From Pristiophorus japonicus (taxonomy: Eukaryota): 64,000 nucleotides of DNA. The DNA is taken from the NCBI RefSeq assembly GCF_044704955.1, contig NC_091987.1, positions 97,588,001 to 97,652,000 of the forward strand, in the 5' to 3' direction. Both the position numbers and the translations under genes were made by a program. A model generated the notes under the pieces. It was not told the DNA's origin, made no database searches, and saw only the letters and a list, made by a program, of their open reading frames with translations. This document shows positions 1 through 64,000 of this stretch, in pieces (positions within the stretch are counted from its first letter, which is position 1; each line of letters opens with the position of its first letter).

Positions 1-490
1 GGAGGGGGGGGGGGGGCGGTGGAGGAAGACGTTCCAGACGGCGGGAGGGAGGGAGTGCGGGCCCGATCAAAGCGGTGGGGGGTAGCCGTTCCAGATGGCA
101 GGCGGGAAGGAGACAGTGAGAAGGCTGCAAGAAGCCTCAGTGCTGATGGCAATGTGCTTTTATTAAAAAATGTTCAAAAATTAAACAGCTACAAAGAACT
201 ACAAAAATGGCCGAGTGCCAATGTGTTTCTTCACACTGCACGTGCGCGAAAACACGCACGCGCAGGGTTGCCGGCAGGAAAAAAAACTAATTTAAATAGT
301 ACCCGCCCCCTCCCACTTACAAAATCGGCGTGAGTGTAGGCTCCACCCCCCTGGGCGCCACGCCAAACAGACAAGGAGCTGCAGGGCTCTCCAGAATCGA
401 GAGTTTTTTTTCCGGCGCCATTTTAGGCGCGAAAAACGGGCGCCCAGCTCGGAGGGGCGCCCGTTTTTTATCGTGTGGAAACTTGGGCCC
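1..490. mobile_element. Right part of a GC-rich non-autonomous DNA transposon (MITE, PIF/Harbinger-like) inserted in a CR1
   Basis: Ends in GGAAACTTGGGCCC followed by ATA, where CR1 sequence (cf. AACATAAAAACTGACTGC at 42421) resumes. The terminus resembles that of the element at 28013-29029. The left end is outside the window. Confidence 0.6.
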
Positions 491-2320
491 ATAAAAACTG
501 ACTGCAAAAGCTTCTATAGATATGTGGAGAGAAAAAGATTCGTAAAGACAAACATAGGTCCCTTGCAGTCAGAATCAGGTGAATTTATAATGGGGAACAA
601 AGAAATGGCAGACCAATTGAACAAATATGAAGGAAAACACAAATAACCTTCCAGAAATACTAGGGGACCGAGAGTTTAGCGAGAAGGAGGAACTGAAGGA
701 AATCCTTATTAGTCAGGAAATTGTGTTAGGGAAATTGATGGGATTCAAGGCCGATAAATCCCCAGGGCATGATAGGCTGCATCCCAGAGTACTTAAGGAA
801 GTGGCCCTAGAAATAGTGGATGCATTGTTCGGAAAATGAGCACCAGTCTATCGACTCTGGATCAGTTCCTATGGACTGGAAGGTAGCTAATGTAACACCA
901 CTTTTTAAAAGAGGGAGAGAGAAAACGGGGATTGAAAGACTGGTTAGCCTGACATCAGTTAGTTGGGAAAATGTTGGAATCAATTATTAAAGATGAAATA
1001 GCAGCACATTTGGAAAGCAGTGACAGGATCGGTCCAAGTCAGCATGGATTTATGAAAGGGAAATCAGGCTTGAATTTTTTGAGGATGTAACTAGTAGAGT
1101 GGGCAAGGGAGAACCAGTGGATGGGGTGTATTTGGACTTTCAAAAGGCTTTTGACAAAGTCCCACACAAGAGATTGGTGTGCAAAATTAAAGCACATGGT
1201 ATTGTGGTAATGTGTTGAGGTGGATAGAGAACTGGTTGGCAGACAGGAAGCAGAGAGTCGGGATAAACAGGTCCTTTTCAGAATGGCAGGCAGTGACTAG
1301 TGGGGTGCCGCAGGGCTCAGTGCTGGGACCCCAGCTATTTACAATGTACATCAATGATTTAGATGAAGGAATTGAATGTAATATCTCCATGTTTGTGGAT
1401 GACACTAAGCTGGGTGGCGGTGTGAGCTGTGAGGAGGATGCCAAGAGGCTGCAGGGTGACTTGGGACAGGTTAGGTGAGTGGGCAAATGCATGGCAGATG
1501 CAGTATAATGTGGATAAATGCGAGGTTATCCACTTTTGTGGCAAAAACATGAAATCAGATTATCTGAATGGTGGCAGATTAGAAAAAGGGGAGGTGCAAT
1601 GAGACCTGGGTGTCATGGTACATCAGTCATTGAAAGCTGGCATGCAAGTACATCAGGCGGTGAAGGCGGAAAATGGAATGTTGGCCTTTATAGCTAGGGG
1701 ATTTGAGTATAGGAGCAGGGAGGTCTTACTGAAGTTGTACAGGGCCTTGGTGAGGCCTCACCTGGAGTATTGTGTTCAGTTTTGGTCTCCTAATCTGAGG
1801 AAGGACGTTCTTGCTATTGAGGGAGTGCAGCAAAGGTTCACCAGACTGATCCCCGGAATGGCAGGACTGACATATATGAGGAGAGACTGGATCGACTTGG
1901 CCTGTATTCAATGGAGTTTAGAAGAATGAGAGGGGATCTCATAGAAACATAAAATTCTGACGGGACTGGACAGGTTAGATGCAGGAAGAATGTTTCTGAT
2001 GTTGGGGAAGTCCAGAACCAGGGGTCACAGCCTAAGGATAAGGGGTAAGCCATTTAGGACCGAGATGAGGAGAAGCTTCTTCATTCCGAGGGTTGTTAAC
2101 CTGTGGAATTCTCTACCACAGAGTGTTGTTGATGCCAATTCGTTAGATATATTCAAGAGGGAGTTAGATATGGCCCTTACGGCTAAAGGGATCAAGGGGT
2201 ATGGAGAGAAAGTAGGAAAGGGGTACTGAGGTGAATGATCAGCCATGATCTTGTTGAATTGTGGTGCAGGCTCGAAGGACGGAATGGCCTACTCCTGCAC
2301 CTATTTTCTATGTTTCTATG
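491..2320 (+). mobile_element. CR1 LINE, ORF2 (RT) and 3' end, decayed
   Basis: ORF fragments with [11 protein letters not shown](V)DDTKL and LEYCVQFWSP; 3' tail of TTTCTATG repeats ending at 2320. Confidence 0.95.
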
Positions 2321-2990
2321 AAGCCGAACAAGTGTTTTATACAAGTTGATCACAATTTCCACGCTTTTGTACTCTGTACTTTTATTCACGAAGCTCAGGA
2401 ACCCGTAAGCTTTTTTTTTTTAAAAAAAACATGCTTTCACAACCTGCCCTGCTACCTTCAGCGATTTGTGCATATACCCCTAGGTTTCTCTGTTCATGTC
2501 CTCTTGAAGTCTATCACTATCCTCCTCACTGTTAACTATACTTTCAAGTTTTGTGTCATCTGCAAATTTTGAAATTGTGCCCTGTACACCCACATCCAAG
2601 TCATTAATGTATATCAAGACCAGCAGTGGTCCTGGAACCGATCCCTGGGGAACACCACTGTATGCCAAAAACAACCATTCACCACTACTTTCCGTTTCCT
2701 GTCACTTAGCCAATCTCGTATCCATGCTACCACTGTCATGTTTATTCCATGCAACCACTGTCATGTTTATTCCATGCACTTCAGCTTTGTTGGCAAGCCT
2801 ATTATGTAGCACTTTGTCAAACGCCTTTTGGAAATCCATGTAAACCCTGTTACCTTATCAAAAAGCTTGATCAGGTTGGTTAAGCACGATTCGCCTTTAA
2901 CAAAGTCATGCTGGCGTTCCTTAATGAATCCACACTTGCCCAAGTGACTTAATTTTGTCCTCGATTAGTTTCTAAAAGCTTCCCCACTAC
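2321..2990 (-). mobile_element. Older CR1 RT fragment
   Basis: Minus-strand ORF 2480..2674 has GVPQGSVPGP...FADDTKL. Confidence 0.85.
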
Positions 2991-3812
2991 CAAATTTGTT
3001 GACGATACAAAGATAGATGGGAAAGTAAGTTGTGAGGAGGATGCAAGAGATGCTTAAGAGCGTGGGAAAGAACATGCCAGATGGAATATAATGTGGAGAA
3101 ATGTGAAGTTTCTCAAAGCCAATACATCCTTTCTAAGGTGTGGTGCCCAGAACTGCTCACAATACTCCAGGTATGGACTAACCAAGGCGTTGAAAAGCTG
3201 CAGCATAACTTCTACCCCCTTGTATTCTAGTCCTCTAGATATAAAGGCCAGCATTCCATTAGCCTTTTTGATTTTTTTCTGTACCTGTTTATGACATTGT
3301 AATGATCTATGTACCTGGACCCACCCAAGTCTCTTTGGACCTCCATTGTTTTTAGCTTTTCACCATTTAGAAAGTACCCTGTTCTATCCTTTCTAGGTCC
3401 AAAGTGGATGACCTTACATTTGCCTACATTCAAATCCATTTGCCACAGTTTTACTTATTCACTTAATGTACGAATATCCCTTTGTAATTTCATCTACACT
3501 ACCGCCTATCTTTGGGTCATTGGCAAACTAAGGGTCGCAGACTCAGAATAGGATTGAGATGAGGAGAAATTTCTTCACTCAGAGGGTTGTCAATCTTTGT
3601 GGTTCTCTATCCCAGAGGGCTGTTGATGCTCAGTCATTTGAGTACATTCAAGACAGATACAGATAGATTTTTGGATATTAAGGGAATCAAGGGATATGGG
3701 GATAGTGTGGGAAGGTGTTGAAATTGAAGATCAGCCCTGATCTTATTGAATGGCAGAGTAGGCTCGAAGGGCTGAATGGCCTACGCCTGCACCCATTTCT
3801 TTTGTTCTTATG
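2991..3812. mobile_element. Mosaic of decayed CR1 pieces (+ 2991-3110, - 3111-3529, + 3530-3812)
   Basis: Minus-strand ORFs give KCKVIHFG and YLEYCEQFWAP; the + strand flanks are RT and CR1 3' UTR (GGCTCGAAGGGCTGAATGGCCTAC). Confidence 0.8.
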
Positions 3813-4971
3813 TAAACCAAAAGGAGAAAGTGAAGACGATGTTGAATTTCTTAGTAGTATTTTTTTCTGCCAATTAATTCTCACAGCCCACTCCTCAAAA
3901 AATGCAGGTAGTCCAGAAAAGCCTGCTGCAGTGCAATTCTTAAATTTACATTCTGAAAACAGAATTTAAAAAAAAAGTGATTCTAGAGATAAATTTATGA
4001 TCACAGATATAACATCAACGTGTCAGGTCATTTTATGTACAGGATATTCCACTGTTTGAATTTGATCGACTGGCAATTTTTTATTTCAGAGACTAGATTG
4101 TATACTGCAGGCTTTCTTAATATCCATTTCAGTTTCTGGAATTAACATGTGGACTCCCTAATCCAACATAGGAATCACATCGTCCACAAACACCATTAAA
4201 ACATTGAAGATCGATGAGAAATCTTCAATCAAAAGCCATATCGCATAATGTACGTTGTACAGACTGTGTTTTAGAAAAATATTTAAACATTTGTGAATTG
4301 ATTCCAGTATCTATACCAGATTTAGGTGTCCCAGTGCTTCTGTGTAGTATCTTGCTTGCAGATTAATCTATTAGTTTTAGCCTAAATGTAAAAGTTGGAC
4401 AGTTTGAAGGAATAAAGTTAGCTATCTCCATACATTCATGTTTGAATCTTTCCACTCAGATTTCTGGCCTGGCCACCACAGAAACGGCCCTAATGAAAGT
4501 CACAAATGACATTCTATGAGACTGAGACTGTGGTAAATTATCTCATCGTTCTGGACCTGTCTGCAGGCTTTGACACGGTTGACCGCATCATCACCCTCCA
4601 ACACCTCTCCTCCGTCGTCCAGCTGGGTGGGACTGCACTCGCCTGGTTCCATTCCTATCTATCCAGTCGTAGCCAGAGAATCACCTACAAGGGCTTCTCT
4701 TCCCGCTCGCGCACTGTTACTTCTTCTCATCTACATGCTGCCCTTCGGCGACATCATGCAAAAACACAACGTCTGGTTCGACAAGTAAGCTGACAACAGC
4801 CAGCTCTACCTCACCATGTCCTCTCAACCCTTCCACTGCCTCGGATTTGTAATCTGTTTGTCCGACATCCAGTCTTGGACGAGCAGAAATTTTCTCCAAT
4901 TAAATATTGGGAAGATCAAAGCTACTATCTTCAGTCCCCATCACAAACTCAGTTCCCTAGCCACCGACTCC

Positions 4972-5135
4972 ACAAAGAGAACATAATAAATAGGAGCAGG
5001 AATAGGCCATATGGTCCCACGAGCCTGCTCCGTCATTCTATAAGGTCATGGCTGATCTTGTACATAATTCTCCACTTTCCCACCCTATCCGTATATCTCG
5101 ATTCCCTTCGTTCCCTAACATTTATCGATCGGTCT
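4972..5135 (-). mobile_element. CR1 3' UTR/tail fragment inside the L2
   Basis: AAATAGGAGCAGGAATAGGCCAT...GAGCCTGCTCCG...TCATGGCTGATC is the reverse complement of the CR1 3' end seen elsewhere in the window. Confidence 0.75.
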
Positions 5136-5334
5136 TGATCCCATCTCCTGACTACTGCCCGAGGCTGAACCAGACCGTTTGCATCCTTGGCGTCCTATTT
5201 GACCCGGAGCCAAGCTTCTGATCCCATATCATCAAGACAGCCTATTTCCACCTCTGTAAAATTGGCCATGTCCGCTCCTGCCTCAACTAATCTGCTGCTG
5301 AAACCCTCATCCATGCCTCTGGTACCTCTAGACT

Positions 5335-5865
5335 GGACGTAACTCTTCGCTGCCATTGCCCTCCTGCACCAGCTCGCGCTGTACCTTGAAGTGATATGCC
5401 TCCACGCTGCTCCCAGTCCCCCGCTCATGGCCCCAACCTGTCGCTGATGTCCAGGTCGGTGATTGCCACATTGGCAGGTGCAGCACGAGCGATGAGATCG
5501 GGGCGAATGAACGGAGAGAGACTGTGGAGGGATGTGATCGGGGCCCAGGGGAGGCATGAGTTCGGGCCAGGGACCCAGGGGCCCAGGGGCAGCACGGGCC
5601 AGCCCATACTGTGATGTGTGCGCACTGGGTCTGTGCAGCAGAGCAGGTCTCCAGTTGTCTTGGGTAATCCTTGCCACTTGACCAAGACTTTGGCTCTGTC
5701 AAGCCCGTGTGGTGCAACAGCCACCACACGCTAAAAAAATCCACGCACAGGCATCTTCCACTCGAGGATGTAGGTCGGGTTCTTCTTTCAAAATACCCGT
5801 GAACTCATCCTTTTTTTGGCATGGAAGCAAGTCATCCTTGTTTAGATGGACCGCCTATGATGATG
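5335..5865 (+). mobile_element. RTE-tailed non-autonomous retroelement (SINE-like), copy 1, with inverted 5' segment
   Basis: 11-bp TSD ACCTCTAGACT at 5324-5334 and 5866-5876. The 3' end GGAAGCAAGTCATCC...GCCTATGATGATG matches the RTE LINE tail at 14380-14422. Confidence 0.85.
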
Positions 5866-6496
5866 ACCTCTAGACTCAACTATTCCAAATGCTCTCCTGG
5901 ATGACCTTCCACTTTGCACCCTCCGTAAACTTGAACTCCTCCAAAACTCTGTTGCCTGTATCATAACTCGCACCAAGTCCTGTTCACTCATCAGCCCTCT
6001 GCTCGCCGGTTCAGCAACGCCTTGGATTTAAAAATTCTCATCCTGGTTTTCAAATTTCTCCATGGCCTCCAAAGGCAAATGCTTTCTTCTTGTACATCCA
6101 CATCATAATATTCTCCAGACAGGTGAGCGGGATAGCAGCCTTGCCCCATCCTATCTCTAATCTCCTCTAGCCCTACAGCCCTCCGAGATCTGTGCTCTAC
6201 CAAATTTGCCCTGTTGCGCATTCCCGATTTTAATCGCTCCACCATTGGTGGCCATGCCTTCAGCTTCCTAGGCCCCAAGCTCTGGAATTCCCTCCCTAAA
6301 TCTTCCCGCTTCTCTACCTCTCTTTCCTCCTTTAAGGAGCTCCTTAAAATCTTCCTCTTTGACCAAGCTTTTGGCCATCTGCTCTAATACCTCTTTTATA
6401 TGGATTGGTGTCAAATTTTGTTTGACAACGCTCCTGTGAAGCACCTTGGGATGTTTTACTACATAAAGGCACTATAGAAATGCAAGTTGTTGTTGG

Positions 6497-7020
6497 TGTT
6501 CAGGAGAAGTGGCAGTTAATGTGACCACTCCAGGGAGCAGCACGTGCTGGAGCAGGAGAGCAACGCCAGTGAAGAGGAACGTCACCAAGGTCCAGGTTGG
6601 CGATTGGCACATGGGTACTGCAGGAGAGATGAGTTCGGGCAAAGGTGCGGCAAGAGATTGTAGTGGGATGTGATCGGTGCCCAGGAGAGGCGTGAGTTTG
6701 GGGCCCAGAAGTGGAAGGCCCAAGGGCAGCACGGGCCAGCCCACACTGCTATGTGTGCGCACTAGGTCTGTGCAGCAGAGCTGGTCTCCAGTCATCTTGG
6801 TTAATCCTTGCCACTGGACCAAGACCTAGCTCTGTCAAGTCCGTGTGGTGGCTGGTGTGTAACGGCCACCACACGATAAAAAAATCCATGCACAGGCACC
6901 TTCCACCCTTGAACATGCAATTTGGGACCTGAAATATTAGGTCCTTCATTGAAACACCCGTGAATTTTTTAACGTGGAAGCAAGTCATCCTCCATTCGAG
7001 GGACTGCATATGATAATGAT
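6497..7020 (+). mobile_element. RTE-tailed non-autonomous retroelement, copy 2
   Basis: Colinear with the copies at 5449-5865 and 26657-27192; RTE-type tail. Confidence 0.85.
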
Positions 7021-7251
7021 CAGTTAATGGGACCCTCAATACAAGGTTCCATTCACTATAAATGCATTTCACTGGCTCTCCAATAGAACCTCACCATGAG
7101 AGTGAACCATACATGAAGAATACATCCAATTTGCTTGCATGTTATGTAAACAATGACATGGACCGGTTGTGCTCAATGGGCTGTTACCTTGTTGTAGTTT
7201 CTATGTATAACAGCATCAAGAGAATCTCTCATATTCTCTTTCTCCATTTCA

Positions 7252-7552
<301 letters not shown>

Positions 7553-8964
7553 CTGAAAGAAAGGTACACATCGATTATTATTGCTTTTTCAAACAGCAAT
7601 TCCTACACGACTTCATTGTTGAATAAGATAGGGCCGAACGCCAAACCCACAATATAGCTGGACTGAACGCAGGATTATTCCATTCTCTAGGATTCAACTG
7701 GTCCCAGTTATTCTAATTACTCGGCCTTCTGATTTTAGTTTTGTCCCAAGAGTTAAAATTACAAGTCTCTGAAGTTGACAAAATGAAATAAAAATGTTCT
7801 TATTCGGACATTTTTTAATTTAGAGTTTAATCAATCATCAAAATAACCCAGGGAACGAATGCATATATTTCAATTCTTTACCAAGTACTGTATATGAATG
7901 CTAAAGTGTAAAATGCATCATTAGCTGCATTCTCAGGAATTACCTTCAACCATCCATAAATGACATATTCAAAGTGTGCTTTACCTAGGTGCTAACCGCA
8001 ATTGGAGAGAATAGATGCCTCACGCCAGAAGTGCAGTTTGGAGAGAGTGATGTTTGGCTGCAGCGGAAAATGGTAAATAAAATATTGGGTATACTGGCAC
8101 AGGGAGAGTACACAGAGAGGTTATAATGTTGCTGAAGGTAGCACTGGTCAGACCCCATCGAGAGTTCTGTGCACAGTTCTCATAGGAAGGATATTACTCA
8201 CCTATTCAGAGTACAGAGGCTTTTCCTGTTCTTCGCTGCTTTGTGGAAATGAAGCAAGTTTCAGTATTTAAACAAGCTGCACAACAGCCAGTAGATACCG
8301 GAACACACAGAAGTGCTCACCGTTGTTTCACCCTCCCAAAAAGAAAAATACCCTACGAATGAGCAGAGTTTTTGCAATAAGGCTCCAAACACTTGGGAAG
8401 TACTTGTTCAAATACAAAGTACATTTTAATACTGTCCATACTATACGAATAGCTCTTACAAGAAAATAATTCCAGAATGAATTAATTTCAGTTACTGTGG
8501 AGTCACTAGCAAAAGAAAATTCCATTCTTGGACAGGGAAGAGAAATTCTGCAAAAAGAGTGCCAGATACAAGCATTAAAAGGAAAATTGAGCCAACTTAA
8601 AAAGGTTTTATTTAAAATAAACTCTTTTTCACCTTGGGTCTCGTTCAGACGAGCAAGAACAGATCTAGATTTAGGTTCCTTTCAAAGCTTTGGATAGGTT
8701 TACTTACAAAATAAACATTGGATTCGTTGACTCGAATAATATGAACCAATCTGAGGAATTGCGTTATCAAGCAAGCTCAGCTTTCACCTGGCATGAACGC
8801 ACTCGTCATAATTTTTTCACTACCTATCAGTCATACCCACATGGCTAGTGACGCATGCTCCAAGCTTGGCATTAAGCCATGGGATTGCTGCATCATTGTA
8901 GAGAACTTTGCTCTCTAACCCTGACTCAAAGTCCTGGTATGAACTCTTGGTGAAAAGTGCGACA

Positions 8965-9075
8965 TTCACGTCCATAGGACGCCCCAAAGCACTTGACTGC
9001 CAATAAAAGTAACTTCTGTAGTGTAGTCACTGTTGAAATGTAGGCAAATCCGTAGGCAGCCAATCTGCGCACAGC
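8965..9075 (-). mobile_element. 3' fragment of the Deu-domain tRNA SINE
   Basis: Reverse complement of the SINE 3' body seen at 36790-36900 and 57410-57530. Confidence 0.65.
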
Positions 9076-10791
9076 AAGCACAGGATTCACTTATGCAAAC
9101 TAAACAGGTACTTAAAAGAAAATGGTGAATAGCTCTGAAAATCTGACACTCCGACAATCTTCATTTTATTAAAATATACAATGTTCACAAAATAGACTGT
9201 AAAGCTGGTATATTTTATATACAGTATGTTTTACATGACAAGAGCCTCAAATAAAGTGTACAGAGTCTGACTTGCATGAGTGTCCCTATAATGCTCTCTT
9301 CACAACTGCCTCAAGTAAACGTGTCCTAATGTTCTGCTTGTCCCCGCAAGCCCTAGTCCTGATTCTCTGCCTCTAGCACTTTAAATATGCATCTGTTTAA
9401 AATTAGAATGTTTAAAGTGCCAATGACTGTACTTACTCCATGTTCAGATAGACAGGTAGAGGCAGAATGTTTACCTTTATCTTTAAGATCTAAAGTGATT
9501 TGAAACAAATAGTGGATTCACACAATTGGGATCATGATTATTTTAATCTGTGAAACAAACTGGTTTTACAGCATGTGAATAAACTTCATACTATCGCAAA
9601 ACCACCATGAAACGCAATGTGAACAAAAATGTGGGGGGAAAAAAGCTAAATACCAAAAAAATATTTTTTTAAGCTCATGAATAATTCAGTAGCAGTAAGA
9701 GGAAGAGGCAGAGTGTTATCAGAAACATTTGGGTTTATGTGGTAACAATTCCAATCACTTCTCTTACTTTTAAACACTATTTAATTTTGTATATTTAGCC
9801 TGTAGCACAGATAGTCAGACACCCACTGACTGCTAGTGATGCAGTCTATCAAACCGATTCTGGAAGATGCCTCAATTTATTAGTCATCACACGGAAAGGG
9901 GAATGTCAGAGCGAGTAGCAACAAACAGCATGGGATCAAGAGGAGGGTGCGTTCACAAATCTGGACCTGCAGTTTGGACCGGTGAACCATAGATTATACA
10001 ACTGTTAAATGGCATTGGCACTTTCTGCAGCAGGTTTATATTCTGTTTGGATTAGGCAACATACTTGTGTGCATTATATAAAAAATATTAAAATGCCAAG
10101 ATTTTTTACGCTCCATTTTATCTAGGTATAACTGTACATTCTGGTGTGCAAGTCAAACTTTGGGAATATCTTTGTTTTTTTTTTAAATACAGGGAGGCAA
10201 CACCACACCAGCCTTTGATGGCAAGTCACATCCTTATATTTTTGATGTTTTAGACTTGGGTTACAAATTAACCACACAAGTAGGTGAAGGGGAATCAATT
10301 AGGATGCAAGTGAAATCCCTTCCCCTGCCCTCCGCTCTTTAAACTCTGCACCACTGTGCATTTCTTCCATTTACTTTGTGGCCCTCAATATGTCTCTCAC
10401 CGCCTTTCAAAACCTACTTAAAATCTATCTCGTCACCTGGGCTTTTGGTCGCCTCCCCTCAATTCCACCCCACCGAAGACCATGAGTCCTTTCGCTATGC
10501 TAAAGGCATTATTTAAATGCAAGCTATTGGTGTCAGTGCTTACAAGAACTCAAACATTATTATTTGCTATTCAAAAACTATGAAATGCAATATTTGCGTG
10601 GCAGTGTGTTTAATCCATGTATTAGCAGGCCTTGTGGAGAGAATTATCTACTTGGCAGCTGCTTTCAAATTGATGATGCAACTTGAAACAGCATGTAAAT
10701 TCTCAGCAGTCTCATTCCACATCTGGAGAGTTTCTCAAGTGGGTAGGGTGACCATGTCATGTAACTTTACAGGCCAGGGGTTTGACATATT

Positions 10792-11460
10792 GGCCTGGAA
10801 TTTGTGGTCGGGATGACGTTAATCCACCTTTGAAACTTTGGCGCATGTGGAAATCATGAAGTTGTGGTTCATCATTGATGGCTCGAAACAGGCTGCGCTG
10901 TCAGCCGAATCACTGAAACTGACAAACACGTCGGCTCTTCTGCAGTAATTAGTGTTAAGTTTCCCACTAAAAGTTCGACCCAAAGGGATTAGGTGTAAGT
11001 GGGGTTTTAACAGTGTACTGACTGCAAAACAAAGGTTAAGGGGCTGGAAAACTAATTTTAACGTTGTGCCATGTGAAATTTGTCCATTTTAATAAAAATA
11101 AAAATCAAGAAACTTTCTCCAGCTTTATTTCAGGTTTGCCTTTTCCCCACGAGAGCCCCAATCTTTCTTTTGCTCTCTCTAACTATTTTAAAGAGTTAGA
11201 ATTTTGAGAGCTTACTCACTTCCTTGTTTGCTGTTTGAGAATTCAGCCTTTGGCTTGGCAGCTTAGACAGCCTGTTGACGTCACAGAATTCGAACAAGGG
11301 GATCCCCACTACTGTTCGCTGAATTGAAGGTCGGAAATCCCAAAGTTCTCAACACAGGGATTGCGGGATCCTTGGGGGGGGGGGGGGGGGGGGGGGGGAG
11401 CGTACTTTTGGGCCTTGCAACAAACGCCTTCGCTTCGGTGCTGACTGCAAATTCCAGGTC
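10792..11460. mobile_element. MITE with ~18-bp imperfect terminal inverted repeats (TIRs) and 3-bp TSD (Harbinger-like)
   Basis: Left end GGCCTGGAATTTGTGGTC, right end GACTGCAAATTCCAGGTC; ATT on both sides (10789-10791, 11461-11463). Related ends occur near 37140-37160 and 63105. Confidence 0.7.
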
Positions 11461-12103
11461 ATTAATTAGGCTTGCTGATCAAGTACAGGAGAGCTCACCA
11501 TGATTTGACACTCCTCACCCATAAACTAAAGTAGTAAATAACCAGGATCTGACGCATTGTGGTGGAGATGGGGGTGGGGAGGCAAGGGGGTGGATGGACG
11601 CAAGGGGAGGGTGAACAGCAAAGTCACCACTAATGTGCTCTCTCACACCTCCCAGTGGCAAATTTCAGGACACTAGGGTGTCTAGGGCAAGTTGCCTGCG
11701 CTCTCTGTCACCGATGGTATTTGGGGTAAGGAGACAATGAATCAATAAGATGGAGAAGAAAGCTTTAACTCATCCCCTCCCCAAAATAAAACAAAACACA
11801 GATATACCAATGATGATCAACTATTTTTGAAAATATTAAACCTAGATTGCAATTTCCCAAACACCATCAATAGTTTGTAAATCCCAACTTTGGCTTTCCT
11901 TTTTTGGTCCTCTCTGCAAACCAGTGCCTGGAACAAGCAGTAACTCACCAGCTCGATATGTCATGCTGTGGGAAAGACTTCATCGATTTTCAAATAGTTA
12001 TTCTAATAGTTTTCAAATTACAACAGTGACTACGCTACGAAAGGTACAGTGGCGAAAAAGTGCCTCGAGATGTCCGGTGATCGTGAAAGGAGCTATATAA
12101 ATG

Positions 12104-14422
12104 GCTTGATGACCCTGAGATGCTGAATGCCCACAGCGCTTTGTCTGCCCTCCAGGCCTCTATAACTAGTGCTTGTGAAGAGACACTTGGTCACAACCAG
12201 AAAACAGCAGGACTGGTTTGATGAAAATGATCAGGAGATCCAAGAACTAATAAATCGCAAGCACAGAGCACTTCTGAGCCTCAGCAACAACCCAACTCGG
12301 GAGCAGCAAAGCAACATTACAGGCAGCTCACGCTGATATCCAACAAAAAAAACCAGGACCTAAAGAACAGGTGGTGGATGGAGAAAGCACAAGAGATATA
12401 ACAACTGGCCGACAGCCATGGTGTGCGAGGATTCTTCATCGCAGTCAAGTCCACCTACGGTCCAAACTCCCAAGGTCCCACTCCACTGCTGGCCAAGAAC
12501 AGGAAAACACTCAAGGACACAAAGGCAGTCAGGACCCACTGGAAGGAGCACTTCGAAAATCTCCTCAATCGATACTCTGCCTTTGACTCGACTGTTCTCG
12601 ACTCCATCCCGCAGCATGTGACCCGCCACCACCTCAGTGAAACCCCAATGTTGCACGAGGTAGGAAAAGCCATAAGACAGCTCAAGAACAACAAGGCTAC
12701 AGGAGCGGATGGAACCCTGTTGAGGCGCTAAAGTATGGCGGAGAAGTGCTGTTGGCGCGGATAAATGACCTCATCTCTCTCATCTGGAGAGAGGAGAGCA
12801 TGCCGGGAGATCTCAGAGATGCAGTGATCGTGATCATCTTTAAAAAAGGGGACGAGTTGGACTGCGGCAATTACAGGGGGATCTCCCTATCAGCCACTGG
12901 GAAAGCTGTCGCTAGAGTCCTCCTCAACCGTCTTCTCCATGGCTGAGGAGCTCCTCCCGGAGTCACAGTGCGGATTTCGTCCCCTACGAGGCACAACAGG
13001 CATGATCTTTGCAGCGCAACAGCTGCAGGAAAAATGCAGGGAGCAGTGCCAGCCCTTATACATGGCCTTTTTCGACCTTATAAAAGGCCTTTGACACTGT
13101 CAACCGCGAGGGTCTATGGAGCGTCCTCCTCCGTTTTGGATGCCCCCAAAAGTTTGTCAACATCTTTCGCCTGCTCCATGACGACGTGCAGGCCGTGATC
13201 CTTACCAATGGATCCATTACAGACCCAATCCACATCCAGACTGGGGTCAAACAGGGCTGCATCATCGCTCCAACCCTCTTCTCAATCTTCCTCGCTGCCA
13301 TGCTCCACCTCAGTCAACAAGCTCCCCGCTGGAGTGGAACTAAACTACAGAACTAGTGGGAAGCGGTTTAACCTACGCCGCCTCCAGGCCATGTCCAAGA
13401 TCACCCCAACCTGTGTCGTTGAGCTACAGTACACGGACGACGCCTGCGCACATTCTGAGGCTGAACGTCAGGATATATTTACTGATGTATTAGCTGAGGC
13501 ATACAAAAGCATGGACCTTACGCTTAACATCCGTAAGACAAAAGGTCCTCCACCAGCCTGTCCTTGCCGCACAGCACTGCCCCCCAGTCATCAAGATCCA
13601 CAGCGCGACCCTCGACAACGTGGACCATTTCCCATACCTCGGGAGCCTATTATCAACAAAAGCAGACATTCATGAGGAGATTCAACACCGCCTCCGGTGT
13701 GCCAGTGCAGCCTTTGGCCGCCTGAGGAAAAGAGTGTTCAAAGACCAGGTCTTCAAATCTAGCACCAAGCTCATGGTCTACAGGGCTGTAGTAATACCTG
13801 CCCTCCTGTATGGCTCAGAGGCATGGTCCATGTACAGTAGACACCTCAAACGCTGGAGATATCACCAACTATGTCTCCGCAAGATCTTACAAATCCTCTG
13901 GGAGGACAGGCGCACCAACATCAGTGTCCTCATCCAAGCCAACATCCCCAGCATTGAAGCGCTGACCACACTCGATCAGCTCCACCGGGCAGGCCACATA
14001 GTTCGCATGCCAGACACGAGACTCCCAAAGCAAGTGCTCTAAGTGGAGCTCCTTCACGGCAAACGAACCAAAGGCGGGCAGCGGAAACGTTACAAGGACA
14101 CCCCCAAAGCCTCCCTGATAAAGTGCAACATCTCCAATGACACCTGGGAGTCCCTGGCCAAAGACCGCCCGAAGTGGAGAAAGTGCATCCGGGAGAGCGC
14201 TGTGCACTTCGAGTCGCAACACCAAGAACGTGAAGAAATCAAGCGCAGGCAGTGGAAAGAGCGTGCGGCAAACCAGTCCCACCCACCCCTTCCCTCAACG
14301 ACTATCTATCCCACTTGTGACAGAGTCTGTGGCTCTAGTATTGGACTGTTCAGCCACCAAAGAACTCACTTCAGGAGTGGAAGCAAGTCTTCCTCAATTC
14401 TGAGAGACTGCCTATGATGATG
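12104..14422 (+). mobile_element. RTE-clade LINE (BovB-like), 5'-truncated, decayed
   Basis: RT motifs CGNYRGISL, GVKQGC and LQYTDD; C-terminal CPTC-like zinc finger (TCDRVCGSSIGLFSHQRTH); (ATG)n tail. 9-bp TSD ATATAAATG (12095-12103, 14423-14431) within a SINE tail. Confidence 0.93.
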
Positions 14423-14838
14423 ATATAAATGCAAGTCTTCCTTTGTTACCCGTGTAGATAAAGGACTGAACTGTGGTTTTTGCACTTCAAGCTGCAGGCT
14501 CAATGAAGTAGCTTGGCAGGTGAACCCCGATTATTCATGTTCAAAACACAAAACAATTTGAACACACACTGGGGGAAATCGAAGGACTTGCCAAAGCTGC
14601 TGTTATATTGGCCCTCAAATTACAGTATGATGGCGAGTACACCGTCATACTCCCTTTAAAGTGCACTGCAAGTTTGGGAATTCCGCATGCGCGAAATCCA
14701 GAACATGCTGCCGGTCAACATATGCGTTGACAAACTGTCCGCAAGGGCCACAAAAAAAAGCAACCGCTGGCACAGAGGTGGCCAGTGATTGCGCATGGAA
14801 ATATTACGCAGGGCCTGTTTGCATCAGTGTAAGGGGGT

Positions 14839-16249
14839 ATAGAAACATAGAAAATAGGTGCAGGAGTATGCCATTCGGCCCTTCGAGCCTGCACCGCCAT
14901 TCAATATCATGGCCGATCATTCCCTCAGTACCCCTTTCCTGCTTTCTCTCCATACCCCTTGATCCCCTTAGCCGTAGGGGCCATATCTAACTCCCTCTTG
15001 AATATATCCAATGAACTGGTATCAACAACTCTCTGCGGCAGGGAATTCCACAGGTTAACAACACTCAGTGAAGAAGTTTCTCCTGATCTCAGTCCTAAAT
15101 GGTCGACCCCTTATCCTAAGAATATGTCCCCTGGTTCTGGACTTCCCCAATATCGGGAACATTCTTCTCGCATCTAACCTGTCCAGTCCTGTCAGAATCT
15201 TACACATTTCTATGAGATCCCATCTCATCCTTCTAAACTCCAGTGAATAAAGGCCCAGTTGATCCAGTCTCTCCTCATATGACAGTCCAGCCATCCCTGG
15301 AATCAGTTTGGTGAACCTTTGCTGCACTCCCTCAATAGCAAAAACGTCCTTCCTCAGATTAGGACACCAAAACTGAACACAATATTCCAGGTGAGGCCTC
15401 ACCAAGGCCCTGTACAACTGCAGTAAGACCTCCCTGCTTCTATGCTCAAAACGTCTCGCTATGAAGGCCAACATACCATTTGCCTTCTTCACCGCCTGCT
15501 GTACCTGCATGCCAACTTTCAATGACTGATGAACCATGACATCCAGGTCTCGTTGCACCTCCCCTTTTCCTAATCTGCCGCCATTCAGATAATATTCTGC
15601 CTTCGTGTTTTTGCCACCAAAATGTATAACCTCACATTTATCCACATTATACTGCATCTGCCATGCATTTGCCCACTCACCTAACCTGTCCAAGTCACCC
15701 TGCGGCCTCTTAGCGTCCTCCTCACAGCTCACACCGTCACCCAGTTTAGTGTCATCTGCAAACTTGGAGATATTGCACTCAATTCCTTCATCTAAAATCA
15801 TTAATGTATATTGTAAAGAGTTGGGGTCCCAGCACTGAGCCCTGTGGCACTCCACTAGTCACTGCCTGCCATTCTGAAAAGGACCCGTTTATCCTGACTC
15901 TCTGCTGCCTGTCTGCCAAGTTCTCTATCCACATCAGTACATTACCCCCAATACCATGCACTTTGATTTTGCACACCAATCTCTTGTGCAGGAGCTTGTC
16001 AAAAGCCTTTTGAAAGACCAAATACACCACATCCACTGGTTCTTCCTTGTCCACTCTGCTAGTTACATCCTCAAAAAAATTCCAGAAGATTCGTCAAGCA
16101 TGATTTCCCTTTCATAAATCCATGCTGACTTGGTCCGATCCTGTCACTGCTTTCCAAATGCGCTGCTATTTCATCCTTAATGATGGATTCCAACATTTTC
16201 CCCATTACTGATGTCAGGCTAACCAGTCTATAATTGCCCGTTTTCTCTC
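14839..16249 (-). mobile_element. CR1 LINE 3' part (RT and tail)
   Basis: ORFs 15788..16054 and 15055..15855 carry CR1 RT motifs; tail reverse complement ATAGAAACATAGAAA. Confidence 0.95.
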
Positions 16250-17089
16250 AGCCATGAATTAAACATTTTCATATTCCAAATAATGCACGCTGTATGAAGT
16301 GAGTTTATGCAAATATTGGCCCAGATTACAGTTTTAATGAGGTATAAAATTTATAAGAGAATTTAATTTTTAGTGAGGTTGGTGAAATGAAGGTAATGAT
16401 TAATAAAATCTCAATTCTATACATTGTATAATTATTAGATTTGGCGATTCCATTGCATCTCATTAGGATGTAAATGATTGAAATGGAGTTCGGCTTATTG
16501 ATTGGAGGACCAGACACGTGATCCCAGGGACACTTCCACACTATCTGCATCCCTGGGATCTGGGAGCCATTACGCTGTCCCCCGCCTCGAAGTCGGAGAC
16601 TGCAGGTTTTCGCAGACTGATCGCCAACAGGTACTTCGTCATTCTTTCATAAGTCGGAGGCTTGCTCCAGAGGCACACCTCCTAGCGCAATTTCTCACCC
16701 TTTGGGTTAAGTATCATGCTAGTTGACTGTGAAGCTAGAAATCAACGACTACTAGTTTCCAAAGCACAAGCATTTACAAGAATATCAGAAGGATTATTCC
16801 TGTAGGGAAGAATGCTATTTCGGTACAACTGATACTTCTTCGGAATTCACTTGAGGGAACTTGTCCATTTCATGTAACTTTAGTAAGCTTTCACAGACTG
16901 TGGAGTACATGAAGACTGGATTACAAACTAAGAACTCTTTACAATTATAAGGATAAGCAAGCTATGTTATAGATCAATTTCAGATCTTGTGTGCCGATTT
17001 CAGTCAGACTTTAGAAAGGATATAAAAAATAGCCTCATTCAATCAAATGCAGCAAGTAACATCCAGTACAGAAAGCACTTACTCGGTTT

Positions 17090-18625
17090 CCCATGTCCTA
17101 ACTGGCACCAAGTCCTGCTCACCCATCACCCCTTGCTCGCTGACCTATATTGGCTTTTGGTTAAGCAACACCTCCATTTCAAAATTCTCATCCTTATTTT
17201 CAAATACCTCCATGGCCTCACCTCTCCCCATCTCTAATCTCCTTCAGCCCCTCCCAGAGATGTCTGCACTCCTCTAATTCTGCCCTCCTGATCATCCCTG
17301 ATTCTAATCGGGATAAAGGGTCCTTTTCAGAATGGCAGGCAGTGATGCGTGGAGTGCCGCAGGGCTCAGTGCTGGGACCCCAGCTCTTTACAATATACAT
17401 TAACGATTCGGATGAAGGAATTGAGTGTCGTATCTCCAAGTTTGCAGATGATACTAAACTGGGTAGCGGTGTGAGCTGTGAGGAGGACACTAAAAGGCTG
17501 CAGAGTGACTTGGACAGGTTAGGTGAATGGGCAAATGTATGGCAGATGCAGTATAATGTGGATAAATGTTAGGTTATCCATTTTGGGGGCAAAAACACAA
17601 AGGCAGATTATCTGAATGGCGGCAGATTAGGAAAAGGGGAGGTGCAACGAGACCTGGGTGTCATGGTTCATCAGTCATTGAAAGTTGGCATGCAGGTACA
17701 GCAGGCAGTGAAGGCGGCAAATGGTATGTTGGCCTTCATAGCTGGGGGATTTGTGTATAGGAGCAGGGAGGTCTTACTGCAGTTGTATAGGGCCTTAGGT
17801 GAAGCCTCACCTGGAATATTGTGTTCAGTTTTGGTCTCCTAATCCGAGGAAGGACGTTCTTGCTATTGAGGGAGTGCAGCGAAGGTTCACCAGACTGATT
17901 CCAGGGTTGGCTGGACTGTCATATGAGGAGAGACTGGATCAACTGGGTCTTTATTGACTGGAGTTTCGAAGGATGATAGGGGATCTCATAGAAACATAAG
18001 ATTCTGACGGGACTGGACAGGTTAGATGCAGGAAGAATGTTCCCGATGTCGGGGAAGTCCAGAACCAGGGGACAGAGTCTTAGGATAAGGGGTAGGCCAT
18101 TTAGGACTGAGATGCGGAGAAACTTCTTCACTCAGAGTTGTTAACCTGTGGAATTCCCTGCTGCAAAGAGTTGTTGATGCCAGTTCATTGGATATATTCA
18201 AGAGGGAATTAGATATGGCCCTTATGGCTAAGGGGATCAAGGGGTATGGAGAGAAAGCAGGAAAGGGGTACTGAGGGAGTGATCAGCCATGATCTTATTG
18301 AATGGCGGTGCAGGCTCGAAGGGCCGAATGGCCTACTCCTGCACCTATTTTCTATGTTTCTATGTAATCGCTCAACCATTGATGGCCGTACCTTCTGTTG
18401 CCAAAGCCCCAAGCTCTGGAACTCCCTGCCTAAACCTCTCTGCCTCTCTTTCCTCCTTCAAGACGCTCCTTAAAACATACCTCTTTGATCAAGATTTTGG
18501 TGACCTGTACTGATGTCTACTTATGCGGCACGCTGTCAAATTGTTTTCTCTCATAATACTCCTGTGAAGTGCCTTGGGACGTTTCACTATGTTAAAGATG
18601 CTAGATAAATACAAGTTGTTGTTGT
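17090..18625 (+). mobile_element. L2 3' fragment split by a CR1 insertion
   Basis: L2 sequence resumes after the TSD TAATCG; L2 tail AAATACAAGTTGTTGTTG near 18610. Confidence 0.8.
17311..18364 (+). mobile_element. CR1 LINE 3' part
   Basis: [10 protein letters not shown] and FADDTKL motifs, TTTCTATG tail, 6-bp TSD TAATCG (17305-17310, 18365-18370). Confidence 0.95.
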
Positions 18626-19161
18626 GTATTTTGTAAATATAGAATTTTAGTTTTGCTTGCCATTATCAATGTTCCTCCTGATTTTTCTGAGTGCGTGGCC
18701 CCTTTAATGGAAAATTTCATACCGGAAAAGTCAGTCCCAGGCTACACTCAATTAAATGGCAATTTTTCCCAACCCTTGTACTGATGGTTTTGTACTACGA
18801 ATTGATGCTCTTGAAGAAAAAAACACATTGGTTGACTAATTGATTAAATGGGGATCAATATAGTCTTGACAGTTAAGTCATCAAGTTGTCTGTAATTTCT
18901 TTTAACATCCTCAACAGACTGGGGCAGGGGGGGGGGGGGGGGGGGGGGGGACACAGATTAAACAACAACTTGCATTTATATAGCATCTTTAACGTAGATA
19001 TGGGCAAGATTATACACATCCTGGTGTATCAATGCAAAAATAACCTACATGCCACGTAGTGTGCCTGGAATGAGAGAGGATGCTCCAGGACTGCGAGGGA
19101 TGCTCACTGCTTTTTCCTGTTCACTCCAAAATCAGACTGTGTATTCAGGCTAAAACTAATA

Positions 19162-19360
19162 CAGGTTGGACCTCCCTTATCTGAGACTCCCTTATCGGCA
19201 CCACCCCTCGTCCGGCATGGTTCTGGTGGCAGGGGGCACGTGCGCAGAACACGGCCGACCTCCACCCCAACTTTGGGGTGTTGCCGACACCTGGCCTACC
19301 AACACTTCGGGCCTGCCCAGGGCACCGATCTCCCCATTTTACCACCCCCCACCCCATAGC
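19162..19360. mobile_element. Possible left end of a pogo/Tigger-like MITE
   Basis: TA followed by CAGGTTGGACCTCCCTTATC resembles Tigger-type TIR starts; no matching right TIR was seen. Confidence 0.35.
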
Positions 19361-19364
19361 ATAA

Positions 19365-19910
19365 CCATGACCACCTACTTTCACCTCCGTAACATCGCCC
19401 ATCTCCGCCCTTGCTTCAGCACACCCGCTGCTGAAGCCCTGATCCATGCCTTTGTTACCTCTAGACTTGACTATTCCAATGCAGTCCTGGCTGGTCTCCC
19501 ACATTCTACCCTATGTAAACTAGAGGTTGATCCAAAACTAGCTACCCGTGTCCTAACTTGTCTCGCTCGCCCATCATCCCTGTGTTCAAAGATGTACATA
19601 GGGCCACAACCACAAAGAGATGTCAGCACTCCTCTAATTCTGCCCTCCTGAGCATCCTTGATTGTAATCGCTCAACCATTGGTGGCCGTGCCTTCTGTTG
19701 CCTAGGCCCAAAGCTCTGGAACTCCCTGCCTAAATCTCTCCGCCTCTCTAGCCTCCTTCAAAACATACCTTTCTAACCAAGCTTTTGGTTACGCGCTAAT
19801 TTCTACTTATGCGGCACGCTGTCAAATTTTTTATTGCATAATACTATTGTGAAATGCCTTGGGGTGTTTCACTATGTTAAAGGCGCTGCATAAATACAAG
19901 TTGTTGTTGT
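19365..19910 (+). mobile_element. L2 3' fragment
   Basis: YFHLRNIAHLRPCFS...LIHAFVTSRLDYSN motif and L2 tail AAAGGCGCTGCATAAATACAAGTTGTTGTTG. Confidence 0.88.
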
Positions 19911-20810
19911 AGTAATACGATATTTGATTTATACAATACATAAATGCTTTCAAATCAAAAAAAAATGGCACTTCCTGTCCTTCATTTTCTGTTTTTTCTG
20001 ACTGAGTCCCTGATGGATGCTACACAGGACGACTTTAATGGAGTCCTTCATGGTCATGGTATAGGCAGAATGAAGCAGCAAAGTGAAAGTGATGATATTG
20101 AAAGTGATATTGGGTGCCCTTTCTTTGAAGTAAAAGATCCTCAGTTTGTTTTTGACATGTGTTCGCCATTGAACTTGCATCATGTTCAGTTCTCATATTC
20201 ATCAATGCTTCAAAATAATGTACAACCTCAACTCCTCTTAGAACAAAGCTCCTTTGATGGTTCAGCTATTGTAAACTAGTAAAGAAAGCAGTTTTGGCAG
20301 TTAACAAACATGCAAGTTCCAAACAATATTCAGTACTCAAAAGGGTTAATCTGTACTGTTTCATTTCAGCGATGCGTGCCAGTGGCAAAACACTTGCTTT
20401 GGGTATATTTTTATATTGCAGTTCAATGCTGTTGCAACTAGTTTACTAATGTATGATTGATTGGAGCTTGAGGCTACATATAAATACCCATACCGACCTC
20501 TGCCTTGCAGAGGTTGAACGCCAACTCTGACACCTCGTCCTACCTCCCACAGGACCATGACCCCATTACTGAAGATCAAGCCATCATTTCCAAGACTGTC
20601 ATTGACCTCATCTCCTCTGGAGATCTTTCTTCCACAGCCACCAACCTCATAGCCCCCCAACCCCACAGCCTGCTTCTACCTCCTTCCCAAGATCCACAAA
20701 CAGGACTATCCTGGTAGACCCATTGCTTCAGCCTGTTCTTGCTCCACGGAACATATCTCTTCCTGTCTCGACTCTTTTTTCTCCCCTTGCCCAGTCCCTT
20801 CCCACCTACA

Positions 20811-21337
20811 GGAAAAAGAGTGGGAGCGCAATAGTGATAGGGGATTCAATGGTGAGGGGAATAGATAGACGTTTCTGCGGCCGCAACCGAGACTCCAGGA
20901 TGGTATGTTGCCTCCCTGGTGCAAGGGTCAAGGATATCTCGGAGCGGGTGCAGGACATTCTGAAATGGGAGGGAGAACAGCCAGTTGTCGTGGTGCACAT
21001 TGGTACCAATGACATAGGTAAAAAAAAAAGGGATGAGGTCCTACGAAACGAATTTAAGGAGCTAGGAGCTAAATTAAAAAGTAGGACCTCAAAAGTAGTA
21101 ATCTCGGGATTGCTAAAAGTGCCACGTGCTAGTCAGAGTAGGAATCGCAGGATAGCTCAGATGAATACGTGGCTTGAGCAGTGGTGCAGCAGGGAGGGAT
21201 TCAAATTCCTGGGGCATTGGAACCGGTTCTGGGGGAGGTGGGACCAGTACAAACCAGACGGTCTGCACCTGGGCAGGACCGGAACCAATGTCCTAGGGGG
21301 AGTGTTTGCTAGTGCTGTTGGGGAGGATTTAAACTAA
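20811..21337 (+). pseudogene. CR1 ORF1 C-terminal SGNH/GDSL esterase domain
   Basis: VIGDSMVRG, HIGTND and DGLHL blocks of SGNH hydrolases; ends EDLN-TAA. Confidence 0.9.
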
Positions 21338-24319
21338 TATGGCAGGGGGATGGGAACCAATGCAGGGAGACAGAGGGAGACAAAAAGGAGGCAAAAGCAA
21401 AAGACAGAAAGGAGATGAGGAAAAGTGGAGGGCAGAGAAACCCAAGGCAAAGAACAAAAAGGGCCACTGTACAGCAAAATTCTAAAAGGACAAAGGGTGT
21501 TAAAAAAACAAGCCTGGAGGCTTTGTGTCTTAATGCAAGGAGTATCCGCAATAAGGTGGATGAATTAACTGTGCAAATAGATGTTAACAAATATGATGTG
21601 ATTGGGATTACGGGGACGTGGCTCCAGGATGATCAGGGCTGGGAACTCAACATCCAGGGGTATTCAACATTCAGGAAGGATAGAATAAAAGGAAAAGGAG
21701 ATGGGGTAGCATTGCTGGTTAAAGAGGAGATTAATGCAATAGTTAGGAAAGACATCAGCTTGGATGATGTGGAATCTATATGGGTAGAGCTGCAGAACAC
21801 CAAAGGGCAAAAAACCTTAGTGGGAGTTGTGTACAGACCTCCAAACAGTAGTAGTGATGTTGGGGAGGGCATCAAACAGGAAATTAGGGGTGCATGCAAT
21901 AAAGATGCAGCAGTTATAATGGGTGACTTTAATATGCATATAGATTGGGCTAACCAAACTGGAAGCAATACGGTGGAGGACGATTTCCTGGAGTGCATAA
22001 GGGATGGTTTTCTAGACCAATATGTCGAGGAACCAACTAGGGGGGAGGCCATCTTAGACTGGGTGTTGTGTAATGAGAGAGGATTAATTAGCAATCTCAT
22101 TGTGCGAGGCCCCTTGGGGAAGACTGACCATAATATGGTGGAATTCTGCACTAGGATGGAGAATGAAACAGTTAATTCAGAGACCATGGTCCAGAACTTA
22201 AAGAAGGGTAACTTTGAAGGTATGAGGCGTGAATTGGCTAGGATAGATTGGCGAATGATACTTAAGGGGTTGACTGTGGATGGGCAATGGCAGACATTTA
22301 GAGACCGCATGGATGAATTACAACAATTGTACATTCCTGTCTGGCGTAAAAATAAAAAAGGGAAGGTGGCTCAACCGTGGCTATCAAGGGAAATCGGGGA
22401 TAGCATTAAAGCCAAGGAAATGGCATACAAATTGGCCAGAAATAGCAGCAAACCCAGGGACTGGGAGAAATTTAGAACTCAGCAGAGGAGGACAAAGGGT
22501 TTGATTAGGGCAGGGAAAATGGAGTACGAGAAGAAGCTTGCAGGGAACATTAAGGCGGATTGCAAAAGTTTCTATAGATATGTAAAGAGAAAAAGGTTAG
22601 TAAAGACAAACGTAGGTCCCCTGCAGTCAGAATCAGGGGAAGTCATAACGGGGAACAAAGAAATGGCAGACCAATTGAACAAGTACTTTAGTTCGGTATT
22701 CACTAAGGAGGACACAAACAACCTTCCAGATATAAAAGTGGTCAGAGGGTCTAGTAAGGAGGAGGAACTGAGGGAAATCTTTATTAGTCAGGAAATTGTG
22801 TTGGGGAAATTGATGGGATTGAAGGCCGATAAATCCCCAGGGCCTGATGGACTGCATCCCAGAGTACTTAAGGAGGTGGCCTTGGAAATAGCGGATGCAT
22901 TGACAGTCATTTTCCAACATTCCATTGACTCTGGATCAGTTCCTATCGAGTGGAGGGTAGCCAATGTAACCCCACTTTTTAAAAAAAGGAGGGAGAGAGA
23001 AAACAGGGAATTATAGACCGGTCAGCCTGACCTCAGTAGTGGGTAAAATGATGGAATCAATTATTAAGGATGTCATAGCAGCGCATTTGGAAAATGGTGA
23101 CATGATGGGTCCAAGTCAGCATGGATTTGTGAAAGGGAAATCATGCTTGACAAATCTTCTGGAATTTTTTGAGGATGTTTCCAGTAAAGTGGACAAAGGA
23201 GAACCAGTTGATGTGGTATATTTGGACTTTCAGAAGGCTTTCGACAAGGTCCCACACAAGAGATTAATGTGCAAAGTTAAAGCACATGGGATTGGGGGTA
23301 GTGTGCTGACGTGGATTGAGAACTGGTTGTCAGACAGGAAGCAAAGAGTAGGAGTAAATGGGTACTTTTCAGAATGGCAGGCAGTGACTAGTGGGGTACC
23401 GCAAGGTTCTGTGCTGGGGCCCCAGCTGTTTACATTGTACATTAATGATTTAGACGAGGGGATTAAATGTAGTATCTCCAAATTTGCAGATGACACTAAG
23501 TTGGGTGGCAGTGTGAGCTGCGAGGAGGATGCTATGAGGCTGCAGAGTGACTTGGATAGGTTAGGTAAGTGGGCAAATGAATGGCAGATGAAGTATAATG
23601 TGGATAAATGTGAGGTTATCCACTTTGGTGGTAAAAACAGAGAGACAGACTATTATCTGAATGGTGACAGATTAGGAAAAGGGAAGGTGCAACGAGACCT
23701 GGGTGTCATGGTACATCAGTCATTGAAGGTTGGCATGCAGGTACAGCAGGCGGTTAAGAAAGCAAATGGCATGTTGGCCTTCACAGCGAGGGGATTTGAG
23801 TACAGGGGCAGGGAGGTGTTGCTACAGTTGTACAGGGCCTTGGCGAGGCCACACCTGGAGTATTGTGTACAGTTTTGGTCTCCTAACTTGAGGAAGGACA
23901 TTCTTGCTATTGAGGGAGTGCAGTGAAGATTCACCAGACTGATTCCCGGGATGGTGGGACTGACCTATCAAGAAAGACTGGATCAACTGGGCTTGTATTC
24001 ACTGGAGTTCAGAAGAATGAGAGGGGACCTCATAGAAACGTATAAAATTCTGACGGGGTTAGACAGGTTAGATGCAGGAAGAATGTTCCCAATGTTGGGG
24101 AAGTCCAGAACCAGGGGTCATAGTCTGAGGATAAGAGGTAAGCCATTTAGGACCGAGATGAGGAGAAACTTCTTCACCCAGAGAGTGGTGAACCTGTGGA
24201 ATTCTCTACCACAGAAAGTAGTTGAGGCCAATTCACTAAATATATTCAAAAGGGAGTTAGATGAAGTCCTTACTACTCGGGGGATCAAGGGGTATGGCGA
24301 GAAAGCAGGAAGGGGGTAG
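21328..24319 (+). pseudogene. CR1 ORF2 (APE endonuclease + RT), about 2 lesions
   Basis: LNARSI, GVVYRPP, MGDFN and (T)DHN endonuclease motifs; RT LDFQKAFD and FADD. Frameshift near 22985 and stop at 23924-23926. Confidence 0.93.
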
Positions 24320-25954
24320 GCTAGAAGGGCTGAATGGCCTGCTCCTGCACCTATTTTCTATGGTTCTATGATTCTATGTTTCTACATCCACGACTCTTCC
24401 GATGCTCTCTGCCACCAGTTTCCAGTTTCCTGGCCCCAACCGTCTCCTTTTCACTATGGACGTCCAATCTCTCGACACTTCCATCCCCCACAGGATGGCC
24501 TCAGGGAGCTCCACTTCTTCCTTGAACAGTGGCCCAGCCAGTCCACATTCCCCACCACGTCCCTCCCTCCAGCTGGCTGAACTAGTTCTCACACTGAACA
24601 ACTTCTCCTTTGACTCCACTCACTTCCTCTAAATTAAAGGTTGGGATTAGGAACCAGCATGGGTGCTAGCTATGCCTGCTTTTTCGTGGCATATGTGGTA
24701 TATTCTTTGTTCCAGCCCTACTCAGGACCTCTCCCTCACCTCTTTTTCCATTGCATTAATGACAATATCGGTGCCGTTTCCTGCTCTCATCCTGAACTCA
24801 AAAATTTCATTCATTTTGCTTCCAATTTCCACCTTTCCCTCACCTTCACATTGTCCATCTTCGACTTCCCAGAAATCGAGGCAGAGGATAAGCTATTGAC
24901 AAACATTCACTATAAGCTTACTGAATCCCACAGCTTCCTGGACTGCACTTCCTCCCACCCAGCTTCCAGTAAGGACTCTATTCCATTATTCCAGTTTCTC
25001 CCTCATCTGTTCTGATGCCACCTTCCATTCTAGTGCTTCCGATAATCTTCCCTTTTTCCTCAACCAAGGATTCTCCTCTACTGTGGTTGACATGGCCCTC
25101 GACTATGTCTGCTCCATTTCCCACACTTCTGCTCTCACCCCTACCTCTCCCACAAGCACAATAGGGTTCTCTTTATCCTCACCTTTCACCCCACTAGCCT
25201 CCACGTTCAACGGATCATCCTCCACCACCTCCAGCGTGATCCCACCACCAAACACACCTTCCCTTCTCAGCATTCCGAAGGGGTTGCTCCCTCCGCAACA
25301 TCTTGGTCCACTCTCACCCCCAGCACCCCCTCCCCTTCCCACAGCACCTTTCCTGCAAGCGCAGGAGATGCAACAACTGCCCTTTTACCTCCTCCCTTCC
25401 CACTGTCCAGGGCCTCAAATACTCCTTCCAGGTGAAATAGCGATTTACTTGTACTTCTTCCAATTTAGTATACTGTATTCACTGCTCACGATGTGATCTC
25501 CTCTACATTGGGGAGCCCAAATGCAGATTGGGTGGGCACTTTGCAGAACACCTCCATTCAATCCCTAAGCGTAACCCCGAGCCTCCAGTTGCCGGTCACT
25601 TTAATTCTCCGCTCCACTCAGATCTTTTCATTCTCGGCCTCGTATACGGTTCCAACGAAGCTCAAGGAACAGCACCTCATCTTTCAGTTAGGCACTTTAC
25701 TGCCTTCTTGATTCAACATTGAGTTCAATAATTTCAGGCCATAACCTCTGTCCGTATTTTTTTGCCCCCCCCCCCCCATGGCAGCTGATCATGATTCTGC
25801 CATTGCCATTTACACCTCATCTAGACTTAACTTTTGTTTCTTAACTTGCCCCATTACCATCTACTTTTGGCTCCTAATCCCTTCTGCCATCCATCATATC
25901 AAAGACCTTCCCTTTTGTTCTTTCCTTCCCAACCCCCTTTCCCTACACTTGCTT

Positions 25955-25995
25955 AAAAATTCTGACGAAGGGTCAGCGGCCTAAAACATTAACTC
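25955..25995 (+). ncRNA. Degenerate minimal hammerhead ribozyme in the Penelope pLTR
   Basis: CTGACGA core (25962-25968), short stem AGGGTC-AGCG-GCCT, then AAAACATT where an active copy would have GAAACGTT. Confidence 0.55.
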
Positions 25996-26656
25996 GGTTT
26001 CTCTCTCCACAGATGCTGCCTGACCCGCTGAGTGTTTCCAGCACTTTGTTTATATTTCAGATTTCCAGCATCTGCAGTATTTTGCTTTTGCATAAATACC
26101 CGTTGTTCTTCAAAGGACTAGTAACTTGATTAGCACTTACAACTAAGTTTCTGAACCGTGGCTCTTCCACTGATCAAAAGAACCTGCCTGCATTCTCAGA
26201 CAACTGGATTCTACACTTCCTCTTGATGTTTAGTTAAGGGTGGTTGGGGGGGGGGGGGGGGGGGGGGGGGGGAGAAAGGGAAATCAGCTTCAATCTTAAT
26301 TCCAGTTGCTCCAAAATTATACAACTTAAAATTCAGAATATTTTTCTTGTTTGATGCAGGATGAAAACTCGTGTGTCATCACAGCATCTAAATGTTTCAA
26401 TATCCATTCTACATGTTGGCACACCTTTTATTTGGTCAAGAGCTCCCTACAAGATCAGAAGATCGGTTCAGATGAAAGAGCTCCTTTCATCCTTCCAGGA
26501 GCACCAACCCTACTATTTTGGCTCAGAGGCAGGAAGCAAAGGGTAATGGTTGATGGGTGTTTTTGTGACTGGAAAGCTGGATACCGTGGAGTTCCGCAGG
26601 ATTCGGTGCTGGGTCCCTTGCTTTTTGTGGTATATATTAATGACTTGGATTTGAAT

Positions 26657-27192
26657 ACATTTATCCTGTGCATAGATTATGCCGCCGCCACACATAGCAG
26701 GCCGGGGCCATCAGAGGGAGCAGCGTGCGGCGGCATATCACTGCAGGAGAGCGACGGCTGCAAAGTCAGGTCGCTCATTGCAGTGCAAGCATGCACAGCA
26801 GGAGGGGCAAAGGAGCAGCAAGCGTTTGTAGAAGGAAGTGACCGGGGCCCAGGAGAGGCATGAGTTTGGGGCTCAGAAGAGGAGAGGGCCCAGGGGCAGC
26901 ACGGCTGAGCCCACAGTGCGCGCGCGCGCTCGGTCCGTGCAGCAGAGCTGGTCTCCAGTCGTCTTGGTTAATCCTTGCCACTGGACCAAGACCTAGCTCT
27001 GTTGCACCAATGTGGTGGCTGGTGTGCAACAGTTACCACACGTTAAAAAAAAATCCACGCACAGGTCTCTTCCACCCTCCAAGATGTAGTTCGGGACCTG
27101 GAATATTAGGTCCTTCATTGAAACACCTGTGAACTCATCCCTTTTTGGCGTGGAAGCAAGTCATCCTCGCTTCGAGGGACTGCCTATGACGA
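26657..27192 (+). mobile_element. RTE-tailed non-autonomous retroelement, copy 3
   Basis: 11-bp TSD TGGATTTGAAT (26646-26656, 27193-27203); same body and tail as copies 1 and 2. Confidence 0.88.
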
Positions 27193-28012
27193 TGGATTTG
27201 AATGTTGGGGGTATGATTGAGAAGTTTGCAGATGATACTAAAATAGGCTGTGTAGTTGATAATGAAGAAGAAAGCTGCAGACTGCAGGAAGATATCAATG
27301 CACTGGTCAGATGGGCAGAACAGTGGCAAATGGAATTCAATCCGGGCAAGTGTGAGGTAATGCATCTGGGGAGGTCTAACAAGGCAAGGGAATACACATT
27401 AAATGGTACAACACTGAAAAGTGTAGAGAAACAAAGGGACCTTGGAGTACAGGTCCACAGATGCCTAAAGGTAGCAGGCCAGGTAGATAAGATGGTTAAG
27501 GTGGCATATGGAACACTTGCCATTATTAGTCGAGGCATGGAATACAAGAGCAAGGAGGTTATGCTTGAACTGTATAAAACACTGGTTAGGCCGCAGCTGG
27601 GGTACTGTGTGCAGTTCTGGTCACCGCATTACAGGAAAGATGTGATTGCACGGGAAATGGTGCAGAGGAGATTTACAAGAATGTTGCCTGGACTGGAGAA
27701 TTTTGGCTATGAGGAAAGATTAGTGATGCTGGGTCGTTTTCTTTGGAACACAGGAGGCTGAGGGGAGATCTGATTGAGGTGCATAAAATTATGAGGGGTG
27801 TGGACAGAGTGGTTAGGAAGGACCTGCTTCCCTTGGCAGAGGGGTCAACAACCAGGGGGCATAGATTTAAAGTAATTGGGGGGGAGATTTAGAGATGCGA
27901 GGGGAAATTTCTTCACCTAAAGGGTGGTGGGAGTCTGGAACTCACTGCCTGAAAGGGTGGTAGAGGCAGAAACCCTCACCACATTTAAAAAATACTTGGA
28001 TGTGCACTTAAA

Positions 28013-29029
28013 GTGCCCAAATTTAGCCAGTACAGATTTCTGGCACACACAACAGAGGTGCGCTGCTTTTGTAGAACTCCAAGGGCGCCAAAAATCTTCG
28101 GGCCGAGTTTGGCCACTCCCCAGCCTCTCCTCCATGGTGGCGTAGAGTGACAACTGGACTCAGGGCGGAGCCAGGTACCGGCACTGTTCCTCTGCACATG
28201 CACGCTAGAGTGTGCACGCATACGCAGCAGCTCCTAGCCCCCAGGATCCGAGTGTGTGAGATGCAGGCTGTGTGGGAGGAGACGACGCTCGCCGTCCCTA
28301 TCCCAGGCCGAGTGGCCGGGGCCGGCTGCTGCCTTTCCGCGTTGAGAGCTACAGGAGACAGGTTGGTGGGGGGGGGGGGGGGGGGGGGGGGTTTAAATCC
28401 GGCAGGCAGGGGGATGGGGAGGGGTTTGATCTGGCAGGTGAGGGGAGCTCCCGCACCGGCCGGGGCGGGTCCGCTGTGGATCTCTTCCCTCCTCCCGTTA
28501 AGATGCCGCGTTCACCACTCACCACCCCCAGCCCCCCCCTCAGTCTGCCACGTTGTGCCTCCCCACCCCTGTTCAGATGCCATGTTCTCTCGCACCTATC
28601 CCAGGCCGAAGGGACTCCCGCTGCCGAGTTTAGTTGAAGGTGGGATTTACTTCAGTTCTTTATTTTTTGTTGAATGCTTATTACTTTTTGTGCTTTGTTT
28701 GGTGCTTGGTGGTGCTTTCAATATAGTTACTTGCGCCGATTCCTAAACTCTAGCTAAGATTTTTCTGTGCGGACAGAAGTAGCAACATACGCTGGCTCAA
28801 GTTAGTTTGGAACAACTATTTGCTGGCCAACCTCGCTAAAATGGCCAAAACAGGCGTAAGTGGCTAGGAATGCCGCCTTTTGTAAAAAAAAACTAATCTT
28901 AAAAAAAACCTAAGCAACTCACTTACAGTGGCACAAATTAAATGGCCAGAATTGCAACTAAAAAGATACTCCAGAAAAATCAAGTTGCTCCAAAAATACA
29001 CAGAGCAACTCCTGGGGAAATTTGGGCCC
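28013..29029. mobile_element. 1-kb GC-rich MITE with G(G/T)GCCCAAATTT TIRs and 3-bp TSD (Harbinger-like)
   Basis: Left GTGCCCAAATTT, right AAATTTGGGCCC; AAA on both sides (28010-28012, 29030-29032). It interrupts CR1 at ...GCACTTAAA|GTGCCATAACC. Confidence 0.75.
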
Positions 29030-29784
29030 AAAGTGCCATAACCTACAGGGCTATGGACCAAGAGCTGGAAAGTGGGATTAAGCTGGATGGCTCTTGGTCA
29101 GCCGGTGCGGACACAATGGACCGAAATGGCCTCCTGCCATGTTGTAAATTTCTATGATTTTATAATACACAATTTCAACATAACAACCAAATAGATATGT
29201 TTCATATCTCTTTCGAACAATGGTGCCTCTGAAAATGTAGCACTGCTTCAGTAACATACGAATGTCAATCTAGGTTATGTACTCAAGTCCCACTGTGGGA
29301 CTCTACCCTTTAACCTTGTGAAGCAGCAGCACGGGTGCTACCAACTGAGCCATGTGTAGATTTACAACTTGAGCACATGCCAATTTCTGCATGACCTCTT
29401 CATGGTTCAAATAACAGTGGGCATAAATGAAAAATTAGGAGCAAGATGGGAAGTCAGGAGGAAATCATTCACGCAAAGAATACCAAAGTCATGAAACATG
29501 TTATTTGGGAAGTCCATGCAAGTGGCAATGTTCTTGGTCAAGAAATAATTGGCTGTGTTTCCAGAGAAAAGGGATTTACGAACCAATATAAAACACGAGT
29601 TCAGCCCCAACTGAAGTATTGTGTCCAATTCTGGACGCCACACTTTAGAAAGGACGTGAAGGCTTTGGAGAGGGTACACAGGAGTTTTACTAGAATGGTT
29701 CCAGAAATGAGGGATTACAGTTAAGTGGATAGACTTGAGAAGCTTGGGTTGTTCTCCTTAGAGTGGAAAATGCGAAGAGGGACA

Positions 29785-32337
29785 TATGAAATATGGCAGG
29801 AGTAGGCCATACAGCCCCCTCGAGCTTGCTCCGCCGTTTAATACAATCATAGTTGATCCGATTATGGACTCGGGTCCACTTCCCTGTCCACTTCCCATAA
29901 CCTCTTATTCCCTTAAGAAATTGTCTATCTCTGTCTTAAATTTATTCAATGACCCAGCTTTCTGAGGCAGCGAATTCCACAGATTTACAACTCTCAGAAG
30001 AAATTTCTCCTCATCTCAGTTTTAAATGGGTGACCCTTTATTATGAGATTATGCCCCTAGTTCTAGTCTCCCCTATCAGTGGAAATATCCTCCCCGCATC
30101 CACCTTGGCAAGCCCACACAATCATATAAGTTTTGATAAGATCACCTCTCATTCTTCTGAATTCCAACGAGTAGAGGCCCAACCTACTCAACCTTTCCTC
30201 ATAAGCCAACCCCCTCATCTCCGGAATCAACCTAGTGAACCTTCTCTGAACTGCCTCCAAAGCAAGTATATCCTTTCTTAAATATGGAAACCAAAACTGC
30301 ACGCAGTATTCCAGGTGTGGCCTCACCAATACCCTATATAACTGTAGCAAGACTTCCCTGCTTTTATACTCCATCCCCTTTGCAATAAAGGCCAAGATTC
30401 CATTGGCCTTCCTGATCACTTGCTGTACCTGCATACTATCCTTTTGTGTTTCATGCACCAGGACCCCCAGGTCCTGCTGTACTGCAGCACTTTACAATTT
30501 TTCTCCATTTAAATAATAACTTGTTCTTCGATTTTTTTTCTGCCAAAGTGCAACATTATACTCCATCTGCCAAATTTTTGCCCAATCACTTAGCCTGTCT
30601 ATGTCCTTTTGCAGGTTTGTGTGTGTCCTCCTCACATATTGCTTTCCCTCCCATCTTTGTACCATCAGCAAACTTGGCTAGGTTACACTCGGTCTCTTCA
30701 TCCAAGTCGTTAATATAGATTGTAAATAGTTGAGGACCCAGCACCGATCCCTGCAGCACCCCACTAGTTACTGATTGCCAACCCGAGAATGAACCATTTA
30801 TCCCGACTCTCTGTTTTCTGTTTGTTAGCCAACCCTCTATCCATGCTAATATATTACCCCCAACCCCGTGAACTTTTATCTTGTGCAGTAACCTTTTATG
30901 TGGCACCTTGTCAAATACCTCGAAGTCCAAATACACCATATCCTCTGGTTCCCCTTTATCCACCCTGTTCGTTACATCCTCAAAATTTGTCAAACATGAC
31001 TTCCCCTTCACAAATCCATGCTGACTCTGCCTGACCAAATAATGCTTTTCCAAATGTCCTGCTACTGCTTCTTTAATAATGGACTCCAGCATTTCCCCAA
31101 CAACAGATGTTAGGAAATTATAGGCCAGTTAGCCTACTTTTTGAATGCCTCCTTTTTAAAAAAAAAATAGGAGCATTACATTTGCAGTTTTCCAATCTGC
31201 TGGGACCTCCCTAGAATCCAGGGAATTTTGGTAAATTACAACCAATGCATCCTCTATCCTTGCTGCTACTTCTCTTAAGAACCTGGGATGAAAGCCATCA
31301 GGTCCTGAGGATTTATCCACCTTTAGTCCCATTATCTTGCCAAGTACCAACTTCTCATGATTGTGTTAAGTTCCTCCTCTGCCCCTCCCCACCCCCATAG
31401 CCCCTTGACTATCCATTGTTGGGGTATTGTTAGTGTTCTTTACCGTAAAATATTTGTTCAGAGTTTCTGCCATCTCCATGTTCCCCATTAGTAATTCCCC
31501 GGTCTCGTTCTCTAAAAGGGACCAACATTTACTTTAGCCACTCTCTTCCTTTTTATATACCTATAGAAACTCTTGCTACCTGTTTTTACATTTCGTGCTA
31601 GTTTACTTTCATAATCTATCTTCCCTTTCTTAATCATTTCTTTAGTCATCCTTTGCTGGCTTTTAAAAGCTTCTCAATCTTCTGTCCTCCCACTAGTTTT
31701 GGCCACTTTGTATGCCCTTGTTTTTAAATTGGATACCGTCCTTTATTTCTTTAGTTAGCCACGGATGGCTCTTTTCTTTACACCCTTTTCTCCTCACTGG
31801 AATATATCTTTCGAGTTGTGAAATATCTCCTAAATGTACACCACTGTTCATCAACCGTCCTACACTTTAGTCTATTTTTCCAGTCCACTTTAGCCAACTC
31901 TGCTCTCATACCTTCATAGTCTCCTTTATTTAAACTTAGGACACTGGTTTGAGATCCAACCTTCTCACCCCCCATCTGAATTTGAAATTCAACCATGCTA
32001 TGATCACTTATTCCAAGGGGATCCTTTACTAGGAGATTGTTTATTAATCCTGTCTCATTACACAGGACCACATCCAAGATAACCTGTCCCCTGGTTGATT
32101 CCGTTACATACTGCTCAAGGAACCCGTCCCTACGCACTCAATGAACAACTCCTCAAGGCTACCCTGACCAATTTGATTTGTCCAATCAATATGGAGGTTA
32201 AAATCACCCATGATTATTGCTGTTCCCTTTTTACAAGCCACCACTATTTCCTGGTTTATACTCCGACCAACAGAGTTGCTACTGTTAGGGGACCAATAGA
32301 CTATGCTCACCCGTGACTTTTTTTCCCCTTATTATTC
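29785..32337 (-). mobile_element. CR1 LINE (second subfamily), endonuclease to 3' end
   Basis: Minus-strand ORFs 32104..32310, 31778..32137, 30586..31092 and 30063..30458 carry EN/RT motifs. Confidence 0.93.
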
Positions 32338-35300
32338 AGAGTTAAACACGTGGCTCAAAGATTGGTGTGGGAGAAGTGGGTTTTGGTTCGTGGGACACTG
32401 GCACCAGTCAACATAATCATCATCATCATCCAGTCCCTCAAAATCGAGGAAGACTTGCTTCCACTCTGAGTTCTTAGGTGACTGAACAGTCCAATACAGG
32501 AATTACAATCGCTGTCACAGATGGGACAGACAGTCGGTGAAGGCAAGGGTGGGTGGGAAGACTGGTTTGCCGCACGCTCCTTCCGCTGCCTGCGCTTGAT
32601 TTCTGCATGCTCTCGGCGACGAGACTCAAGGTGTTCAGCGCCCTCCCGGATGCTCTTCCTCCACTTAGGGCGGGCTTTGGCCAGGGACTCCCAGGTGTTG
32701 GTGGGGATGTTGCATTTTATCAAGGAGGCTTTGAGGGTGTCCTTGAAACATTTCCTCTGCCCACCTGGGGCTCGCTTGCCATGTAGGAGTTCCGAGAAGA
32801 GCGCTTGCTTTGGGAGTCTTGTGTCAGGCATGCGGACAATGTGGTCTGACCAACGGAGCTGGTCAAGTGTGGTCAGTGCTTCTATGCTGGGGGTGTTGTC
32901 CTGATCGAGGACGCCAACGTTGGTGTGTCTGTCCTCCCAGGGGATTTGCAGGATCTTGCGGAGACATCGTTGGTGGTATTTCTCCAGCGATTTGAGGTGT
33001 CTACTTATATATGGTCCACGTCTCTGAGCCATACAGGAGGACGGGTATTACTTCAGCCGTGTAGACCATGAGCTTGTTACCAGATTTGAGAGCCTGATCT
33101 TCGAACACTCTCTTCCTCAGGCAGCCAAAGGCTGCGCTGGTGCACTGGAGGCGGTGTCAAACCTCATCGTTGACATTTGCCCTTGCTGATAATAGGCTCC
33201 TGAGGTATGGAAAGTGGTCCACATTATCCAGGGCCACACCGTGGATCTTGATGACTGGGGGGGGGGGGGGGGGGGGGGGCAGTGCTGTGTCGAGGGGGGG
33301 GGGGGGTCAGATTGGTGGAGGACCTTTGTCTTACGGATCAGTACTGGGGTAAGAGGGAGCTGTTCCGTTCGGACAGGCTCCACTTAGACCGTGCTGGGAC
33401 TAGGGTCCCTCAAATCAAATAACTAGGGCTGTAGAGAGGGCTTTAAACGAATTAGTGGGGGGGGGGGGGGGCGGGGGGGAGGGAGAATTCAGTGAGCGAA
33501 AATTTAAGTAGTCAAATAACAAGGAGAAGGCAATAGATCAGGGTAGCACTGGGAGAAATGAAAACCAGAGCGTGCCAGAATATACAAACATAAAGGTGAA
33601 TCAGAAAGTAGAGTCAAAGCAGAAAAAAAGAGTAAATTTTTTTTTAAAAAAGCTCTTTATCTGAATGCACGCAGCATTCGTAACAAAATAGATGAGTTGA
33701 CGTCACAAATAGATACAAATGGGTATGATCTGATAGTCATTACAGAGACGTGGTTGCAAAGTGACTAGGACTGGGAACTAAATATTGTGGAGTACTTGAC
33801 AATTCAATGATAGTCAGAAAGGAAAAGAAGGTGGGGTAGCTAATGGATGAGATCAGTGCATTAGTGAGAAACGATATTGGCTCAGAGGATCAAGATGCTG
33901 AATCAGTTTGGGTGGCGATAAGGAATAATAAGGGGAAAAAGTTGCTGGTGAGTGTAGCCTATAGGCTCCCTAACAGTAGTTACACTGTAGGGCGGAGTAT
34001 AAATCAAGAAATAATGGAGGCTTGTAATAAAGGAACGGCAATAATAACCTTCATATTGATTGGACAAAGCAAATGGGCCAGTGTAGCCTTGAGGGAGAGT
34101 TCATAGAGTGTATCCAGGACAGTTTCCTTGAATAGTAAGTTGCAGAACCAACCAGGGAGCAGGCTATCTTAGATCTGATACTGTGTAATGAGACAGGATT
34201 AATAAATAACCTCGTAGTGAAGGATCCTCTAGGAATGAGTGGCCATAACATGGTTGAATTTCAAATTCAGTTGGAGGGTGAGAAAGTTGGATCTCAAACC
34301 AGCATCCTAAGCTTAAAAAAAAGGAGACTACAAAGGTATGAAGGCAGAGTTGGCGAAAGTGGACTAGGAATATAGATTAAAGAGGGAACAGTTGATGAAC
34401 AGGGGCAAACATTTAAGGAGATATTTCATAACTCGCAACAAAAATATATCCCAATGAGAAGGAATGATTGTAAGAGAAGGGATAACCATCCGTGGCTAAC
34501 TAGGGAAATAAGGGATGGCATCAAATTGAAAACAAGGGCATACAATATGGCCAAGACTAATGGGAGGCCAGAGGATTGGGAAACTTTTAAAGGCCTGCAA
34601 AGAACAACTAAAAAAAAATGATAAAGGAGAGGGAAGATAGATTGTGAAAGTAAACTAGCACAAAATATAAAAACAGATAGTAAGAGTTTCTACAGGTACA
34701 AAAAAGAAAAAAAGAGTGGCTAAAATAAATGTTGGTCTCTTGGAGGATGAGATTGGGGAATTAATAATACAGAACAGGGAAATGACAGAGACGTTGAACA
34801 AATATTTTGTATTGGTCTTCACGGTAGAAGACACTAAAAACATCCCAATAGTGGATAATCAAGGCTCTATAGGGACAATCACTGTCACTAATGAAGTAGT
34901 ACTCAGTAAAATAATGGGACTAAAGGTGGACAAATCCCCTGGACCTGATGGCTTACATCCTCGGGTCTTAAAAGAAGTGGCTGCAGAGATAGTGGATGCA
35001 TTGGTTGCAATCTATCAAAATTCCATGGATTCTGGGGCGGTCCCTGCGGATTGGAAAACCGCAAATGTAACGCCCCTATTTAAAACAGGAGGCAGACAAA
35101 AAGCAGGAAACTATAGACCAGTTAGCCTAACATCTGTCATTGCAAAAATGCTGAAGTCCATTATTAAGGAAGCAGTAGCGGAACATTTGGAAAAGCATAT
35201 TTCAATCAAGCAGTGTCAGCATGGTTCTATGAAAGGGAAATCGTGTTTGACAAATTTTCTGGAGTTTTTTGAGGATGTAACAAGCAGAGTGGATAAGGGG

Positions 35301-36472
35301 GAACCAGTGGATGTGGTGTATTTGGATTTCCAGAAGGCATTCGATAAGGTGCCACATAAAAGGTTACTGCGCAAGATAAAAGTTCATGTGGTTGGGGATA
35401 ATATATTAGCATGGAATTGGCTAACTAACAGAAAATAGAGAATCAGGATAAATGGGTCATTTTCTGGTTGGCAAACAGTGACTAGTGGGGTACTGTAGGG
35501 ATCGGTGCTGGGTCCTCAACTATTTACAATCTATATTAATGACTTGGATGAAGAGAGAGAGTGTAATGTAGTCAAGTTTGCTGATGATACAAAGATGGGT
35601 GGGAAAGCAAGTTGTAAGGATGACACAAAAAATTACAAAGGGATGTAGACAGGCTAAGTGAGTGGGCAAAATTTTGGCACATGGAGTATAATGTGGGAAA
35701 ATGTGAGGGTATCCACTTTGACAGAAATAATAGAAAAGCAAATTATAATTTAAATGGAGAAAAATTGCAAAGTGCTGCAGTACAGGGGGACCTAGGGGTC
35801 TTTATGCATGAAACACAAAAAGTTAGTATGCAGGTAACAGCAAGTAATCAGGAAGGCAAATGGAATGTTGGCCTTTATTGCAAAGGGGAAGTATAAAAGC
35901 AGAGAAGTCCTGCTACAACTGTACAGGGTATTGATAAGGCCACACCTAGAGTACTGCGTACAGTTTTGGTCTCTGTATTTAAAGAACGATATACTTGCAT
36001 TAGAGGCTGTTCAGAGAAGGTTCACTAGGTTGTTTCTGGAGATGAGGGGGTTGAAGGTAGGTTGAGCCTATACACATTGAAGTTCAGAAGAATGAGAGGT
36101 AATCTTATTGAAACATACAAGATAATGAGGGGGCTCGACAAGGTGGATGCAGAGAGGATATTTCCACTCATAGGGGAAACTAAAACTAGGGGACATAGAA
36201 TATGGGGCCGGCCATTTAAAACTGAGATGAGGAGGAATTTCTTCTCTCAGAGGGTTATAAATCTATGGAATTCTCTGCCCCAGAGAGCTGTGGAGGCTGG
36301 GTCATTGAATATACTTAAGGTGTAGAGAGAGATTTTTGAGCGATAAGGGATTAAAGGGTTACGGGGAGCAGGCAGGAAAGTGGAGCAAAGTCCATGATCA
36401 GATCAGCCATGATCTTATTGAAGGCTCGAGGGGTCAAATGGCCTACTCCTGCTCCTATTTCTTATGTTCTTA
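32338..36472 (+). mobile_element. CR1 LINE (second subfamily), ORF1 end to 3' tail, split by an RTE
   Basis: ELNTWLKDWCGRSGFWFVGHWHQ|YWGKRELF esterase end; LNARSIRNK near 33660; RT 34716..35438; TTCTTATG tail. Confidence 0.93.
32409..33338 (-). mobile_element. RTE LINE 3' fragment
   Basis: ORF 32355..33032 (RMPDTRLPKQ...CPICDSDCNSCIGLFSHLRT); (CAT)n tail; CAGT duplicated at 32405-32408 and 33339-33342. Confidence 0.92.
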
Positions 36473-36473
36473 A

Positions 36474-36930
36474 TGGGTAGCATACTCGCCTCTGAATCAG
36501 AAGGTTGTGGGTTCAAGTCCCACTCCAGGAACTTGAGCACATAAATCTAGGCTGACACTCCAGTGCAGTGCTGAACGAGTGCTGCACTGTCGGAGGCGCC
36601 GTCTTTCAGATGAAACGTTAAACCGAGGCCCTTTCCCCGTTTGCCCTCTCAGGTGGACGTAAAAGATCTCATGGCACTATTTCGAAGAAGAGCAGGGATG
36701 TTATCCCCGGTGTCCTGGCCAATATTTATTTATCCTCACTCAACATAACAAAAAAAAGATTATCTGCTCATGCCACATTGCTGTTTGAGAGTTTACTGTG
36801 CACAAGTTGGCTGTCACGTTTCCCACATTACAAGTGACTACACTCCAAAAGTACTTTGTTGGCTGTATAGCACTTTGAGACGTCCAGTGGTCATGAAAGG
36901 TACTATATAAATGCAAGTCTTCTTTCTTCT
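36474..36930 (+). mobile_element. tRNA-derived Deu-domain SINE with L2-type tail (SacSINE1/AmnSINE-like)
   Basis: B box GGTTCAAGTCC (36510-36520); central AAAGATCTCATGGCACTATTTCGAAGAAGAGCAGGG...GGTGTCCTGGCCAATATT Deu-type block; tail CTATATAAATGCAAGT. Confidence 0.82.
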
Positions 36931-38017
36931 CATTACCAGGTTTCCTGTCTGAGAATTATGCAATGGGATTGGATGTTTAGAAAGCTTATTGACATTGGAG
37001 CAGCATTGCACTCGGGATTTCCCCCTAAAGAGCACTGAAATCACTTGAACATCACAAAAGGCAAACTTATCACCAGAGATCGCGAGATTTCTGTGGGCAG
37101 CTTTCTTTGGAGGGCCAGCCACGAAGGCCTTTGCTTCACCGATGACCACAAAATCTTGGCCTCTGTCTCTGTACTGTACTGAAGTGTCGGTTTTCATCTG
37201 TGTAGTACTCTTCCTTGTGTAGAAGGAAGAGTACTAACAACAGAGTTGGAGCTGACACTTGCCATCCCTGCACATATCCCAGCATTTGTTACAAAGGGTC
37301 ATCCTCAGGTGATCCACCCCAAAATGCTGCAAACCAACCTAAACATAGAAAATAGGGTGCAGGAGTAAGCCATTCGGCTCTTTGAGTCTGCATCACCATT
37401 CAATAAGATCATGGCTGATCAGTCACCTCAGTACCCCTTTCCTCCTAAAATACTGCAGAAAAAAAAGTGGGTTAAGGCAAATCTAATTTAAAAGTTTAAA
37501 GAACAAAAAACCGCTTCCTGCTTTTTGGTTTTGACTTCCTGATACGAATTGGAACAAGTTGCTCATGTACACGGAAATCTAGCTGGCGTAGTTGTCCAAA
37601 ATAAAACCCCACAAGGTACACCAGTGAGACATTTATTGCCAAAGGTTTAGGGTTAAGGAACGCCCAGAGTTAAATGGAGATGTTGTGTTATCCAACAGCA
37701 GTCACTATTTTAGCTTCCCAGTGGGTTTAAAAAGGGAACACGTTAAATGACTTTAAATGTATGTGAAGTAAGAGCATGTTTGCAACCGATAAGGCCATGG
37801 ATTGGAGTGAGATGCAGGTGCAAGGTTATTCTAGGCGCTGCTACAGCTTTCCCGACGGTCACCTCACGACACACGAAGGCTGCCAAGACAGACTGGGCGG
37901 GCGGCCTCCATCCCTCGTGGGAGGGAAACCAGGCCACCATCAACGAGAAACACATTACAATCATTCAACCTCTCTGCTTCGTCTTTTAAATTAAAAAAAA
38001 TAGAGGATTACACAAAC

Positions 38018-38310
38018 CTGGCTTCGGCCTCTTCAAATCCGCTCCGTCCCGTCCGCACAACGGCTATTCCAGCCTCCGCATCCTCGCCGCATGCCGACCC
38101 CGCCCCCCGGGTAATGATGGACACCCGCGCCCGCCAATAGAAAGCGCGACCATCACCCGAGCCGCCAATGGAAAGCGCGACTGTCTCCCGAGCCGCCAAT
38201 GGAAAGCGCGACCGTAACCCAAGCCGCCAATCGTCTCCCCCTTCACGGTTAGGGGGATTCCGCCCACTTTTAATACAGGAGTGTCGAATGGAACAAGAGC
38301 CGCCATTGGC
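38018..38310 (-). promoter_or_regulatory. TMEM50B: Probable TMEM50B promoter and non-coding exon 1 (CpG island-like)
   Basis: Unique CpG-rich patch between DNAJC28 and the TMEM50B ATG exon. GC boxes (about 38098-38106 and 38260-38266), CCAAT boxes, and a minus-strand donor CAG|GTTTGT at 38018/38017. Assignment to TMEM50B is an inference. Confidence 0.6.
38124..38232. repeat. 31-bp tandem repeat (~3.5 copies), one CCAAT box per unit
   Basis: CCAAT at 38134, 38165, 38196 and 38227; unit approximately CCCGAGCCGCCAATGGAAAGCGCGACYRTMW. Confidence 0.9.
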
Positions 38311-38402
38311 TGTCCAAAGTGAAGCCCTCTTGCACGTCAATTTACTGATAAGGCACTACAGTGGCAGTCCACAGAATTGTTCAGATCATTGCTAGCAGCT
38401 GA

Positions 38403-38968
38403 ATCATCATCATAGGCAGGCCCTCGGAATCGAGGAAGACATGCTTCCACTCGAAAAATGAGTCCTTAGGTGGCTGTACAATCCAATACGGGAATTACAG
38501 TCTCTGTCACAGGTGGGGCAGATAGTCATTGAGGGAAAGGATGGGTGGGACAGGTTTGCCGCACGCTCTTTCCGCTGTCTGCATTTGATTTCTGCATGCT
38601 CTCGGCGATGAGACTCGAGGTGCTGAGCGCCCTCCCGGATACTTTTCCTCCACTTAGGGAGGTCTTTGGCCAGGGACTCCCAGGTGTCAGTGGGGATGTT
38701 GCATTTTATCAAGGAGGCTTTGAGGTGTCCTTGTAACGTTTCCTCTGCCCATCTTGAGCTCACCTGCCATGTAGAGCACTTGCTTTGGGAGTCTTGTGTC
38801 AGGCATGTGAACAATGTGGCCCGCCCAGTGGAGCTGGTTGAGTGTGGTCAGTGCTTCTATGCTGGGAATGTTGGCCTGATCGAGGATGCTAACATTGGTG
38901 CGTCTGTCCTCCCAGAGGATTTGCAGGATTTTGCAGAGACATCGTTGGTGGTATTTCTCCAGCGATTT
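38403..38968 (-). mobile_element. RTE LINE 3' fragment
   Basis: ORFs 38687..38995 and 38410..38814 carry the RTE C-terminus; (CAT)n tail. Confidence 0.92.
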
Positions 38969-39130
38969 GCAGTAGCTCACTGCAGTAGCTGCCAATTTAC
39001 CACATCACAAGGTCAGAATTTTGAGCAAAAGAAGAGGGCGACCAGCTGGCAAATTCATTAGATTAAATATTTTTTCCCCAAGGAGACATGTACAGGTAAC
39101 AGTTTGCTTTTTTCCATCAATAAAGTAGAC

Positions 39131-39567
39131 ACTTGAGGTTATTTAGCGCCTTTATATAGCAACCATCGAATGTCCCAAAACGTATTACAGACAATGAAGT
39201 ACTTTTTGAAGTGTAGTCACTGTTGTAATGTAGGAAACGCTTTAGCCAATTAGTGCACAGCAAGCTCCCACAAACAGCAATGTGATAATGACCAGATAAT
39301 CTGTTTTTTTATGTCATGTTGATTGAGGGATAAATATTGGCCAGGACATCAGGAATAATTCCCCCGCTCTTCTTCTAATTAGAGCCATGGGATCTTTTAT
39401 GTCCACTTGAGAGAGCAGACAGGGCCTCAGTTTAACGTCTCATCCAAAAGATGGCACCTCCGACAGTGTAGCGCTCCCTTAGCACTGCACTGGAGTGTCG
39501 GCCGAGATTTTTGTTCTCAAGAGTGGGACTTGAACCCACAGCGTTTTGACTCAGAGTTGAGAGTGTT
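39131..39567 (-). mobile_element. Deu-domain tRNA SINE whose head is split by the full-length CR1 (remainder at 44287-44310)
   Basis: Reverse complement of the 36474 SINE; ...GACTCAGAGTTGAGAGTG continues as TACCCACTGAACCACAGCAGACAC after the CR1 tail. Confidence 0.82.
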
Positions 39568-40085
39568 GTCGAGGAGGCGGAGCGGGGAGATCGAGGCGTC
39601 CTACAAAAGGCCCAGGAGTCGGGAGGCTCGGGAGTTCGAGTGTCATCGAGGAGGCAGAGCGGGGAGATCGAGGCGGCCCACAAAAGGCCCAGGAATCGGG
39701 AGGCTCGAGCAGGCGGAGCAGGGAGATCGTGGTGGCCTACAAAAGGCCCAGAAGTTGGGAGGCTCAGGAGTTCGAGTGTCGTCGAGGAGGCAGAGTGGAG
39801 AGATCGAGGTGGCCTACAAAAGGCCCAGGTGTCGGGAGGCTCGGGAGTTCGAGTGTTGTCGAGGAGGCGGAGCGGGGAGATCGAGGCGGCCTACTAAAAG
39901 CCCAGGTGTCGGGAGGCTCAGGAGTTCGAATGTCATCGAGGGGGCGGAGCAGGGACATCGAGGCAGCCTACAAAAGGCCCAGGAGTCGGGAGGCTCGGGA
40001 GTTCGAGTGTCGTTGAGGGGGCGGAGCAGGGAGATCGAGGCAGCCTACAAAAGGCCCAGGAGTCGGGAGTTTGAGTGTCGTCGAG
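39561..40085 (+). repeat. 77-bp tandem monomer array (7 cores) at the CR1 5' end
   Basis: Unit starts at 39561, 39638, 39774, 39851, 39928 and 40005 (one junction is internally deleted); core GGCCTACAAAAGGCCCAGG. Confidence 0.92.
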
Positions 40086-40268
40086 CAGGTCAGCCGGTGC
40101 AGCTGCAGCAGGGTGGCAAAAAGAAGTAGAAAGAAATAGAAAGGTGACGTCACAGACAAGGGGTAAGTGATTGGCTGGTGATTGGTGAGTAGTTTTTTGT
40201 TTTCTTTTCTATATCAGTAAGTAACATTTAGCCTTGTTGCCAATTTAAGTTAATCTAAGGGTTAAGAC

Positions 40269-41215
40269 ATGGCATGAGAGCTCGGACACGTGTTATGCTC
40301 CTCCTGTGCTATGTGGGAAGTCAGGGATGGTTCTGGTGTCCCTGACAACTATGTTTGCGGGAAGTGCATCCGCCTCCAGCTCCTGATGGACCGCATTGCG
40401 ACACTGGAGATGCGGGTGGATTCACTCTGAAGCATGCACGATTCTGAGAATGACGTGAATAGCACGTTTAGCGAGTTGGTTTCACCGCAGGTAAAAGGTA
40501 CACAGCCAGATAGTAAATGGGTGACCAGCAGGAAGAGCAGTGCAAGGAAGGTAGGGCAGGGGTCCCCTGCAGTCATCCCCCTGCAAAACAGATACACCGC
40601 TTTGGGTACTGTTGAGGGGATGACTCATCAGGGGAGGGCAGCAGAAGCCAAGTTCATGGCACCGTGGGTGGCTCTGCTGCAAAGGAGGGCAGGAAAAAGA
40701 GTGGGAGAGCTATAGTGATAGGGGATTCGATTGTAAGGGGAATAGATAGGCGTTTCTGCGGCCGCAACCAATACTCCAGGATGGTATGTTGCCTCCCTGG
40801 TGCAAGGGTCAAGGATGTCTTGGAGTGGGTGCAGGGCATTCTGAAAAGGGAGGGTGAACAGCCAGTTGTCGTGGTGCACATAGGTACCAACGATATAGGT
40901 AAAAAACGGGATGAGGTCCTACAAGACGAATTTGGGGAGCTAGGAGCTAAATTAAAAAGTAGGACCTCAAAAGTAGTAATCTCAGGATTGCTATCAGTGC
41001 CACGTGCTAGTCAGAGTAAGAATCGCAGGATAGCACAGATGAATACGTGGCTTGAGGAGTGGTGCAAAAGGGAGGGATTCAAATTCCTGGGACATTGGAA
41101 CCGGTTCTGGAGGAGGTGGGACCAGTACAAACCAGACGGTCTGTACCTGGGCAGGACCGGAACCAATGTCTAAAGGGGAGCGTTTGCTAGTGCTGTTGGG
41201 GAGGAGTTAAACTAA
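40269..41215 (+). pseudogene. CR1 ORF1 (zinc finger, coiled coil, SGNH esterase), disrupted
   Basis: ATG at 40269; CSSC-x16-CGKC; LQLLMDRIATLEMRVDSL heptads; VIGDSIVRG and HIGTND; in-frame stops. Confidence 0.9.
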
Positions 41216-44200
41216 CATGGCAGGGGGATGGGAACCTATGCAGGAGATAGAGGGAAATAAAATGGAGGCAGAAGCAAAAGATAGAAAGGAGAATAGTAAA
41301 AGTGGAAGGCAGAGAAACCCAAGGCAAAAAACAAAAAGGGCCACATTACAGCAAAATTCTAAATGGGGCAAAGTGTGTGAGAAAGAAAAGCCTGAAGGCT
41401 CTGTGCCTCAATGCGAGGAGTATTCGGAATAAGGTGGACAAATTAACTGCGCAGACAGCAGTTAACGGAAATGATGTAATTGGCATCACAGAGACATGGC
41501 TCCAGGGTGACCAAGGCTGGGAACTCAACATCCAGGGGTATTCAACATTTAGGAAGGATAGGCAGAGAGGAAAAGGAGGCGGGGTGGTGTTGCTGGTTAT
41601 AGAGGAAATTAATGCAATAGTAAGGAGGGACATTTGCTTGGATGATGTGGAATTGGTATGGGTGGAGCTGCGGAATACCAAAGGGCAGAAAACGCTAGTG
41701 GGAGTTGTGTACAGACCACCAAACAGTAGTAGTGAGATTGGGGACAACATCAAACAAGAAATAAGGGATGTGTTCAATAAAACTACAGCAGTTATCATGG
41801 GTGACTTTAATCTACATATTGATTGGGCTAACCAAACCAGTAGTAATGCGGTAGAGGAGGATTTCCTGGAGTGTATTAGGGATGGTTTTCTCAACCAATA
41901 TGTCGAGGAACTAACGAGAGCTGGCCATCCTTGACTGGGTGATGTATAATGAGAAGGGACTAATTAGCAATCTTGTTGTGCAAGGCTCCTTGGGGAAGAG
42001 TGACCATAATATGGTAGAATTCTTTATTAAAAAGTAGAGTGACACAGTTAATTCGGAAACTAGGGTCCTGAACTTAAGGAAAGGTAACTTCGACGGTATG
42101 AGGCGTGAATTGGCTAGAATAGACTGGTGAATGATACTTAAAGGGTTGACGGTGGATAAGCAATGGCAAACATTTAAAGATCACATGGATGAACTTCAGC
42201 AATTGTACATCCCTGTCTGGAGTAAAAATAAAATGGGGAAGATAGCTCAATCGTAGCTAACAAGAGAAATTAAGGATAGTGTTAAAACCAAGGAAGAGGT
42301 ACATAAATTGGCTAGAACAGTAACAAATCTGAGGACTGGGAGAAATTTAGAATTCAACAGAGGAGGACTTAGGGTTTAATTAAGAGGGGGAAAATAAAGT
42401 ACGAGAGGAAGCTTGCAGGGAACATAAAAACTGACTGCAAAAGCTTCTATAAATATGTGAAGGGAAAAAGATTAATGAAGACAAATGTAGGTCCCTTGCA
42501 GTCGGATTCAGGTGAATTTATAATGGGGAACAAAGAAATGGCAGACCAATTGAACAAATACTTCGGTTCTGTCTTCACGAAGGAAGACACAAATAACCTT
42601 CCGAATGTTTTAGGGGACAGTGGGTCTAGTGAGAAGGAGGAACTGAAGGATATCCTTATTAGGCGGGAAATTGTGTTAGGGAAATTGATGGGATTGAAGG
42701 CTGATAAATCCCCGGGGCCTGATAGTCTGCATCTTAGAGTACTTAAGGAAGTGGCCCTAGAAATAGTGGATGCATTGGTGATCATTTTCCAACAGTCTAT
42801 CGACTCTGGATCAGTTTCTATGGACTGGAGGGTAGCTAATGTAACACCACTTTATAAAAAAGGAGGGAGAGAGAAAACGGGTAATTATAGACCGGTTAGC
42901 CTGACATCAGTAGTGGGGAAAATGTTGGAATCGATCATGAAGGATGAAATAGCAGTGCATTTGGAAAGCATTGACAGGATCGGTCCAAGTCAGCATGGAT
43001 TTATGAAAGGGAAATCATGTTTGATGACTCTTCTGGAATTTTTTGAGGATGTAACTAGCATAGTGGACAAGGGAGAACCAGTGGATGTGGTGTATTTGGT
43101 CTTTCAAAAGGCTTTTGACAAGGTCCTGCACAAGAGATTGGTGTGCAAAGTTAAAGCGCATTGTATTGGGGGCAATGTACTGACGTGGATAGAGAACTGG
43201 TTGGCAGACAGGAAACAGAGTCGGGATAAACGGGTCCTTTTCAGAATGGCAGGCAGTGACTAGTGGAGTGCCGCAGGGCTCAGTGCTGGGACCCCAACTC
43301 TTTACAATATACATTAACGATTTGGATGAAGGAATTGAGTGTAATATCTCCAAGTTTGCAGATGATACTAAACTGTGTGGCGGTATGAGCTGTGAGGGAG
43401 ATGCTAAGAGGCTGCAGGGTGACTTGGACAGGTCAGGTGAGTGGGCAAATGCATGGCAGATGCAGTATAATGTGGATAAATGTGAGGTTATTCATTTTGG
43501 GGGCAAAAACACAAAAGCAGAATATTATCTAAATGGCGGCAGATTAGGAAAAGGGGAGGTGCAACAAGACCTGGGTGTCATGGTTCATCAGTCATTGAAG
43601 GTTGGCATGCAGGTACAACAGGCGGTGAAGAAGGCAAATGGCATGTTGGCCTTCATAGCGAGACGTTTTGAGTATGGAAGCAGGGAGGTCTTACTGCAGT
43701 TGTACAGGTCCTTGGTGAGGCCACACCTTGAATATTGTGTACAGTTTTGGTCTCCTAATCTGAGGAAGGACGTTCTTGCTATTGAGGGAGTGCAGCGAAG
43801 GTTCACCAGACTAATTCCAGGGATGGCTGGACTGTCATATGAGGAGAGACTGGATCAACTGGGTGTTTATTCACTGGCGTTTAGAAGGATGAGAGGGGAT
43901 CTCATAGAAACGTATAAGATTCTGACGGGACTGGATAGATTAGATGCGGGAAGAATGTTCCCGATGTTGGGGAAGTCCAGAACCAGGGGACAGAGTCTTA
44001 GGATAAGGGGTAGGCCATTTAGGACTGAGATGCGGAGAAACTTCTTCACTCAGAGAGTTGTTAACCTGTAGAATTTCCTGCCGCAGAGAGTTGTTGATGC
44101 CAGTTCATTGGATATATTCAAGAGGGAGTTAGATATGGCCCTTGTGGCTAAGGGGATCAAGGGGTATGGAGAGAAAGCAGGAAAGGGGTACTGAGGGAAT

Positions 44201-44958
44201 GATCAGCCATGATCTCATTGAATGGCGGTGCAGTCCCGAAGGGCCGAACGGCCTACTCCTGCACCTATTTTCTATGTTTCTATGTTTACCCACTGAACCA
44301 CAGCAGACACACTGTAGATAGCAGGTTGATGTTGGTTGTGCTGGGAAGGTTCACATATGCCAACCACCAGCATTTCAACCCATGTAGTTGCTTGTTGACA
44401 AGAATAAAAATCAATTATTTCCACTTGGATATTGATAATCTGATCAGCTGAAATACACAACTGGAGGCTGTCAGACCAACCAGATGTTACTGTCTCTGAT
44501 TGTTGGCTACGCACAAACTGGAGCCAGGACATTTTTTAATGCATTGTGGTTTCCAAGCGACATGGTTACATGTAGGATTAGTGTTTATCCCCAGAGAAAT
44601 TATATATTTTCAATAAATTGCTAAAATGCAGCTTTTTAAATTTTAAAAAATCTACATAATTCAGACAGGAACTTTATGGAGTATGCCGCTGTTGTTTTAT
44701 ATCTCATTTGTGAAACGAAGAGTGTTCCCTGGTACAAATGCATTAGCTGGCTTTATTTCAGCATTCTTACTGCACGCCAAAGTTTGGTTATAAAATGGGA
44801 AGTTGGGGTTTGAGGTTTAATCTTGTAGTAGGCTCCAAAATGACAGTAAATGCAGCTGATCAAGTGTTAAAATGCAAATCAATTTCAGGGAGAATGGTGG
44901 GGGAAAACATGATTCAGCCATCCATAGGAAATAAATCTCATGCCTTCACACTCGCATT

Positions 44959-45980
44959 AACAACAATTTGCATTTTTATAAGCGTTTTCAAGTAGTAAAA
45001 CGTCCCAAGCAACTTCACAGAAGAGTAATTGGAAATAGATTGACACTGAGCCAAAGAATTAGGACAGGTAACCAAAAACTTAGTTAAAGAAGTAGGTTTT
45101 AAGGAGTATCTTAAAGAATAAGATGTAGAGAGATGGAGAGGTTTAGGGAAGGAATTTCAGCGCTCAGGGCCTAGATGGTGGAAGGCACGACCACCAATGG
45201 TCGAGCAAAAGAAGTGGGGGATACACGTGGCCAGAGTTGAAGGAATACAAAGATCTTGGAGGGTTGTAAGGATATAGGAAATTACAGCGACAGAGAGGGA
45301 CAAGGCCTTAGAGAGATTTGAACACAAGGAGACCTTTTAAAATTGACGCCTTGATGGACCGGGAGCCGATGTAGGCCAGTCACCACTGGGGTGATGGCTG
45401 AATGAGATTTGGTGTGAGTTAGGATACAGGCAGCAGAGTTTTGGATGAGCTCATGCTTATGGAGGATGAAAGGTGGGAGGCCAGTCAAGAGAGCATTGGA
45501 ATAGTTGAGTGTTATGTATGTAAACATTGTAACTGTGTAAGACTTGCCACCAGAGGTCGCAACTGTTGGAGGCCCAAGGGTCACCTGCACACCTCGTGCA
45601 AGGGAGTATAAAAGGTTGTCTGCCATGCTGCTTAGGCACTCTAGAGCTGTATTAAAGAATCTAAGATCACATCAGTTTTAGCTCACAGTACTCAGTCTTG
45701 TGGAGTTCTTCCATACATAACATCGAACAAAAGCATGGATGAGAGTTGCAGCAAGAGCTGGGCTGAGGCAGGGGCAGAGATGGGAGATATGACTGAGATG
45801 GAATCTGGCGGACTTTGTGATGGATAGGATATGGGGTCGGAAGCTTAGCTCTAATAGGACTCCAAGGTTGCAAACAGTCACTTTCAACATCAGAAAGTGG
45901 TGAGAGAAAGGGATGGAATCAGTGGAAAGGGAACAGATTTATTGGCGGGAGCTGAAGACAATGGCTTCAGAATCTTCCCA
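44959..45980 (-). mobile_element. L2 3' fragment interrupted by a solo LTR
   Basis: NLGVLLELSFRPHI...LIHAFV and LNYSNALLTGLP...IQNSAACIL on the minus strand; tail reverse complement AACAACAATTTGCATTT. Confidence 0.85.
45510..45722 (+). mobile_element. Solo LTR (Gypsy-type), 213 bp
   Basis: TGTTATGTATG...CATACATAACA 11-bp inverted termini; TATAAAA and ATTAAA; flanks TTGAG/TCGAA (decayed 5-bp TSD). Confidence 0.85.
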
Positions 45981-48900
45981 TTGTTCGGTATATTTCAACA
46001 GCATAAAACCACAACACTAAATTGGAATTGGCAAACCCATCATAAAAAGGCTGTTGAAGACCTTATTCAGCAATTTTTCATGTGCTAGAATCAGTTAAAA
46101 ATAATATTAAAAGTTGAACCTTTTGCTCTAAAAAAAATTGCAATCAAGCCAAATTTTACTACCTTCAGCTTTTCTGAAAAATAAATAGGTATTTCATGGA
46201 AGTCGGTTCTCGGTTTAATAATTGAGGACAAAACATTAGAGATAGAAAGAGAAACAGGCAAGTTCACTAAATAGTGGATGACATTGCACATGGCAAGTAG
46301 GAGAATGTGGTCTCTTTCTTACCAGTCCCTGTTGTCTTCATGGTGCCGTTTCGCTCCCCTCTTATGCCTCTCTGTTTCTCTTCTCTTCTACTGCTCTCTC
46401 TCCCAACCCTTTTGCTTCTCTTTCCTTTTCTTCTTTCCTAACAGATGGAGGTGGTGCTACTGAGGGTCTACAGGTTGCATATTGCGGTGGGGAATGTGGG
46501 GGAAATGTTGCCTGCAGTCCTCAGGGGCTGTCTTACCATCTTCTCCCCATTGCGTGCTTCCTCCGATCCACTTGCTCCATCATGTCCCCTACCCCTTCTC
46601 CTTCCCACTACCCAAGGGTGAGTGACGAGAGGCCAGAGGTCCCCTCACACTGAACCTGAACCCTCCCCTACATCAAAATACAGCATTGCTTATAAGGAAA
46701 TACTTCATGTAAACATATTTTAAAGATGGCTAATAGAAGGTAGTGTTTGATAAACTTTAGGCTAAATGCCCTTAAAGTTGATAGTCAGAAGCATTCAACC
46801 ATTGGCATGAAACAAAAGCCCAGAGTTAGAATGATACAGTATTACCAGTACAGAAACCAGCCATTTAGACATCATGTTTGTGCCAGTGGGTTTTTTTCCC
46901 CACTTGAGCTAGATTATCTAGTCCTACTCTCCTGTTCACTCCCCATATGCTTCAATATTCCTCTTATTCAAACAACTGTCTGACTCCCATTTAAATTTAT
47001 GGATTCTGCTTCAACAACTGCTTGCAGCAGAGAGTTCCATATTCTAACCAAACTCAAAAGGAATTTTTCCTAACCTCTTCAATTCTTTGCAATTACAATA
47101 AATTGCTGCCCTCTTGTTACCATCTTACCAATCGCTTATCAGTAACATGTAAAAAGTCTAAGTGCTTTTACAAATAAAAGTTAGGACAAATCCTGAAACA
47201 GGATTGTGGCTTAAACAGCCACTTGGATAACTTTGCTGTATATATGGCTTTCCTCCAGTTAGGCAGACTGGGCTAGTTAGATAAAGAAGCCACAAGAAGG
47301 ACAACTTCAGACCAAGGGCATACAGACAAAGAAAGTCATTCGGAATAAGGATTAATAGTAATTCAGTCAGACAGACAAAGGGAGACCCTGTAGAAGATGC
47401 AGACCATTTTAAACAGATAGAATTCTATGCTGGAGAAGAGGTAAGACAGCAAAAGCTCAGTTCAGTCAGAGACTTATCGAGCAGTATTGTGGCTAGTAAT
47501 TCAGTGACAGTCAGAAGAAACAGAGAGGATGCCTGATGATTCAAGAACAAAATTGACAAATAATCTAGATTCCGCTCAATGGCAGAGAGAATGAATGTGC
47601 AGAATTCGGAAAATAGTGTTAGAAATACAATTTGTGCTGCCTTTCATTTCTTGATCTCTAGTAAGTTATAAACCAATTGTTTTCCTAACTAATACAACCT
47701 TAAAGGTTTATAGCACAGAAGGCCATTTGACCCACCATGCTGTGCAGCTCTGCTAGAGTAATCCAAAACTAATCCCACAGTTTCTTCCTCTCCCCATAGT
47801 CATATCTTCCTGTGCTCTAAATATTTATCCACTCTTCCCTTAACAGATGCGATGGTCCCTGCTTCAACTGCCAATGATCCACTTCACTCAGGCTATTGGC
47901 AGAATCTTTAATTCATATTATTTGGATTGGTTGACGTAGAGCAAATATGGTAACATATATTTCACAGACATGTAAACATAATGTATTTCCTCACTAGCTA
48001 TGGGCATTGTAACTAATCATGCCTACATTAACGTAGGGGTCCCAAATTTTGAATTTCCAATCTTAATGGTATCTCGATCTCAGGTATACATTAACTTCTC
48101 CCACAGGTACTATCTTAAAACCTAAATAAATAAATAAGCCCAGAACAATCTCTGTCTGATCTCAATTATCAAAAGTAACCAGTTTAAAGCAATACTGAAT
48201 GAATAAAAAGATAGTGAATGGATAGCTTGATTCCACCACTCCAATAAATTGCTGATCTAAGTCAATAAGATTCTAATGTTCGAGGACTTTAAAAATACTG
48301 TGACAAGGTGTGCGAAAGCCAAGAACCTCCCCTAAGAGATGACGTAGAGGAGGGAGCAGGAAAAGAATCCCTGGCAGCTGAGCCCCCACTTACATATTTT
48401 CTTGTAACTAGTTGGGAGGACCGCAATAGCGCACATGTCCCCTTCCCACCAGGAAGGCAACATTCATACTTTAAAAAAATAAAAGCAAGCCGTAGAAAAT
48501 CATAGATGCCTTCAACTTTATTAGCTGACAATTTGAATAACCCGACAAGGAATTATTTAAAGAGACTGAATAAATGTATTTCCAAAAAAAAATCTGAGCT
48601 TGAGAATTTATATACAGTACTATTTATGTAGTGTATTCTAAACAATGACTTCCTACTATTTCTTTTGGAAATTTACAGCGTATTTTATGCCATCCAATTA
48701 AGACTTTTTAAAGCCACAACTTTTAACACTTCACTTCTGCCCACGAGCCAAAAAGGTGCAACAATAATTAATAACTTAACCTACAGTACTTGTTTTTCCT
48801 TGGTTACGGTATATTACAGGACAGAGAAATTCTACAGGCAAGTTAAACGCTGCTGTGAAAAGCACTAACTGGAATAAACAGATGATAACCAGTTTGTCCT

Positions 48901-49156
48901 ATAGGGTAGATAGAGAGAGAAACTATGTTCTATGATGGGGGAAATCAAGAATGAGGAGTGATGAAATTTGAGGCAGGCCATTTAGGAGGGAAATCAGGAG
49001 GCACTTTTTCACACAAAGGATCGTAAAAATCTGGAATTCTTTCCCCTAAAAGGCTGTGGATGCTGGGACAATTGGAGCTTGCAAGACTGAAATTGACAGA
49101 TTTTTATTAGGTAAGGGTATCAAAGAATATGGAGCTAAGGCAGCTAAATGAATTAC

Positions 49157-50554
49157 TGTCATGTATCTTACATTATTATATATAACTGTATCCTAACATG
49201 CTATACATGACTGTAATAAGATATGACCTGTAACCACCAGCATACCTTACCACCAGGGGTGCACTTGCAAGAGACAGGTATATAAGGACAGGTCTCAGGC
49301 AAGTGCAGATTCCAGAGCTGTGAAATAAAGGTGCAGGTCCAGAGTGACCTTGACTTCACGACATAAGAACATAAGAACATAACATAAGAATTAGGAACAG
49401 GAGTAGGCCACCTAGCCCCTCGAGCCTGCTCCGCCATTCAAAAAGATCATGGCTGATCTGGCCGTGGACTCAGCTCCACTTACCCGCCCGCTCCACATAC
49501 CCCTTAATTCCCTTATTGGTTAAAAATTTATCTATCTGTGATTTGAAAACATTCAATGAGCTAGCCTCAACTGCTTCCTTGGGCAGAGAATTCCACAGAT
49601 TCACAACCCTCTGGGAGAAGAAATTCCTTCTCAACTCGGTTTTAAATTGGCTCCCCCGTATTTTGAGGCTGTGCCCCCTAGTTCTAGTCTCCCCGACTAG
49701 TGGAAACAACCTCTCTGCCTCTATCTTGTCTATCCCTTTCATTATTTTAAATGTTTCTATAAGATCACCCCTCATCCTTCTGAACTCCAACGAGTAAAGA
49801 CCCAGTCTACTCAATCTATCATCATAAGGTAAGCCCCTCATCTCCGGAATCAGCCTAGTGAATCGTCTCTGTACCCCCTCCAAAGCTAGTATATCCTTCC
49901 TTAAGTAAGGTGACCAAAACTGCATGCAGTACTCCAGGTGCGGCCTCACCAATACCCTGTACAGTTGCAGCAGGACCTCTATGTTTTTGTACTCCATCCC
50001 TCTTGCAATGAAGGCCAACATTCCATTCGCCTTCCTGATTACCTGCTGTACCTGCAAACTAACTTTTTGGGGTTCGTGCACAAGGACCCCCAGGTCCCTC
50101 TGCACCGCAGCATGTTGTAATTTCTCCCTATTCAAATAATATTCCCTTTTACTGTTTTTTTTCCCAAGGTGGATGACCTCACATTTTCCTACATTGTATT
50201 CCATCTGCCAAACCTTAGCCCATTCGCTTAACCTATCTAAATCTCTTTGCAGCCTCTCAGAGCCCTCTACACAACCCGCTTCCCAACTAATCTTTGTGTC
50301 ATCTGCACATTTTGTTACACTACACTCTGTCCCCTCCTCCAGGTCATCTATGTATATTGTAAACAGTTGTGGTCCCAGCACCGATCCCTGTGGTACACCA
50401 CTAACCACCAATTTCCAACCTGAAAAGGACCCATTTATCCCAACTCTCTGCTTTCCGTTAGCCAGCCAATTCTCTATCCATGCTAATACATTTCCGCTGA
50501 CTCCGCATGTGACATGCCTCGTGTGAATCTGTACTGAGGGGACAGGACTTTACA
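49157..50554 (+). mobile_element. Solo LTR (Gypsy-type) split by a CR1 and itself inserted in an older CR1 3' end (about 48895-50630)
   Basis: TGTCATG...TTTACA termini, TATATAA and AATAAA; flanks ATTAC/AGTAC; related to the LTR at 63472. Confidence 0.82.
49365..50510 (-). mobile_element. Young CR1 3' fragment
   Basis: Open 313-aa ORF 49470..50411 (RT C-terminus); ACATAAGA tail repeats; GACAT duplicated at 49360-49364 and 50511-50515. Confidence 0.94.
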
Positions 50555-50629
50555 AGTACAACTACAGAGAAGCCATGATCAAATTGAATGGCAGAGCAGG
50601 CTCGAGAGGCTGAATGGTCTACTCCTGTT

Positions 50630-51497
50630 ACATAGATACATAGAAAATAGGTGCAGGAGTAGGCCATTCGGCCCTTCAAGCCTGCACCACCATTCAATAT
50701 GATCATGGCTGATCATGCAACTTCAGTACCCCATTCCTGCTTCCTCGCCATACCCCTTGATCCCTTTAGCCGTAAGGGCCACATCTAACTCCCTTTTGAA
50801 TATAATCTAATGAACTGGCCTCAATAACTTTCTGTGGTAGAGAATTCTACAGGTTCACAATTCTCTGAGTGAAGAAGTTTCTCCTCATCTCGGTCCTAAA
50901 TGGCTTACCCCTTATCCTTAGACATTGACCCCTGGTTTTGGACTTCCCCAAATCGGGAACATTCTTCCTGCATCTAACCTGTCCAATCCCGTCAGAATTG
51001 TATATGTTTCTATGAGATCCCCTCTCATTCTTCTAAATTCCAGTGATTACAAGCCCGGTCTTTCTTCATATGTCAGTCCTGCCATCCTGGGAATCAGTGT
51101 GGTGAACCTTTGCTGCACTCCCTCAATAGCAAGAATGTCCTTCCTCAGATTAGGAGACCAAAACTGTACACAATATTCAAGGTGTGGCCTCACCAAGGAC
51201 CTGTACAACTGCAGTAAGACCTCCCTGCTTCTATACTCAAAACGTCTCGCTATGAAGGCCAACATGCCATTTGCCTTCTTCACCGCCTGCTGTACCTGTA
51301 TGCCAACTTTCAATGACTGATGTACATGACACCCAGGTCTTGTTGCACCTCCCCTTTTCCTAATCTGTCACCATTCAGATAATATTCTGCCTTCCTGTTT
51401 TTGCCACCAAAGTGGATAACCTCACATTTATCTACATTATACTGCATCTGCCATGCATTTGCCCACTCACCTAACCTGTCCAAGTCACTCTGCAGCA
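50630..51497 (-). mobile_element. CR1 3' fragment about 100 bp downstream of the DNAJC28 stop
   Basis: ORFs 51310..51498 and 51047..51313; tail reverse complement ACATAGATACATAGAAA. Confidence 0.93.
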
Positions 51498-51600
51498 ACT
51501 AATGTGCTTATCTGTATACAATACATTCAGTTATAATTAAAGAGATAAATTAACATTCTGATCACAAAAAATTGCCCATCTTACACTTCTCACTCAATCC

Positions 51601-52692
51601 TTATTTCAGGAAAAGTTTGATCCAATTAAACAGGCTTTTTTTTGTATGTACAGAAGTGCCACTTTCCTCAGTTGATTTTCCAGCAACCTCTGCACTGGCC
51701 TTGCTTGCTTCCATTAACACATCATTTTTCTTTAATATGATAGCAAACTCCTTATCTGGGTTGAAGTGCAGCATCTGCCTGTTCAGTAGAGGGACAATTA
51801 AATTGAAACTGTCTACCATTTTATTGAGTTGCTTGATATCAGCTCTGAATTGCTCACACTTCAGATTCCACTGTTTCTGGTTGTGGACAGTCAGTGACTC
51901 GCCAAGCTTTTTCCTATAACCCACCATATCATTTCTGAGTTGCTCTATGGTTTGCGTTATTTCTTTCTGCCGGACAATCCATTCTGGTTGATATCCATTC
52001 TCTAGGAGTATCCTGTTCAGATTATGAGTCATGGGGTCAATATATGGATACTGCGAAAACTTTTGCAGTGGCTTCCCTTTACCACTTAGATTGTCAAAAT
52101 CACCTTTGGCCATCGATTCTTGGATGAGATCTTCCACCAATCGTTCCACTGCTTGGGTTATTTTTATTTTCTTGCTCTGCTGGACATCTTTCACCATCAT
52201 GATATTGTCGAAATCCTGGTCTAGCAATCTCTGTTTTCTGTAGTCCAGCACCTGCTCATTTGCACGGTTGACTCTGAATGTTCTGTACTGTTTCTCTCTT
52301 TGACTTGGCGCCCCACTGCCAATGCCTTCAAAGGTAAGATACTGTCTGTGTTGAGGTGCCGTGTACTTGAATTGTTCTTCTTCATCATCATCATCATCCA
52401 ATCTTCCATCAGACCCTGCCTTTCTTTTCTCAGCTAAATGTTTGACAACAGCCTTGTAAGCTTCTTCCACCTGAATGAATTTTCGAGCATTTGCTCCAAC
52501 TGAATCACGATCTGGATGATACAACTTTACTAACTTGATATAGGCTTCCTTCGCTTCGTCGTGGTTGCAGCTTTCCTGCACATTCAGCAAGCTGTAACAG
52601 TCCTGGAGGCTTTTGCTCATTGCCTTGTAACCCGAGAGCATCCTAGCACTTCGACTGCAAGTCACAACCCAACTCCTCTTTGCTGTTAGCAT
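51601..52692 (-). CDS. DNAJC28: DnaJ homolog subfamily C member 28 (single coding exon, 363 aa from the first in-exon ATG)
   Basis: J-domain with HPD (LVKLYHPD); PQHRQYLTFEG; conserved ERLVEDLIQESMAKGDFDNLSGKGKPL...IDPMTHNLNRILLENGYQPEWI; lies between TMEM50B and GART. Confidence 0.97.
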   Translation of the reverse strand: MLTAKRSWVVTCSRSARMLSGYKAMSKSLQDCYSLLNVQESCNHDEAKEAYIKLVKLYHPDRDSVGANARKFIQVEEAYKAVVKHLAEKRKAGSDGRLDDDDDEEEQFKYTAPQHRQYLTFEGIGSGAPSQREKQYRTFRVNRANEQVLDYRKQRLLDQDFDNIMMVKDVQQSKKIKITQAVERLVEDLIQESMAKGDFDNLSGKGKPLQKFSQYPYIDPMTHNLNRILLENGYQPEWIVRQKEITQTIEQLRNDMVGYRKKLGESLTVHNQKQWNLKCEQFRADIKQLNKMVDSFNLIVPLLNRQMLHFNPDKEFAIILKKNDVLMEASKASAEVAGKSTEESGTSVHTKKSLFNWIKLFLK

Positions 52693-53030
52693 GTTCTCCC
52701 CGCAGTGACGCCTTATACAGGAATGACAAGCACAGAAGGAACCACTTACTTGTGCGCGACCTGGAATTTAATACCTTTGGTATTACAAAAATACTAAATT
52801 CCTTTCTGGGATTTACAAAACAGAATTGAGTGGAGTTGCATTTTGCACCAGGAATTAATGCAACTTGTCTTTCAGATTTAAAAAAAAATAAGAATTTGTT
52901 GCCCTCTTCCAAAAAGTATTCAGCAGATATTAAGAAAATGTGTCCGGAAACTCAGTGACTGTAAAAGCGGACCCAGCAACCTCCTCAGGTCCTTCCCCTC
53001 AGATAGGAGCCATTGTCTGTTGTGCAAAGT

Positions 53031-53050
53031 GGATCCTGGGAGCTGTAGTT
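53031..53050 (-). promoter_or_regulatory. ZNF143/Staf-type element (ACTACA...TCCCAG) in the probable DNAJC28 promoter
   Basis: Minus strand AACTACAGCTCCCAGGATCC matches ACTACANNTCCCAGNATGC, about 340 bp upstream of the DNAJC28 ATG. Confidence 0.65.
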
Positions 53051-54327
53051 TTATTCTTCAAAACTTTCCCCCAAAAAACTCCAGGGAACAGCGCTCCCAA
53101 GTGGGCGAAACAGTGATGTGATTCAGCCAAGTAAAACTGTTCGCTTTAGAATTTAAGACATTCCAGAACGGTGCTATTTAAGTTTAAAAAAACGTTTAAA
53201 AATGAAAACCACTTTGTCAATCGCTTGTTTGCCAGTTTATCGTTTTGTCTAGGTCGAAAGAATCAGTACAAACAATATATTTGTTTAAAAAACGGCAGGG
53301 AATGTTTGCAATATAATAAAAGACACAAGAACAAATACAAAAGTGTTACCATTTCAAAAATCAATTCAAATTATATCAAAATAATATTTGGAAAGGGGCC
53401 AAGCTCACTGCACCAATCCCCCCCTCCCCCAGTGCATTGCACTTTTTTAGTAAAAACCAACAACCAGTGTTGCTGTTCAGAAGCTGAGGTTTGACTGGAC
53501 TGTGAGGTTTGCAGTAGCTGAAGAAAGCAAAAGAAAATGAAACATTGCCTAAAGCAGCCTGTGCTGGTCCAAGATGCTAATCGTAGAAGAATCATACAAC
53601 ACAGAAGAAGGAGGTCATCGTGGCTGTGTCAGCTCTTTGAAAGAGCTATCCAAATAGTCCCACTCTCCTGCTCTTTCCCCCATAGCCTTGCAGATCTCTC
53701 CTTTTCAATTATATATTCCCCTTTTCAGTTCTACATATCCACCCCAAAGAAATCAACACTAAACATTTCAGAAATCAACACTAAACATTTCAAACTCAAA
53801 ACTGAAATTCCACCATTCTAAACTGAGCACATTGTCCTATTACTGAGGCTCAGTGGATAGCACCCTCGCCTCTGAGTCAGAAATTTGTAGGTTGGAATCC
53901 CACTCCAGGGACTGGAGCACACAAATCTAGGCTAACACTCCAGTGCAGTGTTGAGGGAGCGCTGCACTGTCCGAGATGTTGTCTTTCAGATGAGATGTTA
54001 AACCGAGGCCCTGTCTGCTCTCTCAGGTGGATGTAAAAGATCCCATGGCACTATTTCTAAGAGTAGGGGAGTTATCCCTGGTGACCTGGCCAATGTTTAT
54101 CCCTCAATCAACATAACAAAAACTAATTATCTGGTCATTATCACTGTATTAGAGATCCCCCTAGTGGACTACTGCTCCACCTCATGCACTACTGATGTAA
54201 TGCAACTACTGATATAAATAATAAAAGGGTCATGTGGCAAGGTCACATGATGACAATTTCTGTTAAGTTGTTAAGAGCCATCTTGTGTGTGTGTGCGCCT
54301 TACTGATGCCGTAAGAATATATCACAT

Positions 54328-54346
54328 TGGTGACGAGGATAGGATT
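54328..54346 (+). other. Primer-binding site, tRNA-Ser(GCU)-like
   Basis: TGGTGACGAGGATAGGATT starts 1 nt after the LTR's terminal CA and is close to the complement of the tRNA-Ser(GCU) 3' end (TGGCGACGAGGATGGGATT). Confidence 0.7.
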
Positions 54347-54380
54347 TCTGGATTCCCTAGCTGAAATTTTTGTTGGTGGA

Positions 54381-55012
54381 TGTAGTGGAGTATTTGAAAT
54401 AAACACTGGACACCAGGTCCGTGTTCGAAGATTCAAGCAGTCTTTATTCTCACCGGTGGGGAGGTGACCTGCTATGGGCCTAGCCAGGTCACTGTCCAAC
54501 GATACGTATTGTCAAACAACCTTTTATACACTTAATCATACATGCTCAGCCTCATGCACAATCCCTTGACACAATTTAATTAGCCTAAAGCCCACGTGCA
54601 GAGTGGCTGATTGGTTACTTCCCTTCCACGTCACATAATCACTTGCCTATGTTTTATGCCTAGCTCGTGCAACATTAAGGTACCGCCTCCATTACCGAAG
54701 AAGCGTATGACTGATATGACCACAATCTGTTGTTGCTACTATGACCCTTGCTGAGGCCAGATGATATCCTGTTAACATTTCACTTCTACCCCATTGTTCT
54801 GCTTTCCTGCCCTCCTAGGCCCCCATGGTTCAATCTCCAAGTCACACAGCTCACATCCGTTGGTCAAAGTCGACATGTTATTCCTAACGTTAGCTCAACT
54901 GCCCATTCAGCCACCTAAAAAGCTGACCACTGCAAAAGCCTATTAGCTCATTTAAGTCCTGAAACCCATTCTTAACCCTTTAATTATAGCACAGCCCGAA
55001 AGCCCCACTTTT
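54381..55012 (-). mobile_element. Solo LTR of a different family inserted in the Gypsy leader
   Basis: GTGGA duplicated at 54376-54380 and 55013-55017. The minus strand has CCAAT (54614-54610), TATAAAAG (54528-54521) and AATAAA (54448-54443) and ends CCACTACA; the start is degenerate. Confidence 0.65.
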
Positions 55013-55948
55013 GTGGATGTTCCTGCCAACCAACAGAGAGACCTTGAGAGGTTCTTTGTTTTGCAGAACAGCTAAAAATCCAAAGTAAATTATAAGCACA
55101 TTTGGCTGATCTGTCAACGTCACCAGAGTCCAGATGGCCTTGCCTATGGGAATAATAGGGAGCTTGGGTGAGTTCCATAGTGACCGAGAGACTTTCGAAG
55201 TGTATGTGGAGTGGCTAGAAATGTTTTACATCGCGAATAGTATCGTCCAAGTCCCCAATGATGAAAATCATAACTGTGTGGTTTTAGAAAGAAAATGGTC
55301 TATTTTCTTGAGGTGTATGAAACCCTGAAAAATATGATTGTTCCTGTCAAGCCAAAGGATACACCACTGATGGAGATTCTGTACTATAGTCCTGAGCCCC
55401 TGGAAATTGCTAAAAGTTACTATTTTGGAAAATGAAATCAATTAACTGATGAGGGTATCAGTGAGAACATTGTAGCTTTAAAACAGCTATCCATTCACTG
55501 TCATTTCAGAAACTTTCAGGACCAGGCATTGCATGACCGCTTTGTTTGTGGGATGAAAAATGAAGCAATTAGAAGGAAGTTGTTGACAACACTAACTTGA
55601 TTTTTGATTTCGCTTGTCAGACAGCTATGTCGATGGATATGGCCGACCAATACTCTGGAGAACTTTGCACCATTTCCAGTTGTCAGAGAACTGAGGTGAA
55701 TCACCTGAAGGTTAAAAGTAAAAGGTAGTTGGGCTTCAAGGCATCAGGACTGGCCAAGGTAACAGCGCATTGAAGTCGTGCTATCAGTGTCTGGGACAAC
55801 AGCCTTCATATGTGAAGGCAGAGTGTTTCATCTGCAAGAAAACTAGGCATCTTGCGAAGACATGTCGACTGAAGAATAAACCGATGTTCAATGCTAGAAG
55901 TAGAAATCGCCAGACACTACATAGAATTGAAGAGAAGCAACAGAACAA

Positions 55949-56638
55949 AGTTAGTTTGCAGGTGCAACAGGTAATCAGGAAGGCGAATGGAATGTTGGCC
56001 TTCATTGCGAGAGGGATGGAGTACAAAAGCAGGGAGGTCCTTCTGCAACTGTATAGGGTATTGGTGAGGCCGCACCTGGAGTACTGCGTGCAGTTTTGGT
56101 CACCTTACTTAAGGAAGGATATACTAGCTTTGGAGGGGGTACAGAGACGATTCATTAGGCTGATTCCGGAGATGAGGGGGTTACCTTATGATGATAGATT
56201 GAGTAGACTGGGTCTTTACTCGTTGGAGTTCAGAAGGATGAGGGGTGATCTTATAGAAACATTTAAAATAATGAAAGGGATAGACAAGATAGAGGCAGAG
56301 AGGTTGTTTCCACTGGTCAGGGAGACTCAAACTAGGGGGCATAGCCTCAAAATACAGGGGAGCCAATTTAAAACCAAGTTGAGAAGGAATTTCTTCTCCC
56401 AGAGGGTTGTGAATCTATGGAATTCTCTGCCCAAGGAAGTAGTTGAGGCTAGCTCATTGAATGTATTCAAGTCACAGATAGATAGATTTTTAACCAATAA
56501 GGGAATTAAGGTTATGGGGAGCGGGTGGGTAAGTGGAGCTGAGTCCACGGCCAGATCAGCCATGATCTTGTTGAATGGCGGAGCAGGCTCGAAGGGCTAG
56601 ATGGCCTACTCCTGTTCCTAATTCTTATGTTCTTATGT
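55949..56638 (+). mobile_element. Young CR1 3' fragment inserted in Gypsy gag-pol
   Basis: 7-bp TSD AGAACAA (55942-55948, 56639-56645); nearly the same sequence as the 49365-50510 copy. Confidence 0.94.
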
Positions 56639-57769
56639 AGAACAAGGAGGTTTTGGAGATACACATCATTAGGAGCACGAGGGTATCTAACAACGATTCG
56701 CGAGTAGACGTTGCAGGAACCAGGATACCCATGGAAATCAACATGTGCATCTGTGAGCGTAGTACTGGAATCGCTATATCTCGACAAGTTGAGTGATTTT
56801 CCACTGGCTTCCAGTGGTAGGATGTATTACCATACCAGTGAAATATAAGGATCAGTTTCAGAGCTTGCCTCTCAGTCGTGGCAGGAGACAAGCCTGCCTT
56901 TATAGGTAGAAATTGGTTGGGATCACTAAAGCTAGATTGGAATGAGATTTTTCGTGTGGAAATGAAATTATCATCGAAAGATGACATCATCAAGCAGTAT
57001 CTGAAGGTTTTCTGCAAAATAGGCAGTTCGATACAAGACTCCAAGGCGAGTGTCAGAGTGCAGAAGAACGCAAGACCAGTTTACTGCAAGCCATGTCCCG
57101 TACCATACGCATTTGAGGAGAAAGTTGAGCAAGAACTCAAAAGACTAGAGACTGAGAACATTATCGCTAAGAAGTGTTCTATTTTTCATACATTGATGAG
57201 CTGCCAGTCACAGCTGAAGAGATTGGTAGAGCAACCAAATGTGACCCAGTTATGTCAAACTTGTATGATTATATAGTAAATGGCTGGCCAAACCATGTAT
57301 CAGAGGAAGATATTCATCCATACTTTGTTCATAGGAATGAATTATCAGTGGATAAAGATTGTATCATGTGGGGTGATGTCGTAAGAATATATCACAATCA
57401 CATTGCTGTTTGTGGGAGCTTGCTGTGCGCAAATTGGCTGCCGCGTTTCCTATATTACAACAGTGACCACAGTCCAAAAAGTACTTAATTAGCTGTAAAG
57501 TGCTTTGAGATGTCTGGTGGTCGTGAAAGGCGCTATATAAATGCAAGTCTGTTTTTGCATATTGTCCCTGTAACATGCCAGTGAGTTAGCTGGCGCTCAG
57601 CTCTGCACTCTGGGCATACACAGAGCAAAGTGCAAACTACAAGCCCCACAATTCATTCTGCTCATAACCAAGTCCTGTTTTTAAAAACATAAATTAACAA
57701 TAACGCAAACGTTAGTTTTTATTCGGCATGTTTCAGTTAATTCAGATTACAATGCTCATTCAACCAAAA

Positions 57770-58012
57770 AAAAAATGCCAGGGCGCTCAATAGTATTCTG
57801 GTTGGTGCTTCCACGTCGAGCGAAACCTCCCACTTTTCAGGTTCAGGCGCTGATGATTCGCTGTGTGTTACAAATTTCAGTAAATCCACTGCCCTCTCCG
57901 GCAACGCTCTGCAGTGCCATTTGTGTGAGTATATAAATCTCATGCTTTTAGTCGCTTGGATTCCTGTTGCAGCACGTGTCTGTTTCTGAGTTTCTAACAT
58001 CTGTAGGTGAGG
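57770..58012 (+). promoter_or_regulatory. GART: Candidate GART promoter / non-coding first exon
   Basis: Unique, locally CpG-enriched sequence; GCCATTT (YY1-like); donors GTGAGT (57925) and GTGAGG (58007); E-box CACGTG (57973-57978). Assignment is an inference. Confidence 0.4.
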
Positions 58013-59009
58013 TTGCAAACTTGCACCATCTGATTTTAATGTATTTCTTTCCTCTTCCCCCGAATTGACCAGCGTGAATAGCCAGCAGTGATGCAGCCTG
58101 TGTAAGGTTGGTCGGCAATCAGCAAACTGAGCACAGAGCTTGGGGGTGGTTTGCTGTTTTGCATGGCGCCTTTACCCGTCCTGCAGTGTTATAATCATGC
58201 TAGGGTCCTTGTTGGTAATCATCTAGCCAGTGGAATCCTGTAATAGGAAAGTTTTAAAATGAATGGAAAAGTTGCAGCAGCACAGATTCGCTAGGGTGCT
58301 TACCGGAGATGAGGGGTTGCAGTTAATGATAATTTAGGATATTTTTCACAAGAGTTGTGAAGATTTAGGTGGTCTGATTTAGTTTTAAAAGGTCTTCAAT
58401 GTTATGGTAAAGTATACCGTGATAATGTTTCTACTAGTTAGTGACGTGAGTAACGGGTATTTAAGATGATTAAAAATAATTGAATGGGAGATTCAAAATT
58501 AATTGCGTAGAGTGGTTAGAATGGAGAATTCTCTGCCAAAGATTGGTGAAGCAGAGTCCATAAATTGTTTTGAAAAGAGAATTTGATAGCTTATTTCCCC
58601 TCGCCCACCAAGCCAAATCTCCCACAAGGCTACCCCTGCTCTAGCCATGAACCTTTAGTTTATTCTCCCTTAAGGTATTTCTGAAGGCTACACAATCCAC
58701 CTTGCCGCCTTATACAAATAAAATTCTCTTCACAATTTCCAAAATACCAGTTTCCTAGGATTCGATCTGGATGCCACTCTTACAACGTGAGGTTGCAACA
58801 ATCAGTTCTACTCGAATTTACCCAAAAAACATAAGTATCTTTCAGGTACACAGATACTCCAAAACTGTACTCAACATGTGCACTTGTTAGCCAAAGTAAC
58901 TTTGAACGCATTAAGAACTGAAAAAGACCATTTCTTTGACTTTTTTGGTGAACATTTTAAATATACTCAAAATTTGGTGGCTATAAACTGCATATAATCC
59001 ACGAGCCCT

Positions 59010-59335
59010 GCACTCCATGGCCTTGCCCCTCCCTATCTCAGTAACCTGCCCCAACTATACAACTCACCAAGAATTATGCCTTCCTCCAATTTTGATCTTT
59101 TGTGCATCCTGCTTTCCTTCGCCCCTTCCATTGGTGGCTGTGCCTTCAGGTGTCTAGGCCCTAAGAGCTGGAATTCCCTCCCTACATCTCTCCTTTGATG
59201 TTTTTTAAAACATACCTCTTTGACCAAACTTTTGGTCCTGTCCTAATGTCTCCTTATGTGGCTTAGTGTCCAATTGTGTTACTACTGGATGTTTTACTAT
59301 GTTAAAGGTTCTATAAGAATGCAAGTTATTGTTGT
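59010..59335 (+). mobile_element. L2 3' fragment
   Basis: CTCCATGGCCTTGCCCCTCCCTATCTC...CTGGAATTCCCTCCC...GCAAGTTATTGTTG, like the other L2 ends in the window. Confidence 0.8.
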
Positions 59336-60010
59336 TTGGGAACTTGTAATGTTATGCAAATGTATTTTTTTCAAATAATTTTTACTTGGCAGATTGAAAG
59401 AACTGTAAAATTAGTAATTCTGCAAACAACTATGGCAATTAATGCTCATACTCTGTACAGGCAAGGTTAGCACAGTGAAGCTTGATTGAATGAAGGAGCC
59501 ATTATGCAGCAAGTGTCATATTGATGGTGTACTGTTGGCCCAAATTCTGATTCACTTATTCTATTTTTAAACCTGGTCCTAGTTTGAAGTTGGAACTGCG
59601 TTCTCTGTTGAGGGGCCCAGCGGATACAGGTTAATGGAAGTCACTGAGATTGTGGTAGTGGGGATCTTGAACTCTTGTGTGCTGGTTCATGCATTACATA
59701 AATAGGTAGACAGTTATCCTCCAGGCCTCTGACCATGCTGTTCTACAACCATTCATGAGATGTATAGCAGCAATGTTAGAGTACAGTTAAACTGCAATTT
59801 GTGTGTTGCTGTGAAGCGAAGACCTTGCAGAAATGACTATAACTCCAGTGTCTGACCCTGACCTAACTCTGGAGTCCAGTGGTGTGTCATTATTTTTTTT
59901 CCCTAGAAGAGGCAGCCTCACCATGGGTTACCCAGGTGTGGTATTCAGCAGAGTTGAAGAGGTGCTGAGAGACTAATAGAATAACTATTATGAAATCAAA
60001 CAGAGCTTAT

Positions 60011-60522
60011 TTCTCGCTCAGGCCAACATCCCCAGCATTGAAACACTGATCACGTTCAACCAGCTCCGTTGGGCGGGCCACATCGTCCGCATGCCCGACA
60101 CGAGACTCCCAAAGCAAGCACTCTACTCTGAACTCCTACACGGCAAGCGAGCCCCAGATGGGCAGAGGAAACATTTCAAGGACACCCTCAAAGCCTCCTT
60201 GATAAAGTGCAACATCCCCACCGCACCTGGGAATCCCTGGCCCAAGACTGCCCTAAGTGGAGGAAGAGCATCTGGGAAGGCGTTGAGCACCTTGAGTCTC
60301 ATCGCCGAGAGCATGCAGAAATCAAGCACAGACAGTGGAAGGAGCGAGCGGCAAACCAGACTACCCACCCACCCTTTGCTTCAACCACTGTCTGTCCCAC
60401 CTGTGACAGAGACTGTAATTCCCGTATTGGACTGTACAATCACCTGAGAACTCACTTTTGGAGTGGAACCAAGCCTTCCTCGATTTTGAGGGACTGCCTA
60501 TGATGATGATGATGATGATGAT
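60011..60522 (+). mobile_element. RTE LINE 3' fragment
   Basis: MPDTRLPKQALYSELLHG and CPTCDRDCNSRIGLYNHLRTH; (ATG)n tail. Confidence 0.92.
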
Positions 60523-60869
60523 TTTGAATATTATGGGAAAGTGAATGCTTCTACCTGGGCTCTGAAAATGTTTAATGTTAATCAGATGGGAGCAGAGATC
60601 TGCGTGTGTGTGCTGTAAGATTTGCTGCCAGGTAGTATAAATCAAGTACAGGTACCGTCAATGTGAATGCATATCTCCAGTACAGTGTAACTGCAGCCCA
60701 AAGTGACTCTTAGTCCAGTTTGCTTTTACTTTCTTTGCTGATGTCTTATAACCATATGGCAGAGTTTGGTAATCTTGTGGGGGAATCATTAGTGTGATTA
60801 TTCATCTTGCCATTCCAGTGTTAAATCTGGGTGACTCCAGTAGGGAAAAAAAACACCACCACATTTTTA

Positions 60870-61625
60870 TGGGCTCAAATGGCCAGTTTCTGTGCTGTAA
60901 CATCTTGGAATTCCACGGCACAACACCAACATGCAACGCCAATGCTTGAAGTGTACCTAGTCTTGAAAGCTGGCACCCAAATATTTTAATGATTTAATTG
61001 GAAACTATACAATCAAAAAGGATCAATTTCTGTGAAGCATTCAGTGAAATAATAATCCTCCATTTAACTGTTCAGTTATACCTTTAATTTAAAATGATCT
61101 TTTGTGATTTGGATTCAGGAACTTTAATGCAAAGTAGTCAAATCTGCCGATGGTACTAAACTAAGAGGGATAGTGGAATGAGCTGTGCCTTGAATACAGT
61201 GTCCAGTTCTGGTTGGCATGAAACAATCGATATTGAAGCACTGTAGGGAGTACAGTTTGAGCCACGAGACTGATCCCTAGTGTAAGGGTCTGAGTTATGA
61301 AGAAAGTCTGGGGAGAAAATTAGGCTTTTCAATCTGGAGAGGGGAAAATTGAGAGGTGATCTTGTCTAGTTATATAATGGTATTTATAAAGGTAAATCCA
61401 GAATATTACTTCACATTAAATTCTGAGAGTCAGACAAGGTTAAAACTAGTAAAAGATACATTTAAGATTGATATTGGGAACTTCTTCATCCAGAGTGACC
61501 AATGCATGGAATAGATTCCTAGACTCGGGGGTGGAGTGAAAACCCTGGAAAACTTGAAACAATTAGATGTGTAGGCTATTTCTGGTTGAATTAATTATGA
61601 TGGGCTGAGTGGCCTTCCTCATCCA
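60870..61625 (+). mobile_element. Old, heavily decayed CR1 fragments
   Basis: Remnants such as CTTGAATACAGTGTCCAGTTCTGG, GAGAGGTGATCTT and GATGGGCTGAGTGGCCTTCCTC. Confidence 0.6.
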
Positions 61626-62505
61626 TATTTATATTGTGATTATATATTTGTAAGTTTCTTTTTACTTGTGCCATATATAGAATGTTAGGCTGAGCTAATT
61701 CTGTTAATTAATCCATAAGTCATGAGTCGATCATGAGGTCTGTCTGCCTGCCTGCTTCACTTCTGGAATGAACTAGATGTCTGATTCCATCTGTCTTCAT
61801 CCTTGTTTTTTTTTAAGTCTTCATCCTTGTTTTTTTTTAAGTCTTCACAACTGTATTCCATGTTTTGGGTTATTTTTCCAATCTATATCTAAATTTGTAG
61901 TATCTTTTTGTTGAGGTTTGTTTGATAAAAATTGCTTACTTTGAAAGTTGCATAAAATCGTTAGTGCATCATTCCATTTTGTTTATTTGGCATTGACAGT
62001 ACCTTGCTTTATCTCGGGGGCTGCTTTAAAAGGTCAGATTTGAGATCTAACGTTATTGAAGTCTGTTTTTAATTAACTTGTCTGAAGGTTCTTTCTTTGC
62101 TGTTTACATTGAGACCGAATGTCTCTTTTGACTTTTATGGACTGTCGTGTTGAATCCTGACCATATTTTATCAAGTTTATGTTTTTTAAAAAAAAATGTG
62201 TGATAGGACTAAAGTTATCCAATCAGGTGTGACCTGGATGATGGTGCTATTGGTTAATGACATTGTTTACAGTTAAATTAAAAGGGCCAAGTTACACGAA
62301 GACTGTAATATTTATCTTGGAACTCTGCTGTTGTGTATGGTACTGATAATTGATGTGCCCTTTTCAATGAGCAAACTTCTTGGGTGCACTTTAAGTAAGA
62401 GTAACTGAGGAAGCTGCCCTTTTATAAGCTGTGCAGAGGATCGGTGCAGCAGGCGGCTGGGATTGTTGCAAGCTATTTCTTGTGAACTCGAGAGGTGTTA
62501 GTTAA

Positions 62506-62781
<276 letters not shown>

Positions 62782-63211
62782 TAAGGAGGTTATTTTGGTA
62801 TTCTGTTGTCCTGTGCTGCGTGTGTGTTTAATAATTCCTGCTAGCAGTGTTCCCCCTAAATTTTTGGGGATGGTGTGCTGCTCCTTTAAGGGACTGTGTG
62901 ACCCATTCATAACATTTAACATTGAAAAAGCTGGTCCTGGACGAGTCTGTATTATAACCAAGAGACCAAAGATGGATAATGCACAATTATTTCATCATAG
63001 CACTGCTTGTGGTCAGTTATCAGCAAAGGGAACAATTCTAAGGAACACAGCTCAACAATGATTTTATTCTTTAGTATTTTATGTAATAATGGCATTACAT
63101 GTATTGGCCCGGAATTTGTGGTTGTAATGACATTGAAACTATCAGTGCTTGGCGTCATTACTGTGTAAAACTGACAGCAATTTCTGGTGTCCGCACATAC
63201 GTACAACGTGT

Positions 63212-63471
63212 ACGATGTAGTGTATATATAGACTTTAGCAAGGCTTTTGATAAAGTCCCGCATGGTAGACTGGTCATGAAGGTTAAAGCTCATGGGATCC
63301 AGGGCAAAGTGACAAGTTGGATCCAAAATTGGCTTGGAGGTAGGAAGCAAAGGGTAATGATGGATGTTTTTGTGACTGGAAGGATGTTTCTAGTGGGGTT
63401 CCGCAGGGCTCAGTACTGGGTCACTTGCTTTTTGTGGTATATATCAACGATTTAGATTTGAATATAGGAAG
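63212..63471 (+). mobile_element. CR1 RT fragment in a GART intron
   Basis: VYIDFSKAFDKVPHGRL...WLGGRKQRV. Confidence 0.88.
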
Positions 63472-64000
63472 TGTCATGTTTGTAACTACAATGTAATACC
63501 ACTGTATTACTGTATACACTCAACTTAGATGCACACCTTGACCACAGGGGGTGAACTTGTGGGAGACACTCCTTATCTGACCATACAGGTATACAAAGGG
63601 AGGTCCCACGCAGGGTCATCACTTCTGGAGTCCTGTAATAAAGAGTTAACGTCACAGAGTGGCCTTGTCCTTGGAATGTGCCACGTGTGGTTTCATGCTG
63701 TAGAGTAAGGATTTTACATTGGCAACGAGAAACGGGAATTCACGACCCACGAGAATGGCCACCGGTAGCACAGAGGAACGGTACTGTGTTGGGGAAGACT
63801 AGGACGATTTTGTCGCGAGGCTTCAGCAAAGCTTCATTACGAAAGACTGGCTGGGGGATGCAGCGGCCGACAAGCGACGGGCTCATCTCCTGACCAAAGA
63901 CTTATGGGCTCATGAAGGACTTACTGGTATCCGAAAAGCCATCGGACAAAATCTTTGAAAAGCTTAGCAAATTAATCGGGGAGCACCTCAAACCGGCGAG
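63472..64000 (+). mobile_element. Gypsy element 5' end (LTR 63472-63718, PBS, start of gag) in a GART intron
   Basis: TGTCATG...TTTACA LTR with AATAAA; PBS TGGCAACGAG at 63720; gag ATG at 63755 (MATGSTEERYCVGED*DDFVARLQQSF). Confidence 0.88.

Follow-up and report, generated by a model that had tools for sequence, protein, structure and literature searches.

A conserved slippery heptamer at the ORF1/ORF2 junction of esterase-type CR1 retrotransposons as a candidate site of programmed -1 frameshifting

When considered from sequence alone, the way in which CR1 retrotransposons express their second open reading frame is probably programmed -1 ribosomal frameshifting at the ORF1/ORF2 junction, which would give a predicted ORF1-ORF2 fusion while the majority of ribosomes would terminate and release the ORF1 protein (ORF1p). 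This reading had been put forward in an earlier note on a single junction of the window, the whole 64,000-nucleotide stretch of Pristiophorus japonicus DNA analysed here, and the comparative tests described below back it as the best explanation of the junction. In the proposed mechanism, ORF1 would end on U_UUA_AAC (G_UUA_AAC in much of the family that includes copies A and B) right before its stop codon, where a minority of ribosomes would slip back by one base into an open -1 frame, presumably through tandem slippage of the P-site tRNA-Leu and the A-site tRNA-Asn. The product would be a zinc finger-esterase-endonuclease-RT fusion, and slippage would set an ORF1p:ORF2p ratio resembling that of Gag to Gag-Pol. 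The expected junction peptide would read E-D-L-N-L-I-W-Q-G-D-G-N (…EDLNLIWQGDGN or …EELNL…), and the ORF lengths point to a fusion of roughly 145-150 kDa.

CR1 copies in the window and their junctions

Copy A (20809..24385, + strand; delimited by blastn, the ORF list and the sequence) belongs to the esterase-type CR1 LINEs and is dead: it is 5'-truncated and inactive, and its ORF2 is broken by a frameshift in an A run near 22981-22987 and by a stop at 23924-23926. TTCTATG-type repeats at 24356-24385 form its 3' microsatellite tail in place of poly(A), which we take to be a CR1-defining trait. The ORF1 remnant (20810..21337, +) encodes, by translation and by Pfam match (PF13472, E=7.6e-14), an SGNH/GDSL esterase domain, also present in ORF1 of copy B, and it ends Asp-Leu-Asn-stop, in agreement with rows labelled LINE/CR1 in the accessible part of the PMC13343379 supplement. 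ORF2 lies in the -1 frame (21328..23016, +; PF03372, E=5.8e-12; PF00078, E=2.6e-35) and comprises a basic linker (21328-21519, +), an AP-endonuclease from about 21520 (+) and, past the frameshift mutation, an RT continuation (22970-23926, +); its AP-endonuclease and RT domains are matched by PF03372, PF14529 and PF00078. In the element's own codon use, 17% of Leu codons are TTA and 49% of Asn codons are AAC. Copy B belongs to the same family (85.8% over 3511 nt by blastn), and its ORF1, which starts at ATG 40269, has a Cys-rich N-terminus. Only copy B shows this N-terminus; copy A begins at 20809 and is devoid of the zinc finger that the earlier note had placed in the fusion.

At the junction of copy A, the sequence features originally described were borne out. 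ORF1 ends GAT TTA AAC TAA, with the stop at 21335..21337 (+) directly 3' of the heptamer; this stop is TAA, TAG or TGA in relatives, and its position is read as Leu in the -1 frame. The heptamer T_TTA_AAC, the predicted shift site on the grounds of sequence and conservation, occupies 21328..21334 (+) in the X_XXY_YYZ phase, and in the -1 frame no stop interrupts the stretch that begins after a TAG at 21310-21312, includes the endonuclease and ends at 23016. An upstream AUG start within the overlap was ruled out, none being present between TAG 21310 and the heptamer. It is nevertheless important to stress that the window alone holds one match to the 10-mer of heptamer plus stop against 0.24 expected, a number equalled in 22 of 100 shuffles, so that the motif is not above chance there and only the comparison with relatives makes it significant.

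The claim that the two remaining junctions of the window repeat the motif held in part. Copy C, a degenerate member of a different, RALN-type family (junction at 33442..33451, +), does carry T_TTA_AAC at 33442-33448, but its stop has been lost to GAA, a long G run comes next and stops lie within its linker. Copy B (41206..41215, +) reads G_TTA_AAC_TAA, the first triplet of its heptamer (41206-41212) being non-canonical, and has two compensating 1-nt indels. At 3/3 window junctions, from two families, the start of the endonuclease is shifted by -1 with respect to the Leu-Asn codons. The G of copy B is no exception within the copy A/B family, in which position 21328 is G in 65% of depth in X1, 95% in X7 and 0.1% in X13; the exact U_UUA_AAC claimed for this family thus gives way to G_TTA_AAC in most of the depth. 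A G as first heptamer base weakens P-site re-pairing, and was counted against frameshifting. Any variation at 21329-21337 falls below the best 40 of the 161 variant rows, and linker indels at 2% or above are absent from X1.

Conservation of the heptamer among CR1 relatives

By comparison of consensus sequences, the junction heptamer is conserved at synonymous positions across vertebrate CR1s, from sharks to crocodiles. The source is the PMC13343379 supplement, covered over the first 400 nt of each consensus and with junctions classified by eye; its rows have dropped bases and serve for motif counts only, the reading frame not being readable. T_TTA_AAC plus stop was found at 18 junctions, that is 17 of the 23 places matching TTTAAACTA (the other six, non-junction matches, being counted as misses) and one of the three matching TTTAAACTGA, in rows of AllMis, CroPor, PogVit, AquCat, LatCha, AmiCal, AldAff, CalMil, HypSab, PriPec, ScyCan and SquAca. 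The tabulation across CR1 consensuses that the earlier note had suggested finds that synonymous change is not free: in the same 400-nt starts, a synonymous Leu or Asn codon followed by a TA-stop occurs at a junction in 0/73 places, and a non-T first base of the heptamer in 0/10. When rows of this supplement were retrieved independently of the heptamer, all five fully visible junctions carried it, two more rows ending at or before the heptamer site.

These counts bear on the view that Leu-Asn is simply the conserved C-terminus of the esterase, with codons shared by descent and no recoding signal. The terminal Asn is indeed retained across LN, GN, KN, SN and EN ends, and the consensus and protein rows are related, the LN clade being one lineage. 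Nevertheless, the 18 T_TTA_AAC junctions, in rows from sharks to crocodiles, stand against those 73 places although ORF1 proteins drop to about 35% identity, and the codon before Leu (GCT, GGT, GAT, TAT or TGT in the supplement rows) has its third base fixed as T in all junctions while the amino acid varies. Protein constraint or inheritance alone is hence hardly credible and can be considered largely refuted.

The comparison extends to more distant ORF1 proteins, taken as 50%-cluster representatives: among 150 proteins, 85 have the DGxH..G motif and 67 of these also end 22-32 aa past it. A terminal tripeptide that a canonical slippery heptamer can encode is present in 46/67, against 1-7/67 at the seven preceding offsets; the remaining 21/67 end otherwise, some having a compatible tripeptide 1-15 residues before the end, whereas it is missing from a 5-row DGLHP clade. 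Ends in LN are swapped for QGN and SKN, which fit G_GGA_AAC and A_AAA_AAC, respectively. The preceding residue covaries: before LN it needs NNY codons in 11 rows and NNR in one, and before GN or KN in 0 and 8 (Fisher 7e-5, the rows not being independent), which is what U_UUA_AAC as opposed to G_GGA_AAC requires. On an ORF1 tree built without the tail, from which six rows were excluded for aberrant tails and others for having fewer than 120 residues before the motif or fewer than 22 from motif to end, a clade with shark, turtle, lizard and bony-fish proteins ends in LN in 44/44 rows, and the GN end needs at least five changes. In a turtle ORF1 protein that runs past the usual end (P0075), the residues found there, S-F-K-L-G, are what these bases encode when read in the -1 frame. 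A fused psyllid protein (P0204) was set aside as evidence, being a gene model without DNA context. Outside these sets, plasmids and phages gave no match; viral contigs gave none usable, the sole one (L004) being a chance match in a phage tail region; prokaryote genomes gave one 531-nt contig (L003) without the junction; and one scan of metagenomes gave only two bacterial loci.

The same conservation could in principle reflect a non-translational role of the heptamer in the RNA, such as splicing, 3'-end formation or protein binding in retrotransposition, with ORF2 expressed after transcript processing or in some other way. Heptamer and downstream G-runs are conserved as nucleotides in the supplement rows, and an annotated shark model (P0193, from a gene predictor) joins a +1-frame AUG to ORF2 by an apparent splice. 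Against this, TAA, TAG and TGA all serve as the stop in the consensuses covered, leaving no fixed splice AG, the heptamer keeps its X_XXY_YYZ phase to the ORF1 codons throughout, and the peptide ends adopted by distant relatives match other slippery heptamers and not one common RNA motif, all of which makes such a role very improbable.

Linker AUGs and the downstream segment

Termination-reinitiation is the usual model for LINEs, with UAAUG coupling in SART1 (PMC3894237, PMC3708506) and unconventional initiation of L1 ORF2 (PMC5009743). Applied to CR1, ribosomes would restart at an AUG overlapping the stop (UAAUG), at one within the linker (codon 21385 or 21415) or, as discussed for L1, independently of AUG; the heptamer would be a termination/reinitiation signal and ORF2p a separate protein. 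Some observations favour it. The linker is not without AUG: the codon at 21385..21387 (+), AAG in copy A, is an in-frame ATG in strong context in sister subfamilies, namely in copy B (ATG 41262), in P0191 and P0192 and in two X1 loose ends, and TAATG, with its ATG in the -1 frame of ORF2, is present in three shark consensuses (ScyCan_CR1-1a, SquAca_CR1-17a and SquAca_CR1-6c), thus in 3/8 TAA-stop junctions when six consensus rows are taken together with copies A and B. Elsewhere, however, there is no constraint on the stop-overlapping codon among the junctions covered (ATA, ACA, AGC, GTT, GTG, GGT, GAT, GAA, AGT), and a conserved overlapping UAAUG is absent, with TAATA in copy A, TAACA in copy B and no possibility of it at TAG or TGA junctions. 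Linker AUGs also differ in position from one subfamily to another, and an in-frame one is absent from copy C; the first in-frame ORF2 ATG of copy A (21415..21417, +), whose conservation had been named as a check, is AAT in copy B and is not conserved. From base composition, an AUG is expected in the linker with a probability of 53%. Upstream of the commonest one, the -1-frame peptide is identical to P0191 at 12/15 residues, against 5/15 from the AUG on. Initiation at the AUG just past the stop in copies A and B (21339 and 41217) was rejected, as the +1 frame that it opens closes before the endonuclease; the private deletion and insertion of copy B cancel each other, and X1 shows no common indel of this kind. 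Moreover, reinitiation predicts neither the conserved X_XXY_YYZ phase nor the exchange of LN for ends compatible with G_GGA_AAC and A_AAA_AAC. Taken together, reinitiation seems unlikely, and -1 frameshifting remains the preferred reading.

If ribosomes do shift frame at the heptamer, the pause might come from the adjacent stop together with the conserved G-rich stretch that follows it at a distance of a few nucleotides, without a pseudoknot. After junction A, the G-tracts were located as described earlier, at 21345-49, 21352-54, 21365-67 and 21375-77, and the candidate stimulator, identified by RNA folding, G4Hunter and ViennaRNA, is a G-rich stretch (G5-AT-G3 at 21345-21354) inside a weak hairpin (21341..21363, +). 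The hairpin is predicted at 21342-21363 with -8.1 kcal/mol (z -3.1 in copy A, -1.6 in copy B) and sits 7 nt downstream of the heptamer in both copies. Efficient -1 sites usually require a structure 6-9 nt downstream (PMC3835772); at the window junctions, folding predicts no strong 3' stem-loop, and in copy C not even the weak hairpin. The four-tract G-quadruplex suggested at the outset found no support either: despite G4Hunter scores of 1.4 and 1.2 for copies A and B, ViennaRNA with G-quadruplexes enabled predicts none in either, and the third tract of copy B is GG. Judged by eye, similar G-runs past the stop are present in most vertebrate consensus junctions of the PMC13343379 supplement covered here.

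Relation to known recoding systems

Several known systems resemble the proposed one. Both heptamers of the copy A/B family are natural nidovirus ORF1a/1b shift sites, U_UUA_AAC in arteriviruses and G_UUA_AAC in equine arteritis virus (PMC3835772, PMC5009743). The arterivirus sites differ in having a pseudoknot 4-7 nt downstream with stems of 21-49 kcal/mol (PMC3835772), in contrast to the weak hairpin and short G-rich tract of CR1. Among APE-type non-LTR elements, TRE5-A and TRE3-A of Dictyostelium are, like CR1, LINEs with an APE-RT ORF2, said to need a -1 frameshift (PMC5911963); they belong to another clade and host and have another ORF1. The gag-pol genes of retroviruses and LTR elements likewise combine an abundant RNP or structural ORF1 product with a rare fused polymerase in a ratio set by frameshifting, which amounts to 5-10% in ALV (PMC11835228). 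CR1, in contrast, is a non-LTR element in which no protease is seen, so that in a fusion the esterase would stay attached to the endonuclease-RT.

LINE ORF2 translation has been described as an open question (PMC3894237, PMC3708506). No report of CR1 frameshifting was found in print, and the primary 1997 papers on chicken and turtle CR1 or Repbase entries may already propose it; in their accessible parts, a recoding review (PMC5009743) mentions no CR1 case, PMC2881922 holds nothing on ORF2 translation and the amniote CR1 supplement of PMC4316615 gives only 3'-end matches. Among retrotransposons, CR1 predominates in most vertebrates, and CR1-group elements account for 22-34% of the genomes of sharks and rays (PMC13343379). 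If the proposal is true, CR1 ORF2p would be a fusion carrying the esterase, a domain with lipid-binding activity in the related ZfL2-1 (PMC3905857), the lack of a fixed ORF2 start in annotations would be explained, and a natural frameshift stimulator other than a pseudoknot would be indicated; as of 2016, natural stimulation by G-quadruplexes was "not currently known but anticipated" (PMC5009743). A wider proposal, held tentatively and at slightly less than even confidence, is that -1 frameshifting could be the ancestral mode of ORF2 expression of the whole esterase-CR1 lineage, from sharks to reptiles and including deeper relatives that swap U_UUA_AAC, G_UUA_AAC, G_GGA_AAC, A_AAA_AAC and U_UUU_UUA; the dominant vertebrate LINE would then make a Gag-Pol-like esterase-endonuclease-RT fusion, stimulated by the adjacent stop and the G-rich tract and not by a pseudoknot. 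SART1 and L1 face the same problem of a bicistronic RNA, and three shark CR1 consensuses share the SART1-type TAATG; unlike both, CR1 has no conserved AUG and has instead a conserved slippery heptamer in phase.

Anatomy of the ORF1/ORF2 junction

CR1 LINE fragments are dense across the window, and its repeat families and ORF1 homologues, the latter named from Stegostoma, Mustelus, Leucoraja, Narcine, Mobula and Chiloscyllium, identify cartilaginous-fish DNA. The heptamer under study (T_TTA_AAC) lies in copy A, a CR1 copy at 20809–24385 on the plus strand. Its ORF1 remnant, on the same strand, begins at the SGNH esterase domain (PF13472) and lacks the Cys-rich N-terminus, which is present in copy B from the ATG at 40269. 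ORF2 carries endonuclease (PF03372) and reverse transcriptase (PF00078) domains and is broken by a frameshift near 22981–22987 and a stop at 23924. Copy A is a dead copy, and the frameshift question therefore concerns its family rather than the copy itself. A stretch near its 3' end is also missing at 24318, where blastn breaks against all related copies reaching that point; tandem units of ~77 nt (repeat family D9) at 39550–40090 form the 5' UTR of copy B, upstream of its ORF1.

ORF1 of copy A ends GAT TTA AAC TAA, where the heptamer (21328–21334) has X_XXY_YYZ phase. No stop interrupts the -1 frame from 21313 to 23016; both points, phase and an opening into ORF2, agree with the earlier note. 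The recurrence that it claimed at the other two junctions of the window holds for the -1 relation, since in all three copies the endonuclease start is offset by -1 from the Leu-Asn codons, but only in part for the motif. Copy B (junction at 41206; 85.8% identical to copy A) reads G_TTA_AAC_TAA, and copy C (junction at 33442), from a different family that is 66% identical over ORF2, reads T_TTA_AAC_GAA where copy A has TAA. Copy B carries two compensating indels and copy C has stops in the linker, i.e., the ORF2 stretch between heptamer and endonuclease (21328–21519 in copy A). Locally, the copy A junction is not above chance, as a 10-mer of the T_TTA_AAC-plus-stop type occurs at least once in 22 of 100 shuffles; a linker of such composition has a chance of 29% to be open over 29 codons and of 8% over 61.

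Conservation of the heptamer in DNA and protein

CR1 junctions were surveyed in Supplementary Table 2 of PMC13343379 (~1000 CR1-group consensuses, first 400 nt of each, matches classified by eye), where the junction is visible only in 5'-truncated rows owing to the 400-nt limit. These consensuses have dropped bases, and the counts rest on sequence rather than on reading frames. Within this part of the table, TTTAAACTA occurs at 23 places, 17 of them ORF1 ends, and TTTAAACTGA at three, one of them a junction. The 18 junction rows carry labels that we take to denote a teleost (AldAff), alligator (AllMis, 2), bowfin (AmiCal), bullfrog (AquCat), elephant shark (CalMil), crocodile (CroPor, 3), stingray (HypSab), coelacanth (LatCha), bearded dragon (PogVit), sawfish (PriPec), catshark (ScyCan, 2) and dogfish (SquAca, 3). 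Ahead of the heptamer Leu stands GCT, GGT, GAT, TAT or TGT, always ending in T, while the following stop differs (TAA, TAG or TGA). Synonymous controls, in which one of the remaining five Leu codons or AAT stood in ahead of a TA-stop, fell at a junction in none of 73 places, and first-base controls (G, A or C) in none of 10. Synonymous change, which the earlier note had asked about, is thus not free here, with 18 junctions bearing the heptamer versus 0/73; the element's own codon use is TTA for 9 of 53 Leu and AAC for 17 of 35 Asn. Six heptamer-independent terms retrieved seven rows, with the heptamer in all five where the whole junction is visible; of the other two, one starts inside the junction and one is cut ahead of it. 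By eye, a G-rich run follows within ~10 nt in all junction rows except AldAff and SquAca_CR1-17a, one CroPor row ending just where the run begins. AldAff_Crack-2, labelled Crack, has a CR1-like esterase end and T_TTA_AAC_TAG without the G run, and may be misclassified.

The DGxH..G motif is present in 85 of 150 protein representatives (50% clustering), and 67 of these terminate 22–32 residues past it. The C-terminal tripeptide is encodable by a canonical heptamer in 46 of the 67, versus 1–7 at seven upstream offsets and a background of 3.6%; these ends include LN (34), GN (10) and KN (2), and 21 proteins are incompatible at the last position. The residue preceding LN calls for an NNY codon in 11 cases and NNR in one (the Glu-Leu-Asn family of copy A), against 0 and 8 before GN or KN, mostly Gln (CAG GGA AAC); the Fisher p of 7e-5 overstates the independence of rows. 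One and two positions further upstream in LN proteins, the NNY-to-NNR preference is reversed (3 vs 11 and 2 vs 10). In a tree of 94 rows built without the C-terminal tail, one clade has LN ends in 44/44 and includes proteins attributed to sharks, rays, turtles, lizards, eel and sturgeon. In a second large clade GN needs at least five changes and KN at least three, and proteins continuing past the usual end often have KN, FL, FF or GF there. The DGLHP clade (5 rows) has no heptamer-compatible end. In the corresponding position turtle P0075 has S-F-K-L-G, which is what these bases encode in the -1 frame. That protein constraint or descent explains the heptamer is scarcely credible, and another RNA role for it is very improbable. 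The heptamer junction is a real, conserved feature. Some relatives (P0084, P0092 and P0102) have SSN, VSN or LEN at the C-terminus, and non-canonical shift sites could lie behind these ends.

Variation, stimulators and alternative starts

Variation within the copy A family was followed in contigs of four coded sequencing runs placed on 21150–21620 at 80% likeness. At 21328 the share of G in summed depth is 65% for X1, 95% for X7 and 0.1% for X13, and the one contig of X9 also has G; G at 21327 reaches 30%, 12% and 43% in X1, X7 and X13. The family thus appears to encode mostly Glu-Leu-Asn (G_UUA_AAC) or Gly-Leu-Asn (U_UUA_AAC), and the Asp form of copy A is likely a minority, bearing in mind that depths are not copy numbers. 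Both heptamers have viral counterparts, GUUAAAC in EAV and UUUAAAC in four other arteriviruses (Table 1 of PMC3835772). Among the best 40 of 161 variant rows none falls at 21329–21337, and many are upstream ORF1 third positions. All eight indel rows lie at 21377–21392, and X13, where depth is low, is the only run in which they reach 2%; as indels are so confined and rare, the reading frame of copy A is that of its family.

A hairpin of -8.1 kcal/mol (z -3.1) starts 7 nt after the copy A heptamer, and one lies at the same distance in copy B (z -1.6); none was found at the copy C junction. The G-quadruplex suggested earlier is not borne out, none being predicted in copies A or B, where G4Hunter peaks at 1.4 and 1.2 with higher values elsewhere in the same elements. 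The long G run of copy C does fold into a predicted G-quadruplex and looks like a private expansion. It is near-pure over ~26 nt (33457–33482), directly after the heptamer, and similar runs occur at 33257–33307 in a neighbouring element. That no strong stimulator was found counts against -1 frameshifting.

ORF2 might instead be started anew after the ORF1 stop. The in-frame linker ATG at 21415, whose conservation had been proposed as a check, is present in copy A and absent from copy B, but another in-frame AUG, at the codon equivalent to 21385, occurs in copy B, in the homologous proteins P0191 and P0192 and in two X1 loose ends, and its context is strong wherever DNA is visible. At least one linker AUG is expected from composition alone with 53% probability; identity to P0191 is 12/15 residues upstream of codon 21385 versus 5/15 from it on. 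In addition, three shark consensuses among the PMC13343379 rows have TAATG in the -1 frame, resembling the UAAUG stop-start described for SART1 (parts of PMC3894237 and PMC3708506). Given these in-frame AUGs and TAATG, reinitiation may contribute in some CR1 families; as the general explanation it is unlikely, and it leaves the heptamer unexplained. A further AUG lies 1 nt past the ORF1 stop (21339–21341 and 41217–41219) and would give a +1-frame peptide, MAGGWEPMQ.... The annotated shark protein P0193 begins at this AUG and is linked to ORF2, an arrangement that is probably a gene-predictor artefact.

Predicted frameshifting and its precedents

From the observed anatomy, phase and conservation of the junction, we infer how slippage could proceed. 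With UUA in its P site and AAC in its A site, a ribosome would pause, presumably because a stop comes next and a G-rich tract sits at the entry channel; it would then move back to pair with UUU (or GUU) in the P site and AAA in the A site and read on with CUA, a small fraction of events yielding an ORF1–ORF2 fusion. On these sequence grounds, CR1 LINEs are predicted, with fair confidence, to use programmed -1 frameshifting. This is likely a known mechanism in a LINE clade for which no report was found, its stimulator being atypical or absent. Frameshifting may already be mentioned in the 1997 descriptions of chicken and turtle CR1 and in Repbase comments. Full-text literature, with most subscription papers outside its scope, yielded no paper that puts forward frameshifting for CR1 and nothing combining CR1, slippery site, ORF1, ORF2 and LINE. 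The word is likewise missing from the available text and supplement portion of PMC13343379 and, as far as their text was accessible, from PMC3894237, PMC3708506, PMC3905857 and PMC2881922; the accessible part of PMC11835228 mentions it only for retroviruses, and those of PMC5006619 and PMC11303007 had nothing further on point. Among LINEs, frameshifting is stated for TRE5-A/TRE3-A (legend in PMC5911963), Paramecium elements have been suggested to use a +1 shift (part of PMC5405496), and Zorro3 requires its ORF2 ATG (part of PMC1965478).

Relatives of the esterase ORF1 also appear in unexpected places. P0204, a 1421-aa psyllid model, holds SGNH esterase, endonuclease and reverse transcriptase in one chain, which may reflect a genuine fusion into a single ORF or an artefact of gene modelling. 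Pieces of the CR1 esterase seem fused to host gene models in P0032, P0033, P0045 and P0087, such as ray TMEM204 and ABHD14A isoforms and a 980-aa protein with an RRALN end, possibly through exonisation or as annotation artefacts. P0006, a shark-type CR1 ORF1 (69% identical) from a 4.2-kb contig whose record names it a Pseudomonas aeruginosa SGNH/GDSL hydrolase, is likely host contamination, and a LINE-like esterase piece in a 531-nt contig of a Gammaproteobacteria MAG (L003:152–526) is probably eukaryotic contamination.
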